Below the pieces are notes generated by a model that saw nothing but the letters and a program-made list of their open reading frames with translations, did not search any database and had not been told where the DNA came from. Below are positions 1-64,000 of a DNA stretch of 64,000 bases, in pieces. The DNA lies in the IMG/VR virus record IMGVR_UViG_3300020045_007949, positions 10,013 through 74,012 of that record; one strand, written 5' to 3'. The position numbers were made by a program, and so were the translations under genes. Position 1 is the first letter of the stretch, and the number at the start of each line of letters is the position of its first letter. Origin of the DNA: a virus. Lineage: Duplodnaviria > Caudoviricetes.

Positions 1-1
1 A

Positions 2-1645
2 TATAGAGAAGAGTATTACGAAAAGATTGGAAATCCAGTTAAAGGCTTCTTGGGATTAATCGAGAAGCAAATTGACAAGGTATTTTCAAGTGAAGATTTC
101 AGAGTACTCTTCTCACAAAAATCAAAGTTACCAAATAAAAGTGATACCGCAGAGTATTATTTTACAAAAGGATACTACAACGGAAGGAATTTGTTAAAGT
201 CATTCGCTGAGTCAATCAAAAGCGACACTTTGATTAAACCAAATAGCGTATTAGCTGTTCTTCCAAATGAGGCGAATGGGGCTTATGCAGCACCATATTA
301 CCTTGTAGCAAAATCCGAGAACGTTCTTTATTTTAAGGCGAATGAGTTTTGTTTAATCAAGTCAGAATTAAAAGCTGACATGACTCTTCAAGATGGAATG
401 ACAATAGTTAGAGAAAAAGGTGATATTTTTTACTTCTTTGATACTGATTCTTACTGTATTGTAAGACACGTTGGATACCATCAAGACGGAAGTAATAAAT
501 ACGATGTAAATAAAATTGGAAATAATTTTAGAACTCACGGCTCTCAATTCTTACCGTGTAAGAAGATTGGTAGAAAGATTAAACAACAAACCGAAGATGG
601 TCACGAACTAAGAACATCTGACCTTGCAGATTCATTCGTATTCCTAAAGGAAGCCGTAATGAATCACGAAGATTTAATCGTTGAACACAATTTTCACGTT
701 TCTTCTCAGGAATGGGTTGTAGGAACAGTTCAATGTAATGAGTGTCACGGTCAAGGAAAAGTTAGAGACAAAACAGGTGGTAAACCTAAAGATTGTCCGA
801 CTTGTCACGGTGCTAAAACAATACCAATTTATGGTGGAAGTGGCTTAGATAAAATGGTTATTCCAATGGATATTGGTTCGTTAGGAAAATCAGAAAAGAT
901 GCCAACTCAATTTGGTGGATTCATTGAAAGGTCTGAAACTGGTGCAAAAATATTCTCTGAAAGTTTTGATAAGAATATCAAGTTAGCATTAAGACCATTC
1001 GGGTTAGAAAACTCAATCATTACTCCTTACAACCAAAGCGGTGACGCAAAGGACAAGGATATGCAAGAGGGATACGCTTTTATGGTTGCTATGTCTGACC
1101 ACATCGAAGAATTACTCGATTTCTTAGTGAAATCAGTAATTGAGATGCGATACAAGAAGTTGCCGAGAGTCACGATTGAGGCGGAAATGCCAAGTATTGC
1201 AGTTCCTAAGAAGTTTAATCTAACATCGGCACAAAGCCTTTACAATAGATTAAAAGACGCAGGAACAAATAATATGCCTGACTCTGTGAAAATGAAGTAC
1301 GTCAAGCAGTTGGTAGAAAAGGAAAGTGGAGTCAACTCTGACGATTACTTATTAGTAAAAGTAAAAGAGAAGTTAGACCCGTTTCCTGCTTATAGTTTTC
1401 AGCAGAAGGTTTTAGCAAGAGATACATTGAGTGATTTAAGATACGTTTTAACAATTAATATTGATTCAATTTTAATTGAATGTATCGAAGAAACAACAGG
1501 ATTCTTGCTTTTAGAATACAAAGAACAAAAGAAATTAGTTTACGCAAAGGCACAAGAATATTTAGATGGAGCAAGTGATAATCTTAAAAAAGATTTCACC
1601 GTAAAGCCAACCACTAATATTGTGACCGAAAATACAACAGTATAA
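2..1645 (+). CDS. Probable portal protein, 5'-truncated by the window edge, with an inserted DnaJ-type CxxCxGxG zinc finger
   Basis: The frame is open from position 2. It is >540 aa and sits directly upstream of scaffold and capsid genes. It contains QCNECHGQG...DCPTCHGAK and the portal-like segment QSGDAKDKD. The call rests on position and size. Confidence 0.65.
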   Translation, partial: YREEYYEKIGNPVKGFLGLIEKQIDKVFSSEDFRVLFSQKSKLPNKSDTAEYYFTKGYYNGRNLLKSFAESIKSDTLIKPNSVLAVLPNEANGAYAAPYYLVAKSENVLYFKANEFCLIKSELKADMTLQDGMTIVREKGDIFYFFDTDSYCIVRHVGYHQDGSNKYDVNKIGNNFRTHGSQFLPCKKIGRKIKQQTEDGHELRTSDLADSFVFLKEAVMNHEDLIVEHNFHVSSQEWVVGTVQCNECHGQGKVRDKTGGKPKDCPTCHGAKTIPIYGGSGLDKMVIPMDIGSLGKSEKMPTQFGGFIERSETGAKIFSESFDKNIKLALRPFGLENSIITPYNQSGDAKDKDMQEGYAFMVAMSDHIEELLDFLVKSVIEMRYKKLPRVTIEAEMPSIAVPKKFNLTSAQSLYNRLKDAGTNNMPDSVKMKYVKQLVEKESGVNSDDYLLVKVKEKLDPFPAYSFQQKVLARDTLSDLRYVLTINIDSILIECIEETTGFLLLEYKEQKKLVYAKAQEYLDGASDNLKKDFTVKPTTNIVTENTTV

Positions 1646-1647
1646 TC

Positions 1648-1806
1648 ATGGCAAAGACAAAAGTGAGCGTTTCTCATAATGTTAGACAAATTGACAACGG
1701 ATTTATTATTAGAACAGAAAAAAGTGACGGAATGAAGTGGAGTACTACCGAAAGATATAGTAAAACAAATCCACTTGATAATACAAAACTTGCAAAAACA
1801 AAATAA
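1648..1806 (+). CDS. Small basic hypothetical protein (52 aa)
   Basis: ATG at 1648, TAA at 1804-1806; fills the gap between portal and the next ORF with the same TAATCATG junction. Not in the ORF track. Confidence 0.6.
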   Translation: MAKTKVSVSHNVRQIDNGFIIRTEKSDGMKWSTTERYSKTNPLDNTKLAKTK

Positions 1807-1808
1807 TC

Positions 1809-2132
1809 ATGGCAGGAAGACCAAAAAAAGTAACAGAATTTTCAGAAGATACACAAGAGGTTGAAGTCGTGGAAACGGTTGAAGAAACTGAGCAAATAGA
1901 GATTCAAGAACCAGTTGACTTTAAAGAATCTGTTGAAGAATTTACAAACGACTTGGTAAAAGAATTTGATAAGGCTATTGAGGAATCAAAAGTAGAGCCA
2001 GTGGTCGTTGACTATCAGCCTAAAGACATTGTAGAGTTCTACAACCTTCGAGGTGAGTTGAGATACGCACCTTACGCTTATATCACAAAACGTGGATATA
2101 AAGCATTGAGAAAGTACACAAAGAAAAAATAA
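1809..2132 (+). CDS. Hypothetical head-module protein (acidic N-terminal half)
   Basis: 107 aa ORF tightly packed between portal and scaffold. Confidence 0.7.
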   Translation: MAGRPKKVTEFSEDTQEVEVVETVEETEQIEIQEPVDFKESVEEFTNDLVKEFDKAIEESKVEPVVVDYQPKDIVEFYNLRGELRYAPYAYITKRGYKALRKYTKKK

Positions 2133-2135
2133 TAT

Positions 2136-3044
2136 ATGAGTAACATCAGAGTAATCTTGGAGTCCAAATTGGATTCAGACACAAAAGTAAAAATTGGCGA
2201 GGATAACCTTGCAAAACTATCAGAAATTACACTTGAAGATGACACGGCAGAAGCGGTAAAAGCAGCGTTGTTAAGTCTTACCGAAGCAGAAAACTCCCCA
2301 ACTATTGTAGGGAAAAACAAGGATAAGTGGCACAAAGAAGCGTTGAAAGGGTTTATGGATTCAATCGACTCAACTACCGCAGAACACTTGTCAGTATTAG
2401 GAGAAGAAGTTCCAACTGATACAAAAGCAAAAAACAAAGCTATTTTAACAGCGTACAAAACGAAGTTAGATGGCTTAAAGGAAGAAGTGGAAACACTTAA
2501 AGTAAAAGTGAAAGACGGTGTTTCAGATGCAGACTCGAAAGCATTAATCGCAGCTAAAGAAGCAGAGATTTCAGAATTGAAGAAAACTCACATTCCAGCG
2601 GATTCGGTTAAAGTTTACAAGGATGAGAATGAGGACATCAAAAAGGAATTAGAGTCATTTAAAAAGGCGAGCATTAGAGAGAAGATTACAAACGCTGCGA
2701 TGAAAAGCGGTATTTTAATCGACATTAATCCCGAATTATTAGATGATATAGTGTACGGTGCAGCGAAGAAGTACGTTGAAACAGAAGTTTTTGGTACCGA
2801 GAAAGTGAAAGCAAAACTTATCTTAGATAAAAATACCAAGCAACTTGTAATTAGAAACGCATCTGATGAATCAATGTCAGTTGTAGTAGATGGTTCAACT
2901 ACATTAACGATTGATACTTTAGTTAAATCTGCTTTAATTAAGTATGGTTTGAATAAAAAATCAGATAATCCTGACCCTGTACCATTTAATCCTGCCGTCA
3001 ATCCAAAACAAGTAGCACCTATTTTAGACAGTAAATATTTTTAA
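2136..3044 (+). CDS. Probable capsid scaffolding protein
   Basis: 302 aa, K/E/A-rich and helical in character, Pro-rich C-terminal tail, immediately upstream of the capsid gene. Confidence 0.65.
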   Translation: MSNIRVILESKLDSDTKVKIGEDNLAKLSEITLEDDTAEAVKAALLSLTEAENSPTIVGKNKDKWHKEALKGFMDSIDSTTAEHLSVLGEEVPTDTKAKNKAILTAYKTKLDGLKEEVETLKVKVKDGVSDADSKALIAAKEAEISELKKTHIPADSVKVYKDENEDIKKELESFKKASIREKITNAAMKSGILIDINPELLDDIVYGAAKKYVETEVFGTEKVKAKLILDKNTKQLVIRNASDESMSVVVDGSTTLTIDTLVKSALIKYGLNKKSDNPDPVPFNPAVNPKQVAPILDSKYF

Positions 3045-3067
3045 TATATTAAATCCACACAACAAAA

Positions 3068-4435
3068 ATGGTAATAAGAAATACGCCTGAGATTTGCCCT
3101 ACATCAGCGACGGTGAATATTCAACTGGCAACAGGAATGGGTTCATTACAAGGCGATGCCTCGAACTACGGTGCGTTAAAGGCGGTAATGTCTCAAAGAC
3201 AAGATAGAGTAGTTGAAGCATTAGACCCTCGTGACTGTGCTTCTAAGATTTGGACAGACGGAGATGGTAATTTCGGGGTAACTTTGGAATACAACATCCC
3301 TGACTGTACTGAATTAGATACAGATTGTGCAGACTTTACTTGTGCGTCAGGTGAAACAGCTACACCAACAACCGAAACAACTCCATTCTCTATTGAGCAA
3401 TGTGCGTTCTTCAAAACAACTTTGTCTCACAAAGATTGGGACGATATGTGTTGTGATGTAGCACCTTATTACAATCAAGTATTGCAAGCTCGTGCAAGTG
3501 GCGGTGGTCAAGCTGCTGCTGTTGTTCTTCAAAGAGCAATCAACGAACTTTCGACTACTGGTAATTTCGACAGAATGTATAACGCCAAGTTATTGTCTGA
3601 AAAAATCTACCACTCATTCAATGCACCGTTCACTGGTCAGTTATGGAAAATCAATGACCACGCTTTGACTAAGTTGAAGGCTGGTGCTGGTTACAATTGG
3701 GCTGTTGACCCGTTGACTGGCGACCCTGTGGCTGCTGGTGATTGGGAATTGCCTGTATTGACTTCAAGCGTAACTGCTGCCGACCCTACTTTGATTCCTT
3801 ATGGATTAAAAAGAGTTGACGCTAATTTGTTCCGTCTTTACATGGAAGATTTCATTCGTCGTCACCCACGTTGTGGAGCAGGAATGACTTTAGTTGGTGG
3901 AAATATTTTCGCTAAATTATTAGCAGAAGTAGGTATCCAAGCTGGCGTAAATGACGCAGGTATCGACACTGGTGCAGTACTTCGTAGAGCATTAGGATTC
4001 TTAGGTGAATATGTTCAAGATGATTCAATCGACGCTAAATACGGTGATGGCTCATTCTTCTTATTAGAAGCTAATGTGGCAACAATGTTTTGGTTGACTC
4101 TTTATGGAGACCAAAGATATAACACTCCAAACGCATACTATTGGGCTTCAACAGGTAAAATGGTTGAGAAAATCAAGAATTTCCGTGACGTAGGCGTACT
4201 TCCAATCACAATTGGTAACTGCCGTAACGGAAACATGACTTTACCGATGGATATGTTCATTCATACTCCGCACGTTTCTACGTTGGCTTGTGATGCGAAT
4301 CCAACATTCAACATTCAAGCAAAAGCACAATACGAGGTATTTACTCGTCCTGCTTTCGGATGTGCTGACATGAATCCAACAACAGGTATCTACTACGGAA
4401 AACTCGTTGATGCTATTACAAGTATCTCTGAGTAA
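3068..4435 (+). CDS. Major capsid protein
   Basis: 455 aa after the scaffold; codon usage looks strongly biased (cgt, ggt, gct, ttc); followed by a terminator hairpin; 12 Cys. Confidence 0.75.
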   Translation: MVIRNTPEICPTSATVNIQLATGMGSLQGDASNYGALKAVMSQRQDRVVEALDPRDCASKIWTDGDGNFGVTLEYNIPDCTELDTDCADFTCASGETATPTTETTPFSIEQCAFFKTTLSHKDWDDMCCDVAPYYNQVLQARASGGGQAAAVVLQRAINELSTTGNFDRMYNAKLLSEKIYHSFNAPFTGQLWKINDHALTKLKAGAGYNWAVDPLTGDPVAAGDWELPVLTSSVTAADPTLIPYGLKRVDANLFRLYMEDFIRRHPRCGAGMTLVGGNIFAKLLAEVGIQAGVNDAGIDTGAVLRRALGFLGEYVQDDSIDAKYGDGSFFLLEANVATMFWLTLYGDQRYNTPNAYYWASTGKMVEKIKNFRDVGVLPITIGNCRNGNMTLPMDMFIHTPHVSTLACDANPTFNIQAKAQYEVFTRPAFGCADMNPTTGIYYGKLVDAITSISE

Positions 4436-4462
4436 GAAGTAAAAGTTTAAATCCACACAAAC

Positions 4463-4502
4463 ACCTCGTATTAGGCACTAAAGGGCTTAGTGCGAGGTTT
4501 TC
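4463..4502 (+). terminator. Hairpin/intrinsic terminator after the capsid gene
   Basis: CCTCG..CACTAA-AGGGC-TTAGTG-CGAGG followed by TTTT. Confidence 0.6.
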
Positions 4503-4512
4503 TATTATAATT

Positions 4513-4998
4513 ATGAAGAATTTATCAGAATTAGCATTTGAGATTAAAGAAGACTTGTTTGAGTTTTGGATTAACGGAAAGATTTGGGTATTTGGTATGA
4601 GTGTAGGTATGCTTCTTGACTTTATAAGGGTTTTTATTTTTGCAGACTTCAAATACTTAGCGTGGTTATTTATTGCAATAGCACTGGACTTAGGTGCTAA
4701 ATTGTATGAGATTTGGTTTATACAAAAGTCAAAACCAAGCCTGACAGAGTTAATTAATAAATTACTAAATAAAACAATGAAGTATTCTTTATACTTGATA
4801 ACTTCTCACGTTTTAATAAATTTTGAAGTAGATGGTAAGAGTTTCGATTTCTTAAAATCATTTAATCCATTTGTTTATGGTGTTTTAATCGTAAGAGAAG
4901 TAAACTCTATTATGAAGAATTTAGGAATGAAATTACCAACACAATTAACCAATATTATAAACGAAAAATTCGATACAAAAGATGGCAAAGAAAGTTAA
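4513..4998 (+). CDS. Holin (Phage_holin_4_1 / toxin-secretion-lysis-like)
   Basis: About 3 TM segments; motifs LFIAIALDLG...KLLNKTMKY...LIVREVNSIMKNLG..LP match my recollection of this family; located in the lysis cassette. Confidence 0.7.
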   Translation: MKNLSELAFEIKEDLFEFWINGKIWVFGMSVGMLLDFIRVFIFADFKYLAWLFIAIALDLGAKLYEIWFIQKSKPSLTELINKLLNKTMKYSLYLITSHVLINFEVDGKSFDFLKSFNPFVYGVLIVREVNSIMKNLGMKLPTQLTNIINEKFDTKDGKES

Positions 4999-5071
4999 AA
5001 AACCAAAACCAGCAAAACCTGTTATAACTACTTTGGCTGACGGAGAGCCAAGACCTGAGCCTCGTGGATAA
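4982..5071 (+). CDS. Possible 29-aa K/P-rich peptide (MAKKVKKPKPAKPV...)
   Basis: ATG at 4982, TAA at 5069-5071; fills the gap between two membrane genes. Confidence 0.4.
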   Translation: MAKKVKKPKPAKPVITTLADGEPRPEPRG

Positions 5072-5483
5072 TAGATTAATATACGCTCTTTACTCTTTAG
5101 CTTTCAGTACGCTCTTTATGTCGTTTACTGATAATGGAGAATTTGGCGTAAACTTAAACTCTGTATTCAATTTAGTGACGATGGATAAATCAGTAAGGGG
5201 TAATATTTATTTCGTATTAAATGAATTGCCATTGTTGTTTATCTTCTATAATAGGAGGCAAAAAATATTGAGATTGGCATTTTGGGTTATATTGTCAAAG
5301 TTTTTATACAATTTAGGTATTTTACTAACATTGTATCCTTACAATAAGGGGTATAGCGACTATTTAAACGTAATTATCGTAGGAATTTTCTTATTTTTTG
5401 ACATATATAACCCAAAATGGAAATTTCAATTAAGACAATATTTGGAGTCTTTGAGCCGTTTTTTGCATTTATCGCAACCATAA
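5064..5483 (+). CDS. Multi-pass membrane protein in the lysis cassette
   Basis: 139 aa with about 4 hydrophobic segments; GTG start. Confidence 0.65.
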   Translation: MDNRLIYALYSLAFSTLFMSFTDNGEFGVNLNSVFNLVTMDKSVRGNIYFVLNELPLLFIFYNRRQKILRLAFWVILSKFLYNLGILLTLYPYNKGYSDYLNVIIVGIFLFFDIYNPKWKFQLRQYLESLSRFLHLSQP

Positions 5484-5668
5484 CATTATTTAATGGGATA
5501 ACCACTTACAGGACTGCCGAAGACGGTATCAGAATCTTTATGGCTACCCTTTTCACTATCTATTATATTATAAAAATAGTAAGATTAATAGAGGTAAAGG
5601 ATAAGATTTCTGATATAGAAAAGCGTGTGGAAAGGTTAGAAAAATTAGGAAAAGACAATGATATTTAG
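5417..5668 (+). CDS. Small holin-like membrane protein
   Basis: Two TM segments plus a charged coiled-coil tail (IEKRVERLEK). Confidence 0.55.
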   Translation: MEISIKTIFGVFEPFFAFIATITLFNGITTYRTAEDGIRIFMATLFTIYYIIKIVRLIEVKDKISDIEKRVERLEKLGKDNDI

Positions 5669-5703
5669 TATATTTAGCCTTAAAAACACGAAAGGTCTTT
5701 ATT

Positions 5704-7596
5704 ATGAAAAAATATATGCTTGAACTTGTGAAAAACAAGGCTTTAAAAATAGTTTATTTATTATTCTTCTCAATAGGAGTTTTTGCTCAGAAAACAGATA
5801 TTTTAACAGCAGATTCAACAGGAAATGTTTTTGTAGTTTTTCAAAAAAACGATTCAGTTGCAGTTGTTTTTCGTGGAAAACACACCGCATTTACTACTGA
5901 CCAAATATTCGCCAAGAATCTAAGTGCTTTTGATTTAAAGTTTGAGGGGTTTTCTAAGTTTAAGGTCAAGAAAAATGAGAGCGATTTAGGAGAGATTATT
6001 TATCCTCCTGATATTATTACACCTCCTGACACCACTAATCCACCAAGCGAGGAAACTGTCGCATTTCCAATTGAAGTCAATTATTCTAACCCACGTTATT
6101 GGATAGAGTCATATACTTGGTCAAAAGTTCCTTCAAGTAAGAATATTATCAAAGGAATGAATGGTTACGACTTCGCACCAATAGTATCTAATCAAAACAG
6201 CAAGTACGAATACGGTGAGTGGAATCAACAATACATTTCGATTGGTCAGAAAGATACTTGGAATGACAATGGAAAGTATTTCTTAAAACCAAAAGGATAT
6301 AAAACTGATACTAAAACACATTTGTGGGATTTTGACTTAAAATTCCCCGATTTCTCCCTTCCTAAAGGCAAGATTGTAGTTATTCAAGCTACACCTAAAA
6401 GAGAGATTGGAGTGCATAATTACCTTAAAAAAGGTGTAAGCTATGTAAAGGATAAACAAGGGTCACAAGGCTATACTTTCGTTTCCGATGGATGGCTAAT
6501 TGACTTAGGTTGCCCTCCTGCTTACGATAGCCGACCAAATGCTAAGGAAATCTTTGATAATTGGTGTTCGGAAGTTGATGGAGATAAATTACTACAATCC
6601 TTTATTAATAACGTTTACTACCCAAATAGATATAATGGCTACGTTATGTTGAATTGGGAACACGTAGGTCACAAGTGGAATGTAAGAAATGATAAAATCA
6701 TGCGATGCTTAGAATACTGGCAAGCACATGAACACACCGCTAAAATGGCATTATGGACTGTTTCGGGAGTTTCTATGGGAAAGCCAGTCTTTCAAGGTTT
6801 AGGTATAGATTTTTCAGATGCACTTAACTTTAATGGAACTATCGAAGAGTTTAGAAATAAATTTGGAAATAATATTACAGTCGATGACTCATACTCAAAA
6901 TATGTAGAAATTAGTCAAGTTGGTGGCTACATGAATTATCCAATCGACGATGGAGTTGTTCACCACTATCTATTTGAATACCTTCTTAACAAGAAATTTT
7001 ACCCAAACAAACAAGTATTAGTTACAGCTTGGTTTGACCAAGAATTAATTAACACCTTTGATTTAGGCAGGGTAAAGGTAGAAAGCGTTGATGGAACTTA
7101 TTTTGCACAAGTAAAGCCCAAAACATTCCCAAGCATTACTTTTAATTGGGGTGTTTGGTCAATGCTTGGAGATGGAATAGATTTATGGTCAGACCCGAAT
7201 TATTGGACAGATGATAAAAGATATTGGGGTTGGGGTGCAGTTGATATAAACGGAAAAGAGCTTGCAATGAAACACGACGAAGTAGGTGCTAAATATCCTT
7301 CACAAAGCATGAAATCCATTGATTGGTTAATGGCAGGAGTTTGGTCAATGAGTGAGAACAAAGATATTATCGAATATAGTTCTGAGTGGAAATTTATAAC
7401 TCTTCCTACAAAATCATATCACGAAAAATCAGTTTTAATAGCTTACAAGATTAAGGGAAACGAAGTTTTAGTTCTTGGATTTGATGGATTCTGCAATCCT
7501 GATGAAGTAAAAGAACATAAATTCGATATTAATGGAAAAGGATATAAAATTAAAACACACGGTAGATTTACAAGTGTTATGAGAATGAATTTATGA
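5704..7596 (+). CDS. Secreted 630-aa protein, possibly a glycoside-hydrolase-like TIM barrel
   Basis: Signal-peptide-like N-terminus (LLFFSIGVFA/QK), Pro/Thr linker (PPDIITPPDTTNPP), Trp/Tyr-rich body with a YVMLNWEH motif. Confidence 0.55.
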   Translation: MKKYMLELVKNKALKIVYLLFFSIGVFAQKTDILTADSTGNVFVVFQKNDSVAVVFRGKHTAFTTDQIFAKNLSAFDLKFEGFSKFKVKKNESDLGEIIYPPDIITPPDTTNPPSEETVAFPIEVNYSNPRYWIESYTWSKVPSSKNIIKGMNGYDFAPIVSNQNSKYEYGEWNQQYISIGQKDTWNDNGKYFLKPKGYKTDTKTHLWDFDLKFPDFSLPKGKIVVIQATPKREIGVHNYLKKGVSYVKDKQGSQGYTFVSDGWLIDLGCPPAYDSRPNAKEIFDNWCSEVDGDKLLQSFINNVYYPNRYNGYVMLNWEHVGHKWNVRNDKIMRCLEYWQAHEHTAKMALWTVSGVSMGKPVFQGLGIDFSDALNFNGTIEEFRNKFGNNITVDDSYSKYVEISQVGGYMNYPIDDGVVHHYLFEYLLNKKFYPNKQVLVTAWFDQELINTFDLGRVKVESVDGTYFAQVKPKTFPSITFNWGVWSMLGDGIDLWSDPNYWTDDKRYWGWGAVDINGKELAMKHDEVGAKYPSQSMKSIDWLMAGVWSMSENKDIIEYSSEWKFITLPTKSYHEKSVLIAYKIKGNEVLVLGFDGFCNPDEVKEHKFDINGKGYKIKTHGRFTSVMRMNL

Positions 7597-8048
7597 AAAT
7601 AAGTAAACAAGGGTTAGATTTAATAAAGGGATTTGAGTCTTTCGTTCCTAATCCGTACACAGACGCTGTGGGATTGCTAACTATCGGGTATGGTTCTACA
7701 TATTATCCCAATGGGAGTAGGGTAAAAATGACAGATGAGTCTATTACTGAGCAAGAAGCAAGTAGGATGCTTTTTGTAGTTTTTGAAAATGATTTTGCTG
7801 ATTATATTCCGAATAATGTAAATCAGAATCAATTCGATGCACTTGGTTCTTTAATCTATAATATTGGTGCAAGTGCTTTTCTCAAAAGTACACTATATCG
7901 AAAAGTTTCAAAGAACCCAAATGACAAGTCGATTGAGCAAGAGTTTCTTAAATGGAATAAAGGTAGGGTAAGTGGGAAGTTAATTGAACTAAAAGGATTA
8001 ACCAACAGGAGAAAAAAAGAAGTTGAACTGTATTTTAAACCAGTATAA
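7593..8048 (+). CDS. Endolysin, GH24 (T4/RrrD-type) lysozyme
   Basis: LIKGFES...YTDAVGLLTIGYG (E-x8-D-x5-T triad), NQNQFDAL.SL.YNIG, GL.NRR..E. Confidence 0.95.
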   Translation: MKISKQGLDLIKGFESFVPNPYTDAVGLLTIGYGSTYYPNGSRVKMTDESITEQEASRMLFVVFENDFADYIPNNVNQNQFDALGSLIYNIGASAFLKSTLYRKVSKNPNDKSIEQEFLKWNKGRVSGKLIELKGLTNRRKKEVELYFKPV

Positions 8049-8049
8049 C

Positions 8050-8469
8050 ATGAAAATTTTAAGTTTTTTTACAGCACAAAATATTATCACAATCCTTGCT
8101 TGTGTAGGCATATTTTTCTTGGCAACAAAGATTGAGAAACACCAAAACAAGAAGGAATTAAATCGCTTAGATAAAGTAATTTCAAATTACCAAGAAAAGG
8201 TTAAGAAAGACAGTGCAAGCCTATCAGAATACAACTCTCTCGTCTTTAGTTTACAACAAACCATTGATGCTTCAAAAGGAAACGACCAAAAATTCCAAGT
8301 AATTATTACTGAACAAAGAAAAGAAATTTCTGCCTTAAAGAAACAGGAGAATACTTGCTGTGAGGAATTAAAACACTTAGAAGAAACAGAAAATATCCAA
8401 TACTACACTAAAGATTGTTTATCTAAGTGGTATAGAAGGGTATTAGAAAAACCCAAAAACATAAAATAA
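8050..8469 (+). CDS. Probable inner-membrane spanin (Rz-like)
   Basis: Single N-terminal TM followed by a coiled coil, directly after the endolysin. ATG at 8050 is preferred over the track start at 8023. Confidence 0.55.
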   Translation: MKILSFFTAQNIITILACVGIFFLATKIEKHQNKKELNRLDKVISNYQEKVKKDSASLSEYNSLVFSLQQTIDASKGNDQKFQVIITEQRKEISALKKQENTCCEELKHLEETENIQYYTKDCLSKWYRRVLEKPKNIK

Positions 8470-9873
8470 ATGTTTGCATATTCATTAGAAGAATTAAATA
8501 AGGCTTATTTCGACCTGACCACGCTTACACAGTCAGGAGATAAGCCATTTACTATTTTATACGGAGGTCGTAACTCCTCAAAAACATATTCTTGTATTCA
8601 GTGGTTGGTTAAGAAACTTTGGATGGAAGAAGGAGCAAGTGCTATTTGGTATAGAAATGAGAGTGTATCATTGAGAGTAAAGGCTTATGACCCAATAAAA
8701 CAGTTTGCAGAGAGATATGGAATAGACGGAAGTATGACATTTCTGTTTAATAACCTATCAAGATGGATTACTTTAAAAAATGGCAATCAACTGTTATTCG
8801 ACCACTGTTTTCAAGGAAAATCAAAAGGTATAGCAAATATTCGTTATGTAATTATAGATGAGGTTGACCAAGTATCTAAGGATGATTTTCTTGATACTAT
8901 ATCTTCTTATCGCTCTGACCCAAAGATTCGCTTCATCTTAATGTTTAATCCTGTTTCAGAAAAGCACTGGTTAAAAAAAATGTTTTTTGATGTACCTCAA
9001 ACAGAAGAAGAATTTAATGAATCTCTCTACTCAATGGCTAATCGCAGAAAATACACCATTGATGACAATAAATTCGCAACAGAGATGGATTACAAACTTC
9101 TTAATGCCTATAAATATACCGATGCAAATAAGTACAAGGTAATAAGACTTGGAGAGTGGGGAACGACACAGGTTGAGAATCCTTTTTACCATAGATTCGT
9201 ATATAACACCCATACGTATAACGAAGTTCCAATATTCGATGACTACCCAATTTATCTGTCATTTGACTTTGGTAAGTATGATACTTGCGTATTAGGGCAA
9301 CACTTTCAAGACTATGAAATTGGTAGTGACGAGGCTCTTTTAAAACACTTCAATGATAAGACGGCAGCCAATACTCGACTAAGAGATTATAGACAAAGAG
9401 ATATTAAGAAACCACTTAGATTGAGAGATATTATCCACAATATCTTAAATGAATTTGGCACTGATAGAGAATATATAATCTATGGCGATACGTCAGGAGG
9501 CTCAGACGAGTGGTCTAAATTTGCCGAGATTAGAAATTATATGGAAGACGCAGGTTGCGAAATGCTTTCATTTCCAAAAAGGATTAAATTAAGACATAAG
9601 AGTAATGGTGCTATTACGAATTGGTGCTTTACCATGTATGGAACTAATTACAAGATTGACCGAAGATGCGATTTGTTAATCCACGACTTACTATCTGTAA
9701 AGACTGACGACTTCGGCAATATTGATAAGAATGATGCAGTTCGTTGGGATATTTCCCACATCTCTGACTGTTCTCGTTATCTTGACGTTTTAACAGATGG
9801 AATGAATTTTGTAAGAAACAATGCCTACTTCGCTGAGAAAGAACTTGGCAGAGAAGTAGGACTTATTGAATAG
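8470..9873 (+). CDS. terL: Terminase large subunit (PBSX-like)
   Basis: Walker A YGGRNSSKT, Walker B VIIDEVDQ, MFNP motif, RNase H-like nuclease motifs SFDFG and HISDCSRY. Confidence 0.92.
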   Translation: MFAYSLEELNKAYFDLTTLTQSGDKPFTILYGGRNSSKTYSCIQWLVKKLWMEEGASAIWYRNESVSLRVKAYDPIKQFAERYGIDGSMTFLFNNLSRWITLKNGNQLLFDHCFQGKSKGIANIRYVIIDEVDQVSKDDFLDTISSYRSDPKIRFILMFNPVSEKHWLKKMFFDVPQTEEEFNESLYSMANRRKYTIDDNKFATEMDYKLLNAYKYTDANKYKVIRLGEWGTTQVENPFYHRFVYNTHTYNEVPIFDDYPIYLSFDFGKYDTCVLGQHFQDYEIGSDEALLKHFNDKTAANTRLRDYRQRDIKKPLRLRDIIHNILNEFGTDREYIIYGDTSGGSDEWSKFAEIRNYMEDAGCEMLSFPKRIKLRHKSNGAITNWCFTMYGTNYKIDRRCDLLIHDLLSVKTDDFGNIDKNDAVRWDISHISDCSRYLDVLTDGMNFVRNNAYFAEKELGREVGLIE

Positions 9874-10322
9874 TTAATCAATATTAAGAAGTTTCTTTAT
9901 CTCACATTCTATTGAATCTATTTGTTCAATATATAGGTGACGATTTTCAGTGTCTATATTTTCGTAAATACACTGTGACACACGCTTTCTTTGAGAAATT
10001 AAGTAATCTAATTTATTGGCTATACCAAAGTTAAAATCATAATACGCTTTAGTGTATAAATTTGTTATTTGCACTGCTTTTGGCTCTTCCATTGCATTTG
10101 TTTTAAGATTTAACTAATTGGGTCAGATTCTATTAAGCGTCTGACCTTCTTTTTTATTGGGTCGTAACCTCCGTCTTGAATCAAATGAGTTAAAGCAGAT
10201 ATTTGACCGATTAATACTGCTTCTTGGATAGTAATATCATAAATTTCTTTCTCCTTAATAATGCCAACGTGTTCTTCAATGAGCGAATCCCTGTACTGCT
10301 TCGCTTGTCTAATCTCCATCAT
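9874..10322 (-). other. Reverse-strand islet of two small hypothetical CDSs (9874-10092, 10110-10322)
   Basis: ORF track; a further short ORF and an AT-rich promoter-like region lie upstream at ~10330-10520. Confidence 0.6.
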
Positions 10323-10592
10323 AATTAATTTAGTTTTATGTTGTTCAATAATTCACTGGCAACTTCTGCTAACCATCTGTCTTTGTGACTAAAACTACTC
10401 AGACTGTCTAAATACATTCTCAGTGCTAATTTTAATATAACTTTCTCTTGCTCTGTATATTCCATAATTAGTTATTTTTTTATAAAATTACGAACTTTAT
10501 TTACAACTGCAAACAAATTAGCTAAAAATTTACTTTTTTTTGTCACATTTTTTGCTTATATTTGTTAGAAGTAACAATATATCCAAAATTCA

Positions 10593-11501
10593 ATGGCTGG
10601 CTGCAAAACTACCGTAAAATATCCAATCATAATCGACTGTAATGGCAATACATTAGGAATAGAAGACCTTGACTTTGTGCCATATACTGGTGCGGATAAA
10701 GATGTTGATTTGGGTGAATTTGGAGCAAAAATCGGTAATTTAGAATTTGATACATCTCCAACAAATAAACCAACTACCGCAGGTTCAGTAGTATGGAATC
10801 CGACAGATGGTACACTTGATATAATTTTAAAAGGTGCAAAAACTACTTTACAGGTAGGGCAGGAACAGGTTATTCGAGTTGTAAACGGCACTGGTGGTAA
10901 TCTAACTGAGGCTGAATACAAGTGTGTAAGAATTAATGATGCACAAGGACAAAGACCAAAAGTTGTTTTGGCTGAGGCTGATACGAATGAAAATACACTA
11001 AATACAATTGGTCTTGTTACTGAGGATATTGGTAACAATCAAGAGGGATATGTAACGACATTCGGTCTTGTTAGGGAAATAAACACCACAGGTTCGCTAC
11101 AAGGAGAAACTTGGAATGACGGAGATGTGCTTTATTTATCAGCTACAACGGCAGGTGGATTAACAAAAACGCCTCCTTCAAAACAGGTAATAGTTGGATT
11201 TGTTATTCATGCACACAATACTCAGGGGAGCATATTTGTAAGAATCCACGACATTCTTGCCTCGACAGGTGCAGTGCCACTTTATAGTACGAGAACTTTT
11301 AGTTCGACAGGGCTATTAACTTCTTTTTCTTTTAGTCATTTATTAGGAACTACACCTACGACAGTGTTAATAGAACCCCTAACACAAGATGCACGAGATT
11401 ACTCTCATATAACATATAGCTCTACTACCGTTACTATTAATTATTTAGTAGCACCACCAGTAGGAACAAATAATTTAGTATTTAACGCAAGTGTAATATA
11501 A
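10593..11501 (+). CDS. Virion/tail fibre-associated beta-rich protein
   Basis: G/T/V-rich; GD.LYLS.T.AG.LT motif seen in phage tail proteins; translationally coupled to the tailspike. Confidence 0.6.
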   Translation: MAGCKTTVKYPIIIDCNGNTLGIEDLDFVPYTGADKDVDLGEFGAKIGNLEFDTSPTNKPTTAGSVVWNPTDGTLDIILKGAKTTLQVGQEQVIRVVNGTGGNLTEAEYKCVRINDAQGQRPKVVLAEADTNENTLNTIGLVTEDIGNNQEGYVTTFGLVREINTTGSLQGETWNDGDVLYLSATTAGGLTKTPPSKQVIVGFVIHAHNTQGSIFVRIHDILASTGAVPLYSTRTFSSTGLLTSFSFSHLLGTTPTTVLIEPLTQDARDYSHITYSSTTVTINYLVAPPVGTNNLVFNASVI

Positions 11502-13117
11502 TGAAAATAAGCAATATAGCTGAATTAAAAACAAGAAGAGGCACAACTGGCTCTAATGTAAATGTACTTGGATATTATTCAAGCGGTGATGGCGGTGGAG
11601 GAGAGTTTTATTGGGATAATTCAAGTACGGAGACGGATAATGGCGGAACTATTATCAAAGTTACTGCTTTAACTACTGGTAGATGGAAAAGAATAATTGA
11701 CAAATCGCATATTAATGTTCTTTGGTTTGGTGCTGTGAATGGAACTACCGATTCAATTGTAGCTATCAATAAAAGCATCGAGTATGCCTTTAGTGAGAGA
11801 ATAGGAGAGGTAAAATTAAACGGAAAATTTAGGGTTTCAAGTAGTATATTACTGTATCCAAGCATAAACCTAAATGGAACTTCATCTGGATTTGATAATA
11901 ACGCAGGAACGGAAATTTCTGTAACAGTTGGATTTAATGGACATATTATAAAATCCAAGTTTGATGAAACTAACGCACCTGATATGTGGCAACATTGGGG
12001 TGGCATATCAGACATTAGTATTATAGGAGATAACCAACTTACTGGATGTGGTATTAAAATATACAGAGCAGGAGAAAACTTCTTAATCACCAAGATTCAA
12101 GTATTTAGGACTGCTTCTCATGGGGTAATGATATATGATGCAAGCACTCCATGTCATGTTGGGTATATTAGTTGCCATTGGTGTGGTCATCGTGATAATG
12201 GTGCAGGATTGTATATTGAAAATGCAATTCAAACCTCTGTGCAAATTCTGTATTTGGCAGGAGATAACAACAAACTTGGCTTATTGAAGTTAAAAAATAT
12301 ATACCAATCAAGTGTATTTCTTCAATCATTCAAATCAGAGCGTTCGGACTTTTCATCTACTAATCCATTAATGATAATGGGACACGACGATGTTATTGTT
12401 GTAGAAAATGGGAATGGTGGAATTTTAACGATAGGTGCTGGAAAGGTTTGGGTTGAAGATAATAAAGACTCAACTGGTAGTGTTATTAAAAATTATCACG
12501 ATGGTAGCTCTTCTAATGCACAAATTCAAATATTAGGTTCGATAGGAGTGTCTATTGACCCAACGAACGGGGTGTATGCCTATGATTATAATGGCGAGGT
12601 GACAGTCCCGTTTAATACTTTTGTTAATGTAATGGGAGTGCATGAGCTTGGTAGGCTAAATACAATGAAAGGCTCTTTTTCTACCACTGGATTGTATAAA
12701 TACGGCAGTAGTAGGATAAAAGGAATAGGAACTGTAAGTAACACAACAGAAAGTACAGATGGACTTTCACAGGTTGTTGTCGATGGAGTTACTGGTGGGC
12801 AAATGTATAATGCTAAGGGAGATTTTTATATATCACAAGGAAGTGTTACTGGTGATATTATAATTACAAATAATGCTGGTGTTGTTGGTAGGATATATCC
12901 AAACGGAAATATGTCTTTTGGTGATGCACTGTCAAATATAACAAGTGCAATAGCGAATTTCGCCTCCACTACAAAAGGATTTTTACCACCAAAAGTTACT
13001 ACTACTCAAAAAAATGCAATAGCATCACCAGTTAGCGGTTTAATGGTTTATGACACAACACTTAATAAGCTATGCGTATATGAAGGTAGTTCTTGGAAAA
13101 CAATTACAACTACGTAA
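11501..13117 (+). CDS. Tailspike / receptor-binding depolymerase with a pectin-lyase-like beta-helix
   Basis: N-terminal tailspike motif LGYY..GDGGGGEFYWD...DNGGT...GRWKR; NVLWFGA...D...AI (pectate_lyase_3-like start); C-terminal GFLPP..TT.Q..AI..P..GLMVYDT motif. Confidence 0.85.
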   Translation: MKISNIAELKTRRGTTGSNVNVLGYYSSGDGGGGEFYWDNSSTETDNGGTIIKVTALTTGRWKRIIDKSHINVLWFGAVNGTTDSIVAINKSIEYAFSERIGEVKLNGKFRVSSSILLYPSINLNGTSSGFDNNAGTEISVTVGFNGHIIKSKFDETNAPDMWQHWGGISDISIIGDNQLTGCGIKIYRAGENFLITKIQVFRTASHGVMIYDASTPCHVGYISCHWCGHRDNGAGLYIENAIQTSVQILYLAGDNNKLGLLKLKNIYQSSVFLQSFKSERSDFSSTNPLMIMGHDDVIVVENGNGGILTIGAGKVWVEDNKDSTGSVIKNYHDGSSSNAQIQILGSIGVSIDPTNGVYAYDYNGEVTVPFNTFVNVMGVHELGRLNTMKGSFSTTGLYKYGSSRIKGIGTVSNTTESTDGLSQVVVDGVTGGQMYNAKGDFYISQGSVTGDIIITNNAGVVGRIYPNGNMSFGDALSNITSAIANFASTTKGFLPPKVTTTQKNAIASPVSGLMVYDTTLNKLCVYEGSSWKTITTT

Positions 13118-14970
13118 TGGCTTATAGAATATATATAGCAAACTTCGAGGTAAGCGAAGAGAAGATTGAAGGCTTTGATAGTATCAAGGTTAAAAAGGTT
13201 CTCTCGGAAACTTATTGGGGTTATTGGAATGAAGATGGATTTGGATTTGGAACTGACGGAAGCACAAAGGTTGTCATAAAGGATGAACTTGCATCTTCTT
13301 GTATTAAAAAGGTTTTTGAAAGAGATTCTTTTTCAGCACAAATACCCGTAGTTATTCTAAATGAAGATTCAGGTCAGAGGATTGAACTTTTGATAGACTT
13401 TTCTGATTATGGTGAACCTGATTGCTGTTACGTAGAATGTTCTTTTAGGGCAAAAGGTGGCGGAGACTTACTTAGAAGTAGGGAAAAGGTTGAATATCCA
13501 CTTCAATTAACAGAAGGCATTCAAGTTCCGATTCGTGACCTTCCGAATAATATCAATTTCACGGTAGCCAATGCCACGCACACGACTACTACATCAACCG
13601 AACACTCAGTTCCATTATTAATCTCAGAAACATTTCCTGAGATCGGCACAGGTCAAACGGTTTTAGTTGAACAAATTAGACCGTTTTTTGTTTCATCAAT
13701 AAGTGGTTGTGTTGAATTAATTGGGTCAATAAAGGTTTTCGTACAAAGTAATGCAGTAAATACGCTTAATTTTTACATAAAAATAGGTGGAGTTGACACT
13801 TTGGTAGGCTCTTGCATAACGAACACGAGTCTCACTGAAAGGACTATTACAATTAATGAAACTTTCTACATAGGTATTAGCGATGAGATTTTCTTGTATG
13901 CTAAGTCAGTGACAGAGCCATTGACTTACACATATACATATAATGATTCATCAGGACTTTCTGTTTTAAGGTGTTCAGAAGAGCCAATAGAATGGAAAAC
14001 AGTTAAGGCGATTAGTGTAAGAGATGCTTTTGAAACTATAATCACTCAATCAACTAATTCGACATCAGAATTAGTGTCTTATCTATTCGACGATTGTGAA
14101 TTTGATGGATATTTAACTAATAACGAGGGATTGCAAGGGCAGAATAGCTCGATAAATGTAAGTCTATCTAAGTTATTTGAGGAGTTAAATAATAAATATC
14201 CAGCTTCGATAAATATAGAAGCCACGAAGGTTTCGGTATTATCAAGATGTGAGTTTATGGTTTGCAGGACTCCGTATAAATTAGAACCAATTTCGGTTAA
14301 AAGAGTTGTAAATGCAGACCTACTTTACTCGAATATAAAGGTAGGATATAATAATTGGAAGTCAGAAAGTAAATTCGGCTCTTTAGAATACAATTCGACG
14401 AGGGAATATCAAACAGAATATGTCATTTCAGCAAATACGCTCTCTCTCTTAAATGATTGGAGTTCATCTTCATCTATTATTAGCGAACAGATTAGAAAGA
14501 AAAAAGAGAAAGACGAGATTCATTGGATTATTGTAAATAAAGAGACAGGATACGCAGAAACAAACGAATATATAGATGCAGGGGTTTATCAGAACGACAG
14601 AGCGATTAATCTTAGGATAACTCCTGTGAGGAATTTGAATCGCTGGAGAAAGTTTATGTTAACAAATTCTCTTTTCGCAAGCGGAACTGGTAATTATAAT
14701 TTCTCATCAGATGACGATTATTCTTGCGGATGTATTGAAGAGGGCGGAGTTATTGCAGAAGACCAAGATATTTTAAGCGAGCCGATTATTGGAAAATTCC
14801 TTTACAACCTCGAACTTGATTCTTGCGGAATAGATATTAGTAGATTAATGGGTTGTGTATCTTTTGACTATTGCGGAGTAGAGAGAAAAGGATTCGTAAA
14901 ATCTTTGGAATACGCTATTTCTCAAACAAAAAGTGAATTAATTTATTTACAGGTGATAGAATTAATATGA
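13117..14970 (+). CDS. Probable minor tail/hub protein, Cys-rich
   Basis: About 617 aa from the TAATG-overlapping ATG at 13117; located in the tail cluster. Confidence 0.55.
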   Translation: MAYRIYIANFEVSEEKIEGFDSIKVKKVLSETYWGYWNEDGFGFGTDGSTKVVIKDELASSCIKKVFERDSFSAQIPVVILNEDSGQRIELLIDFSDYGEPDCCYVECSFRAKGGGDLLRSREKVEYPLQLTEGIQVPIRDLPNNINFTVANATHTTTTSTEHSVPLLISETFPEIGTGQTVLVEQIRPFFVSSISGCVELIGSIKVFVQSNAVNTLNFYIKIGGVDTLVGSCITNTSLTERTITINETFYIGISDEIFLYAKSVTEPLTYTYTYNDSSGLSVLRCSEEPIEWKTVKAISVRDAFETIITQSTNSTSELVSYLFDDCEFDGYLTNNEGLQGQNSSINVSLSKLFEELNNKYPASINIEATKVSVLSRCEFMVCRTPYKLEPISVKRVVNADLLYSNIKVGYNNWKSESKFGSLEYNSTREYQTEYVISANTLSLLNDWSSSSSIISEQIRKKKEKDEIHWIIVNKETGYAETNEYIDAGVYQNDRAINLRITPVRNLNRWRKFMLTNSLFASGTGNYNFSSDDDYSCGCIEEGGVIAEDQDILSEPIIGKFLYNLELDSCGIDISRLMGCVSFDYCGVERKGFVKSLEYAISQTKSELIYLQVIELI

Positions 14971-16049
14971 TAACTTTTGGAGTAAAACAAGTAGGATTTA
15001 GTTCCGATATTAACGACCCATTGTACCTAAAGCCAATAAATATAGCTTTGGGAGAATGGTGGTCACTTGCTGTTCCAAAATCAGCATTACCATCTTGTAA
15101 ATTAAAATTAGCAGTTGTTAAGAATATTGGGTCAATAAGTGACGCTGATTGTAATTGCGGAGTAGAGATTAATAAAATAATTGACAAAAGTTGTTTGTAT
15201 CAAATACCGAACGATGATACCTCTTATCTTAATCTAACCATTTTAGACAAGGAAATCATTCCTGCGTTTAACATAATCGTTGGAGAAGTTGAGATTCTTG
15301 AATTTGAAGGAGGAACAATTGATGATTTAATCCTCTTAATCAACGGGATGAATCTCGGAGTTGACGAATTGGGATATGGAATAAGGATTTACTTCGATAA
15401 GAAATATAATGGCTCAACAGCGACTATTCAAGGAGCAGAGGAAGCGGTAAAGGAAGTTTATTTACTAAACGATAAATTCTGCTTCCTCTGCTCCAAATAT
15501 GTAGGGATTAGTTTCTCGTTCTGCGAAATTGGTTGCCATAGACTCGCTTTCATTAACAATGATGGATGTATAGTTGCTTTTGCCAATCAATTTAACGTAG
15601 TCAAAAAAGCACCAAAAAATGAGAAAATAATCGAATATTACGCAAACGGATTTTATCATAGACATCGCTTATTCTTAGAATTAAAAACCGCTACGTACTT
15701 GAATGAGGAAGAACAGAAGACTCTTTCTACTGGTGATATTTCTATTCTTAATGTGATTATTCGCACACAAAGAGAATTTTATACAGGACTTTTAAATCAC
15801 AAGCAACATCTCGAACTCCTTTCAGTATTCAAGAAGGAGTTTAAGATTGACGGTAAAAAGGCTTTAATGTTGGGGAGTTATAATAATGACTCAGAAGGGT
15901 TCGGAAGAAAAAGCATCGGAAATGGAACTTTGAACTTCAAGGAAGAAACTTACAAGAACATTGACGCTTGCTCGACTGGTTGCGAAAGTGGGTCGATATT
16001 TATATATGAAATATATGAGACAGAAAAAGTACAAACTATTTTGCAATAA
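14967..16049 (+). CDS. Probable virion structural protein, Cys-rich
   Basis: 360 aa, ATGA-coupled to the upstream gene. Confidence 0.55.
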   Translation: MITFGVKQVGFSSDINDPLYLKPINIALGEWWSLAVPKSALPSCKLKLAVVKNIGSISDADCNCGVEINKIIDKSCLYQIPNDDTSYLNLTILDKEIIPAFNIIVGEVEILEFEGGTIDDLILLINGMNLGVDELGYGIRIYFDKKYNGSTATIQGAEEAVKEVYLLNDKFCFLCSKYVGISFSFCEIGCHRLAFINNDGCIVAFANQFNVVKKAPKNEKIIEYYANGFYHRHRLFLELKTATYLNEEEQKTLSTGDISILNVIIRTQREFYTGLLNHKQHLELLSVFKKEFKIDGKKALMLGSYNNDSEGFGRKSIGNGTLNFKEETYKNIDACSTGCESGSIFIYEIYETEKVQTILQ

Positions 16050-16070
16050 TAAATAATTGTGTTATATTTG
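16041..16070 (+). promoter_or_regulatory. Bacteroidota-type sigma-A promoter
   Basis: TTG...TATATTTG matches the -33/-7 consensus. Confidence 0.65.
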
Positions 16071-16255
16071 TCTTTCCAACCGAAAGTAAAATAATGAATG
16101 AGTAGTGAGAAACGAACAGCCATCTTTTACTTTTTACGTTAGTTGGAGATTCAGAACGATCCAAACACCGCTTTCACGAAGTCGCCAGTTATGAATAAGG
16201 ACTAATTAAAAAATAAAACTATAAACATAGCGGCTTATAATTATGGTATGAAACT

Positions 16256-16456
16256 ATGAAAAAGAAATTCGACCAAACTTTTGAAAAAGGAGCAGTATAT
16301 GACGACGATATAATGCAAATAATTAGAGAAATTAACCATATTTCACACAAGCCGACCGAAGAAGAAAAAGGCATTGTTGCAGGAGATGTGGGGGAACTTT
16401 CTTATTATACTATTTTGAGAAAGAAAATAAGGTTAGTATTATATGTCGAAGAATAA
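16256..16456 (+). CDS. Hypothetical protein in a standalone transcription unit
   Basis: 66 aa, between a promoter and a terminator. Confidence 0.6.
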   Translation: MKKKFDQTFEKGAVYDDDIMQIIREINHISHKPTEEEKGIVAGDVGELSYYTILRKKIRLVLYVEE

Positions 16457-16459
16457 ATT

Positions 16460-16524
16460 TCCAACCAAAAGGATTGCGATAATTTGAGGCGAAGCCGAAG
16501 ACATTTCGTAATCCGAAAGTTGGA
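16460..16524 (+). ncRNA. Candidate structured RNA (nested stems)
   Basis: TCCAAC/GTTGGA and GGATTGCGA/TCGTAATCC stems with an inner GGC-GAA-GCC hairpin. Confidence 0.4.
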
Positions 16525-16536
16525 CTCACTGATATT

Positions 16537-16573
16537 AAAATCCCTTCAATTTATGACGATTGAAGGGATTTTT
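16537..16573 (+). terminator. Intrinsic terminator (probably bidirectional)
   Basis: AAAATCCCTTCAAT / ATTGAAGGGATTTT inverted repeat. Confidence 0.8.
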
Positions 16574-16589
16574 GCGTTTTATTGATAAC

Positions 16590-16620
16590 TTGGAAATAAG
16601 AAATATTTTTCGTATATTTG
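16590..16620 (+). promoter_or_regulatory. Bacteroidota-type promoter
   Basis: TTG...TATATTTG upstream of 16665. Confidence 0.65.
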
Positions 16621-16664
16621 CCATTGAAATTTCACATTGATTAATCAAAAAAACCAACTCAACA

Positions 16665-17072
16665 ATGAAAAGTTTAATTTTAGCTTTCTTTTTATTAATT
16701 TCAAGTTTGACATTTGCTCAGACAAATCCTGCGACGAACTTTGTACCTGCTTTAGATACATTAACAAATGCTGGCACAGCACCATTGACAAAACTCTTGG
16801 TTGCACCTTATTCGACCGTAACAGTACAGGTAAAGGTAACTAAGATTTCGGGAACAGTTGGTGGAACAGTAACTTTAACAGGTAGTATCGACGGAAGTAT
16901 TTATTATGCTATTTCGGGTGCTTCCTCATTGACGCTTACTGATACTGCAACGCAAGGAACAATTTGGATTGTAACAGGAAACCCTTATAGTTATTACAAA
17001 GTCTTGGGTACAGGAACAGGAACTATGGCAGCTTCAATATCAGCAAAAGTTCTGCCGAGAAAGAATTTCTAA
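16665..17072 (+). CDS. Exported T/S/G-rich beta protein (moron-like)
   Basis: Signal peptide MKSLILAFFLLISSLTFA/Q; has its own promoter and terminator. Confidence 0.7.
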   Translation: MKSLILAFFLLISSLTFAQTNPATNFVPALDTLTNAGTAPLTKLLVAPYSTVTVQVKVTKISGTVGGTVTLTGSIDGSIYYAISGASSLTLTDTATQGTIWIVTGNPYSYYKVLGTGTGTMAASISAKVLPRKNF

Positions 17073-17083
17073 GTAGCCTACAC

Positions 17084-17127
17084 AAAAAAATCCGTATAGT
17101 TTTGTCATTGTGCGGATTTTTTTATTT
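17084..17127 (+). terminator. Intrinsic terminator
   Basis: AAAAAATCCGTA / TGCGGATTTTTT followed by a T-run. Confidence 0.75.
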
Positions 17128-17299
17128 AAAAACATTTGGAATTTAATTTTATTAGTACTACATTTGTGACATGAAAAACATTTCTCTACATACTCAACGC
17201 CAACTACCGCAAAATTTATTTGAGGAGTGCTGACTATGTATTGAATTTCAATATTAGAAAATGGCTTCTCATTAATTTGAGAAGCCATTTTTATTTTAA

Positions 17300-17375
17300 C
17301 TATCGGTGGAGGAGTCAGCCCGTCCTCGCCTGTCTTGGACACAGGAGTTCGCAAGTTGGAATCTTGCTCGATAGA
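17300..17375 (+). tRNA. tRNA-Pro(TGG)
   Basis: CTATCGG/TCGATAG acceptor, GAGG/CCTC D-stem, CCTGT-CTTGGAC-ACAGG anticodon arm, GCAAG-TTGGAAT-CTTGC T-arm; D- and T-loops are atypical. Confidence 0.75.
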
Positions 17376-17431
17376 CGATTAAGACTGTTATTAATTCATA
17401 GGTCGTGTGTAGATGCGTAGAATTAAATTAT

Positions 17432-17503
17432 TTCGGATTGTTGTAATGGTTAGCAAATTTGTTTTTGAAGCAAATAGTTGGGGTTCAAATCCCTAATCCG
17501 AAT
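17432..17503 (+). tRNA. tRNA-Gln(TTG)
   Basis: TTCGGAT/ATCCGAA acceptor, TTTGT-TTTTGAA-GCAAA anticodon arm, TGGGG-TTCAAAT-CCCTA T-arm. Confidence 0.8.
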
Positions 17504-17505
17504 CT

Positions 17506-17573
17506 AAGGCGTAGTTTAATTAAAACGACTTTTATGGGGAGAGTTGATATAGGTGAGAATCCTGTCTCTTTTA
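17506..17573 (+). pseudogene. Degenerate tRNA, Pro(TGG)-like
   Basis: GTTT/AAAC D-stem, ACTTT-TATGGGG-AGAGT arm (A33 instead of U33), ATAGG-TGAGAAT-CCTGT T-arm; the acceptor stem has two mismatches. Confidence 0.5.
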
Positions 17574-17576
17574 CAT

Positions 17577-17648
17577 GGTGTTATTACGCTAAAGGTAGGC
17601 GGATAGATTGTGAATCTATTGGTAACGGTTCGACCCCGTTATAATACC
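17577..17648 (+). tRNA. tRNA-His(GTG)
   Basis: G-1 and C73, ATAGA-TTGTGAA-TCTAT anticodon arm, AACGG-TTCGACC-CCGTT T-arm. Confidence 0.9.
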
Positions 17649-17654
17649 CTAAAA

Positions 17655-17729
17655 GGCGATATGATGCAAATGGAAGACATAGGATACTTAGAATATCCTT
17701 TTTTAAAGGTTCAAATCCTTTTATCGTCA
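17655..17729 (+). tRNA. tRNA-Leu(TAG) lacking the long variable arm
   Basis: GGCGATA/TATCGTC acceptor, GGATA-CTTAGAA-TATCC anticodon arm, variable region only TTTTTT, AAAGG-TTCAAAT-CCTTT T-arm. Confidence 0.8.
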
Positions 17730-17730
17730 C

Positions 17731-17804
17731 AATTTTATAGTTTAACGGAAAAACAGCCAAATACGAATTGGCAGACGATTGTTCGATTCAGTCTAAAATT
17801 ACCA
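17731..17804 (+). tRNA. tRNA-Arg(ACG)
   Basis: AATTTTA/TAAAATT acceptor, GCCAA-ATACGAA-TTGGC anticodon arm, encoded ACCA 3' end. Confidence 0.85.
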
Positions 17805-17840
17805 ATATAGCCAAGACTCATATATTGGCTATATCTTTTT
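17805..17840 (+). terminator. Terminator closing the tRNA cluster
   Basis: ATATAGCCAA / TTGGCTATAT followed by CTTTTT. Confidence 0.8.
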
Positions 17841-18210
17841 CTATTAGTGAATAAATCTTTTCTGTAATCCAACCATTCAAATAACAATACGCTTCTTGCG
17901 GTGAAACTGTATAATCTATTCCAAGTCTTTCGCACACAAAGAATGTGGCGTGACTAATTTCGTGACTCAAAGTTGATTTCCAAGAATAAGAGTCTAAATA
18001 TCTATCTGTATTTATTATGATTAATCCATGATGATTATGGCAATACCAACTATCTGCATAAAACTCAGACAATTCGTCTTTCAATGTAGCCATTAATAAG
18101 TCATTGGGTCTATATTTTTCAAACACAAAATCGCATATTTCATTAGGATTATTATGAACTGAAAATACAAACTGTATTGGGTAAATTTCACTCTTAAAAG
18201 TTTGTAACAT
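17818..18210 (-). CDS. HExxH zinc-metallopeptidase-like protein
   Basis: LSHEISHATF motif and a downstream E (QEAYCYL); start placed at ATG 18210. Confidence 0.65.
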   Translation of the reverse strand: MLQTFKSEIYPIQFVFSVHNNPNEICDFVFEKYRPNDLLMATLKDELSEFYADSWYCHNHHGLIIINTDRYLDSYSWKSTLSHEISHATFFVCERLGIDYTVSPQEAYCYLNGWITEKIYSLIEKDIANI

Positions 18211-18211
18211 A

Positions 18212-19387
18212 TTATCTCTTCCAGTTAAAAAATAATTCACTAAATAATTTTCCCTCTTCATTGTAGTTAAAAAATACGATACCGCTTTTACCTTTCTTAT
18301 ATCCCGTTTGAACCCAATTAGAAGAAGGAGATAACGCTGGGTAATTGTAGTAATTGAATCTATCCGAAGTTGAGTTGTCGAATAAATATTGGTGACTATC
18401 TCCTTTAGAAAACTCGATTACAACGTCTTTTTGAAGTAAAAAGTGTTCATCTATATAGTTATTTATTTTACCCTCTTGTATGGCATCTAAATGTGGCTTA
18501 AATCCAAACTTTAGGTTCTTAGAGTCTTTGCCGTGAGAGAGAATGAATATGTATTTTCCTACATTGTAGTGTTCAATGAACTTTCTGTGATTATAAACCT
18601 CAACTCTTCCTTTATGACACGCTTCCATATAAGTCTTAATTGCCGAATTTGCTATATAATCAAAAGATGCTGAATGGTTTGATTCACACACGTTATGACA
18701 AATAACCTTGTCATAAGTCAAAAGAAACGCCTCTATCATTCTTCTCTTGAAAGAAAACCCTAAATCAAACGCTTCTTGGTTTCCCATATTTTGAGGCAAA
18801 TCATGTTCTCTTCTTACAGTTTTGCCATCGAATCCGTCGAAGAAGTCGCCTAAATCATCAATGTAGAGCGTATTTGATTTTTGGTTATACATTGCGTGAC
18901 TAACTATTCTTATCAATCTATCTTCCACTTCTTCCTTATCCCACTTACCGCCATAAAGAGAATAGCCGTCCTCATTTGGTGTCATACCAATGTGAGTATC
19001 TGTAAATACTAATCTATCAAATGAATTACTTAAACCCAAAACACTAACTTTTTTAATTTCAATCGGCTTTAAAAGTGGCTCAAACTTTGCAAGGAAATTT
19101 CCTAAAATATCAACCACTTCTCTTTCTTGTTTTTCTTCGTAATAGGGATTCTCAACTCTCACAGATTCGCTCTTAGTTTTTAGCCAAATCATTTTAACAT
19201 CTTTCGGAGAAACACCTACATTATTACAGGCATCTACTATTCCATCGCTATTTTCTTCTCTTAGTCCTCTATACTCGTAAACCTGTTCTATTTGTTCCTG
19301 TGTTAGCCTGTATCTATTCTTAACTGTACTGTGTGTTAGCCCTAATAATGTGATTTCGTCTTGCGTGAGAGTCAGTTTCCTGTTCAT
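18212..19387 (-). CDS. Calcineurin-like metallophosphoesterase with an N-terminal extension
   Basis: DTHIG, DLGDFFDG, SNH, SHG and GDSH motifs; start placed at ATG 19387. Confidence 0.85.
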   Translation of the reverse strand: MNRKLTLTQDEITLLGLTHSTVKNRYRLTQEQIEQVYEYRGLREENSDGIVDACNNVGVSPKDVKMIWLKTKSESVRVENPYYEEKQEREVVDILGNFLAKFEPLLKPIEIKKVSVLGLSNSFDRLVFTDTHIGMTPNEDGYSLYGGKWDKEEVEDRLIRIVSHAMYNQKSNTLYIDDLGDFFDGFDGKTVRREHDLPQNMGNQEAFDLGFSFKRRMIEAFLLTYDKVICHNVCESNHSASFDYIANSAIKTYMEACHKGRVEVYNHRKFIEHYNVGKYIFILSHGKDSKNLKFGFKPHLDAIQEGKINNYIDEHFLLQKDVVIEFSKGDSHQYLFDNSTSDRFNYYNYPALSPSSNWVQTGYKKGKSGIVFFNYNEEGKLFSELFFNWKR

Positions 19388-19474
19388 AGTGGTAATGATA
19401 AAGTAGAAAATAAATTTGTTTTTGAAATTGTTTTTTCTTATATTTAATGTAAAATTAAGGATAAGAAACCATAG

Positions 19475-20146
19475 ATGCAAACTAATTGCGATATATTTGA
19501 GTGTAAAGAGGATATAAATTCATTAAATTATTGTTCGGATGGATTTATTGTAGATTTGTCGCCATTCAATAATGAAGAAGTATTTTGTTACATAAAAGTT
19601 GCTGGCAGAGAATATTGCCAATCAGTTACCGTAACTGATAATTTGGCTACAATCAACTGGAAACCAAGCGAATACCTTGCAAAAGGAACTTATCATGCTG
19701 AAATAACTTTCAAAGATTCTGAGAAAGAAAAGATTCAAGTAACGGCAAATGATTGCCAATTATATTGCGGATTTGATGTATGGATTACAACAACTTGTGA
19801 AAGTGGTTATAAATACTTGAATGAGAAATGTGGCGTAAATCTACCAACAATTGACTCGCCTACGTCTTTAGTTTGCAACTGGATATTATCAATAAAAACC
19901 TGTACTTGGACATTAACTTCAAATTCAATGATAACTGTTATATATAACGGAAAACAAATTAAATTAAATAGCAATCCAAAAGACGGTTCTTTTGTAAATG
20001 ACGACTTCTTAGACGAATTAGACGCTATCGAGGATAACGCATTTCTTGTAAGTCTCGAAGGTGGCGATATTAATATTGAATATACAGGATTATCTGATGT
20101 AGAAATCCTTGTAGGTTGTAATAAGGTAACTAAAACTTGTGAGTAA
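19475..20146 (+). CDS. Cys-rich putative virion protein
   Basis: 223 aa with 13 Cys; first gene of the second + strand structural block. Confidence 0.55.
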   Translation: MQTNCDIFECKEDINSLNYCSDGFIVDLSPFNNEEVFCYIKVAGREYCQSVTVTDNLATINWKPSEYLAKGTYHAEITFKDSEKEKIQVTANDCQLYCGFDVWITTTCESGYKYLNEKCGVNLPTIDSPTSLVCNWILSIKTCTWTLTSNSMITVIYNGKQIKLNSNPKDGSFVNDDFLDELDAIEDNAFLVSLEGGDINIEYTGLSDVEILVGCNKVTKTCE

Positions 20147-20498
20147 AATGTTAGAATTTAGACAGTTGGGTGAATCATCCATTAAAGTCTTTGGTGATTC
20201 AGAAAAAAAAGCAGGAAGTATAACCGACCAATGTTGCTATACACTCCTTTATTTAGACAAAGTGCCACACCCAATTAAGATTAAGTACGAGGTTGGTAAG
20301 GGTGGATACCTTAACAAAAAGAAGGATGGAGTTTATTTGTATCGTGAAAAGATGATTGAAATTTTCAATTACTTGTACGAATCAGAGGCTCTAAGAATCC
20401 TTTTAAGAAAGAAACAAGTTGAATTAAATAGAAACCATATCGAGGAAAATACGTATTTAAGTATTCTTCAAAGATACGAAAAAGAAATAAAGCTATGA
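20139..20498 (+). CDS. Hypothetical protein
   Basis: 119 aa, overlapping start and stop with its neighbours. Confidence 0.65.
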   Translation: MSKMLEFRQLGESSIKVFGDSEKKAGSITDQCCYTLLYLDKVPHPIKIKYEVGKGGYLNKKKDGVYLYREKMIEIFNYLYESEALRILLRKKQVELNRNHIEENTYLSILQRYEKEIKL

Positions 20499-20584
20499 GC
20501 GTAGTAAAACCAACCCCAAAGATTCAAAGACCCACGATTGTGAAATCAAAACCAACAGGCTGTTCACGATGTGGCAAAAAATAA
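20495..20584 (+). CDS. Possible 29-aa peptide ending in GCSRCGKK
   Basis: ATGA overlap with the upstream stop; TAA at 20582-20584; fills the gap. Confidence 0.45.
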   Translation: MSVVKPTPKIQRPTIVKSKPTGCSRCGKK

Positions 20585-20847
20585 TTAACCTCAAAGACCA
20601 ACTTCTTGAAATTTATATAGGATATAAAAATTTAATCCTATATAAATTAGATAGATTCGAGGAAGAAGATACTCTTGAATATAAGAGAAAGAAAAAGATT
20701 TGCACCAAAGATTGCCCTCTGCAATCTTCTTTTTGTGGTATCGCATATTGTGACCCAATGAAAGAACATGACGACGAGAGAGGCTGTGGGTGTATTATAG
20801 AAGCTAAATTATGGAGCGATTCTCCATGTCCTTTAAATAAATTTTAA
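20569..20847 (+). CDS. Small Cys-rich (metal-binding) protein
   Basis: C-x3-C...CGC...CPLNKF pattern, 7 Cys. Confidence 0.65.
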   Translation: MWQKIINLKDQLLEIYIGYKNLILYKLDRFEEEDTLEYKRKKKICTKDCPLQSSFCGIAYCDPMKEHDDERGCGCIIEAKLWSDSPCPLNKF

Positions 20848-20850
20848 GAA

Positions 20851-21837
20851 ATGAATTGTTTTGATGTAGGAATAAGACTTTGTGGTGGCGAATCTGCTTA
20901 TTACGTGGACGACATAATGGGCGTTTCATCTAATATTGTTCACGCATTAAAGGAGAATGAACAACAAAGATTTTCTGATTTCTTTACTCAGTTAAATGAT
21001 TCTGCTTACAAGGATTTCTTAAAAGACCTCGAATTAGAACTACTTAAAAGAAAGAAATTTAACCACATTGTTTCCGAGACTAAACCTTATAGTGGCTCGG
21101 TAAAAACTGAACTATTTACGAATAAAGGAACTATTGGTTACAGAATCGAACTTCCTTATCACCAATTCACCGAGTACCATTTAAGAGGATACGATTTATT
21201 TGCACATCGCTCAGGCTCGGTTCAAGTTCGTGTAACCGATTTAATTAGTGGCGATTTGGTTTACGTAAAGGATTTTGACCTAAACAGAGGAAAAAATACC
21301 ATCTCAATCGACAAAAGATTCTACTCAAAAGACTCTACCCATTACTTCGTAGGAATTAATATTGGAACGGCAGTTTTAGAAACCGCTTCTTGCGATGGTC
21401 ATGTTTTTAAGAACACTGGCTGTTGCGAATATCTTGTATGTGATTGCGAGAATGAACACGGAATCATAGAGCCTTGCGAATATATGAGTTGTGAGACTTT
21501 GATTAAAACTCACTGTAAAGTATTTTGTATCAACGCTGCCATTAGATGCAATCTTGAAGATATTCTATGCGAGTACAAGGAGTTTTTCAACGAAGCCTTT
21601 AAGTATAAAGTTGCACTCAACATCTTAAATCACAAAATCACATCTAACGAGCGAGGCTGGTATATTGATTCTAATATTTCAGATTTGCGAGAATTTACTA
21701 TTCCCGAACTAAAAGAGTCTTATTATAAATTAATGCACTTAGGAATTACCAATATATCGGATTTGCTAAATGACTCTATCTGTTTCTCGTCCGATGGCGT
21801 TAGTGGATTAATTCCGCAAGCTGGCTCTTATGCTTAA
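20851..21837 (+). CDS. Probable head-tail adaptor/neck protein, Cys-rich
   Basis: 328 aa with 14 Cys; located before tail-completion genes. The functional call is positional. Confidence 0.45.
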   Translation: MNCFDVGIRLCGGESAYYVDDIMGVSSNIVHALKENEQQRFSDFFTQLNDSAYKDFLKDLELELLKRKKFNHIVSETKPYSGSVKTELFTNKGTIGYRIELPYHQFTEYHLRGYDLFAHRSGSVQVRVTDLISGDLVYVKDFDLNRGKNTISIDKRFYSKDSTHYFVGINIGTAVLETASCDGHVFKNTGCCEYLVCDCENEHGIIEPCEYMSCETLIKTHCKVFCINAAIRCNLEDILCEYKEFFNEAFKYKVALNILNHKITSNERGWYIDSNISDLREFTIPELKESYYKLMHLGITNISDLLNDSICFSSDGVSGLIPQAGSYA

Positions 21838-22995
21838 TTAAAATATAAGGATTCTAATTGAATTTTAATAGCCTTTAGAATCCTCAATCTTATCGCCAAT
21901 GATTGATTCATAGTTGCTCTATCAGTTGACAATGCAGGAATAAATCTACTCCAACAAAGACTTCTTTTGTGATAACCTTTCAAGCAGAAGTTGTATTCCT
22001 TTTTAAACGCCTTAAAATTATCCATTAAGAAGTCCTTTCCTAAATTGCTTATTTTCCCGTAAATAGGATACTCAAAACCTTGTCTTTTTAAGAAATCACA
22101 CACTCCATTCTGCATATTATTCTCGACCAACTCTTTATATTCCGCCTCAGCGAAATCTGTATAATACTCTATTGCAATATTAATTGCCCTCAAAATTTCT
22201 TCTTTATTTTCCATGTTATTTCCTAAATATATCTTCTAAGTTAAATCCAAAGTAATCAACTACATACTTCATTTCGATAGCCAAATAACCATTTTTCATA
22301 TAGCACTCGATACCACTATCGTCATAAACTGATTCGCAATTTAATACTTTCTGAAAATCCTCTATTTGATATATTGGTAAAAACATAATCACATCATCAT
22401 TGTGCCAATTATATTCAATGGTTTCCTCTAAAACGAATCTTAATAAATCTGTTGCTTTCATATCTTGTTTTGTAAGTTTTTAATTCTCATTTTCCATTCA
22501 ACTTTTTTACCTATTTTCTTCGCTTCATTTGCACTTTGCGGAGAATCTCCCCAATATTCACCGCAATCTGAAACAGGAAATCCTTTAAATTCTTTTGCAT
22601 CAGAGCCATCTTCACTCTTTCCATAAAAAATTGGCATATATTTAGTTATTTTTAATTTCTTCTTTGAGCCTTAATATGTCTCTAACGACTAAAAATGTGC
22701 CACTAATTTGCGACTTAACCCAATAATCTGAGTCATAGTCTTCTCTTTGCATATAACTATACGCTCTAAAGTTTCTTTCATTAACCATTCTTTCAGATAT
22801 TTGATATATCTCTTTAGTAGTGCCTCCGTCGAAAAACCCACAATCGCTACAACCACTCCAAAAAGTAGGATTATCACTATTGTCCACAGTTTCTATTGGA
22901 TGTAATTTATTGCCACAGCGAGTGCACAAGTTACCATCTTTATTGTCAATGCGTTTTTGACATTCTTCTTTCGTTGTTTGATATTGTTTCTCCAT
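21834..22995 (-). other. Reverse-strand islet of small CDSs (21834-22214, 22216-22461, 22642-22995 with two CxxC pairs, plus a short ORF between them)
   Basis: ORF track; own promoter at 23015-23045. Confidence 0.7.
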
Positions 22996-23014
22996 ATATT
23001 TAGTTATTTTTCTT

Positions 23015-23045
23015 CAAAGGTAGTTACTAAAATAACACTTGTCAA
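23015..23045 (-). promoter_or_regulatory. Bacteroidota-type promoter
   Basis: Minus strand reads TTGAC...TACCTTTG. Confidence 0.7.
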
Positions 23046-23123
23046 GTAAACTGTAAAATATATTTTCAATATTAGGTTTTCTCCTAATTATTTTGTATTT
23101 TTAAGTTAAAATACGACAGTTTC

Positions 23124-23399
23124 ATGTATAAATTAACTGATTCACTTGGCAATGTAGTTTTCAATTCAAATTACGAATTGAGTAATGAAAATATTTCCGT
23201 TAATGATAATGAGAGGTATGTTTTTACTATTTGTAACAATAAGAATTGTGGAGATATTACAGTTGAATTATTCTTGAATGGAAAATTATGTAAATCAGTC
23301 GAGATTTTAGACGGAAAAACTGGCTCAATTCCTTTTAAAACAGGCATTGCAGATTCGATTACTGTTAGACAATATCCAAAATATACTATACCAGCCTAA
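23124..23399 (+). CDS. Small beta-rich hypothetical virion protein
   Basis: 91 aa with 3 Cys. Confidence 0.55.
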   Translation: MYKLTDSLGNVVFNSNYELSNENISVNDNERYVFTICNNKNCGDITVELFLNGKLCKSVEILDGKTGSIPFKTGIADSITVRQYPKYTIPA

Positions 23400-23414
23400 C
23401 TAAATTGTTTCACA

Positions 23415-23903
23415 ATGTTCACAGCCGACTTATCAGGTTTAAATCGCCTTATTGCACAATTAGAGCAACGTAAATTAGACTACCAAGTTGCGTTGGATGA
23501 TGCAGTAGATTTGGCAAGAACAACCATTCTAAACAGGGTGAAATTAGGTCAATTAGTTGATGGCGGATACAGAGTTAGTAATAATCCATATCAAGGTAGT
23601 AGATACTCAGAGAGACAATTTAGGTTTAGAAGAAAAAGAAGTTTGCCTACATCTGCTCATACATTATACGTCACTGGCGATTTATTTAACAACTTTGTAG
23701 TAGATAAGAGAATCCCTGTCGCAAGTACGAGTAATCTATTTATCAGAACACTTGGATTTACCAATAGAAATGTAAGAGGAAAGCAAATCACTTACGCAGA
23801 ATTGGCAAGAATACAGGAAAATAAAACAGGAATAGGTTTTCAATTAAGCCCTTCTCAATTAATAAGAGTGATGGCAAGATTTAAACAAGTAGCAAGGCTG
23901 TAA
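23415..23903 (+). CDS. Probable tail completion/morphogenesis protein (HK97 gp10-like position)
   Basis: Basic; L.VTGDL motif typical of neck/tail-completion proteins; located upstream of the chaperone and tape measure genes. Confidence 0.5.
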   Translation: MFTADLSGLNRLIAQLEQRKLDYQVALDDAVDLARTTILNRVKLGQLVDGGYRVSNNPYQGSRYSERQFRFRRKRSLPTSAHTLYVTGDLFNNFVVDKRIPVASTSNLFIRTLGFTNRNVRGKQITYAELARIQENKTGIGFQLSPSQLIRVMARFKQVARL

Positions 23904-23984
23904 GCCTTTTAGCGTTTATAAATATTGAATATTATGAAAGACATTAGAATTTAATGAAAGACAAAGAATTTGAAATAAAATCAG

Positions 23985-24431
23985 ATGACTACACTCGAAG
24001 AATTAAAAACGGCACTATCAGACAAGATGTGCGACAAGAGGCACAGAATAGTAGGATTGGTAGAAGCTACAAGAAGTAGAGAAGAACAAGTTCTTCGACC
24101 ATTAAACGCTATGGGTAGTTTTCGACCAATAAGTTACGAAAGAGAACTTTTAGTATTCTTTGTAGTCAATGGAACAGTAACGATTGATAAATCTAAATCC
24201 ATTCCTCTAAGGGTTAATATGGTTGTTATGACTGACGAATATAACGACCTTGCATTGATTATAGAATCCTTAGACGAATACGATTTTCTTCCGCTTGACC
24301 TGACTTTTGGTAGCACTGAAATTTATGATAAATATTTCGACTTTGATGTAAATAAACCATTTCAAGGCTATGCTTTTGAGTTGGCACTAAACATTCGAGT
24401 TTCATATAAAGAACTAATACAAAATGATTGA
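23985..24431 (+). CDS. Probable tail terminator-like protein
   Basis: 148 aa; call is positional. Confidence 0.4.
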   Translation: MTTLEELKTALSDKMCDKRHRIVGLVEATRSREEQVLRPLNAMGSFRPISYERELLVFFVVNGTVTIDKSKSIPLRVNMVVMTDEYNDLALIIESLDEYDFLPLDLTFGSTEIYDKYFDFDVNKPFQGYAFELALNIRVSYKELIQND

Positions 24432-25221
24432 TTTATTAGAGAAGTTTAAAAAACCATGTGCTGACTTTATAGAAGCACAATCAAAAGGAATAATTGAATT
24501 AGAACCACTTTTTGAGATTAATGGAGTTCCATTTTACACATTCTGCAAGGGGTTGACAATGCTTTCGGCAGAGCGTTTCTTACAGTATCAGGAGAATGTG
24601 CGTTTTTGGAGTTCAATTGGTTTAAGTAAGGAGGTTTCTTCTGATTACATTAATGAGGCTATTGAAAAGATTGAAGACATTCGTAAGAACGTAGATGACC
24701 CAAGAATGGCAGTTAAGGCTTGCGACGAAGTACTTGTGACACTTCGTATTTACGAGGAACATAAAAAGAGTTTCAATATTGCAGGTGCAATGCTTGAACT
24801 TTGTGCTTTGGCTCTAATAAATCCATGCGAAAGCCCTTATAAGACTGATTTTGACCATAACGTAGATAAAATTAAACTCATGTCTGCTGCTATGGATGCA
24901 GACAACGGAGAAGAGTTTATGCTTTTTTTTTGGAAACTTTCATCTCTAAGTTCGATGGATTGGGTGCAACGATTGATGGATTTTACACCTTATTGGGCAA
25001 AGGAGGAAAGTCAAATGACGGAGAGCGAAAAAAACCAATACAACACCTCGAAAAAGTTACTGATATTGGATATTTTAAAGTCCAAAGAGGTATTGGAAGA
25101 ATTACAGCTTGGCAAAGGTTCGTCTCGGACTGTAAAGTTATATCGAACCATATTAAACTTAGTCAAAGAGAGGTCGAACGCCAAAGTGTTCTCGATTATC
25201 TCAACTATAAAGAGCTTGTAA
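24424..25221 (+). CDS. Tail assembly chaperone (G form)
   Basis: Directly upstream of the tape measure gene; an overlapping -1 frame ORF extends to 25274. Confidence 0.6.
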   Translation: MIDLLEKFKKPCADFIEAQSKGIIELEPLFEINGVPFYTFCKGLTMLSAERFLQYQENVRFWSSIGLSKEVSSDYINEAIEKIEDIRKNVDDPRMAVKACDEVLVTLRIYEEHKKSFNIAGAMLELCALALINPCESPYKTDFDHNVDKIKLMSAAMDADNGEEFMLFFWKLSSLSSMDWVQRLMDFTPYWAKEESQMTESEKNQYNTSKKLLILDILKSKEVLEELQLGKGSSRTVKLYRTILNLVKERSNAKVFSIISTIKSL

Positions 25222-25274
25222 ATCAAGAAATTGAAGCTCATAATAAAGCTATTGAAAAGAGTAATAAGAAGTAA
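24924..25274 (+). CDS. -1 frameshift extension (GT form) of the tail chaperone
   Basis: Open -1 frame with in-frame slippery heptamers T TTT TTT (24924-24930) and A AAA AAC (25029-25035). Confidence 0.55.
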   Translation, partial: FFLETFISKFDGLGATIDGFYTLLGKGGKSNDGERKKPIQHLEKVTDIGYFKVQRGIGRITAWQRFVSDCKVISNHIKLSQREVERQSVLDYLNYKELVNQEIEAHNKAIEKSNKK

Positions 25275-25337
25275 GCGAACTGTTTCTATTTTGGAAATAG
25301 TTCAAAAAAAATCCACACACAAATATAAAGAGTAAAG

Positions 25338-28300
25338 ATGGCAAATTTAGGCGATAGTATCAGGCTGACTACGGTTGCTGATTTACAAGCACTTTCTGAA
25401 CTTGTAAATGAGTACAAAAAACTTGGTTTAAGTATATCAGGGGTCGCTGGTGCGTCTCGCATTGTGTCAGAGCAAATCAAAAGAGATGCTTTAGAGCAAG
25501 CTAATGCCACTAAGCAATCTACGCTTCAAACTCAGCTATCTACTGCTGAAATCAAGAAACAATCTGCTGCTTTAGATTTGGCTAAAAAAAGTTCCGAAGG
25601 ATTCACTACTTCTCTTACGAGTTTGACAGGCTTACGCTCACAACTAATCGGTCTTTTCGGTGCTATGTCAATTGGTGCTTTTGCCAAAGAAATGATTGAT
25701 GCACAATCTCAGGTGGAAGCATTTGAATTGTCAATGGCTAACTTGCTTGGGCAGAAGTATGGAGATAAGTTAGTTGCTGATTTAAAGAAATTCACCTTAG
25801 AAACTCCTCTTAACTTTGAGCAAGTAATTAAATCAACCAATCAATTAGTTGGAGCGTTTAAGGCTGCTGGAGCTTCGAGCGAAACTATTGGTAGAGAAGT
25901 TCCTATTATCCTTGAATCTTTAGGTAATAGTGCTGCTGCTTTAGGTGGTGGAGATAGATTAGGTCGCTTAACTTACGCCTTTAGTCAAGTTCAAGCTACT
26001 GGTAGATTAATGGGGACAGAGGTTCGCCAAATCACAGAGACTGGATTTCCTTTGTTAGCGGTAATGTCTGAAAGAACAGGAAAGTCTGTTCAAGAACTTC
26101 AAGCAGATATTAAGAATGGACAAGTAGGTTTTTCTCAATTTAAAGATGCTATTTTATCAGCAGGTTTGCAAGGAGGAGTTTTTGCAGGTGCTATGGATAT
26201 TATGGCAAATACTGTGCGTGGTAGATTGGATAAATTGAGTGAAACATTCTTCTTCGCTTCGGCAAGAATTGGCGATGCTTTATCAGGTTCGGCTAAAAGT
26301 GCTATCGACTTTGCTAATGCTTTAATAAAAACGCTATTCGGAACTGACGAGGCGGTTCAAAGAACAATTGCATACACAAAAGCGATTGGCTCACTAATTT
26401 TAACCTATACCCTATTAAATAACGCTCAGAGAATATCTGCTGCAACTACGGCTGCTATGGCAGTAGCAGAAAAGGCTTGGTTAGTCATAAAGGGAGAGTT
26501 TATTCTTTTAACGCAGGGACAGGCTGCTGCGAATTTACTATTAACAGAAACGCAATTAGAAGCTGCTATTGCAGCAGATACATTTAATAGAGCAATGTTA
26601 AAAAACCCGATAGGATTAATTACTATTGCTATTGGAACGGCTATTGCTGCATATCAATTATACAATGCAACTGCCGAAGAAAGTAAAGAACTTACTTTAG
26701 AAAATATCAAAGCTAATGACGCTGATATTAAAAATCTATTAAGCAAGGAAGCGAGAATTAATGCCGTTGCTTCGTCATTAAAAGGACTTACTTTTGGAAG
26801 CGAGGGATACAAACACCAAATAGACACTTTAATAAAGTTAGCACCCGAATATTTTTCTCAATTAGACAGAGAGAAATCTACTTATAACGAGGTGGCACTC
26901 GCTGTAAGTCGTGCCAATACAGCTATCGAGAGAAAGATTAAATTAATGGCTATGGAAAAATTGGCTGAAAAGGTGGCTGACCGTTCTGCTGATATTAAAT
27001 TACAAATCGCACAAGAAGAGATTTTAGATGCTACTCGCAAGAAAAATGCGGAAGACTATAATAAAGCAATAGAAAAAACATCATCAAATGTTAGAGGTTT
27101 TATTCAGCAAGAATCTGTAATATATGAAGGAGAAAGTAAGAAACTAAAAGACCTTCGTGTAAAAGATTCGGAGAATACACTACTACTTCAAAAAGTAAGC
27201 AATGGCTTGGCTTTGGAAGAGCAAAAACAATATACGACTCGACACGCTGAAATTATTCAAAGACAAAAGAATGGAGAATATAAGACGAGAAAAGACTTTA
27301 CTGAGGCTTTAAAGAAACTTGATGAGGAGTATTCATTGGGAGTTGATAAGACTTTAGAGGACAATATTAAAAATGGAGGCAAAAAGACTCGTGAATCCAA
27401 CGAAAAGGCTTTAAAATATCAAGAGGATACTAATAAGCAAAAGTTAATTTTAGATGAAACTAACGCACTAAAAGCTGAACAACAAACTCGTAAAAATCAA
27501 AAACAAATTCTTGATTTAGAGAAAGAGTACGCAGAGTTACGTGTAGTTAACGCCAAAGGAAGTCAGACGAAAAAAGTAAAGGCACTCGAAGATATAGATA
27601 GAAAATACAGAGAAGACTTTGCTAATCTTACAAGAGTTTGGGATAAGAAAGATTTGGAGGCATCTGAGAAGTTTTGGAAAGAAGTAGAAAAGGCTGAAAA
27701 GGAAAGCCAAGACAATAGAGTTAAGTTCAGCAAAGGTATTGACAAAGTTCTTGAAGATGCAAAAGAAACATCTGAGAAAAATAAGACAAAGATAGCCGAG
27801 AAGTATGCAAAAGACTTACAAAAGGTAGATGAGGATAATTTAAAAGAATCATCTAAATTATTAGATAAGAAGTACAACTTGATGGATTCGTTAAGACTTC
27901 TTGATAAAATTTCTCACGCTAAAACGGCTAAAGAAATCACCGAGATTCAAAAAGAAGAGAACCTAAAAGTTCTTGCAGACATTAAAGACTCATTGAATCA
28001 ACAATTGGTTTTTGCTAAACTTAGGTTAGAGCGATTAAAACAGGAAAAGGGTATAGAACCCTTGGAGTACAAATCTCACTTTAATACAGTCTTGGTTTTA
28101 GAGCAACAGTACGTTGACGCTTCATCTAATTTGGCTGATGAGCAATCGGAGCAGCTAAAAAAGAAATTAAAAAAGAGAGAAGAAATTATAAAAGAAGCCT
28201 TGAATGTTATATACGAGGCTGGAAAAAATGTTTTGAGCGATATATTCTCAATCAAACAAGAGAAGTTAAGTCAAGAACTTAGAAATGCAGAAACAGAGCT

Positions 28301-29951
28301 TGATAAATTTAGAATTAGACAACAACAAAAGGATTTAGAGACAGAACAAAAGACTATTGGCTTCTTTACCTCCTTAGCTTCGGGCAATTGGGTTCAAGCG
28401 ATTGGAAATCTTGTGTCTGTAATTGACGATTTATCAACTAATGTGGCATTAGAAAGACAAGCTGCTTTACTTGAAGACCAACTAAATTCCCTTAAAGAGA
28501 TTATGGGAATAATTGATTCGAGTTTAAATTCCATTGGCTCATCTTTTGAAAGCATTAGTGAAGTTTATGGCTCTATATTTGATGTGTCTAAATTGCAGGA
28601 ATTTAGCGTATTAGCAGAGACAAGTATTGAAGACAGGATTCAAGCAGAAATTAAACACGGAGAACAAATTACAGCTAATTACAATAAGGCTGTAAAAGAA
28701 GAAGACGATAGATATAATAAGCAGGTAAGTAATATTGAAAAGGCTTATGATTTAGAGGTTAAGAATATTAACGCTAAATATGACTTAATTGACCTAAAAG
28801 CTAATCAAGCCTATAATAAAGAAACCTTAGCTATTGTTGCTGCTGGTTCTGCACAACTTGAAGCACTAATCACTAATGAAGCATCATTAGCAAGTGTAAG
28901 GGGTGAATTTGCTGCTAAGAGGTTGGCTGTCGAACAAGCGTTTCCGTTAGCATCAAAAGCTATTACAGAGGGAATGAGTCAATCAGAAATTGATGCAATT
29001 AATGCTTCAATAAAGGCTCGTGATGAACAATTTGCCAAAATACAGGCATGGTATAATGAAGAATTGACTTTTATTGCTAACTCGGAAGGGCAAAAACGCA
29101 AGGAATATACCGATACAGAGAAGATTCAGAAACAGATTCGTGATAACTTAGATTTGGCTGCTATTAAGTTCCAAGCAGATGAAATCAAAAGGGAAAAAGA
29201 CAAGGCTGACGCTATTTTAATTGCAGAGAAAAATAAGAATACCCTTATTCAAACTGAAACACTAAGCCACAATCAGATTTTAGTTAATTTAGAATTGCAG
29301 AAAAATGCTGATATTCTAAATAGCTTTACCACTTTGAAGATTTTATTACAAGCACAAATCAATCAAATAACAGGTGCTTTGGTAGATTCGGCAAACATTA
29401 GTGCGGAGGCATTTGCTAAATTAAAGCAACAATTAGAGGAAATAACAATTTTATATAAGGCGTTATCTAATGGAACAACACCTCCAACAATTGTCATTCC
29501 TACAATTGATATTCCAAGAATAGGTGGCTTCGAGAAAGGAACGGATAATACTTCTGTAAGTTTAAGCGGTGCGACAGTAGATAATCGTGGAGGAAAATTA
29601 GCTATACTTCACCCTAATGAAGCGGTATTCTCTAAAGCTGATATGACGCAAATGACTCGTTTCTTAGGTAAAAGACCAACAAGAGATGAAGTTATCGATA
29701 GGTTTAAAATGGGAACGAAATTGATTGACAGTAATTCGTTTATTCAGAAGATTAGCCCTTATGTGATTAGTAAAACTGAGGTTAAGAATAACACTGATGT
29801 AAGGGAGTTAACCAAGAAGATTGAGAGACTAACTAAGGAGGTTGTAAAAAGACAACAACCTATGGTTACTGTCGATAAGAATGGAATCAGAACATTTGTG
29901 ACGAATATTAACTCTCAAATAGAGATTAAGAATCAGAAATTTTCAAGTTGA
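25338..29951 (+). CDS. Tape measure protein
   Basis: 1537 aa, Ala-rich N-terminal tape-measure domain (KKFTLETPLNFEQV...YAFSQVQATGRLMGTEVRQ), long helical K/E-rich region, C-terminal F.KG...AILHPNEAV motif. Confidence 0.92.
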   Translation: MANLGDSIRLTTVADLQALSELVNEYKKLGLSISGVAGASRIVSEQIKRDALEQANATKQSTLQTQLSTAEIKKQSAALDLAKKSSEGFTTSLTSLTGLRSQLIGLFGAMSIGAFAKEMIDAQSQVEAFELSMANLLGQKYGDKLVADLKKFTLETPLNFEQVIKSTNQLVGAFKAAGASSETIGREVPIILESLGNSAAALGGGDRLGRLTYAFSQVQATGRLMGTEVRQITETGFPLLAVMSERTGKSVQELQADIKNGQVGFSQFKDAILSAGLQGGVFAGAMDIMANTVRGRLDKLSETFFFASARIGDALSGSAKSAIDFANALIKTLFGTDEAVQRTIAYTKAIGSLILTYTLLNNAQRISAATTAAMAVAEKAWLVIKGEFILLTQGQAAANLLLTETQLEAAIAADTFNRAMLKNPIGLITIAIGTAIAAYQLYNATAEESKELTLENIKANDADIKNLLSKEARINAVASSLKGLTFGSEGYKHQIDTLIKLAPEYFSQLDREKSTYNEVALAVSRANTAIERKIKLMAMEKLAEKVADRSADIKLQIAQEEILDATRKKNAEDYNKAIEKTSSNVRGFIQQESVIYEGESKKLKDLRVKDSENTLLLQKVSNGLALEEQKQYTTRHAEIIQRQKNGEYKTRKDFTEALKKLDEEYSLGVDKTLEDNIKNGGKKTRESNEKALKYQEDTNKQKLILDETNALKAEQQTRKNQKQILDLEKEYAELRVVNAKGSQTKKVKALEDIDRKYREDFANLTRVWDKKDLEASEKFWKEVEKAEKESQDNRVKFSKGIDKVLEDAKETSEKNKTKIAEKYAKDLQKVDEDNLKESSKLLDKKYNLMDSLRLLDKISHAKTAKEITEIQKEENLKVLADIKDSLNQQLVFAKLRLERLKQEKGIEPLEYKSHFNTVLVLEQQYVDASSNLADEQSEQLKKKLKKREEIIKEALNVIYEAGKNVLSDIFSIKQEKLSQELRNAETELDKFRIRQQQKDLETEQKTIGFFTSLASGNWVQAIGNLVSVIDDLSTNVALERQAALLEDQLNSLKEIMGIIDSSLNSIGSSFESISEVYGSIFDVSKLQEFSVLAETSIEDRIQAEIKHGEQITANYNKAVKEEDDRYNKQVSNIEKAYDLEVKNINAKYDLIDLKANQAYNKETLAIVAAGSAQLEALITNEASLASVRGEFAAKRLAVEQAFPLASKAITEGMSQSEIDAINASIKARDEQFAKIQAWYNEELTFIANSEGQKRKEYTDTEKIQKQIRDNLDLAAIKFQADEIKREKDKADAILIAEKNKNTLIQTETLSHNQILVNLELQKNADILNSFTTLKILLQAQINQITGALVDSANISAEAFAKLKQQLEEITILYKALSNGTTPPTIVIPTIDIPRIGGFEKGTDNTSVSLSGATVDNRGGKLAILHPNEAVFSKADMTQMTRFLGKRPTRDEVIDRFKMGTKLIDSNSFIQKISPYVISKTEVKNNTDVRELTKKIERLTKEVVKRQQPMVTVDKNGIRTFVTNINSQIEIKNQKFSS

Positions 29952-29955
29952 TATT

Positions 29956-29992
29956 ACGGCACTAATTACACACTAGTGCCGTTTTTGTTTTT
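29956..29992 (+). terminator. Terminator at the convergence of the structural and replication arms
   Basis: ACGGCACTA / TAGTGCCGT followed by TTTTGTTTTT. Confidence 0.8.
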
Positions 29993-30887
29993 AATATTCT
30001 CCACCACTTCCACCGCCACCAAAATCTCCTCCACCGAAACTGTTATTATCTTCAATGTATTGGGGAAAATTGTTTAGATAATTTGAAGCCTCGTTTGCAA
30101 TTTCTGTCCTACTGAATGATTTTGAATTTCCTCTTGTGTTTTGAGGTAATCTTTGTTTTCCAAAAACAATTCTTTCGCTCGGATGTAATACTTTCTTTTT
30201 CATTTCTTAATTATTAAATCGGAAGTTATAGTAACTTCTTCCTCTTTAGTGAATAATGATACTACTAATGCGATTATGTATAGACCGCCAAATATGATTG
30301 ATAAAACTACTTCTGCTTTCATTTTTGTGCGTATAATTGAGTTAAATTTAAGTCACCACCAGTCCTATACTCTCCGTATTTTTCGTCAAAATCCAAGTCT
30401 TCATCACTTTCATCGACATCTTTATTAAATTCTTCTTCCAATTCGGCAGGAATTACGTACCAGTGACAACTATCATCTTGAACTGCCTTTACTTTTTGAA
30501 ATTTCATCTTAGTCTCTTATGATTGATATGATAAAAGCGATAAATATTATAATTATTAGCAACGCTAAACCTCCCCAAAAAGGCATAGTGACATACCACC
30601 ATGACCAATCAATTGCTTTTGTTAGCTTTAAAACCACAAATGCAACACCTAATAAACCTAAAATACTTATTCGTGAGTTTGAATTACTTTCTTTTGACAT
30701 TTTATTTCTTGTTTATATGTTTTTTAATTAATTTCAAGGACTCCTTATAAGATTCAGTTGCTAAGAATTTCCCATTAATTATTGGATTAACCAATTCATT
30801 TGTTTGTAAATTCTTAGCATAAACCCTAAACATTGTAACACCCTTGTCTATGTACGAGAAAACTGTGATTAAATAACCCTTATACAT
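29991..30887 (-). other. Cluster of small hypothetical CDSs (29991-30203 with a GGGDFGGGG tail; 30319-30507 acidic; 30509-30700 two-TM membrane protein; 30702-30887)
   Basis: Tightly packed - strand ORFs from the track. Confidence 0.7.
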
Positions 30888-31917
30888 CTTTGCTTAAATC
30901 GTTTAAAGTTTCTCTCGCTTTGTCTTCGTATCTTAAAATGCGATAATCAAAGTCAGCCTTAGGGTCAATGACATCTGAAATTTCCATCATTTCTCCGCTT
31001 GGAGTAACTAAGCCTTCCATGACTGCGATGTTTAATCTCGCCTCTAATCTTTGTTGGTCAGTAAATCCGAATCTATTTTCTTTATCAAAATGTTCTTTCA
31101 ATTCATACTTGGGTTCTTTGTTCCAACCCAAAGGAGAGAGATTGAACATTTGAATTTCTTCTTCCGACTTATCAAAGTATTGGGAGATTAATTTCCTTCC
31201 AAATATTAACTGATATTTGTGAGACTCGAAGAATGACTTTTCATCTTTATGTTCATAATTAGATTTCAAATCTACGATTCCAAAAACTTGCTTTCTCGTC
31301 TCTGTTCTTACTTTCTTATACTTTATATCGCCCTTCTTGTTTACAGTGCCTCCACGCTCATAAATGCCGTCTTCAACCATTGTTTCTTCTGTAACGGTAA
31401 CGGTGAGTTTACAAAACATATCAATTGCTGAACAAATATAAGCACTTCCGTAAGGCGTTGGGTAATGAGTACCTAAAATACCCTCCAAAAAGAAAACTTC
31501 AACTTCATAATCTTGTAGAAACCTCTTTAAAGAGTTCATATCTTTCTTAAATTGCTCTTTCTTGTGAAAGGTTTCATCAGCTATCTCAATGAGGTATTTA
31601 GGAATTGCTTCTCCTTTACAAAGATACCCGAAACCGATATGACAAAGAGTTCCATAATCAGCCATTAATTGAAGCTGCTCTTTCCAATTTGGTCGAGAAT
31701 CTTTCCATTCTCTTAGAAATTTAGATTCACCAAAAGCCCTATCAATAGCTGTTGTGATTCCGCAAGCAATAAGAATTTCTCCATCTTTCTCAGCGAAATA
31801 GTAACGGTGTCCGTGATGATTCATTCTTCTCCAAATCATTGACGGTTTTAATCCAGTAGGATTGTATTCAGCCCAATCTAATTGAGACTTACTTACTAAA
31901 ATATCTCGTTTATTCAT
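30880..31917 (-). CDS. PD-(D/E)XK-superfamily exonuclease
   Basis: GT..H, AID, VDLKS and YQL motifs; located in the recombination cluster near SSB. Confidence 0.7.
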   Translation of the reverse strand: MNKRDILVSKSQLDWAEYNPTGLKPSMIWRRMNHHGHRYYFAEKDGEILIACGITTAIDRAFGESKFLREWKDSRPNWKEQLQLMADYGTLCHIGFGYLCKGEAIPKYLIEIADETFHKKEQFKKDMNSLKRFLQDYEVEVFFLEGILGTHYPTPYGSAYICSAIDMFCKLTVTVTEETMVEDGIYERGGTVNKKGDIKYKKVRTETRKQVFGIVDLKSNYEHKDEKSFFESHKYQLIFGRKLISQYFDKSEEEIQMFNLSPLGWNKEPKYELKEHFDKENRFGFTDQQRLEARLNIAVMEGLVTPSGEMMEISDVIDPKADFDYRILRYEDKARETLNDLSKDV

Positions 31918-32504
31918 TACTTGTAAAATCTAAAAAGTCTTGTTCTGATTTAAACTCGAAAACATTGGTGATTACTAAATTATCTAAGCCATGAGTTTTT
32001 CTTGAATGTTCTTTTAAGAATTTATTGCTCGGAACTTTTCCGATTTCATTTTTAAGCCAAATATTTCCAGTGTTATTACCTGACACGTAAGTAAACAAAA
32101 AGTATCTTTCATTTTTCACTGGTTCTGAATAATTTCCACAAGCCGAGATGAGCCACCAACAATCAAATTCAGACACATAAAAAGTTCCATCATCTTCATC
32201 AATCTCTGCAACAGTAACTTTTTCGCCTATAATTTTATCAAATCTACTTACGTATGCCAAGCTATCATTGCTTGAAAACTTTTTTAAAAAAACTTTATCT
32301 CCAATTTTCATTTTGTAATTTTAGTCTTAAAGTTTCTAAATCTTTATCCATTTTCCTCCTTTCTGCCTTATCAGTAGAGTCTAATTTCCATTGCCTGTCG
32401 AGTTCCTTAATTCTTATATCTCTATCTTTGTTATTACTTGTGACAATATTATCAACAATTATCAACATCAAAATAAATACAAATAATGCAGCCAATTCTT
32501 TCAT
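31910..32504 (-). other. Two hypothetical CDSs (31910-32311 with a KIGDKV N-terminus; 32295-32504 with an N-terminal TM)
   Basis: ORF track. Confidence 0.65.
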
Positions 32505-32842
32505 TTTCCAAGTTTTTTGCGTTCTGTAATTTTTCTGTCTAAAATATCATATATCCATTCCTTAGAAGGATTTCTTTTCCCTGAGAACCAATACGAGATT
32601 GTTATTTTGTGATAAACGACTTTCTCTTCTCCGCTTTCTATAAAAAGGAGTGCTTGTATTTGAGCAATAGTTAGCTTAGTGTAACTTTTAGCTTCTCTAA
32701 GCGTCATTCCTTGAATCAATCTCTCACTATTATTGAGATACATATTTGGTATCGCTCGCTTCTTTTTCCACCTATTTAAAGTGAAATAAGATAATCCGTA
32801 TTTTTGTCCGAGTTCTTTTGCTTTTCTTTCGTCGTATTTCAT
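32501..32842 (-). CDS. HTH DNA-binding protein (two XRE-like units)
   Basis: LGQKYGLSYFTLNRWKK and TISYWFSGKRNPS segments. Confidence 0.65.
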   Translation of the reverse strand: MKYDERKAKELGQKYGLSYFTLNRWKKKRAIPNMYLNNSERLIQGMTLREAKSYTKLTIAQIQALLFIESGEEKVVYHKITISYWFSGKRNPSKEWIYDILDRKITERKKLGK

Positions 32843-33099
32843 TGAATGACAATGTTTGCTCTTTTTAATTCATTTCCGATTGCAACGTAAAGTGCTACAA
32901 GTGCTTCTTCTTTTAACTTTATAACCGTAATAACTGTATTTTCGTCTTTCACGCATACACAAGTTTCTTTTCCTAAATCATCATGTCTAAGCAATCTTTT
33001 GAACTCGATTTGCGTGCCATTTGCGTCGATAGCCTTTACATTCACCTGTTTGTTATTAAACTCAACTACCGTTCCGTTGATATATTCAATTGTATTCAT
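32839..33099 (-). CDS. Hypothetical protein
   Basis: 86 aa, coupled to its neighbour. Confidence 0.65.
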   Translation of the reverse strand: MNTIEYINGTVVEFNNKQVNVKAIDANGTQIEFKRLLRHDDLGKETCVCVKDENTVITVIKLKEEALVALYVAIGNELKRANIVIQ

Positions 33100-33130
33100 A
33101 AATTCTATTTAATTTAGCAAAAATAAGTTT

Positions 33131-33156
33131 AAAAAATAGGGGATTTTAACCCCCTA
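33131..33156 (-). terminator. Terminator after SSB
   Basis: TAGGGG/CCCCTA hairpin with a minus-strand T-run. Confidence 0.65.
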
Positions 33157-33175
33157 AACAATATTTACTTGACAA

Positions 33176-33850
33176 TTAAAAATCTAAATCGTCATTATTT
33201 CCAACTTCTACGCCAACTTTCGGAGTCTCCTTAGGCTTTGAATCTAAAGATTTCTCTGTCTTAAACTTCTCGAAACGAGCGATTATTTCAGAAGCCTTTG
33301 CGTAATACCACTCCTCTTGCTCTGAATAATCCCACTTTCCTGATGCTCTTTGCTTTCCTTTCGGTGCTTCTTTTGAATCTAAACGCTCAGGGCAAACATT
33401 CTTCTCCTTTCCGTCTTTATCGACGAAAGATTCTTTCGTATAATAAACAAAGCAATTCTGATAAGTCTTTTTCTCTCCTTTTTGAGTTACAGCCGATTTT
33501 GGATAGAACTTTACAGCAATTTCTTTCGAGAAGTCAGCGTTATAAAGTGCCTCGATAAGAACACGGTAAGGCTCATTGTCTAAAGCTACTGACACCGAAG
33601 CAGTTGAGTCTGAATCTCTCAATAAAATGCCGAAACGTTTTCCGAATGGCGTTTCCTTGAAATTCAAGTAGGAAAGTGTTCCGATTAATCCATCTAAGTA
33701 GCGATGATATGTGAATCCACCTTCTTTCATCTCAATTTTGCGATAACCTTCCTTAGGTTCTTTTGAAGAATGATACAGCTTCTTTTCTGCACCTGATACT
33801 TGGTAATTGATGATTTCCGAGTTTGAATACTCGTTATTAATTTCTGCCAT
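33176..33850 (-). CDS. Single-stranded DNA-binding protein
   Basis: Acidic-aromatic C-terminal tail NNDDLDF; located next to the nuclease and helicase. Confidence 0.7.
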   Translation of the reverse strand: MAEINNEYSNSEIINYQVSGAEKKLYHSSKEPKEGYRKIEMKEGGFTYHRYLDGLIGTLSYLNFKETPFGKRFGILLRDSDSTASVSVALDNEPYRVLIEALYNADFSKEIAVKFYPKSAVTQKGEKKTYQNCFVYYTKESFVDKDGKEKNVCPERLDSKEAPKGKQRASGKWDYSEQEEWYYAKASEIIARFEKFKTEKSLDSKPKETPKVGVEVGNNDDLDF

Positions 33851-34073
33851 TGGTAATAAAATTTAAAAGTAAAAAATGATTATAATAATGTGTAAATTTA
33901 CTAATAATAATTTAATTCTGCAAGTTAATCTTCAAATAAAGTTTCATCTTTTTCTCCATTTAAAACCCAATTGAGTGCATTAATAACACCCTGTTCATAA
34001 GACATTCCGTGATATTTCCCATCATTTTCGGTAGCCTTGTCAATTTCTTGGTAAATTCTCTTTTCGTCGGTAA

Positions 34074-34966
34074 TCATTGTTCCTTAGATTTTAAGTATAA
34101 GTATAAATTAATTACAGTTTCAGCTACTCTCTTACACAAATCCACATCCAAGTCAATTACTTTAACCCTATCTCTACCTTGACTATCGACGAATTTCTCT
34201 CCGTCTTTCATAATCGTGATAAGAACTTGGTCTTTCGGCTTGGCTCTTTTCATCGTGGTTTCTACATCGAAACCTTTTGAATTAATGTAAGAAAGTGCTG
34301 ATTCGTATTCTACCTGCTTTTGAGACTTTTCTATTTTTACAGGTGAATCTTCTTTTGCTTTCCATTTTGCCATTACTTTATTTTTCTGATTTTCTTGTAA
34401 TTAACGCCATCTGTCACCTCTCCGTCTCTTTTCAAAGAACTACATTTGTAAGGATAATTTTCATTTCCACTTCTACATCTATAATAAGAAATCATCCATA
34501 AAGAGCCACAATCAGAAACCTCAACAACTTCTCCTTTTTCAAATATTTCAATTGGCTTATTTACTGGAAATTGAATTGGCTCTTGGAATAGGGAGATAAA
34601 ATCGTGTTCTTCTTTTAATTTTCCATCTAATGTAAAAGTATAATTATATCCATCTGCACTAATTCTTATTGGATATTCTTCACCAATAAATACCCCTTCA
34701 ATGATAGCTTTTTTTTCTTTATTTTGAAAGAATGGAGAATATACTATTTGACCAACATAGAAGTATTCTTGTGGCTCTGAAACCAATTCAAGTGCATCTT
34801 CAATCCAAGCCCAATCACAACTCAAACCATAACTACGTTCGTAAACGCAATCAATTTCATATTCTTTTCCAAGAAAGTTATTCATGTTGCTATCAAAATG
34901 AACACCATACCTATTATTACTATCAAATTTTCTTGGAATAACCTTGTCACCTACTTTAAATTTCAT
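34074..34966 (-). other. Two hypothetical CDSs (34074-34373; 34373-34966, a member of the KVGDKV modular family)
   Basis: ORF track. Confidence 0.7.
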
Positions 34967-34977
34967 TATCTTATTGT

Positions 34978-36945
34978 TTAAATTGTAAAATCATCGAACT
35001 CGTTTGAATATTCTCTTTCTTCATTTGCACAGTTAGACGAGATTTGTGGAACTTCCAAGTGTTTTGTACTTTCTTTTTCAAATGTCGACAAACTTGCTTT
35101 AATTTCTCCATCTCCTGCGATTTTATTAATCGAGAGAACATCATAGCCATCGAATATAAATCTCTTTCTAACGAAGTCGTATTCAAAACCAATAAATCCC
35201 TTTTCTCCATTTACACGATTCTTCTTAATCTTCCTTTGATACAGTTCACAAGAAGGATTACTTGGGTCTGACCAAGCGAAAGGTCGGTGATAAATTAGGA
35301 TGTTGTAAATCTTATTATTCCACATTGCCCCTCCTGCGATGTCATATTCAGTGGGTGGGTCATAACCACCATCTTTATTCTTAATCGTCTTAGTTGGGTG
35401 TGCAACTATCCAAAAGTAAAGGTCATTAATAGAGGCGAATCTATCGAAATCAGATAGGAGGTATTCTAAATAAAGGTCAACTTTGCCTCCGTAAGCCTTG
35501 TAATCGTTCGTTAATTGATTAAATGGGTCGATAACCAAGCCCGAAATCCCCTCAGTGAACATCAAGAACATACATCTCTCCTTAATATACTCAGGTGTAG
35601 GCATCGCCTCTTTAGGGTAAATATAGAAGAAATGGCTCTTTACGAAATCATAACAAGCATTAATTCTATCTTTTGAAGGACGATTTTTATTATTTGGAGT
35701 CAAATCGCATCCCAAAATAATTTCCATAAGGGAGAGGTAGAACTCGTCAGCACCTCCTTCTTCGGGTGGAAAAAGAGCATATTTTTCTCCGAATAGAATA
35801 GCACGACAAACGAGATACCATTTCAACCAAGCAGATTTTCCATGATTACCATAACCACTAAGTAGGTTGACTTGACCACGCATCTGCTTAAATGCTTTAT
35901 CCATCTTATCAATTCCAATTCCTTTAATGCCCTCTCTTCCTTTTTCAATGATTGAGAAAATATCATTATGAACATCATCTGCATAAACAACGTCTTTAAC
36001 CTTATCACCTTGTTGTAAACCCTCGAAAGTTGGAGTTTCTCCTTTTTCATTAATTAATTCCCCCTTCTTAAACGAAACAGTTCCAAAAGATTTCCCCTCT
36101 GTTCGATAAGCACTTTCAATCGCTTTATCGCCTTCTCCTTTAGTAAAATCGGAAGAATTTTGAAAGAACTCGTAATAACAATACTGTTTGCAATCATCAA
36201 TCTCAATCCCATAACGACAACAAGCACAAGCCAAGACGAAGATAAAGGTATTTCTTTCTCCGCTTACAAAATAGCGATTATCCTTAGCAAGCCACTTTAC
36301 GAGTTTGGAAATATCATCTGCTGTTGCAGAGCAAGTTCCCGTCTCAGTATTACCAAAAACATAACCCTCTTCCTTTTCGATTAAGCCTTCAAATGGAATT
36401 GCATCTTTATTGATATAAATATTGGGGTCGTAAGATTCAAAACAAATTCTCGATTCATTAATTCCACTCCTATCAACCTTAGATGTAGGCAATCCTCCAT
36501 AAGATTCATATAGTAAAACACCATCTTCATCATGTTCAAGAAATTCTTGTCTAAGAGCCTTGAAGTGTTGGCGGTGTTTTAAGCCGTCTTTTAGCCTCGC
36601 TAAGACCTTTAAACCATCTCCGCTTGGACTTATCCATGCGGCATAAACATAAGGCTTCTCAGAGGCTTCTTTTAACGTCTCCTCGATATTAACGTGGTCG
36701 AAGTCTAAGACGATGAAACCCGAATGTTCGATTAACTGATTATCGTATCTCTCGGTAAACTTTCCTGAGAAACAAATACACGGAAGCCTTCTTTTTAAAG
36801 AGTTCTTTTTCTCTGAATCTGTTTCAGCCCGAATCTTCTCGACTAACTCTTTAGATTTGCCATCTCTGATACGCTCTAAAGCCATATCAATCGGAATATA
36901 AAAAGGTTCGTTGGGGCTTATGTTTTTAAATATTGTTGCTTTCAT
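34978..36945 (-). CDS. Primase-helicase fusion (VirE/BT4734-like N-terminal domain, PriCT-like region, DnaB-like SF4 helicase)
   Basis: KRRLPCICFSG...SGFIVLDFD...SPSGDGLK; ERN.FIF.LAC; Walker A GYGNHGKS; LVIDPFNQL; IVAHPTK. Confidence 0.88.
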   Translation of the reverse strand: MKATIFKNISPNEPFYIPIDMALERIRDGKSKELVEKIRAETDSEKKNSLKRRLPCICFSGKFTERYDNQLIEHSGFIVLDFDHVNIEETLKEASEKPYVYAAWISPSGDGLKVLARLKDGLKHRQHFKALRQEFLEHDEDGVLLYESYGGLPTSKVDRSGINESRICFESYDPNIYINKDAIPFEGLIEKEEGYVFGNTETGTCSATADDISKLVKWLAKDNRYFVSGERNTFIFVLACACCRYGIEIDDCKQYCYYEFFQNSSDFTKGEGDKAIESAYRTEGKSFGTVSFKKGELINEKGETPTFEGLQQGDKVKDVVYADDVHNDIFSIIEKGREGIKGIGIDKMDKAFKQMRGQVNLLSGYGNHGKSAWLKWYLVCRAILFGEKYALFPPEEGGADEFYLSLMEIILGCDLTPNNKNRPSKDRINACYDFVKSHFFYIYPKEAMPTPEYIKERCMFLMFTEGISGLVIDPFNQLTNDYKAYGGKVDLYLEYLLSDFDRFASINDLYFWIVAHPTKTIKNKDGGYDPPTEYDIAGGAMWNNKIYNILIYHRPFAWSDPSNPSCELYQRKIKKNRVNGEKGFIGFEYDFVRKRFIFDGYDVLSINKIAGDGEIKASLSTFEKESTKHLEVPQISSNCANEEREYSNEFDDFTI

Positions 36946-38212
36946 TCTTAATTATTTTAACCCAACCTAAATCGATTAATTTATCAATACTTAAACCCAT
37001 GAATGGCAGACAATATCCTTTTGAGCGTAAAAAGTCATAGGCACTCAAAATATCTGTAACATTATCTGCAAATGGATGCGACATTCCCCAGCCGTACTCT
37101 GTTCCTATTGAGTGTGCAAAGTTTCTTCCACTTGCAATGTGCGTATCTTTCATTTCATCATCCTCAAAGAAATCCATTCTTCTTTCTACCCAACTCCAAC
37201 AATTCACCTTAATACCCACTCCGTAAGCATCTTTATTTGAAATATCCTTAACCGATTTAAGTAATAAGTGGTCTTCTTGGTTGTAAGGATAAACCTTTTC
37301 TTTAAGATTTATCAACTCGTATTCTCCATTATTTAGGAAAACATTTAAAACTTTTTGCCCCCAATATTGAGCAAAAAATACTTCTTTCAAGTTATCGTTT
37401 TTCATTTCAAATGTGGTGGTTTTTTACGTGAAAGAAAATTGGCATCTATTTTATCGAGTTCAGATACGCAATCCTCGAAACCTTTAGTGTAAGTTTTTCC
37501 TAATTCTTTTAAGAAAAACTCCATAGCTTCTAAAACTTCTTCTTTGGTTGGTTCTGACTCCTTTAAATCTGAAATCAGAACCTTTAATTGCTCATCATTT
37601 AATTCGCTACACTTATTTCTTGATGATAAATATTCTTTTATGGTCATGTTATGCTAAAGGGTTATCTGAAAATTTTCTAACTTCTTGTGTTGGATTAGTA
37701 TATCCATCCTTCAATTGATTGTTAAAATACCTGTGTTGTTTTCCATCGTAGTGAGAATAATATCTCACCTCCCAAACTTGAATTTTAACCCAAACCAATA
37801 CTCCTTTCTCAAATGAAACCACTTCTTCTAATTCTAAAGGAATGTGAGGTTTTTGAGAAAGAGATGGGAGTTGCGTAGTTTCATATCTTCCGTCTTCTGT
37901 AAAAACTCTTTGAAGTCCTTCAAATTGCACAACAACAGGATAAGTACTATGCTGTCTTAATTCTATAACGATTCCGTCACCAAAACCTTGACAGCTAACT
38001 TTTTGACCTACATAATAATAATTTTTCATTTTTTCTTCTTTTTTAAATAATGTGACTGGTAGATGACTTAGCCATCTACCATCAATCGTATAAGTCACAT
38101 TAAATGCCTCTTTAAAGTCAACAATAATACTATCAAAACCTCCGAAACGCCTAACAACTCCTTCGCCATAGCCACGCTCATTATCGAATACTTTATCTCC
38201 TACTTTAAACAT
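36926..38212 (-). other. Three hypothetical CDSs (36926-37405, 37402-37647, and 37649-38212 of the KVGDKV modular family)
   Basis: ORF track; translationally coupled. Confidence 0.7.
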
Positions 38213-38223
38213 TTTCTTATAAT

Positions 38224-38376
38224 TTAATTGGTTTTCTTCTTTTTCTTCTTAGTCTTTTTCTTGATTCCTGCTGCGGATAATGCGATTGCAAGAACCTGTT
38301 TCTCGCTCATTTCGGGGTGCTTTTTTCTTTCTTCACGAATATTATCACCAACGTGCTTTTTGCCTCTTTTTAACAT
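38224..38376 (-). CDS. Very basic 50-aa protein (KQVLAIALSAAG motif, poly-Lys tail)
   Basis: ATG at 38376, TAA at 38224-38226; canonical promoter directly upstream. Not in the ORF track. Confidence 0.7.
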   Translation of the reverse strand: MLKRGKKHVGDNIREERKKHPEMSEKQVLAIALSAAGIKKKTKKKKKKTN

Positions 38377-38392
38377 ATCATTTATTTTTTTA

Positions 38393-38423
38393 CAAAGTTA
38401 AACATGATTTAATTAAAATCAAA
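38393..38423 (-). promoter_or_regulatory. Canonical Bacteroidota promoter
   Basis: Minus strand reads TTTG-19 nt-TAACTTTG. Confidence 0.8.
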
Positions 38424-38426
38424 GGA

Positions 38427-38957
38427 TTATTTGATTCTAATTAACAAATCCTTTCGATTCCTAATCATACTTGGTATTGAACGGCAATATGATTTCGATA
38501 GTCCTGCGTTTTTTACTACGTCTAAAAATGTAGTTTCTCTAACTGATTCAATGTAATCAATAACCCTTTCTTTAGCCACGTGTGAGAATAGTGGAATAAC
38601 TGGCTCGCTTAAAACTTCTACCATGTCGCCAATATAAACAGTTTTTTCGCTAATTGGCTCACATAGGTAGCCCCTATCTCCAATAAAATCTTTCAACTTT
38701 CCAAGATGTTTTATTTTGCTACATGGCTCACAATGAAATGTGAGTTGAAAAGTCCAAATACCTATTCTAATAATAGTACCACTCATTAAGTGATAAATTT
38801 CATCACTAATAACAATATCAGCGTTCAAATCTTGCGAACGACAATTAAATCTCTTCAAAGTAGATTCTTGAACAATTAAAATATCCCTGTATTTGCAAAA
38901 CTTCTTCTTCCCGAATGTTGATTCGTTTATTGTTTCTCTGTTAATCCAAAGTACCAT
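38427..38957 (-). CDS. MOSC-domain protein
   Basis: R.ILI...G.IIRIG...QLTFHCEPCSKI...RG......YIGD.V matches the MOSC pattern with its conserved Cys; start placed at ATG 38957. Confidence 0.75.
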   Translation of the reverse strand: MVLWINRETINESTFGKKKFCKYRDILIVQESTLKRFNCRSQDLNADIVISDEIYHLMSGTIIRIGIWTFQLTFHCEPCSKIKHLGKLKDFIGDRGYLCEPISEKTVYIGDMVEVLSEPVIPLFSHVAKERVIDYIESVRETTFLDVVKNAGLSKSYCRSIPSMIRNRKDLLIRIK

Positions 38958-39478
38958 GTTGTTTTGGCAGCCTCCTTTACGCCTAATTCTCGTCCAATTA
39001 TTTTTCTTGTATTCTCGAATGACTTCTTCCAAAAAGATTCAGCAAATTTCTTTATCGAAGTATTAATTGCCATTTGTGCCAAGTGTAAGATTTCTTCAAC
39101 TTTTACTTTATGGAAAGTATCAATCGGATTGCCAACTTTGAAAATCAACTCAGAGTAAGGTGTTTGGCGTGTCTTAACATGAGATTCTTGACCAAAATAT
39201 TGTACCCAAGCTACTTTATCACCGACTTTCAACCTCAATCCAATACACTCGTCGTTAATTTTCTCTTCGTAAAAGCCATTTTGCAAAGCCCAATATCTCG
39301 TTTGCTTTAAATCAAAACCCTCGAATATGAGTGAAACAGAGGAGTAGTCTTGAAAATCAGGAAGTTCCGTTGGGTTGAGAAATCTTTTCCAACCATACTT
39401 GTCATGGTTTTGAGAAAAGTAAGTTGCAAATACGCAACCTAAATTTCCTTTTTGCATCCACTTTAAATTCTTATCCAT
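38927..39478 (-). CDS. Hypothetical protein with an N-terminal GCVFA motif
   Basis: 183 aa, overlapping the MOSC gene start; any family link is speculative. Confidence 0.65.
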   Translation of the reverse strand: MDKNLKWMQKGNLGCVFATYFSQNHDKYGWKRFLNPTELPDFQDYSSVSLIFEGFDLKQTRYWALQNGFYEEKINDECIGLRLKVGDKVAWVQYFGQESHVKTRQTPYSELIFKVGNPIDTFHKVKVEEILHLAQMAINTSIKKFAESFWKKSFENTRKIIGRELGVKEAAKTTWYFGLTEKQ

Positions 39479-39623
39479 TTTCTTAGTTATTTATAAATTC
39501 GTATCCTAATTCTAATTCTTCTTGATATTTTTCCATCCAAAAACTGAATGTAAGAATACTTTTACCTTGTGGGTGATTATTGTAGATTTCTCTACAAAAT
39601 AATTTATATGGTTTCATTTGCAA

Positions 39624-39896
39624 TTAAAACCCTCTATCTTCTATAAATCCACATTGCTCTAAAAATCCTTGTCCTACTGGCGAGCCAAGCCATTGAACCA
39701 AATTTAAGCAAATATCTTTTTCTTTTTCACTCAAATATTCTTTTGGGTAATTTTGCCTGTCATTTTCCCAACCAAAGATTATTGCAGATAGTGTTTTATC
39801 AGCCATTCCATCAGAGCTAAACATTTGTACAAACTTATCATGGAAAATTTTCTCTTTTGGATTTCCATTGAAACGATATTCTTTATTAGATTTCAT
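39624..39896 (-). CDS. Hypothetical protein
   Basis: 90 aa, containing a QWLGSPVGQGFL motif. Confidence 0.7.
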   Translation of the reverse strand: MKSNKEYRFNGNPKEKIFHDKFVQMFSSDGMADKTLSAIIFGWENDRQNYPKEYLSEKEKDICLNLVQWLGSPVGQGFLEQCGFIEDRGF

Positions 39897-39897
39897 T

Positions 39898-41022
39898 TTA
39901 ATACTTATTATATTTACAGTTAATTTCTTTTACTCTTTCACGAACTTTCTTTACGAGTTCAGTACCACTGTAATTTTTAGAATAATAGTATTCTAACGCT
40001 GCATAAAACGAATCCTCATTGTAGAATGAACCTAAATTTGGTTCTTCTTGGTCAAATTTGTATCTTCCGAATGAAGAAAATTTTGTATCATTGAGGTATT
40101 TAGGTTGCTCTTCTTGTGGGTCTTGGTAGAAGTTTTCAAATTCCTCTTGGTTTTTAAGGCTTGAAATTGAATAAGGGTTTCTCCATTCTCCTTTCGCTAC
40201 TATGTAGTTGAAAAATTCAGTAGCCTTTTCTTCCCCAAACTTTTCGTAAACAACTCCAAGCAGGTGAGCGTTTCCTGCTTTTTCTTCTCTTGTCTTGCCA
40301 CTTTTGTTTGGTCTTGTAAATTGTCTGTCCTTTGGTAAGCCTTCGTTAAACTCTTTCACTCGTGCGTTAATCCAAGTATATTTTTCAGGATTTGACTGAT
40401 AATTTGATTTTGACTTCTTCTTTTGCTTCTCTACTGGAATAGTTACATAATTTATTGGAATAATGCAATTCAATTCTATATTGGTTTTCTTACTTTCATA
40501 CATTACTGTATCAGATGTAAGTAAAGAAATATCATCTTTATTTTCTTCCGCAGGAATATAGTTATTTTTATATTCTTTATTTTTAAGGTCTATATTATTA
40601 TAGGCGAGCGTTTCTGACGTGTCAGGTAGCAGAGGGGTCTGTTTGGCTGTTGTCTGCTTTTCGACTCTTTCTCCATCATTTCCTACATAAATAATGTTCG
40701 GAAAAGATAATCCTTCTGCCTTATTTTCAAATATCTCATAATAACTACCACTCATTGATTTTGATTCTATATTGTAAATCTTAACCAACTTTGCATAGCC
40801 TAACTTAGATAGATTCTTGAAGCCTCTCTTTACAGCACCTTCTGTCCAACCACCGTCTTTTCCGTTTTTAACTAACTCTGTGATATTAGAAGTCCAATTA
40901 TCACTCCTTGAAAGCAAGCGTGTAAGGACTGCTAAGCCTTCCATTGATAACTTTTCGTCACGCAAGAGAATATTCTCTAATTGCGTAAACTTGTCTGATT
41001 TATTTACTCTGAAATTTGACAT
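39898..41022 (-). CDS. Phage replication initiator (N-terminal winged HTH)
   Basis: FTQLEN.LLRD..LS..GLAVL..LLS..DNW.....EL...G......AV......L...GY; start placed at ATG 41022. Confidence 0.75.
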   Translation of the reverse strand: MSNFRVNKSDKFTQLENILLRDEKLSMEGLAVLTRLLSRSDNWTSNITELVKNGKDGGWTEGAVKRGFKNLSKLGYAKLVKIYNIESKSMSGSYYEIFENKAEGLSFPNIIYVGNDGERVEKQTTAKQTPLLPDTSETLAYNNIDLKNKEYKNNYIPAEENKDDISLLTSDTVMYESKKTNIELNCIIPINYVTIPVEKQKKKSKSNYQSNPEKYTWINARVKEFNEGLPKDRQFTRPNKSGKTREEKAGNAHLLGVVYEKFGEEKATEFFNYIVAKGEWRNPYSISSLKNQEEFENFYQDPQEEQPKYLNDTKFSSFGRYKFDQEEPNLGSFYNEDSFYAALEYYYSKNYSGTELVKKVRERVKEINCKYNKY

Positions 41023-41040
41023 TGTTGTGTATAAAAAAAA

Positions 41041-41149
41041 CACCTCAAAAAGATAGCCCCCGAAGGGTGTAGTGCCTGCTATCAATTTGAGGTGTTCCTC
41101 GTGTAATATTTTCTGTTACAAATTTACGAACAAGGCACTACCGATGCAA
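41041..41149 (-). promoter_or_regulatory. Promoter (41119-41149) and leader hairpin of the initiator gene
   Basis: TTG...TAAATTTG; CACCTCAAA/TTTGAGGTG and GATAGC/GCTATC stems; 8-bp inverted repeat GTAGTGCC/GGCACTAC between the leader loop and the promoter spacer. Confidence 0.6.
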
Positions 41150-41237
41150 GTAAATTGTTAATTATTTTCAAAGTTAGTTAAAACTTTTCACATCAACAAG
41201 CGAAAATCGTACTAAAATCCACAATGTTTTGTGGTTT

Positions 41238-41330
41238 TAATTAGCCACCAAGACCAGTTATCGCCTAACGTCATTTCGCTGATTCGGGATTGCTCTACGG
41301 TGCATATTAGGCATCCTCTGTGGCTAATTA
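41238..41330 (-). ncRNA. Candidate ~93-nt structured ncRNA
   Basis: Perfect 11-bp closing stem TAATTAGCCAC/GTGGCTAATTA, large internal bubble, inner GCCTAA/TTAGGC stem; intergenic. Strand inferred from context. Confidence 0.55.
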
Positions 41331-41459
41331 TTATTCCTCCATCGCCTCGTCTTCTTCCCTTTGTAATTCGTCTAACTCCTCTTCTGTGGGAATGTAGTCG
41401 TAATTTATACAGCCATCGGGCGAAAAATAATCAAACTTAATTCCTTGAAATGCTTTCAT
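41331..41459 (-). CDS. 42-aa acidic peptide
   Basis: ATG at 41459, TAA at 41331-41333; 14 D/E residues; not in the track. Confidence 0.55.
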   Translation of the reverse strand: MKAFQGIKFDYFSPDGCINYDYIPTEEELDELQREEDEAMEE

Positions 41460-41463
41460 AGTT

Positions 41464-43500
41464 TTATTTGTTTAAGCTATTTACGAAATTCCACCTTTCC
41501 ATTGCACTATCAATACTTGTATGTTTTGTTGTCTTTTTGCCTTTTCTTTTTACTTGGTAAAAATCTATTGGCTCAGATTTAAAGTCTTCTCCACAACTAC
41601 AATCCCCGAAACATTGACAACCAAAATATCTTGTTTGTCCAGTAAAATGAATTAAGATATTATATTCATTTTCTAAAATCACTCTCCTGTTCATTGTTAT
41701 TTTTGATTAAATACTCTAATTTTTGAACACAAATCATATAAATCATAATGCGATGAATCAGTATCATCTAATCCGCAACTTGAAGGTGATTTATAGCCTT
41801 TCCTGAGCAAGATATGTACGGATTCGCTACCTAACCATTCCAATAATTCATTAGGTGTCACATCGTGTTGTTTTAATACTTCTTCTAAATTTACCATTTT
41901 ATTCTGCGATTATAGTTAATTTAACACCTTTTTCTTCTGCCAACTTCTTTAATTCCTCGATTTTAATATCAAGTTCGCTCGGTTTCTTTTTGCACTCATT
42001 AAATCTAAATAGGTAATAATTTACATAAACAATATACATATCTTTATATTCTGCAATAAAAATAGCTTTTATCCATTCCTTATCTCCATTATCTTTCACC
42101 AAAACTTCTTCTCCTTTCTCGAATTGTTCTCCGAATAACAAATCATTCCACTCTTCAAGAGATATTACTTTATATTTAGGATTCTCTTCACATACGCATC
42201 CATTGCTCACAAGCCCGTAATACCTGTGATTAAAAGCATACTTTCCATTATAGTTTTCATCAATCCAATCCTTGAATTTATCTAATAGTGGATTGATTGC
42301 ATTTGATTGAAAATCTATAAGAAATTCATTTGGTAATGTTTTCATTATTTTTTCTGTTTATATTTTCTTAAATCTTCTCCAAAAAATGTTCCATCTACGC
42401 CTGATTGAAAGACTATTGGGAGTTTCAAAGCAGAAAATGCTTTAATATCCTCTTTTGTCATTTCATAGCAATAAATATTCTCATAATCTGAGTAGTAGAA
42501 ACCGTCTCTACCCTCAGATTGCATTAATCCCTCTAATTTAGGTGCAAACTGATTCAAAACGATTATGGAATAAACTCTCGTTTCTGTATTCAAAACCCTA
42601 CCAACTGATTGATAGGCTTGACAAACATTATACGGCACTTCCCTTTTAATTAATTCTCTAAACATTCTCTAATTGTTTAATAAGTGCATTAGCGAATTTT
42701 ATAGCTTTTATTGCAGCATAATCCTCATTACACAAATTTGTGTTATTTTGTAAAGAAATAGGACTATTTAAAATTGACTGCATAGCCAATCCTGCAAAGT
42801 ATTCTAATTTTGTTAATCCAGTATTTATTGGCTCATATCTTTCTCCGTTAGCAACTGTGTCTGCGACAGGAAACGCTGATTCTTTTTTCATATTACAAAG
42901 TTAAACGATGTTTACGTGATTCGCAAGATATTTTTAATCTAAAAACATGGAAGTAGCCATTTACGACTCCCAAGCCAACTCTCGTGCGGTAATCAGAATG
43001 TATGCGAACACTATTTAATACTAATTTCTCCTGTTTAACCTCCAATTCTTTGAGGAATCGGGTAAATTCCTGACAAGCAAAAACTTCGTCATTAGTGATT
43101 AAATGGTATTCGCACTTATTCTTCTCTACTTGATAGAAAAAGAGGACTGAAAATATCAGTGATTTCATAGGGTTTTTAATATTCCCTCCAAAACTAATTT
43201 TCTTGCTTCAAGAGATTTTCTCACCATGTATGGCGTTAAACAGTGTATTGGAATTATAAACCAGTAGCAACCTTCACAATCCAATACATTGTCATCGAAC
43301 AAGGCTTTATTCTTTTTAATAAACTTAATTCCTTTATTCCAAATTCTTGGATAATTTTTATTGTATAGTAATTTTCTGCAAATTCCGCACTCTAAATTTT
43401 CAAGAAAAATATAATCTACAATTTTCTCATCACTGACTTTGATTGCCAAATCATAGCAGTCAATTAAATATTTTACATCTCCTTTTATTGTGACTTTCAT
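41464..43500 (-). other. Cluster of small hypothetical CDSs (41464-41694, 41697-41897, 41899-42345, 42345-42665, 42658-42891, 42893-43168, 43165-43500)
   Basis: Contiguous, coupled - strand ORFs. Confidence 0.7.
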
Positions 43501-44003
43501 ACATAGAATTTTTTAAATAGTTCTTTTAATTGCCCTTCCTGCCAACCATGTTCTCTTAGAATGTCGAAAATAAGCTCTTTTTGTCCTCTGTGAAGCGATG
43601 TAAATTGCTCTTCTGTCATTTTACCATAAGCAATACTTTTCGCTCGCTTACGGGTCACATTTACAATTTCTCCATCTTCTAAAGTGAGGGTCATTTTCTC
43701 ATCTTCAACGAATCCTAATTCAATTTCAATTGCCTTCCTAATCCTTTCTTCTAATGTATCTTTAGACTTTTGAAGTACTAAGAGTTCTTTTGGTGAAATG
43801 TCTAAAAGAGTTAGAATAGCTAAATCAGGAGCATTATCAGCAAAGAGTCTTAACATCTCAAAGTATCTCTTATGAACTTCAATCGAGCGAACATCTTTAA
43901 TCTCAAAGTAGATTTCCTCGCCATCTTCGTAAGGTCTTTTTGTTTCGGAAAGAAGTTCTATAAACTTAACTCCTAATTTGTTTTCTCTTATTCTTCCGTA
44001 CAT
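43497..44003 (-). CDS. DUF1367/NinB-like protein
   Basis: RS.E.HKRYF.ML and KSIAYGKMTEEQF..L motifs; near ninG. Confidence 0.55.
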   Translation of the reverse strand: MYGRIRENKLGVKFIELLSETKRPYEDGEEIYFEIKDVRSIEVHKRYFEMLRLFADNAPDLAILTLLDISPKELLVLQKSKDTLEERIRKAIEIELGFVEDEKMTLTLEDGEIVNVTRKRAKSIAYGKMTEEQFTSLHRGQKELIFDILREHGWQEGQLKELFKKFYV

Positions 44004-44603
44004 GAATTTATTTTTTGAATAGTTTCTTCTCTTTTTAACATTTCTTCTGCCATCATAAAAGATTTTTTAGCTATATCGTAAAAGTTAAGGTCAAAATCTG
44101 CCTTCCATCCATTCATTCCTAAAAAATATTTTATTTTATTGAGTAAAGTCATTCGCCTGTGTTTAGCTTGTGATTCTACAAATATTTTCATTACCTCTAA
44201 TGCTACATCACTTAATGCTAATTTTTTATCTGTATTTTTCATTTTATTCATTAATTATAGTTACAACTGTATTTTCTTTTATTACCACTTTGAATAATCC
44301 CGAAGGATAAGTTCCGTTACCCAATTCCTTTTGAGCTTCCGAAATTCCCGAAACAATCTTTTCTTCAATTTCCTCTAAATTGAATCCTAAAACACGCTCG
44401 AAATATCTAAGCATAGCGTGTTCAGTTACCTTTAGTTCTCCTTTCTTCATGTCATTTATTTTAGTTATAAGTGAAACTCGCTCTTTCTTTAATCCATTAT
44501 AAGTCCTTTGATATTCAGCCATAATATTGTGAATATCAAAAATCTGCTCCTCTAACTTTCTTAGCTGGGTCTTTAACTTCTTGGCTTCTCTAACTTCTTT
44601 CAT
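43988..44603 (-). other. Two hypothetical CDSs (43988-44251; 44244-44603, coiled coil plus VTEHAMLRYFER motif)
   Basis: ORF track. Confidence 0.65.
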
Positions 44604-44912
44604 TGGTGGTAGAAATTATAGATAAACTCAATCTCAGAACCAGTTAAGTCTTCCATTGTAATTAAATCACCAAGAACAGCACGTTTGCTTTCAATTTGTC
44701 TATCGAAAGAAAGAATATTCCACCATTCGATTGCTTTTTGTTTATTATTCATCTATTTTACCGTTTAAAAAGTATTCATAAAAAATCTCTATACTAAACC
44801 AACTAATCATTGATATTGAAAACCAAGTTCCAAGATATTTGTTTTTAATTCTAATCTGCTCCTCGAAATCCAAATTGTTCCACCATTCGATTGCTTTTTG
44901 TCTATTTGTCAT
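44600..44912 (-). repeat. Tandem paralogous micro-ORFs (44600-44752, 44745-44912) sharing a 24-bp exact repeat
   Basis: TTCCACCATTCGATTGCTTTTTGT at 44718-44741 and 44878-44901; both encode QKAIEWWN. Confidence 0.75.
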
Positions 44913-45055
44913 TGTCTAAAAAGTTTAAGATTCTCGTATAATAAACACCATAAAGGTACGCTAAAGACATAATTAGCGTTTCGTGTTTATCTAAGATACT
45001 CCAAAAGAAAAATATTAAGCCAATAGTTAGTGCTATTAGTAAAATTGATTTGTGT

Positions 45056-45691
45056 TTATTTTTCATAAATTCCTATTCGTTTATTTAATTTGTATCTATA
45101 CTCTAATCTTTCTTCGTCGGTTAAATAACCTTCCTCTTGTAGTTGCTTAATAATTTCCTTACAAATGTTCTTAGCTTCAACTAATTCCTCTTTGCTTAAT
45201 TTCAGCGAAGGATATTCTGCCCGAAGTGATTCAATATACTCAAAGTATGAAACCCCGAACTTTTCAATCAATCGAGTTCTGAAACCGTTAAAATTACCCG
45301 ATAAATAAAGATTATCGTGAACACTTTGAAGCCAAATGTTGTGTAAGTTAAATCGGAGTGAAGGAAAAGCTCCACGACTAAAAAGATGCCCTGCTTGTCC
45401 AGTAGAACCTGTACTATTCCCCGAAGAAATACATTCGTGCTTTCTATCGAGTAATCTCACAATCTTGTTAATCTCCTTTTGTAAGTCGTTCTGATAATCT
45501 GAAAGAGTTTTAATTTTCTCCTTCATTTCTTTCTTCCGACTTACCCACTGCTGTTTTTCTTTTTTCTGAACTTTCACTTCTTCTTGTTCGCTCTTTTTCT
45601 TTGCGAACTCAATTGCACAAGTAACAGAACAAACTTTCTGAATAGAATTTTTCGGAGAAAACTCAACGCCACAAACTTTACATTTCTTCAT
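45056..45691 (-). CDS. ninG: NinG/Rap-family recombination endonuclease
   Basis: N-terminal CKVC...CSVTC, VRLLDR...CISSG, AGH, LRFNLHNIWLQ...N..LSGN. Confidence 0.88.
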   Translation of the reverse strand: MKKCKVCGVEFSPKNSIQKVCSVTCAIEFAKKKSEQEEVKVQKKEKQQWVSRKKEMKEKIKTLSDYQNDLQKEINKIVRLLDRKHECISSGNSTGSTGQAGHLFSRGAFPSLRFNLHNIWLQSVHDNLYLSGNFNGFRTRLIEKFGVSYFEYIESLRAEYPSLKLSKEELVEAKNICKEIIKQLQEEGYLTDEERLEYRYKLNKRIGIYEK

Positions 45692-45709
45692 AAATCATTA
45701 ATTATAAGG

Positions 45710-45740
45710 CAAATATAAATATTTGTGACGACAAATCAAA
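45710..45740 (-). promoter_or_regulatory. Canonical Bacteroidota promoter
   Basis: Minus strand reads TTTG-19 nt-TATATTTG. Confidence 0.8.
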
Positions 45741-45748
45741 GAGAAATA

Positions 45749-46890
45749 TTAGAAATTATACTTGCCTTCTAATAGCCAATTCTTTTTGTGTAAGGAAATA
45801 AATTCATCAAAAGTATCGAAAGACTGCATAAATACTTGGGTTTCAATATTAATATCTACACCACCTATACAGGATATTTTTGTATTCATTCTGAACTTGT
45901 AACTGCCAAATCCAGTATCAATCATTCCTCCATAGGAGAATTTTTTATTTGAAAGGTAAAACGATACTCCATTCCCATTAGGATAAGCATTAATGTATGC
46001 TTTCTTTTTTCTAAGATAATCTATTATCTTTTGAAATTCCTCGTCAATATAATCTTGATTGTTCATAGTTAATTTGGATAAACGGTTCTTGTTCTTGTTT
46101 CTCTTTGCACGATAGGCTTATCACTCACTCTCTCAAAATGCTTCAACCACAAACTTGATTTTAAGAAATCTAAGTGGAACGTCACTCCATGTATGGTTAA
46201 TTTATCTCGCAACTTATGTGGCGGATATACTTTTTCTTTGAATATTGTCATTTTTTACTTACTTTTAAAACTTGAAAAATATTTTCATCTTTAGCCCAAA
46301 TAGCGAAGTCATTAAATATGGAAATTAAACCACATCTTCCACTATACCTTCGCCTCGCAAGAATAAAAACCTTGCCTCTGTAAAATACAATTGGTCTATT
46401 AAAATCGTCTCTATGAAGAAATTCAGATTGAGAATTTGTAATTAATTCACCCACTTCAAAATACTCCTCATTCCAATTCCAAGACAATTTGTTTCTTTTC
46501 TTCATATATCTACCAAATTAATTGTGATGAATGAAATGAAACAAACTCCCGAACTTTGCCAACAAAAGCCTTTTCAACGTCTATAAAGACGAACTGAGAC
46601 TCTTTTACTTTTCTATCAGATTTTACAGCATATCCATAATCTTCTAACGACATTACTTTACGCTCACATATTTCAGCCTCACCAGTGAAGTAGTCTTTAA
46701 TCTTCATAAACTTAACTACACCTATTTTTAAGGCTTTAAAGTACTCATAAGCCGACTTAACAGCCTCCGAGAAGTAATTTCTTCTCTCCAATTCTTTAGC
46801 CTCTTTATCTTGGCTTAATTCTTGTTCTTTTTTAGGGCAAATTTCTCTGTAAATCGCCCATGCTTTTAATGAAATTTTTGAAGTAAACAT
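45749..46890 (-). other. Four hypothetical CDSs (45749-46066, 46069-46251, 46248-46505, 46510-46890)
   Basis: ORF track. Confidence 0.7.
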
Positions 46891-46967
46891 TGTCTTAAAA
46901 GTTTAAATTGTTGATAATTTTTTAACACCCAATTAAACACCACACAAGTAGTGCGAAATACAATAAT

Positions 46968-47135
46968 TTATCCATTTTTTTTAAGTTTTTTTAACTGTTC
47001 CCTAATTCCCTCTCTATCGGCAAGTGGATTTAGTGAAGCCACGAGAAGCCTTAATACCTCACTACTGTTTGTAAAGCCCTCCAAAGTTTCTATTGTAGCC
47101 TTATCGAAAGTATAATTCTTTCTATACTTTTTCAT
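46968..47135 (-). CDS. Ribbon-helix-helix-like small regulator (55 aa)
   Basis: MKKYRKNYTFDKATIETLE...SSEVLRLLV; ATGA overlap with the upstream ORF; not in the track. Confidence 0.55.
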   Translation of the reverse strand: MKKYRKNYTFDKATIETLEGFTNSSEVLRLLVASLNPLADREGIREQLKKLKKNG

Positions 47136-47812
47136 AGCTTAGAAGTTTCAAACCTTGCCTCTCTATAAGCTTTTTCGTGTTCTGCCGAAGGCTTAGAAAC
47201 ATCAACACCTTCCCAATTAACTCTTGACATAATCTCTACTACTTTAGCAAAAATCTCCCTTACAGGCTTAATTGCATGAGGAAAAATAATTGTATCTCCT
47301 TTTGTGGTTTCGCATTTGATATAAGTAACCGTGCCGACTGTTTCAGTGTATAACCTAAGTCCTTTTATTTTATCTGTTTTCATAATAAATATAATAATGT
47401 GAATAATAAAACGATGAATAAAAATCTCAATATAGGCGTAATTTTTCCCACCGCAAGCGTAATGGAATTAAGGATAATAATTCCAATAGCGAAGGCATAA
47501 ATAGCCGACACTATTAATTTAAGGTTAAGTAAATCATAATTGTTTGATTAAGTATTGTAAATATTTTATTCTTGATTCAAGTTCATTTCCTTCCCATAAT
47601 TCATTTTTACCTACCCAATATTTGCCTCTAAATTCTAAAGGAACTAATTCGGGATTTTGAAATTTATCAACAAGTCTATCGTAGGCTTTATTGCTTATTA
47701 AGCCTTTCATTCTAAGCCTGTTTAATGAGTTACAAATCCATTTGCCCCAAATGAATGTTTTTAGTTCATCTATCACCATTTGATAGATTATTTTATCAGT
47801 TAATTTTTCCAT
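47132..47812 (-). other. Hypothetical CDSs (47132-47383, 47534-47812)
   Basis: ORF track. Confidence 0.65.
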
Positions 47813-47955
47813 TGTTTTATTTGTTTAATATTGTAAAATTAAATACTATTTTAATCACTTCAAAGATAAATTTGCTTTTTCTTTTCTTTTTTTGTATCTT
47901 GTATTAAATTCTTTCAAAAATGTTTATTTGAGAAAGTAAAAAATACGGTAAAAAT

Positions 47956-48435
47956 ATGGTAAATAAATATGGTACGGTTATTTCTAAGCCCAAAGGGGCA
48001 ATTCATAAATCTACGCAAAAGAAAAGAGAATTTTCAGGGCTAATGAGAAATGAGGTTTTGATGTATATGATGCAAATGCCACTCTTGGATTTTGCTAAAA
48101 AGAATACGCAGTTTTTTGAATTTGTCGAATTGCAATTCGGAGAATCTGCAAAAAATATGATTGTTCAAGATGCTGTTGCTTACCAAAATATTGCATACAA
48201 TATTATGAATCCAAGCCCTAAAGACCTTTCTTATTTATGGGCTGAAATGTATGGAAAAGTTAAGGAAGCAAGCGAAGCTAAAACTTTTGAGTTGCCACAA
48301 ATGCAAGACGAATCCGAAATTCTTAATAAGTTGGATACGAGAACTCTCGAAATGCTTTTAGCACAAAGGAAATCTTTGGAAGCCCCGAAAGAAACTTTTC
48401 AACCTAAGGAAGAATTTGAACTTATCTCAATATAA
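47956..48435 (+). CDS. Lone + strand gene, candidate terminase small subunit
   Basis: Basic N-terminus and helical body with a C-terminal LNKLDTRTLEMLL motif; a divergent promoter-like region lies upstream. The call is inferential. Confidence 0.4.
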   Translation: MVNKYGTVISKPKGAIHKSTQKKREFSGLMRNEVLMYMMQMPLLDFAKKNTQFFEFVELQFGESAKNMIVQDAVAYQNIAYNIMNPSPKDLSYLWAEMYGKVKEASEAKTFELPQMQDESEILNKLDTRTLEMLLAQRKSLEAPKETFQPKEEFELISI

Positions 48436-51400
48436 TATGAAACAACATTGAACGTCGATAATGAGCCTTGTTTTTTTCTAAGTTTATTACCACTTCATTT
48501 TCTAAATATTCTGTTTGAAATAGTTCGGGATAATGTCCCGTTATATAATAAGGCAACTTTGAAATCTTGAAATTCGGGCAATGTTTCATAAATAAAACCA
48601 TTCTCCTATATATACTTGTACGAACTTTAGTGGTTAATTCCTGTGCCTCGATGAGTTCTTGATATTCTAAAATTAAATTAACCTTAGAATGAACCTTTAA
48701 AACTTCATCGGGAGTAAGAATAATAAATTGTCTTGCCATTGTTAAATTAGGGTATTCCACGAACCTCAAAAACTCTAACTTGCCTTCTTTTCGGTAACTA
48801 ACTTTTATCTTCATCTAAATTTCTTCGTTTAAGTGATTCACTAAAAATATTATCCAAGTTTGCATAGAAAACCTGTTTTGCAATTTCAATATTAATATCA
48901 AGACTACTCAAAAACTGTTTTTCAACACTCTTTTTATTAATTTCCCTACAATTGCACTCAACTTCTAAAAGGAGTGTGGCGAATGAGTAAGAATCTACTA
49001 TATTCGATTCTATTTCGTGACTATTTAAGTCAATATTATTCCAATTCATTTTCTTATTTTGTTAATGATTTAATTTTTCCTAAATAATCTAACACTTTAC
49101 AAGCTACTTTATAACTTACATAAATATTGACTATTTTAACCCTGTTTTTACCCCAATTAGTCATATAGTGTGATTTACGCTTAGTGTATGAAACTCTTTT
49201 CTCATATCTACTTATTAAAACTTTTGTTATCCTTTCAGTAATTCCGCCTATATAGTAAGCGTTACTAAGCGATAAAGTCCAATATGTAAAGCCATCTTTA
49301 TGGCAACTTAATAAATATTCTGTTTTCATTGTTTTAATAGTTTATGCCTATATTTGGATAAAAGTAAGCATTGATAATCACTTAATTCTGCAAAATGAAC
49401 AAGAAAAGCATACTCTTCATTCAAAAGGTTCTTTACTTTCTCATTGTCATCAATTACTTTCAATTGTAAATAAAGTGATTTTAATTGCTTTTTTGCTTTT
49501 TGGTAATTATTCATTTTGTTTAAAGCTCCCTACGTGTATATTCTTTTTCTAATTTTAACTCAAATGTACTTAAAGCATTTGTAACTGTTAAAGGTAAAGT
49601 AACATGAGAATAATCTGCTATCACTTCATTGATTCTTGAAACTAAGTCGAAGTATTCGCTTAGTTCATTGTCTGATAGTTTCTTGATATTTTCCATATTA
49701 TTTTACAATTTTTCCGTTTTCATCAAATTCATAATCATTAGCCTCCAAAGTTTCTAAAATAGCCTTTTCACTTGTCAAATACTCATATTCTTTTTCGAGT
49801 ATCATTGCATAATCTTCTAAAATATCATTTAGAAATTCATCTTCTAATTCACTCAACTTTTGCTCACTATCATTAGATTCATAGTTTTCGGAACTTTCAT
49901 TCATATAATCGTTAAAAATCGGTTGCCAATTATCCATAAATTTATCAGCAGTTGCGAATGTTTCGCAACAAATAGCATGTTCGTTGAAGATGTTTTGTGC
50001 AACCTCATTTGCTGACAAATTAAACTTTCCAGTTGCGTGCCTATTTCTTTCTAAATCAAAACCTGTGATTTCTAAGCCAATTCTTTTGGCATCTTCATAA
50101 GTTGATTCCCACCAAATATAATCAACGTTAATATCCGAGTGTTTGCTTAGTACTTTTTTCTTTAATTCTTCATTCGTTTCTAAGTCGGAAAAAGAATATA
50201 CTATTTGTTTAATTATTTGCGTTCTCATTGTATTTTTTAGTTAAAAGTGAAACTATTTGATGTTAATTTATGTTATATTAATAAGCCCCAAGAAATTATG
50301 GCTATTTTTTTGAAGCGTCGGAGTAGTATCAAACTACTTTTATCTACACAAACACCAACTCAAAACGTTTACTAAGTTCTATACAGTCAGAAATTAACTG
50401 ACTAAGTACATAATAAGTGTATGAATTGTCATTACTATCTAAATAGTAACTTTCTTCACTACTTTCACTCTCATAGGCTTTTACTCTTATTTCGTCATAA
50501 CTATCTATTCTTTCTAATTCATGTTCTAATTGTTGATTTCTCATAAGTATATTAGTTTAAAATATTTTGTTTTAAGGTACTAAATAACTCCTCTAAGGAA
50601 CTAAAACCATTTAGGGCTTATGTTTGTATCACTTCTTACTAATAAGGCTTTAAAAGCTACTTTATTAGTCAATTAATAGTTTATAATAGTCTGTGATAAA
50701 CCATATATATAAATCTTTGCCAAAATTTGATTTAGGACAATATAGATTAACTTCTTCAATTAGCTTTTCTATTGCTATTGTGCCTATCTTTGAATCAAAT
50801 TGTTGATGCAAATGAGCTTTTATAGCATGGTTGCACTTAGTTACGTTTTTATTTGCCAACTCTAAGTTGTTAAAAAGTTCTTCCATGTGTTTGTTTATTA
50901 AAATGTAAGTATTAATTGCCCGTTGGGATACCGCTTTTTTACCCACTTTTCACACAAATTGTCATTATTAAACAACAAAACTTGCATTATTCCGATATTT
51001 ATTCCGAAAATTCCCAAGATAATACCGAAAAACGTTGTATCAAACCAAGATTAAACAGTTTTCAATGCCTCGTAAGAAACATTAAGCCATTTACAAAGAA
51101 ACTTATCACTAATAACCCGAAAGGACAAAGGACGACTTTTAACCTCTTCAACCTCAACGACCTCAACAAACTTTTGAAGTTTGGATACCGTATTTTTTGA
51201 GGCAACAACCTCAACAATTTGTGTGCCGTAGCACAACCAAAGTAATTTATTCATTTCCGTAGTTTTGTATTTTGTTTTTGAAATAAAATTCTAATTCTCT
51301 CACTTGTATATCTTCACTGAAAATACCTGTCATAAACATTTTTCTGTTTTTCTTTATATGTAACTCATATTGGTTTTTTGTTTTATACAATTTACCAATA

Positions 51401-52622
51401 AATACGCCTTGTTTTAATGTTAGTATAGTCATGTTTCTTTAAGGTTTAATTATCCGTACACTAATGCACGGATAAAAGGTTTATAATTTTTTCCACCAAT
51501 ATTTGCAAGGACTTTCAAAGCATAGTTTTGGAACTTCATAAATTTCACTAACTATGTATGTATGTTTGTTCATGCTTATTATATCCGATACCAAAACGGC
51601 TACGAATATTTATTTTCTGATTGATATTTAGGTTTCTATATAGCATGGTTATAATATTTGATTATTTAAACTAATATCTTTAATTTGTCCGTTCCACTTT
51701 TCACCGTTCAAAAACCATTCACCTTTTTTCTGCTGAATAGAAACGTTAGGCAAGGCGTTTAATCTTTCTTTGGTTGTATTTGTAAACCAACCACAATTTT
51801 GGATTGAAATAAATTTGTTTCTCATAAATTGCATAGCAATCAAGTTACCATGCAACCTTAATTCCATTGCAACCCCCGTGTTTCTAACTTCCATGTTGCC
51901 GCTTTTATAATTTTCTCCATTAAAAAAAGCATTTACCGATTCACTTGTAATTTTTCTCATTGTATTATTTTGTCTAAAAGGTTTGAAATTAATATTAAAA
52001 GGTAAAATATAACTAAACATTTTACCCAAAAAGGAACTGTTATGTTAATATGATAACCGTCCTTTAGTTTGGTTATTTTAAACATCTAATCCTTGGTTTT
52101 TAAACTCCGTATCGTTTTTAATTGACTTCATATAAGAACGATAACCGCCACGAACAAAAACAGTACTTCCAATTTTTCGTAAATCCCTGCCATAAGTAAA
52201 ATTAGTTCCTGCATAGTGGTCTTGGCAATAGCCTAAATAATTCATTTCAGAATCATACAACTCAAAGAAAATACGTGGATTTCCGTTTACATCGTTGTAA
52301 AAATTCTTAGTGATATAAAAATTTGCGGTAGTTGGTATTACTTGCATAATGTTAATTGTTTAGAAGTTTTGAAAAATAAATATCTTACTGTTTGTTCTAA
52401 TTCCATAACCAAACTATCAGTTGTGAAATTATTATTTGTTAATGGTTTCATGGTTTTAATATTTAACTATTCGCATACTTTTCGTATAGAATCTGAAAGT
52501 ACTAAACGGATGAGTAACAAAGTTGAACGCTTTATAATATATGTTACATTGTAAAGCATCGCAAGGTTTACAGGTTTTCATAATAGTAATTTTTATTTCG
52601 TTGCTACGTTGTAACGTTTAGT

Positions 52623-52680
52623 AACCTACCGAACCAAACGAAGTTCGTACACATATTGTGCAAAGTTCTCTTTGTAGGTT
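52623..52680 (-). ncRNA. tRNA-like mini-cloverleaf, copy A (58 nt)
   Basis: Minus strand: AACCTAC-AAAG AGAA CTTT-GCAC AATAT GTGT-A-CGAAC TTCGTTTG GTTCG-GTAGGTT-ACTA. Confidence 0.6.
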
Positions 52681-52960
52681 TTGAATATTAATATACTACA
52701 CAAACTATTTTCTGTTTTTCTTTATCATAATTTATGTATGAATTAACATACATAGTACTAAGGGGTTCTAATACACTGCAAACGTGGCGAACTGCATAGT
52801 TATCATTAAAAACAATTATTAGTTCGTCAGTTTCAAGTTCAAAACTAATCATACTTTTATCGTGTAATGTTTCAGTAATAAGTGAAACAATTACTTTAAG
52901 TTTATTTTTCTTTGTCATTTTGTTTATTTGTTTTATTTAGCTTAACAATATGTTAATTGC

Positions 52961-53023
52961 GACCTATCTAAGTAAACGAACTTAGCTACGTAGTTTATTA
53001 CGTAAAATTCTGAATTATAGGTC
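52961..53023 (-). ncRNA. tRNA-like mini-cloverleaf, copy B (63 nt)
   Basis: Minus strand: GACCTAT-AATT CAG AATT-T-TACGTA ATAAAC TACGTA-G-CTAAG TTCGTTTA CTTAG-ATAGGTC-GCAA. Confidence 0.6.
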
Positions 53024-53372
53024 ATGTTTGCCAATATGTCAAAGAACTTTATTCAGCTACTAAACTCTAATACTTTGCAACGCTATGTATTTATGAGAAC
53101 TAAGCTAATTTGTTTTTACTGCTCAATTTTTTGCCTCCGTAGTTAGAAAATTGATAAACTTAAAACTACCTTAAATTTTTGCGTAAATCATAAATAAACG
53201 AAACAATTGAGACAATAAAACAAATAGGAATAAAAATATATAGTTTATTCAAATTATATCTGCCTACAAATAAAAATGATGCGAAAGATAAAATAAAAAA
53301 TTGTAAAATATTTTCTTTTAAAATGTTTTTCATTGTATTGTTTATTTGTGGCTTATTGCCGTTTGACTGATA

Positions 53373-53402
53373 CAAATGTACAAGCTATTTTTGTATTTAC
53401 AA
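53373..53402 (-). promoter_or_regulatory. Probable early promoter
   Basis: Minus strand reads TTG...TACATTTG at the head of the small-ORF array. Confidence 0.65.
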
Positions 53403-53832
53403 TAGACAAGTAATAAAAAAGTGAAAGTTCTTTAAATAGTTATATACTTTCTTTACAATAGTAAATGTTATAATATAAGTTCTTTAATATATTATAAATG
53501 TTATTTGAATAATGATATAGTATAATTTACTATAAGGTTTATTTATTCGCTATATAGGATACGTGCATACGTACACGCATATAGAACGCAAAACAAGCGA
53601 TATAAAGCATTGTTTATGTGTCGTTAAGTAGATAGGATTATATGAGTGGTATTATTGCCTTGTGGCGGTTGTTTCGTGCCTCTATCGTTGTTGTGGCATA
53701 GGGGTATAGCCTTAGTCAATATTGGTCGAGATTGGGGTGGGGGTATAGTCCCTCCACACATTCGAGCCTATGGGGAGAGTGGGTCTTGTAAATTTGTTTC
53801 TCAAAACACCAATATGGGGTGGGTAAAAAAAA

Positions 53833-53856
53833 TAGGCTGGGTATTAAGCCAGCCTA
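53833..53856 (-). terminator. Intrinsic terminator
   Basis: TAGGCTGG/CCAGCCTA hairpin with an 8-T run on the minus strand. Confidence 0.8.
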
Positions 53857-53860
53857 AATA

Positions 53861-55095
53861 CTAAATCGGTTTATATGTAACTGTTTTAACTTCTTTCATT
53901 TCCGTAAACTCTAAATTTACGTAACAATCGGAATATCCCATAGACTCTGAAAACACATTTGATATGTGCCTAATGCCAAGAAGTACATCAAATACTTTAA
54001 TTACTGTGACGGAAGTTTCGTACCATCTATGAGTATCAACAAGTAATCCACTCGCAACTGTATTGTAATACATAAACTCAAACTCAGGCAGTGCTTCAAT
54101 TAAGTCCTCTTCCTAATCACCAGTATTATGTATCTTTTTTGATTTCAAGACAACCAATAAGTCATCAAAATTATTTATTTCCATCTTCTTTAATTAGTTT
54201 AATATAATATTCTAATAATTTTACTCCAACATTTCTGTTCTTAATAGTTGACCTGCTATAATCTATTTCAATAGCCACGCCATCTGCTTCAAATCTTACT
54301 CCTGATTTCGGAATACCGAAAGTCATATTACCTGCTTCTTCGGGAATACTTTTTACAGTAAATTCTACTCCGTATATTTCCATTATTGATAATCATTCTG
54401 AACCAAGTGGCAGTTTACATCTATTACACCAATCATAACCTCCATCCCCTAAGTTTGGTGGATACAATTTGGGTTCTTTACATTTACAGGTTATAAAATT
54501 ATTTTCAAAATCAAATTCTCCACGCTCGTCTTTTATTTCTTCTAAATTCATTTCCGTCGATTTATAATTGTATCTTTATGTACGTAACATCTAAATTCTT
54601 CACTGTAAGAATAATCTTTATAATCATTCTCCATGCGACTCGCTATGCCTTCAATTTGTTCGCTTATGCTCCACAATTTTACGTTGTCTTTTCGAGAAAT
54701 ATACAAACTTCTTGAAACATCAAGTCGTCTAAGAAGTTTGTATATAATCTTTAAGAAGAGTATGTTGATATACTTTACCAAATCCCAAGCCCTCCTACCA
54801 CTCCAAATTCTGAATCTCTTTCTAAATCTGAGGAGTCTATAATGTCATCGAGGCACGCTTTAATATGCGTCAGGTCTAATCCGTCAGCGAAAGGCTCATC
54901 AACGATTATCGCATATTTCACTCCATCGTCTTCATAAGAACTTCCGAATTGTAAATAAGAAACTCCATCGACGAAATTTTGAAGAATAGAGTTAATATAA
55001 ACTCCCATGTCCTCCCAATAATCTTCAAGAACTTCTGAACTTGCTTTCTTAATTTTGTAGCCAATACCATAGTTGGCAGTGTAATCGACGCTCAA
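53861..55095 (-). other. Small hypothetical CDSs (53861-54073, 54171-54383, a short Cys-containing ORF at ~54385-54550, 54548-54781, 54775-55095)
   Basis: ORF track and manual reading. Confidence 0.65.
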
Positions 55096-55169
55096 TGTTT
55101 TATTTGTTTAAATTGTTAAACGATTAATTTCTGTTTCACAGAACGCCTACTGGCTTATTCTCAACAGAC

Positions 55170-56264
55170 TTATATTTGGGTACACTTAACCCTATAATCT
55201 CTTATATTGTAGCTTGAGTTTAAATCTCTATCAATAGATACTCCACAAGATTCACAATTATATACTCTATCAGAAAGTTTTAAATCTTCTTTTTTGTTTC
55301 CACAATTAGAACATAGCTTTGAACTTGCATAATATATAGGTATTTTTATTAACTCCCTATTATACCACAAACACTTGTACTCCAATATTGAAACAAAAGA
55401 ACTCCAAGAAACATCTTGAATACATCTACTTAGGTTTTTATTCCTAATCATATTAGCCATTTTTAAAGTCTCACAACTAATAGATTGATTCTCTCTAATT
55501 AGTTTGTTTGAAACTTGATGGAAAAAGTGTATTTTCTGATTAGTTATTTTTTGATATAACTTTGCAATTTTTATTCTTAGCTTCTCTCTATTCTTTCCGC
55601 CTTTTTTAGTTTTACTAAATTTTCTTTTAAGTCTCCTTAACTTGAATTGATTTCTGATAGAAAATTTATTATTTTCTATAAACTCTCCATCAGATGTAAT
55701 AGCAAAATACTTTAAACCCAAGTCAATGCCAATTTTATTTTCTGACTTAGATATAGTTTTTATCTCGCTATCCTCTATTAAGCATGAAGCCCAATATTTT
55801 CCAGTTTTGTCTTTTGAAAACGAGCATTGCCTTATTTTAAACGACTTTAGTTTTTCGAGATACTTTTCAGAAGTTTTAAACTTGATTAAATTCTTAAAGA
55901 ACAACAATTTTTCGTTTTTTATTTTAATCGACTGTTGAGCCACAAAAGCCTGCTTATCCTTTTTACTCTTAAATTTAGGAAAACCTTTTCCATTAAAAAA
56001 ATTCTTGTAACTCTTATCGACATCCAATGCAGCCTGTCGAATACACTCCACCTTACATCTGCTCAAAAAATCAACTTCCTTTAATATAGTAACCAATTCG
56101 CTCTGCAAATCAAATCCTGATTTATTTATTTTATGATACTTCCACAAATGAGACTTATATTCTAAGCACAAGTTGTAAGCAAATCTATAAGCATTGAAAT
56201 GATTATCTAAAACCTTTTCTTGCTTTTTAGTTGGATACAACCTTATGTTTAGTCTTTTATACAT
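55170..56264 (-). CDS. tnpB: TnpB RNA-guided endonuclease (IS200/IS605-IS607 family)
   Basis: N-terminal RLYPT..Q; RuvC I GIDLG, RuvC II CE, zinc finger CSNC...CESC, RuvC III DRDLN. All three catalytic acids are present. Confidence 0.95.
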   Translation of the reverse strand: MYKRLNIRLYPTKKQEKVLDNHFNAYRFAYNLCLEYKSHLWKYHKINKSGFDLQSELVTILKEVDFLSRCKVECIRQAALDVDKSYKNFFNGKGFPKFKSKKDKQAFVAQQSIKIKNEKLLFFKNLIKFKTSEKYLEKLKSFKIRQCSFSKDKTGKYWASCLIEDSEIKTISKSENKIGIDLGLKYFAITSDGEFIENNKFSIRNQFKLRRLKRKFSKTKKGGKNREKLRIKIAKLYQKITNQKIHFFHQVSNKLIRENQSISCETLKMANMIRNKNLSRCIQDVSWSSFVSILEYKCLWYNRELIKIPIYYASSKLCSNCGNKKEDLKLSDRVYNCESCGVSIDRDLNSSYNIRDYRVKCTQI

Positions 56265-56399
56265 TTATTCAGTAATTATTAATATTGTTCCCGATGGTAA
56301 TTGCTCGTAGTTTACTAATCCTTTTTTAACCCAATTCCAAACAGTTCTGTATGTTACCGAGTTTTGATTAGCATATTCTCTTATTTTTATCTTTTTCAT
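56265..56399 (-). CDS. 44-aa MerR-like HTH (IS607 TnpA N-terminal-like, no recombinase domain)
   Basis: MKKIKIREYANQNSVTYRTVWNWVKKG...QLPSGTILI; abuts the tnpB start; not in the track. Confidence 0.75.
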   Translation of the reverse strand: MKKIKIREYANQNSVTYRTVWNWVKKGLVNYEQLPSGTILIITE

Positions 56400-56450
56400 T
56401 TACAAATATAAGTATATTTTTCTATAAAAACAAATATTTTTCATAATTTT

Positions 56451-57078
56451 TTATTGAATGTTTAATCGTTTTTCCCAATATTGGGTTTCTTGTTCTAAAA
56501 ATTGATTCTTATACTGTTCTTTGCTCATCGAAGTCAAGTGCCATTTTCTGCAATCACATAAATAATAGGTTGGCTTTCTTTTATCACCAACCCTTATATT
56601 TTTCTCCGCTATCTTTTCACAGGCTAACTTAGCTTGAACTGCTGTATTAAAAGATTTCTTCACGCACATAAGTATCCTTCCCAGTTAGTGATTTAAAAAT
56701 CTGCTGCCAAAAATGAATTTTATTTGTAAGCTCTTTGTCAGGAGTTAAGTACCTATGCGTTTCCGTAAATGACTTTTTACTATCTGCGATTGCGAGCGAC
56801 CAATCATCTGAGTATGAAAAGAAAACTTCTTTAGTTTCTAATTCGTAATCAATGGAATGATATTCTTCGTGAATTTCTTCAACTTTCTTAAATCCGAAAT
56901 CCAAAAGATATTTTTCTGAAATTTCTATTGGCTCTACCTCATCAAGCATTAACATTCCGAGAGGTTTTCCATCAGGCAAGTGAGCGTAGATGTGGTCTTG
57001 AAAAATCTTCGCTACTACTATTTGACCAAAGTCTTGTTGATTTAAAATACTTCCGATTGATAATTCTTTGTTTGTCAT
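56451..57078 (-). other. Hypothetical CDSs (56451-56669 with a Y.CDC..WHLTS motif; 56647-57078)
   Basis: ORF track. Confidence 0.7.
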
Positions 57079-57079
57079 A

Positions 57080-57535
57080 TTAGTTGTCTTTTATGTAAAC
57101 TCCGTTCAAAGTTTTACCAGTCCTTTTTGAAATAACATTGTAAGCTACTTCTAAACATTCTACTAAATCGTAACCGTGAGATTTGATAACTGCGTCAGCT
57201 ATTGAGAAAAATTCCCACGCCACATAACTTGGAGAAACGAGGTTTACAAAATCGTAAGGACTAATTACTCCGCAAACTTCTGATTCATATAATTGAGTCT
57301 CTAATTTAATGCCAAGTTGTTTCGCTAAAATAATTACACAAACACAGAAATCACCATTTGAGTCGATAATTTCATCAATATCATTCTTTAACAACGCTCT
57401 CGCTAATTCACCTGTCTCTTCTAAGAATTTAAGATACTGCTTATCTGCGTTCTCAAACTTAATGAGATTTCTCTCTTCTGCCCATGCCTCTACTTTTTGT
57501 ATGAGGTCTTTTAGTTTTTCTTCTCTATTATTCAT
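57080..57535 (-). CDS. MazG-like nucleotide pyrophosphohydrolase
   Basis: KFLEETGELA...EIIDSNGD, C-terminal CLEVAYNVISKRTGK..NGVYIKD. Confidence 0.85.
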   Translation of the reverse strand: MNNREEKLKDLIQKVEAWAEERNLIKFENADKQYLKFLEETGELARALLKNDIDEIIDSNGDFCVCVIILAKQLGIKLETQLYESEVCGVISPYDFVNLVSPSYVAWEFFSIADAVIKSHGYDLVECLEVAYNVISKRTGKTLNGVYIKDN

Positions 57536-58815
57536 AATTGTCTATAAAATATTCTTGTCCGTTTTTGTATTGATTACCATGTTCTTTGTCGAAAACGCCT
57601 CTTTCAAAAGAATCAATAATCTGTTGCTTTTCTTTATCCATTAATTCTATGGCTTTTTCAATAATCCTATAACCTTCTGAACTTTTATCCCAATCAGGAA
57701 ACTCTTCGTTCCACCATTTCGTTAACTCTTCCAAAGCCGTCATAATCCTTTTTTGATTAAATAATTTTCATAATCCATCCAATACTGATGTTTTTGCGGA
57801 GATAACTCCCAATCGAACATATATGCAAGACAAGAACTCAATCTTGTATATTCGCACAGCAGGACAACAGGATGTGCGTTTTCAAGCATTTGTGAGCGAT
57901 AAGGCTCGTCTGCTTGTAATATTAAATCTTTTGCTGTCATAATTTATTTATTTCATTAATAACGTCATTCCAGTATTTACAATCTATATTTTCAATTCCA
58001 ATTTGCTTAATTAAAACTCCTATGCAAGTCAAAGAACATACTTGTGCATATTCAACCCTAAACTCCTCTAATTCTAATTCAGTAAATACGTTAAGATATT
58101 TGTTAAATATTTCCTGAGACTTCTCTTTCGCTGTCATAACTGCACAAATTTAACGCCATCAATTTCTACTACTTCAATCTTTCCTTCTTTTGCAAGGACA
58201 TAAACCCATTGTCGAGATTTACCTATGGATTTTCCGTAAGTACTAAAGGTTACTAATTTTTCAATGTCTATCATGCTAATTTTGTTTTATCAAATGGTTC
58301 ATACATTACAATACCGATAACTTTTTGCATCTTTCCGTTAACAAAATACTTTTTCCAAGCATCAATATCCCCGTCGCCTTCTCCTAATCCGTCTAATACA
58401 ATCAAATCATTTGGATACTTCTTTGAAAACTCTCTCAAATCCTTCTCATGTTCATACCATTTGCACTCCTCTTCGTCTAATAATGCGTGAGCAGTATAAT
58501 CATTTTCACTTGTTAAATGCTCAACTAAAGCATCTTTTGCCATTACACTATATCTTGTTAAATATCCCATTGTTATAATAATTTTACTATATAAGTTGAA
58601 ACTAATAATCCTGTTACTGAGCCTGTCGCAGCACCGAGAGAATAATAAATCCTTTCTGTAAACGTAGAAATCGAAATCCGCTTAATATTCCACGACCACA
58701 CGAGTGAAATCATAAAACCGCACACAAATACACCTATATAAATTCCCTTAGAGATAAAGTATGTGTTAATCGCTACGAAAAACACCTGTACAAAACCTGT
58801 TGTAAATAATTTCAT
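57528..58815 (-). other. Small CDSs (57528-57743, 57740-57940, 57937-58137, a short HTH-like ORF at ~58134-58274, 58271-58570, and 58573-58815 with three TM segments)
   Basis: Coupled - strand ORFs. Confidence 0.7.
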
Positions 58816-59408
58816 TTAGATACGCTTAATTTTTCCCAAGAATCAGCTGGAATAATAATTCTATCTAAGCTACTATTCTCAGAAATTATCATATCCAAAA
58901 GAACTGCGTAATTCGCCAAGTCGAGAACTGAATCTTGAATAGACTCATTGTTAGGAACTTTTCCTTGAAACAGAACTCCGAGCCTTGCAACCTTAGTGGC
59001 TATTAGTGAGAGGCAATTTTGTTCGGGAGTTAATTGGCAAATACTTCCAGCGAGTTTGAAGTTAGATAACGTATCATCGGAAGTAGAGTAATCTTCTCCC
59101 TTGCGAATAATAACTTCTCTTTGTTTTTGTACGAAAGCCTCAAAATGTGCTTCTTGTTTTTCTCTTGTCATAAAACTTGGTCGTTTAATTGCTTTATTTT
59201 TGTTTCTATACTTTTCAATAATATTTATCCAATAGTATCTTACATCTTGAAAATCAAATCCAAATGCAATAGCTTCTTCAATGCAACTCGGAAGTGGAGT
59301 TTCTGTGCAAAATTCATAATCCCAATTCTCTTTAGCCTCAGAACACTCAGACTCATTTAGTTGGTCATAAAAACCAAAATAAATATCTCTTAATTCTTCT
59401 TTTGTCAT
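58812..59408 (-). CDS. DUF1599/Nmad1-like all-alpha NTP-pyrophosphatase-related domain with an N-terminal extension
   Basis: RKGEDY...NF...LIATKVARL...ESIQDSVLDLANYAVL motif. Confidence 0.7.
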   Translation of the reverse strand: MTKEELRDIYFGFYDQLNESECSEAKENWDYEFCTETPLPSCIEEAIAFGFDFQDVRYYWINIIEKYRNKNKAIKRPSFMTREKQEAHFEAFVQKQREVIIRKGEDYSTSDDTLSNFKLAGSICQLTPEQNCLSLIATKVARLGVLFQGKVPNNESIQDSVLDLANYAVLLDMIISENSSLDRIIIPADSWEKLSVSK

Positions 59409-59433
59409 AACGAAGTTATAATATTAAGTTTAG

Positions 59434-59507
59434 TGGAGATTGAGAGAATCGAACCCTCATCGCCTCAGCTTAACCGAAGCACATTGACTATTTTATGCTA
59501 AACCCCC
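59434..59507 (-). tRNA. Atypical tRNA: UAA (Leu) anticodon on an Ala-type acceptor stem
   Basis: GGGGGTT-TA-GCAT AAAATAGTCA ATGT-G-CTTCG GTTAAGC TGAGG-CGAT-GAGGG TTCGATT CTCTC-AATCTCC-A; G3:U70, A73, short variable loop. Confidence 0.8.
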
Positions 59508-59518
59508 TATTTTTTTTT

Positions 59519-59549
59519 CAAAGTTACGAATAAAATTGTCTATTGTCAA
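59519..59549 (-). promoter_or_regulatory. Promoter directly upstream of the atypical tRNA
   Basis: Minus strand reads TTGAC...TAACTTTG, ending 11 nt before G1. Confidence 0.8.
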
Positions 59550-59568
59550 GTGTTTGTTGATTTATTTA

Positions 59569-60037
59569 TCAATATTTATTAAACAATGAGTATAGTGAAA
59601 TTAAATCATCCTTACTAATCAACCTAAACTGCTTTACTACACCAAAACCATTAAGTAGTAATAAAGCGTACTTTTGTGATTTATTATAATTAATATAAAA
59701 GTGATTATCAATACTCAAAGTCCAAAATTCATTTTCAGTGTTCTCATGGTTTTTCTTTATTGGAAATTCGTTTAACCACAATTCTAATTCTGTCATATTG
59801 TATTAGTTTTTATTTATTTTACCAAGAAGCTGGATTTTCATTTTTCTCCATTCTGTTAAACCACTTACAGGTTAAATAAATTACACCTATTAATACAATA
59901 ATCCAACTAAGAGATGCACATTTTATAGCATTAAACCTATGACCAATAGTCCATGTGACTTTATCTAAAACAACAAAGTCTATGTATTGCAAAATATATG
60001 CAAAAAGAAAGCCGATTAAATAGAGTAAAATCTCCAT
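59569..60037 (-). other. Two small CDSs (59569-59796; 59819-60037 membrane protein)
   Basis: ORF track. Confidence 0.65.
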
Positions 60038-60039
60038 AA

Positions 60040-61407
60040 TTATATTATATTAAAATGTTTAAGTGCTATTATTGCTGATTCTTTGTCTTTTTGTGCGTTT
60101 TCTGATAGTGGTTCGTATTTATCACTTGCCATCCACTGTAAATATCTCTTGTCTTTCTTGACTACTTCTACGAGGTTGTAATTCTTATACTTCCCTGTCA
60201 TAATTACATAAGAGCGAATATTTTCTTCTAATTCAAGAATCTCGATCATGGAAATTATTTTAGGCTTAAATCCATTGTGAGTAATCTTTTTAGTAGAATC
60301 CCACATCTCCCATTTCCCTTTAGCGTCTTGCTCGAATCTAAAGTCTTCAATCTTTCCAAACTTCTGAACATTACCTACTAAGTCAAGAAACCAAGCCTCT
60401 TTTTTGTCAGGATGAGTTCTCACAACTCTGCCGATATGCTGGTAATATGTAACAAATGAATTAGTTGTTCTTCCGTGAATAATCGCAGGAAGTTTAGGGT
60501 AGTCAAAGCCTGTTCCAAGCACATCTACGTTGATTACGTAAGGAATTTCCCCGTTTTTAAATCCTTCAACAATTCTCTCACGCTCTTTAGGCTTAGTTCC
60601 ACCATGCAGAACCTCTCCACCAATAATTTGAACTGCAATTGACTCTGCTTCGGCTACCGATGGAACAAATATGAGTGCCTGATTAACTCCTTGCTCCTTT
60701 AAATAAGTGATAGAGCGAAGAATCTTGTATTCTATTGAGTTTGATTCGTAAAACTTCTTCAAAGACTCTGCTGTATAATCCCTTCCTGTCGAATTTAGTT
60801 GAAGCATTGAACTATTTACACCTTCTTTCGAGTATTTATATACGATTGGAGTCCAATATTGTTGTATGTCTTGAATTTGAGTAACGTGAATAATATTTCT
60901 AAAAATAGATTCACGATTATTCGACATCATTTGTAGAAAAGAACCTTCTTGCGAGTTACTAAGGAAGATTGGAGTTGCCGTTAAGCCAACTTTCTTCTTA
61001 ATTTTTAGGAACTTACAGGCCTCAGCAAGCTGATTTCCGTCTCTCACTCCGAAATGTGCTTCATCAACGCATATATTCTCAACTCCAATGTCACGAAAAG
61101 ACTCCAAATCAGACATTATTGACCCAATAGTTGCATAAGTAACCTGTCCTACATCTTTACTCTTTAAAGAAGCAGAATAGATAGAAGCATCGAAGCCGTA
61201 ACTCGTATATTTCTCGTAATTCTGCTTTAAAAGCTCCTTATTTGGTTGCAAGCAGATAGTTGGAGTATTAAATAACTTCACAGTTTCAGCAATGATAATG
61301 GATTTTCCAGTAGCCACAGGGCTAACTACGATTCCATTATCCATATCAGAATGTATGAAGTCATTTATATCTCTTACTGCTTGTATTTGATTTGGTCTTA
61401 ACTTCAT
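60040..61407 (-). CDS. SF2 DEAD/DEAH-type helicase (UvsW/YejH-like)
   Basis: LRPNQ, Walker A PVATGKS, DEAH, GLTAT, GTGFD.P, QHIGRVVR; C-terminal TGKYK..W motif. Confidence 0.92.
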   Translation of the reverse strand: MKLRPNQIQAVRDINDFIHSDMDNGIVVSPVATGKSIIIAETVKLFNTPTICLQPNKELLKQNYEKYTSYGFDASIYSASLKSKDVGQVTYATIGSIMSDLESFRDIGVENICVDEAHFGVRDGNQLAEACKFLKIKKKVGLTATPIFLSNSQEGSFLQMMSNNRESIFRNIIHVTQIQDIQQYWTPIVYKYSKEGVNSSMLQLNSTGRDYTAESLKKFYESNSIEYKILRSITYLKEQGVNQALIFVPSVAEAESIAVQIIGGEVLHGGTKPKERERIVEGFKNGEIPYVINVDVLGTGFDYPKLPAIIHGRTTNSFVTYYQHIGRVVRTHPDKKEAWFLDLVGNVQKFGKIEDFRFEQDAKGKWEMWDSTKKITHNGFKPKIISMIEILELEENIRSYVIMTGKYKNYNLVEVVKKDKRYLQWMASDKYEPLSENAQKDKESAIIALKHFNII

Positions 61408-61811
61408 TTTATTGAATTTCTCAATATTTCTTGCATTTTTAAAAGCAAACTTGTATCGAATTTCTCATATTCTTTGTATTCTAACCCACCCTTTAAAATA
61501 TGTTCAAGCATTTCTGGTTTATTCCGCATTTTCATAACCTGCTTTAATGTTGGTCGATACCAAACACCATTAACCTTTAAGTCAGGTGAAATATCCTTGT
61601 AAAAAGAACTCCTTGCAGGAAATCTACAAAATCTGCACTGAATCATCATTGGTGTTACTCCTGAGTCAATATCTTGCGTCTTAGTAACGTGACCCTTCTC
61701 ACAAGTATAACAGTTTACTCTATTCGTAAGGTCAACTTTGTAAAAATCCTTTTCGGCAACATCTTTCAATAGAGCCTCATATTTTCTTGCAACTTCTCTT
61801 TGACTAATCAT
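61404..61811 (-). CDS. Zinc-finger-like hypothetical protein
   Basis: Y.C..GH and C..C motifs with GVTPMMI. Confidence 0.7.
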   Translation of the reverse strand: MISQREVARKYEALLKDVAEKDFYKVDLTNRVNCYTCEKGHVTKTQDIDSGVTPMMIQCRFCRFPARSSFYKDISPDLKVNGVWYRPTLKQVMKMRNKPEMLEHILKGGLEYKEYEKFDTSLLLKMQEILRNSIK

Positions 61812-62404
61812 TTTCTTCTCTTTTTAATTGTTTCGGCTATTTCTAAAATGAATTGGTCAACTATATCAGGAGTCATTGACTCAGAATAATCAATCTTTGT
61901 TTTAAATGTTCCTTCTACATTAACTACCGTAAGGACTACATACGCGTCAGCGTTATTCATCTTCTCTATTAGTGTTTCCATTATATATCTGTATGTTTTT
62001 GCTTGATTAAATAAAATGAAGAGCCTAAAAAGCCAAAAGAAATTAAACCAGCCCAAAATGGCAACATAGCTGGAATCATATTCACATACACAACGAAAGT
62101 CATAAGTAATGAATACATAAATACGTTGTAAATAAATAGCTTGCTACGAATTGTTTTAAATATTTCTCTCATTTTTAATCAAGTTTAAAATTGTTTTCAA
62201 AGATTCTTCTCCTTCTATTTCTCCAAGCAAAATCATTTCTCCGTCTTCATTCTCCATATACAACTCTAAAACATCAACAAGACTTTTTGTGCGAAATAAT
62301 TGCGTAAAGACCGTCTTTTTACTGTGCATAAGAATATAAATTCCTTCTCTTAATACCCAACACTCCCCAAGTTGTTCAAATCCGTATCGTTTTAATTCAA
62401 CCAT
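61808..62404 (-). other. Small CDSs (61808-~61981, 61981-62172 membrane protein, 62156-62404)
   Basis: ORF track; two of them have near-identical copies on the + strand after 63.4 kb. Confidence 0.7.
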
Positions 62405-62560
62405 GATAATGTTATTTTATCTAATGTTCTTGATTCAATTTTTAAACCACCTTGCATTAATTCCCCGAAGAATGAGACGAGTAAAGGGTGGTAAGGCACT
62501 TCTACTGTTCTTTTTTGGCTTCTTGCTGAATTTTCAATCATACTCAAAGGGGTTTAGACC

Positions 62561-62832
62561 ATGAAACAAAAAGCAATATATATAGTAGAAAAATTTATGC
62601 CTTATAGCTACTCTATCGGAAGTAGTTTAAGTGAAGTAGAGGTTACAAGATTTTGGAACGCAGTAGAATGTGCAAGAATATTTATCGCTAATGCAAAGGC
62701 AATTTGCCCTTATGTTAGAAGGAAAGATAGAGACACTATTCTTCAATTTCGCTCACCTGATTACCAATTCGTTGATTATTGATTGAAATTGAAGAAGAAT
62801 TGAATAAATTAACTTTAGAAGATGTAAAATAA
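62561..62832 (+). pseudogene. Frameshifted (or mis-sequenced) small ORF
   Basis: TAT TG ATT GAA at ~62777-62787: adding one G restores YWIEIEEELNKL..., which resembles the end of the paralogue at 57937-58137 (YWNDVINEINKL). Confidence 0.5.
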
Positions 62833-62845
62833 ATGAAATAAAAAC

Positions 62846-62876
62846 TTGACAATAGGCAATAATTATTGTACCTTTG
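62846..62876 (+). promoter_or_regulatory. Bacteroidota-type promoter
   Basis: TTGAC...TACCTTTG. Confidence 0.75.
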
Positions 62877-62890
62877 AAGAAAAAAAAACA

Positions 62891-64000
62891 ATGAAGATAA
62901 ATTTCAACCCATTCGGTCATTGGCTATATGACTTTTGGAAGCAGAAAGAAAAAGAACAAACATTTCTCGATTACGTGGCTTTAAAATACTTTTTCAATCA
63001 AGAAATGAAATTTAGATTTTATTATGCCTGCAAGCAAGTATGTAGAAAGGGTGTTTTTAATTTAGAAGATTTAAGGCAAATTCAAGAATTAGGCATTCCG
63101 CTTGGTCAGATAGATGGTTTTAATTTAAGTGGATTTAGAGAACGAACATCGCCTGTATCATACGACGCTTTTGTCGGATATTTAGTGAACATTTGCGACA
63201 ATAAATTTACAAAAGAACAAATTAAACAAACAATAGAAAATGACTAAAGAAGAATTGTGGAAAATAGAAAAAGAAAGCAAAGACAAGTTTATTGAACTTA
63301 GGATAATGCACATAAATGGATTAATTGAGAATACAGCAAGAAACCAAAAAAGAACCTGCGAAGTTCCATATCACCCTTTACTCGATTCTTTTTTCGAGGA
63401 ATTAATGCAAGGAGGCTTAAAAATAGAATCAAGAACATTAGATAAAATAACATTATCATGGTTGACTTAAAGAAATACGGATTTGAACAGCTTGGCGAGT
63501 GCTGGGTTTTAAAAGAAGGCATTTATATCTTAATGCACAGTAAAAAGACGGTATTTACGCAATTATTTCGCACAAAAAGTCTTGTTGATGTATTAGAGTT
63601 ATATATGGAAAATAAAGACGGAGAAATGATTTTATTAGGAGAGATAGAAGGGGAAGAATCTTTGAAAACGGTTTTAAACTTGATTAAGATATGACAATCC
63701 CAATGCCAGTTTATATAGCATTTTATTTCGTTGGAGTTATTCTTTCTTTCGATGTATTGATTTCAAAGCTAAGTAGAAAGTTCCCGAAGTTAGAGTATAA
63801 TTTTCCGATAAAATTATTAGTATTATTAGTGTGTTTATTCAGTTGGCTTGCACTATATTTCATAATAACAAATAAAGATTTAGATAAATAAATGGAAACA
63901 TTAATAGAGAAAATGAGTAACGCTGATGCGTATGTAGTCCTTACAGTAGTGAATGTAGAAGGCACATTTAAAACAAAGATTGATTATTCCGAGTCTATGA
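62891..64000 (+). other. Small CDSs (62891-63247, 63240-63470, 63458-63694, 63691-63888 membrane protein, and ~63892 to the window end, partial)
   Basis: ORF track and manual reading. Confidence 0.7.

Follow-up and report, generated by a model that had tools for sequence, protein, structure and literature searches.

We describe a bacteriophage tRNA gene that joins the complete acceptor-end determinants of an alanine tRNA to the leucine anticodon UAA. It is read here, tentatively, as a real but optional and drifting phage tRNA of hybrid identity that can be charged by alanyl-tRNA synthetase (AlaRS) and decodes poorly, carried as a tolerated passenger (a "moron") rather than a tuned device. The gene lies in the 64,000-nt stretch of DNA analyzed here (the window), which comprises bases 10013 to 74012 of a 74,012-bp IMG/VR viral contig with a G+C content of 33% and an estimated completeness of 53%.

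The gene is 74 nt long, of type I (short variable loop), and is located on the minus strand at positions 59507..59434, with its 5′ end, G1, at 59507 and the discriminator, A73, at 59434; an earlier preliminary description of the window had left the strand unstated. ARAGORN called it as the sixth of six tRNAs in the window (59433-59507, minus strand), with nine tRNAs on the whole contig. Rfam model RF00005 matched it over the full length of the model (1-71/71) with 42.2 bits (gathering score, 29; E, 1.4e-5). As a tRNA, the gene is far beyond chance. The acceptor stem has 7 bp (G1:C72, G2:C71, G3.U70, G4:C69, G5.U68, U6:A67, and U7:A66) and the T stem has 5 bp, a 7/5 architecture with a normal T arm and the T loop UUCGAUU. 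The D arm consists of a 4-bp stem and a 10-nt loop with AG in place of the usual GG; the missing G18 is the exception among the conserved bases, with U8, A14, U33, and a purine at position 37 all present. The anticodon arm has a 5-bp stem and a 7-nt loop, G-U-UAA-G-C, and the anticodon (positions 34 to 36) occupies 59470..59472 within GUUAAGC on the minus strand. The Leu anticodon UAA and A73 are both present, the variable loop is 4 nt (CGAU), and the long variable arm of type II tRNA-Leu is absent. All 21 stem pairs are kept, the sequence permits an A15:U48 pair, and the 3′ end reads A73 followed by CTA, with no encoded CCA. No open reading frame (ORF) of at least 40 aa overlaps the gene, which is intergenic and separated by 41.6 kb from the tRNA cluster at 17300-17804 (42 kb in the preliminary description). 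Every structural detail listed in that description (acceptor, loops, A73, and the lack of CCA) was borne out by ARAGORN, Rfam, and reading of the sequence.

AlaRS reads G3:U70, aided by A73, G2:C71, and G4:C69, and ignores the anticodon; G3:U70 transplanted into other tRNAs confers alanine acceptance. On the UAA tRNA, the acceptor-end set is complete: G3 (59505, minus strand) and U70 (59437, minus strand) form the wobble pair and are accompanied by A73, G1:C72, G2:C71, and G4:C69. At pairs 1 to 4 and bases 68 to 73, the acceptor is identical to that of a Bacteroidota tRNA-Ala(UGC) (L239). Because the full set is present and AlaRS is indifferent to the anticodon, the UAA tRNA would probably be charged with Ala, possibly with some Leu too, if the RNA matures. 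The Ala acceptor set first noticed on a Leu-UAA tRNA without a long arm is real, and Ala charging stands as an expectation from AlaRS biochemistry. A covariance model (R1), built from both copies of the tRNA (that of the window and that of its homologue L007, below), was searched in 41 Bacteroidota genomes, in which the best host matches were tRNA-Val(UAC) at 47.7 bits and then tRNA-Ala(UGC) at 46 bits, not tRNA-Leu. The host tRNA-Val(UAC) carries G3:C70 together with A73, and 2 of the 10 bases of its anticodon stem are unlike those of the window tRNA. A single C-to-U change at position 70 of this tRNA-Val would create the Ala set, so drift would be a sufficient origin for it. A BLAST search of the UAA tRNA against five Bacteroidota genomes gave nothing useful.

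G.U pairs make up 6 of the 21 stem pairs of the UAA tRNA (3:70, 5:68, 10:25, 28:42, 31:39, and 52:62) and about 24 of about 189 pairs over the nine tRNAs of the contig, as counted from ARAGORN drawings. A G.U pair at a given stem position is roughly a 10 to 25% event in this AT-rich phage. Since such pairs are frequent in its tRNAs, G3:U70 alone is not beyond chance and may be drift; G1:C72, G2:C71, and A73 are common to many tRNAs. The tRNA-His(GUG) gene at 17578-17649 (plus strand) has G3.U70 too, with U2:A71, and is a second non-Ala tRNA with the main AlaRS determinant; its identity is normal, with G-1 at 17577 and C73. Outside the window, the contig contains a normal tRNA-Ala(UGC) with G3.U70, as well as an ARAGORN tRNA with the anticodon ACA ("Cys") at 6061-6132 of the contig (G000, minus strand). 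The latter is perhaps a decayed tRNA, with a C.U mismatch in its acceptor stem and an anticodon stem containing three G.U pairs.

The cloverleaf is the minimum-energy fold of the UAA tRNA (−21.9 kcal/mol; z = −2.3). In this fold, the anticodon arm closes via G26:C44, G32:C38, and U33.G37 to give an 8-bp stem and a 3-nt loop, as had been suggested for G32:C38 from the sequence alone. Among the 261 unique tRNAs gathered, G32 was present in 4, and G32:C38 was present in the window copy and L007 only. From published work on the 32-38 pair, a Watson-Crick pair at this position would be expected to weaken ribosome binding when the anticodon is all A/U. Because G32:C38 pairing shrinks the loop and the anticodon is all A/U, the UAA tRNA is predicted to be a weak decoder.

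The gene sits in a replication/recombination module that encodes a helicase, a primase-helicase, MazG, NinB/NinG-like proteins, and exonucleases. The nearest relatives of the helicase, at 38% identity, are encoded by Cellulophaga phages phi17:2 and phi4:1 and by Bacteroides phages. A conserved phage promoter block lies directly 5′ of the tRNA at 59508..59572 (minus strand), as defined in an alignment of seven relatives (A1); its pattern occurs twice in the window against 0.01 expected. Its parts, all on the minus strand, are TTGACA at 59544-59549, a −7 box, TAACTTTG, at 59519-59526, and an 11-nt A-rich leader at 59508-59518 before G1. The −7 box fits TAnnTTTG, the consensus of the −7 element of Bacteroidota promoters, and the −33 box contains TTG. 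A Bacteroidota host is likely because of the relatives of the helicase and the TAnnTTTG-type promoter.

Conservation of the 60-nt block 5′ of the tRNA extends to all close relatives, and the block recurs elsewhere on the contig. Further copies of the promoter family, 82 to 83% identical over about 60 nt, are found at 62846-62876 of the window (plus strand) and at 2703-2766 of the contig (G000, minus strand); one of the two faces the other way, close to the end of the minus-strand gene block. The consensus promoter reported directly ahead of the tRNA was confirmed. The label "self-promoted" held as far as a promoter is present; the promoter is not private to the tRNA, since it serves the operon in all relatives. 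A trailer of 25 nt with no CCA and no terminator (59409..59433, minus strand) separates A73 from the ATG of the next gene, and no terminator was found after the tRNA. The next gene encodes a 198-aa protein (58812..59408, minus strand; about 200 aa in relatives; PHROG 1485/6802) and is co-transcribed downstream. Upstream, a 75-aa ORF (59569..59796, minus strand) forms the end of the preceding transcription unit, the helicase module. A 364-aa ORF of the phage "transposase" family phrog_506 (55170-56264, minus strand; E, 2e-100) is located 3 kb downstream of the tRNA, and no link between the two was seen.

Comparison of the locus among relatives shows the UAA tRNA to be an optional insert between the operon promoter and the first gene. 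In L042, L044, L036-L041, and L048, the ATG of the 200-aa gene comes no more than about 15 nt after the promoter block, with no tRNA. A small ORF and no tRNA lie between the block and this gene in L005 and L034, and L006 likewise has the same promoter and lacks the UAA tRNA. The tRNA occurs in the window and in L007 only, with identical junctions, which places a single insertion in their common ancestor. L007 (IMG/VR 3300020045_011796) differs from the window tRNA at 6 of 74 positions. In its acceptor, G3 is changed to U with U70 kept, giving U3.U70, and changes of G5 to A and U68 to C give A5.C68. Of the remaining three changes, A18 to G restores GG, and pairing is preserved at the other two, C30 to U and U62 to C. 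L007 shares A73 and the anticodon and variable loops with the window copy, and its minimum-energy fold is not a cloverleaf. Homologues keeping both G3:U70 and UAA were sought, and L007 alone was found, with its UAA loop retained and G3:U70 lost. Farther along, past the tRNA and the first part of the next gene, L007 1571-4510 and window 55001-58584 contain matching segments in different order and orientation, which could reflect mosaic gene order or a chimeric assembly and bears on the trust to be placed in the L007 tRNA sequence.

Identity between the window and L007 is 92% over the tRNA and 84 to 88% over the flanking DNA, with 6 differences against about 9 to 11 expected for these two sequences only, and it is not clear that the tRNA is conserved in excess of its flanks. 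The common ancestor of both copies probably already had G3:U70, with G3 later lost in L007, because U70 is present in both copies and G3 in the window; the Ala set would thus have persisted in the lineage. The 21 intact stem pairs of the window copy and the seven identical anticodon-loop bases hint at some constraint. A blastn search of the 2-kb region and the tRNA against 50,697 phage records found no relative; the sole matches were weak 29-nt ones to the T arm and acceptor of Aeromonas/Proteus phage tRNA-Ala genes. Exact and degenerate D-, anticodon-, and T-arm patterns in IMG/VR returned L007 only, and a pattern with any anticodon and stem covariation returned nothing in metagenome contigs. 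Searches with neighboring genes found many relatives of the locus and no further tRNA among the contigs covered, which were all but that of P0002, an 89% identical neighbor on a 16,961-bp JGI contig.

TTA is the commonest Leu codon of the contig (45% of Leu codons; 38.9 per 1000 codons), in line with the heavy use first noted for the phage's own genes. Its share in close relatives without the tRNA is 41 to 45%, and the carriers do not avoid it. The meaning of the TTA and TTG codons of the window was tested with a helicase alignment that included nine relatives. TTA was opposite Leu in 64 of 81 cells and opposite Ala in 2 of 81, and TTG was opposite Leu in 17 of 27. A reassignment of UUA to Ala was rejected, since TTA aligns with Leu and is not avoided. 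Ala at UUA would mistranslate the Leu codon that the phage itself uses most, and strong, selected miscoding is less likely for that reason. In L050, an 816-bp contig from a relative, the homologue of the 198-aa gene (211-768) matches its recorded product only with TAG read as Gln, a hint that this related phage recodes a stop codon or that the gene was miscalled.

If the UAA tRNA is a tolerated passenger of hybrid identity, it would be transcribed from the conserved Bacteroidota-type promoter as the first element (5′ leader) of an early/replication-module operon, excised by RNase P and a 3′ tRNase, and given its CCA by a host enzyme. AlaRS would charge it via the tRNA-Ala-type acceptor, as established AlaRS rules imply, and the closed G32:C38 loop on an all-A/U anticodon would make decoding weak. 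The net effect would be at most low-level Leu-to-Ala miscoding at UUA/UUG. G3:U70 would have arisen in a G.U-rich, AT-drifting tRNA.

It is possible, although unlikely, that the gene instead encodes a short-arm tRNA-Leu(UAA) that leucyl-tRNA synthetase (LeuRS) charges via A73 and the elbow, that supplies UUA decoding, and whose loop resists a host anticodon nuclease, with G3:U70 incidental and Ala charging minor. The heavy use of TTA would suit such a supply, but relatives with equal TTA use do without the gene. The phage has a second tRNA of this type, with relatives carrying them too: short-variable-loop tRNAs with Leu anticodons and A73 are located at 17655-17730 of the window (UAG, plus strand), at L009 4151-4225 (UAG), and at L056 5254-5403 (CAG and GAG), in a cluster that also has long-arm Leu(CAA) and Leu(UAA) genes. 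These tRNAs, however, have Watson-Crick 3:70 pairs (C:G or U:A) and avoid G:U there. Short-arm tRNA-Leu is known from Streptomyces coelicolor (Fan et al. 2019, PMC6614811), phages, and tRNA arrays and shares with the UAA tRNA a Leu anticodon, a short loop, and A73. In the examples found here, the 3:70 pair is Watson-Crick and the loop is ordinary (C32 and A38), whereas the UAA tRNA has G3:U70, G32, and C38 and lacks G18. The LeuRS of S. coelicolor charges short-arm tRNA-Leu, but among the prokaryotic enzymes compared, only the Streptomyces LeuRS charged both types (PMC6614811). A73 and the possible A15:U48 pair would assist LeuRS; the missing G18, the likeness of the tRNA body to Bacteroidota Val and Ala tRNAs, and a full acceptor-end AlaRS set of the kind known to convert other tRNAs to Ala acceptance weigh against it. 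Evasion of host nucleases has been proposed for phage tRNAs with altered loops (van den Berg et al. 2023, PMC10264068), and these tRNAs resemble the UAA tRNA in being phage-borne with unusual bases flanking the anticodon; they keep their cognate identity, whereas the acceptor of the UAA tRNA points to a different amino acid.

The wider occurrence of Ala-type acceptors with mismatched anticodons was surveyed with a pattern of GGGG at positions 1 to 4, TTAA in the anticodon loop, a T loop, and CTCCA at positions 69 to 73, and matches were confirmed with ARAGORN. Real tRNAs were found in IMG/VR (L055 and L056), in metagenome contigs (among the matches listed), and in 54 stretches of species genomes. 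They include at least 48 unique tRNAs, at least about 28 with G3:U70 and UAA and at least about 10 with the stop-reading anticodon UUA; the survey patterns impose the features that they find, with one control-like scan, so the figures represent recurrence and not enrichment. A looser IMG/VR scan for any A/U triplet after U33 gave Ala-type acceptors with UAU, UUA, AUU, GUU, UCC, and 8-nt loops. Because it yields so many other anticodons, UAA does not appear to be specially enriched among Ala-type acceptors in phages.

The survey also gave tRNA-Ala-like bodies with 5- or 6-nt U/A-rich anticodon loops (L055 103-175, L070 8995-9068, L078 1725-1799, and L056 7684-7844), which could not decode normally. 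In L055, L070, and L078, a plain tRNA-Ala body carries a 5-nt loop on an anticodon stem of the normal 5 bp; the bodies of L055, L070, and L056 lie in phage-type tRNA clusters, and those of L056 adjoin a normal tRNA-Ala(UGC). Such RNAs bear on a further reading, in which the UAA tRNA would be a non-decoding tRNA-shaped RNA whose charging is irrelevant, either a decoy or sponge for an anticodon nuclease or tRNA-sensing defence or a 5′-end processing or stability element of the downstream mRNA. The occurrence of 5-nt-loop bodies in other phage-type clusters (L055, L070, and L078) would fit this reading, but the likeness of their loops may stem from the search pattern. It is also consistent with an anticodon arm that can collapse to an 8-bp stem and 3-nt loop, with a G32:C38 pair that is unique among the 261 tRNAs and identical in both copies, with an intact lower half in L007 where the acceptor is mispaired, and with the position of the RNA as the 5′ leader of an mRNA. 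The relatives, however, express the same operon without the tRNA. No aminoacyl-tRNA synthetase, tRNA ligase, CCA enzyme, anticodon nuclease, or tRNA sensor was seen in the window, and no target is known for a Leu-UAA-specific nuclease in Bacteroidota. We consider a non-decoding role quite unlikely.

Transposase genes adjoin some of the surveyed tRNAs. A DDE_Tnp_1 gene lies next to a G3:U70/A73 UAA short-arm tRNA in L104, L110, L121, L196, L201, and L230, and an IS1595 gene lies next to an Ala-type/UAA short-arm tRNA in L065, L091, and L140; the sources are Dehalococcoidia metagenome-assembled genomes (MAGs) and metagenome contigs, and the two transposase families are unrelated. These tRNAs look like recurrent insertion-sequence cargo, and the recurrence of the Ala-type acceptor with UAA on other mobile elements could reflect selection rather than drift. 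Taken further, selection would have favored Ala-accepting UAA tRNAs as cargo that recurs on mobile elements and deliberately disturbs UUA/UUG decoding in the cells entered; this phage lineage, phage tRNA clusters elsewhere, and insertion sequences from two or more transposase families would be the carriers, with the window tRNA a working member and G32:C38 tuning the dose. To this general form of selection we assign a low probability.

A programmed, selected device, as proposed in the preliminary description, is unlikely. By placing Ala at UUA/UUG, it would harm the proteins of the host or remodel the proteome of the infected cell. A full Ala set on a UAA anticodon, directly behind a strong conserved promoter, is what such a device would have; the mismatch recurs on a phage tRNA cluster (L055) and on insertion sequences (DDE_Tnp_1 and IS1595), and G3:U70 allo-tRNAs insert Ala in Escherichia coli (PMC5389517). 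The phage's own genes, however, would be hit hardest, with TTA, at 3.9% of all codons, neither avoided nor changed in meaning from Leu. Most relatives lack the gene, its sole homologue, L007, is damaged, the loop is predicted to decode poorly, and the Ala-type acceptors of IMG/VR carry many anticodons with no enrichment of UAA. With a gene that is optional, a homologue that is mispaired, conservation close to that of the flanks, common G.U pairs, and no codon response, the proposal of programmed mistranslation or host takeover is not supported.

The suggestion of a minimal tmRNA-like acceptor was rejected, as ARAGORN found no tmRNA among the nine tRNA genes of the contig, the arms and anticodon are ordinary, and a full anticodon arm is present; an attP fragment was ruled out, since the tRNA is complete and inside an operon. 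The tRNA-like domain of tmRNA shares with the UAA tRNA a G3:U70 alanine acceptor and the property of not decoding as tRNA-Ala, but it lacks an anticodon arm and is joined to a tag reading frame, whereas the UAA tRNA has all four arms and a 7-nt anticodon loop.

Natural tRNAs with disagreeing identity and anticodon are a kind already known, to which the UAA tRNA adds. Allo-tRNAs (Mukai et al. 2017, PMC5389517) likewise combine a natural G3:U70 acceptor with the anticodon of another amino acid or stop, and the reported anticodons include ones that read UUA/UUG and ones that read the stop codon UAA. With the amber anticodon swapped in, three G3:U70 allo-tRNAs were efficient at translating the amber codon in E. 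coli, and such tRNAs are reported to insert alanine (PMC5389517). The branches of allo-tRNAs are 8/4 or 9/3 (acceptor/T), their variable arm is long, and they occur in bacteria such as Acidobacteria (PMC5389517), whereas the UAA tRNA is phage-borne and has the canonical 7/5 architecture, a short variable loop, and an unusual G32:C38 loop. The same AlaRS logic, with Ala at non-Ala codons, applies to mistranslating G3:U70 tRNAs and tRNA-Ala anticodon variants (PMC5389508, PMC10543346, and PMC12084884), but those are spontaneous, population, or laboratory variants of the cell's own tRNAs in yeast and human, and the UAA tRNA is a free-standing phage gene. A 2024 review of mistranslating tRNAs (PMC11415595) includes no phage-encoded tRNA that combines Ala identity with a Leu anticodon, and full-text literature searches found none.

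If the UAA tRNA is alanylated and decodes, it would represent virus-borne natural miscoding, deliberate or tolerated, at a very common sense codon, and the tolerance of translation for mismatched identity could be studied with it in a simple system. If LeuRS charges it instead, it would show that a complete set of AlaRS determinants does not always prevail in vivo. Either outcome bears on how strictly acceptor-stem identity rules are policed on mobile DNA. One intact and one damaged copy make this a lead, not a system.

Two further groups of tRNAs were observed in the survey. The Ala-type acceptor occurs with the anticodon UUA and an encoded CCA on metagenome contigs L074 (3 copies), L117 (3 copies), and L151, L156, and L164 (2 copies each), and with the anticodon UUA also in L064, L094, L144, L170, and L176. 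These may be alanine-inserting ochre suppressors, reading the stop codon UAA, in some organism or element. G3:U70/A73 UAA tRNAs with an odd loop (C at position 37) are present in L088, L191, L204, L209 (two copies), and L216; L088 is a metagenome contig, and the others are contigs of Peribacteria and Gracilibacteria MAGs.
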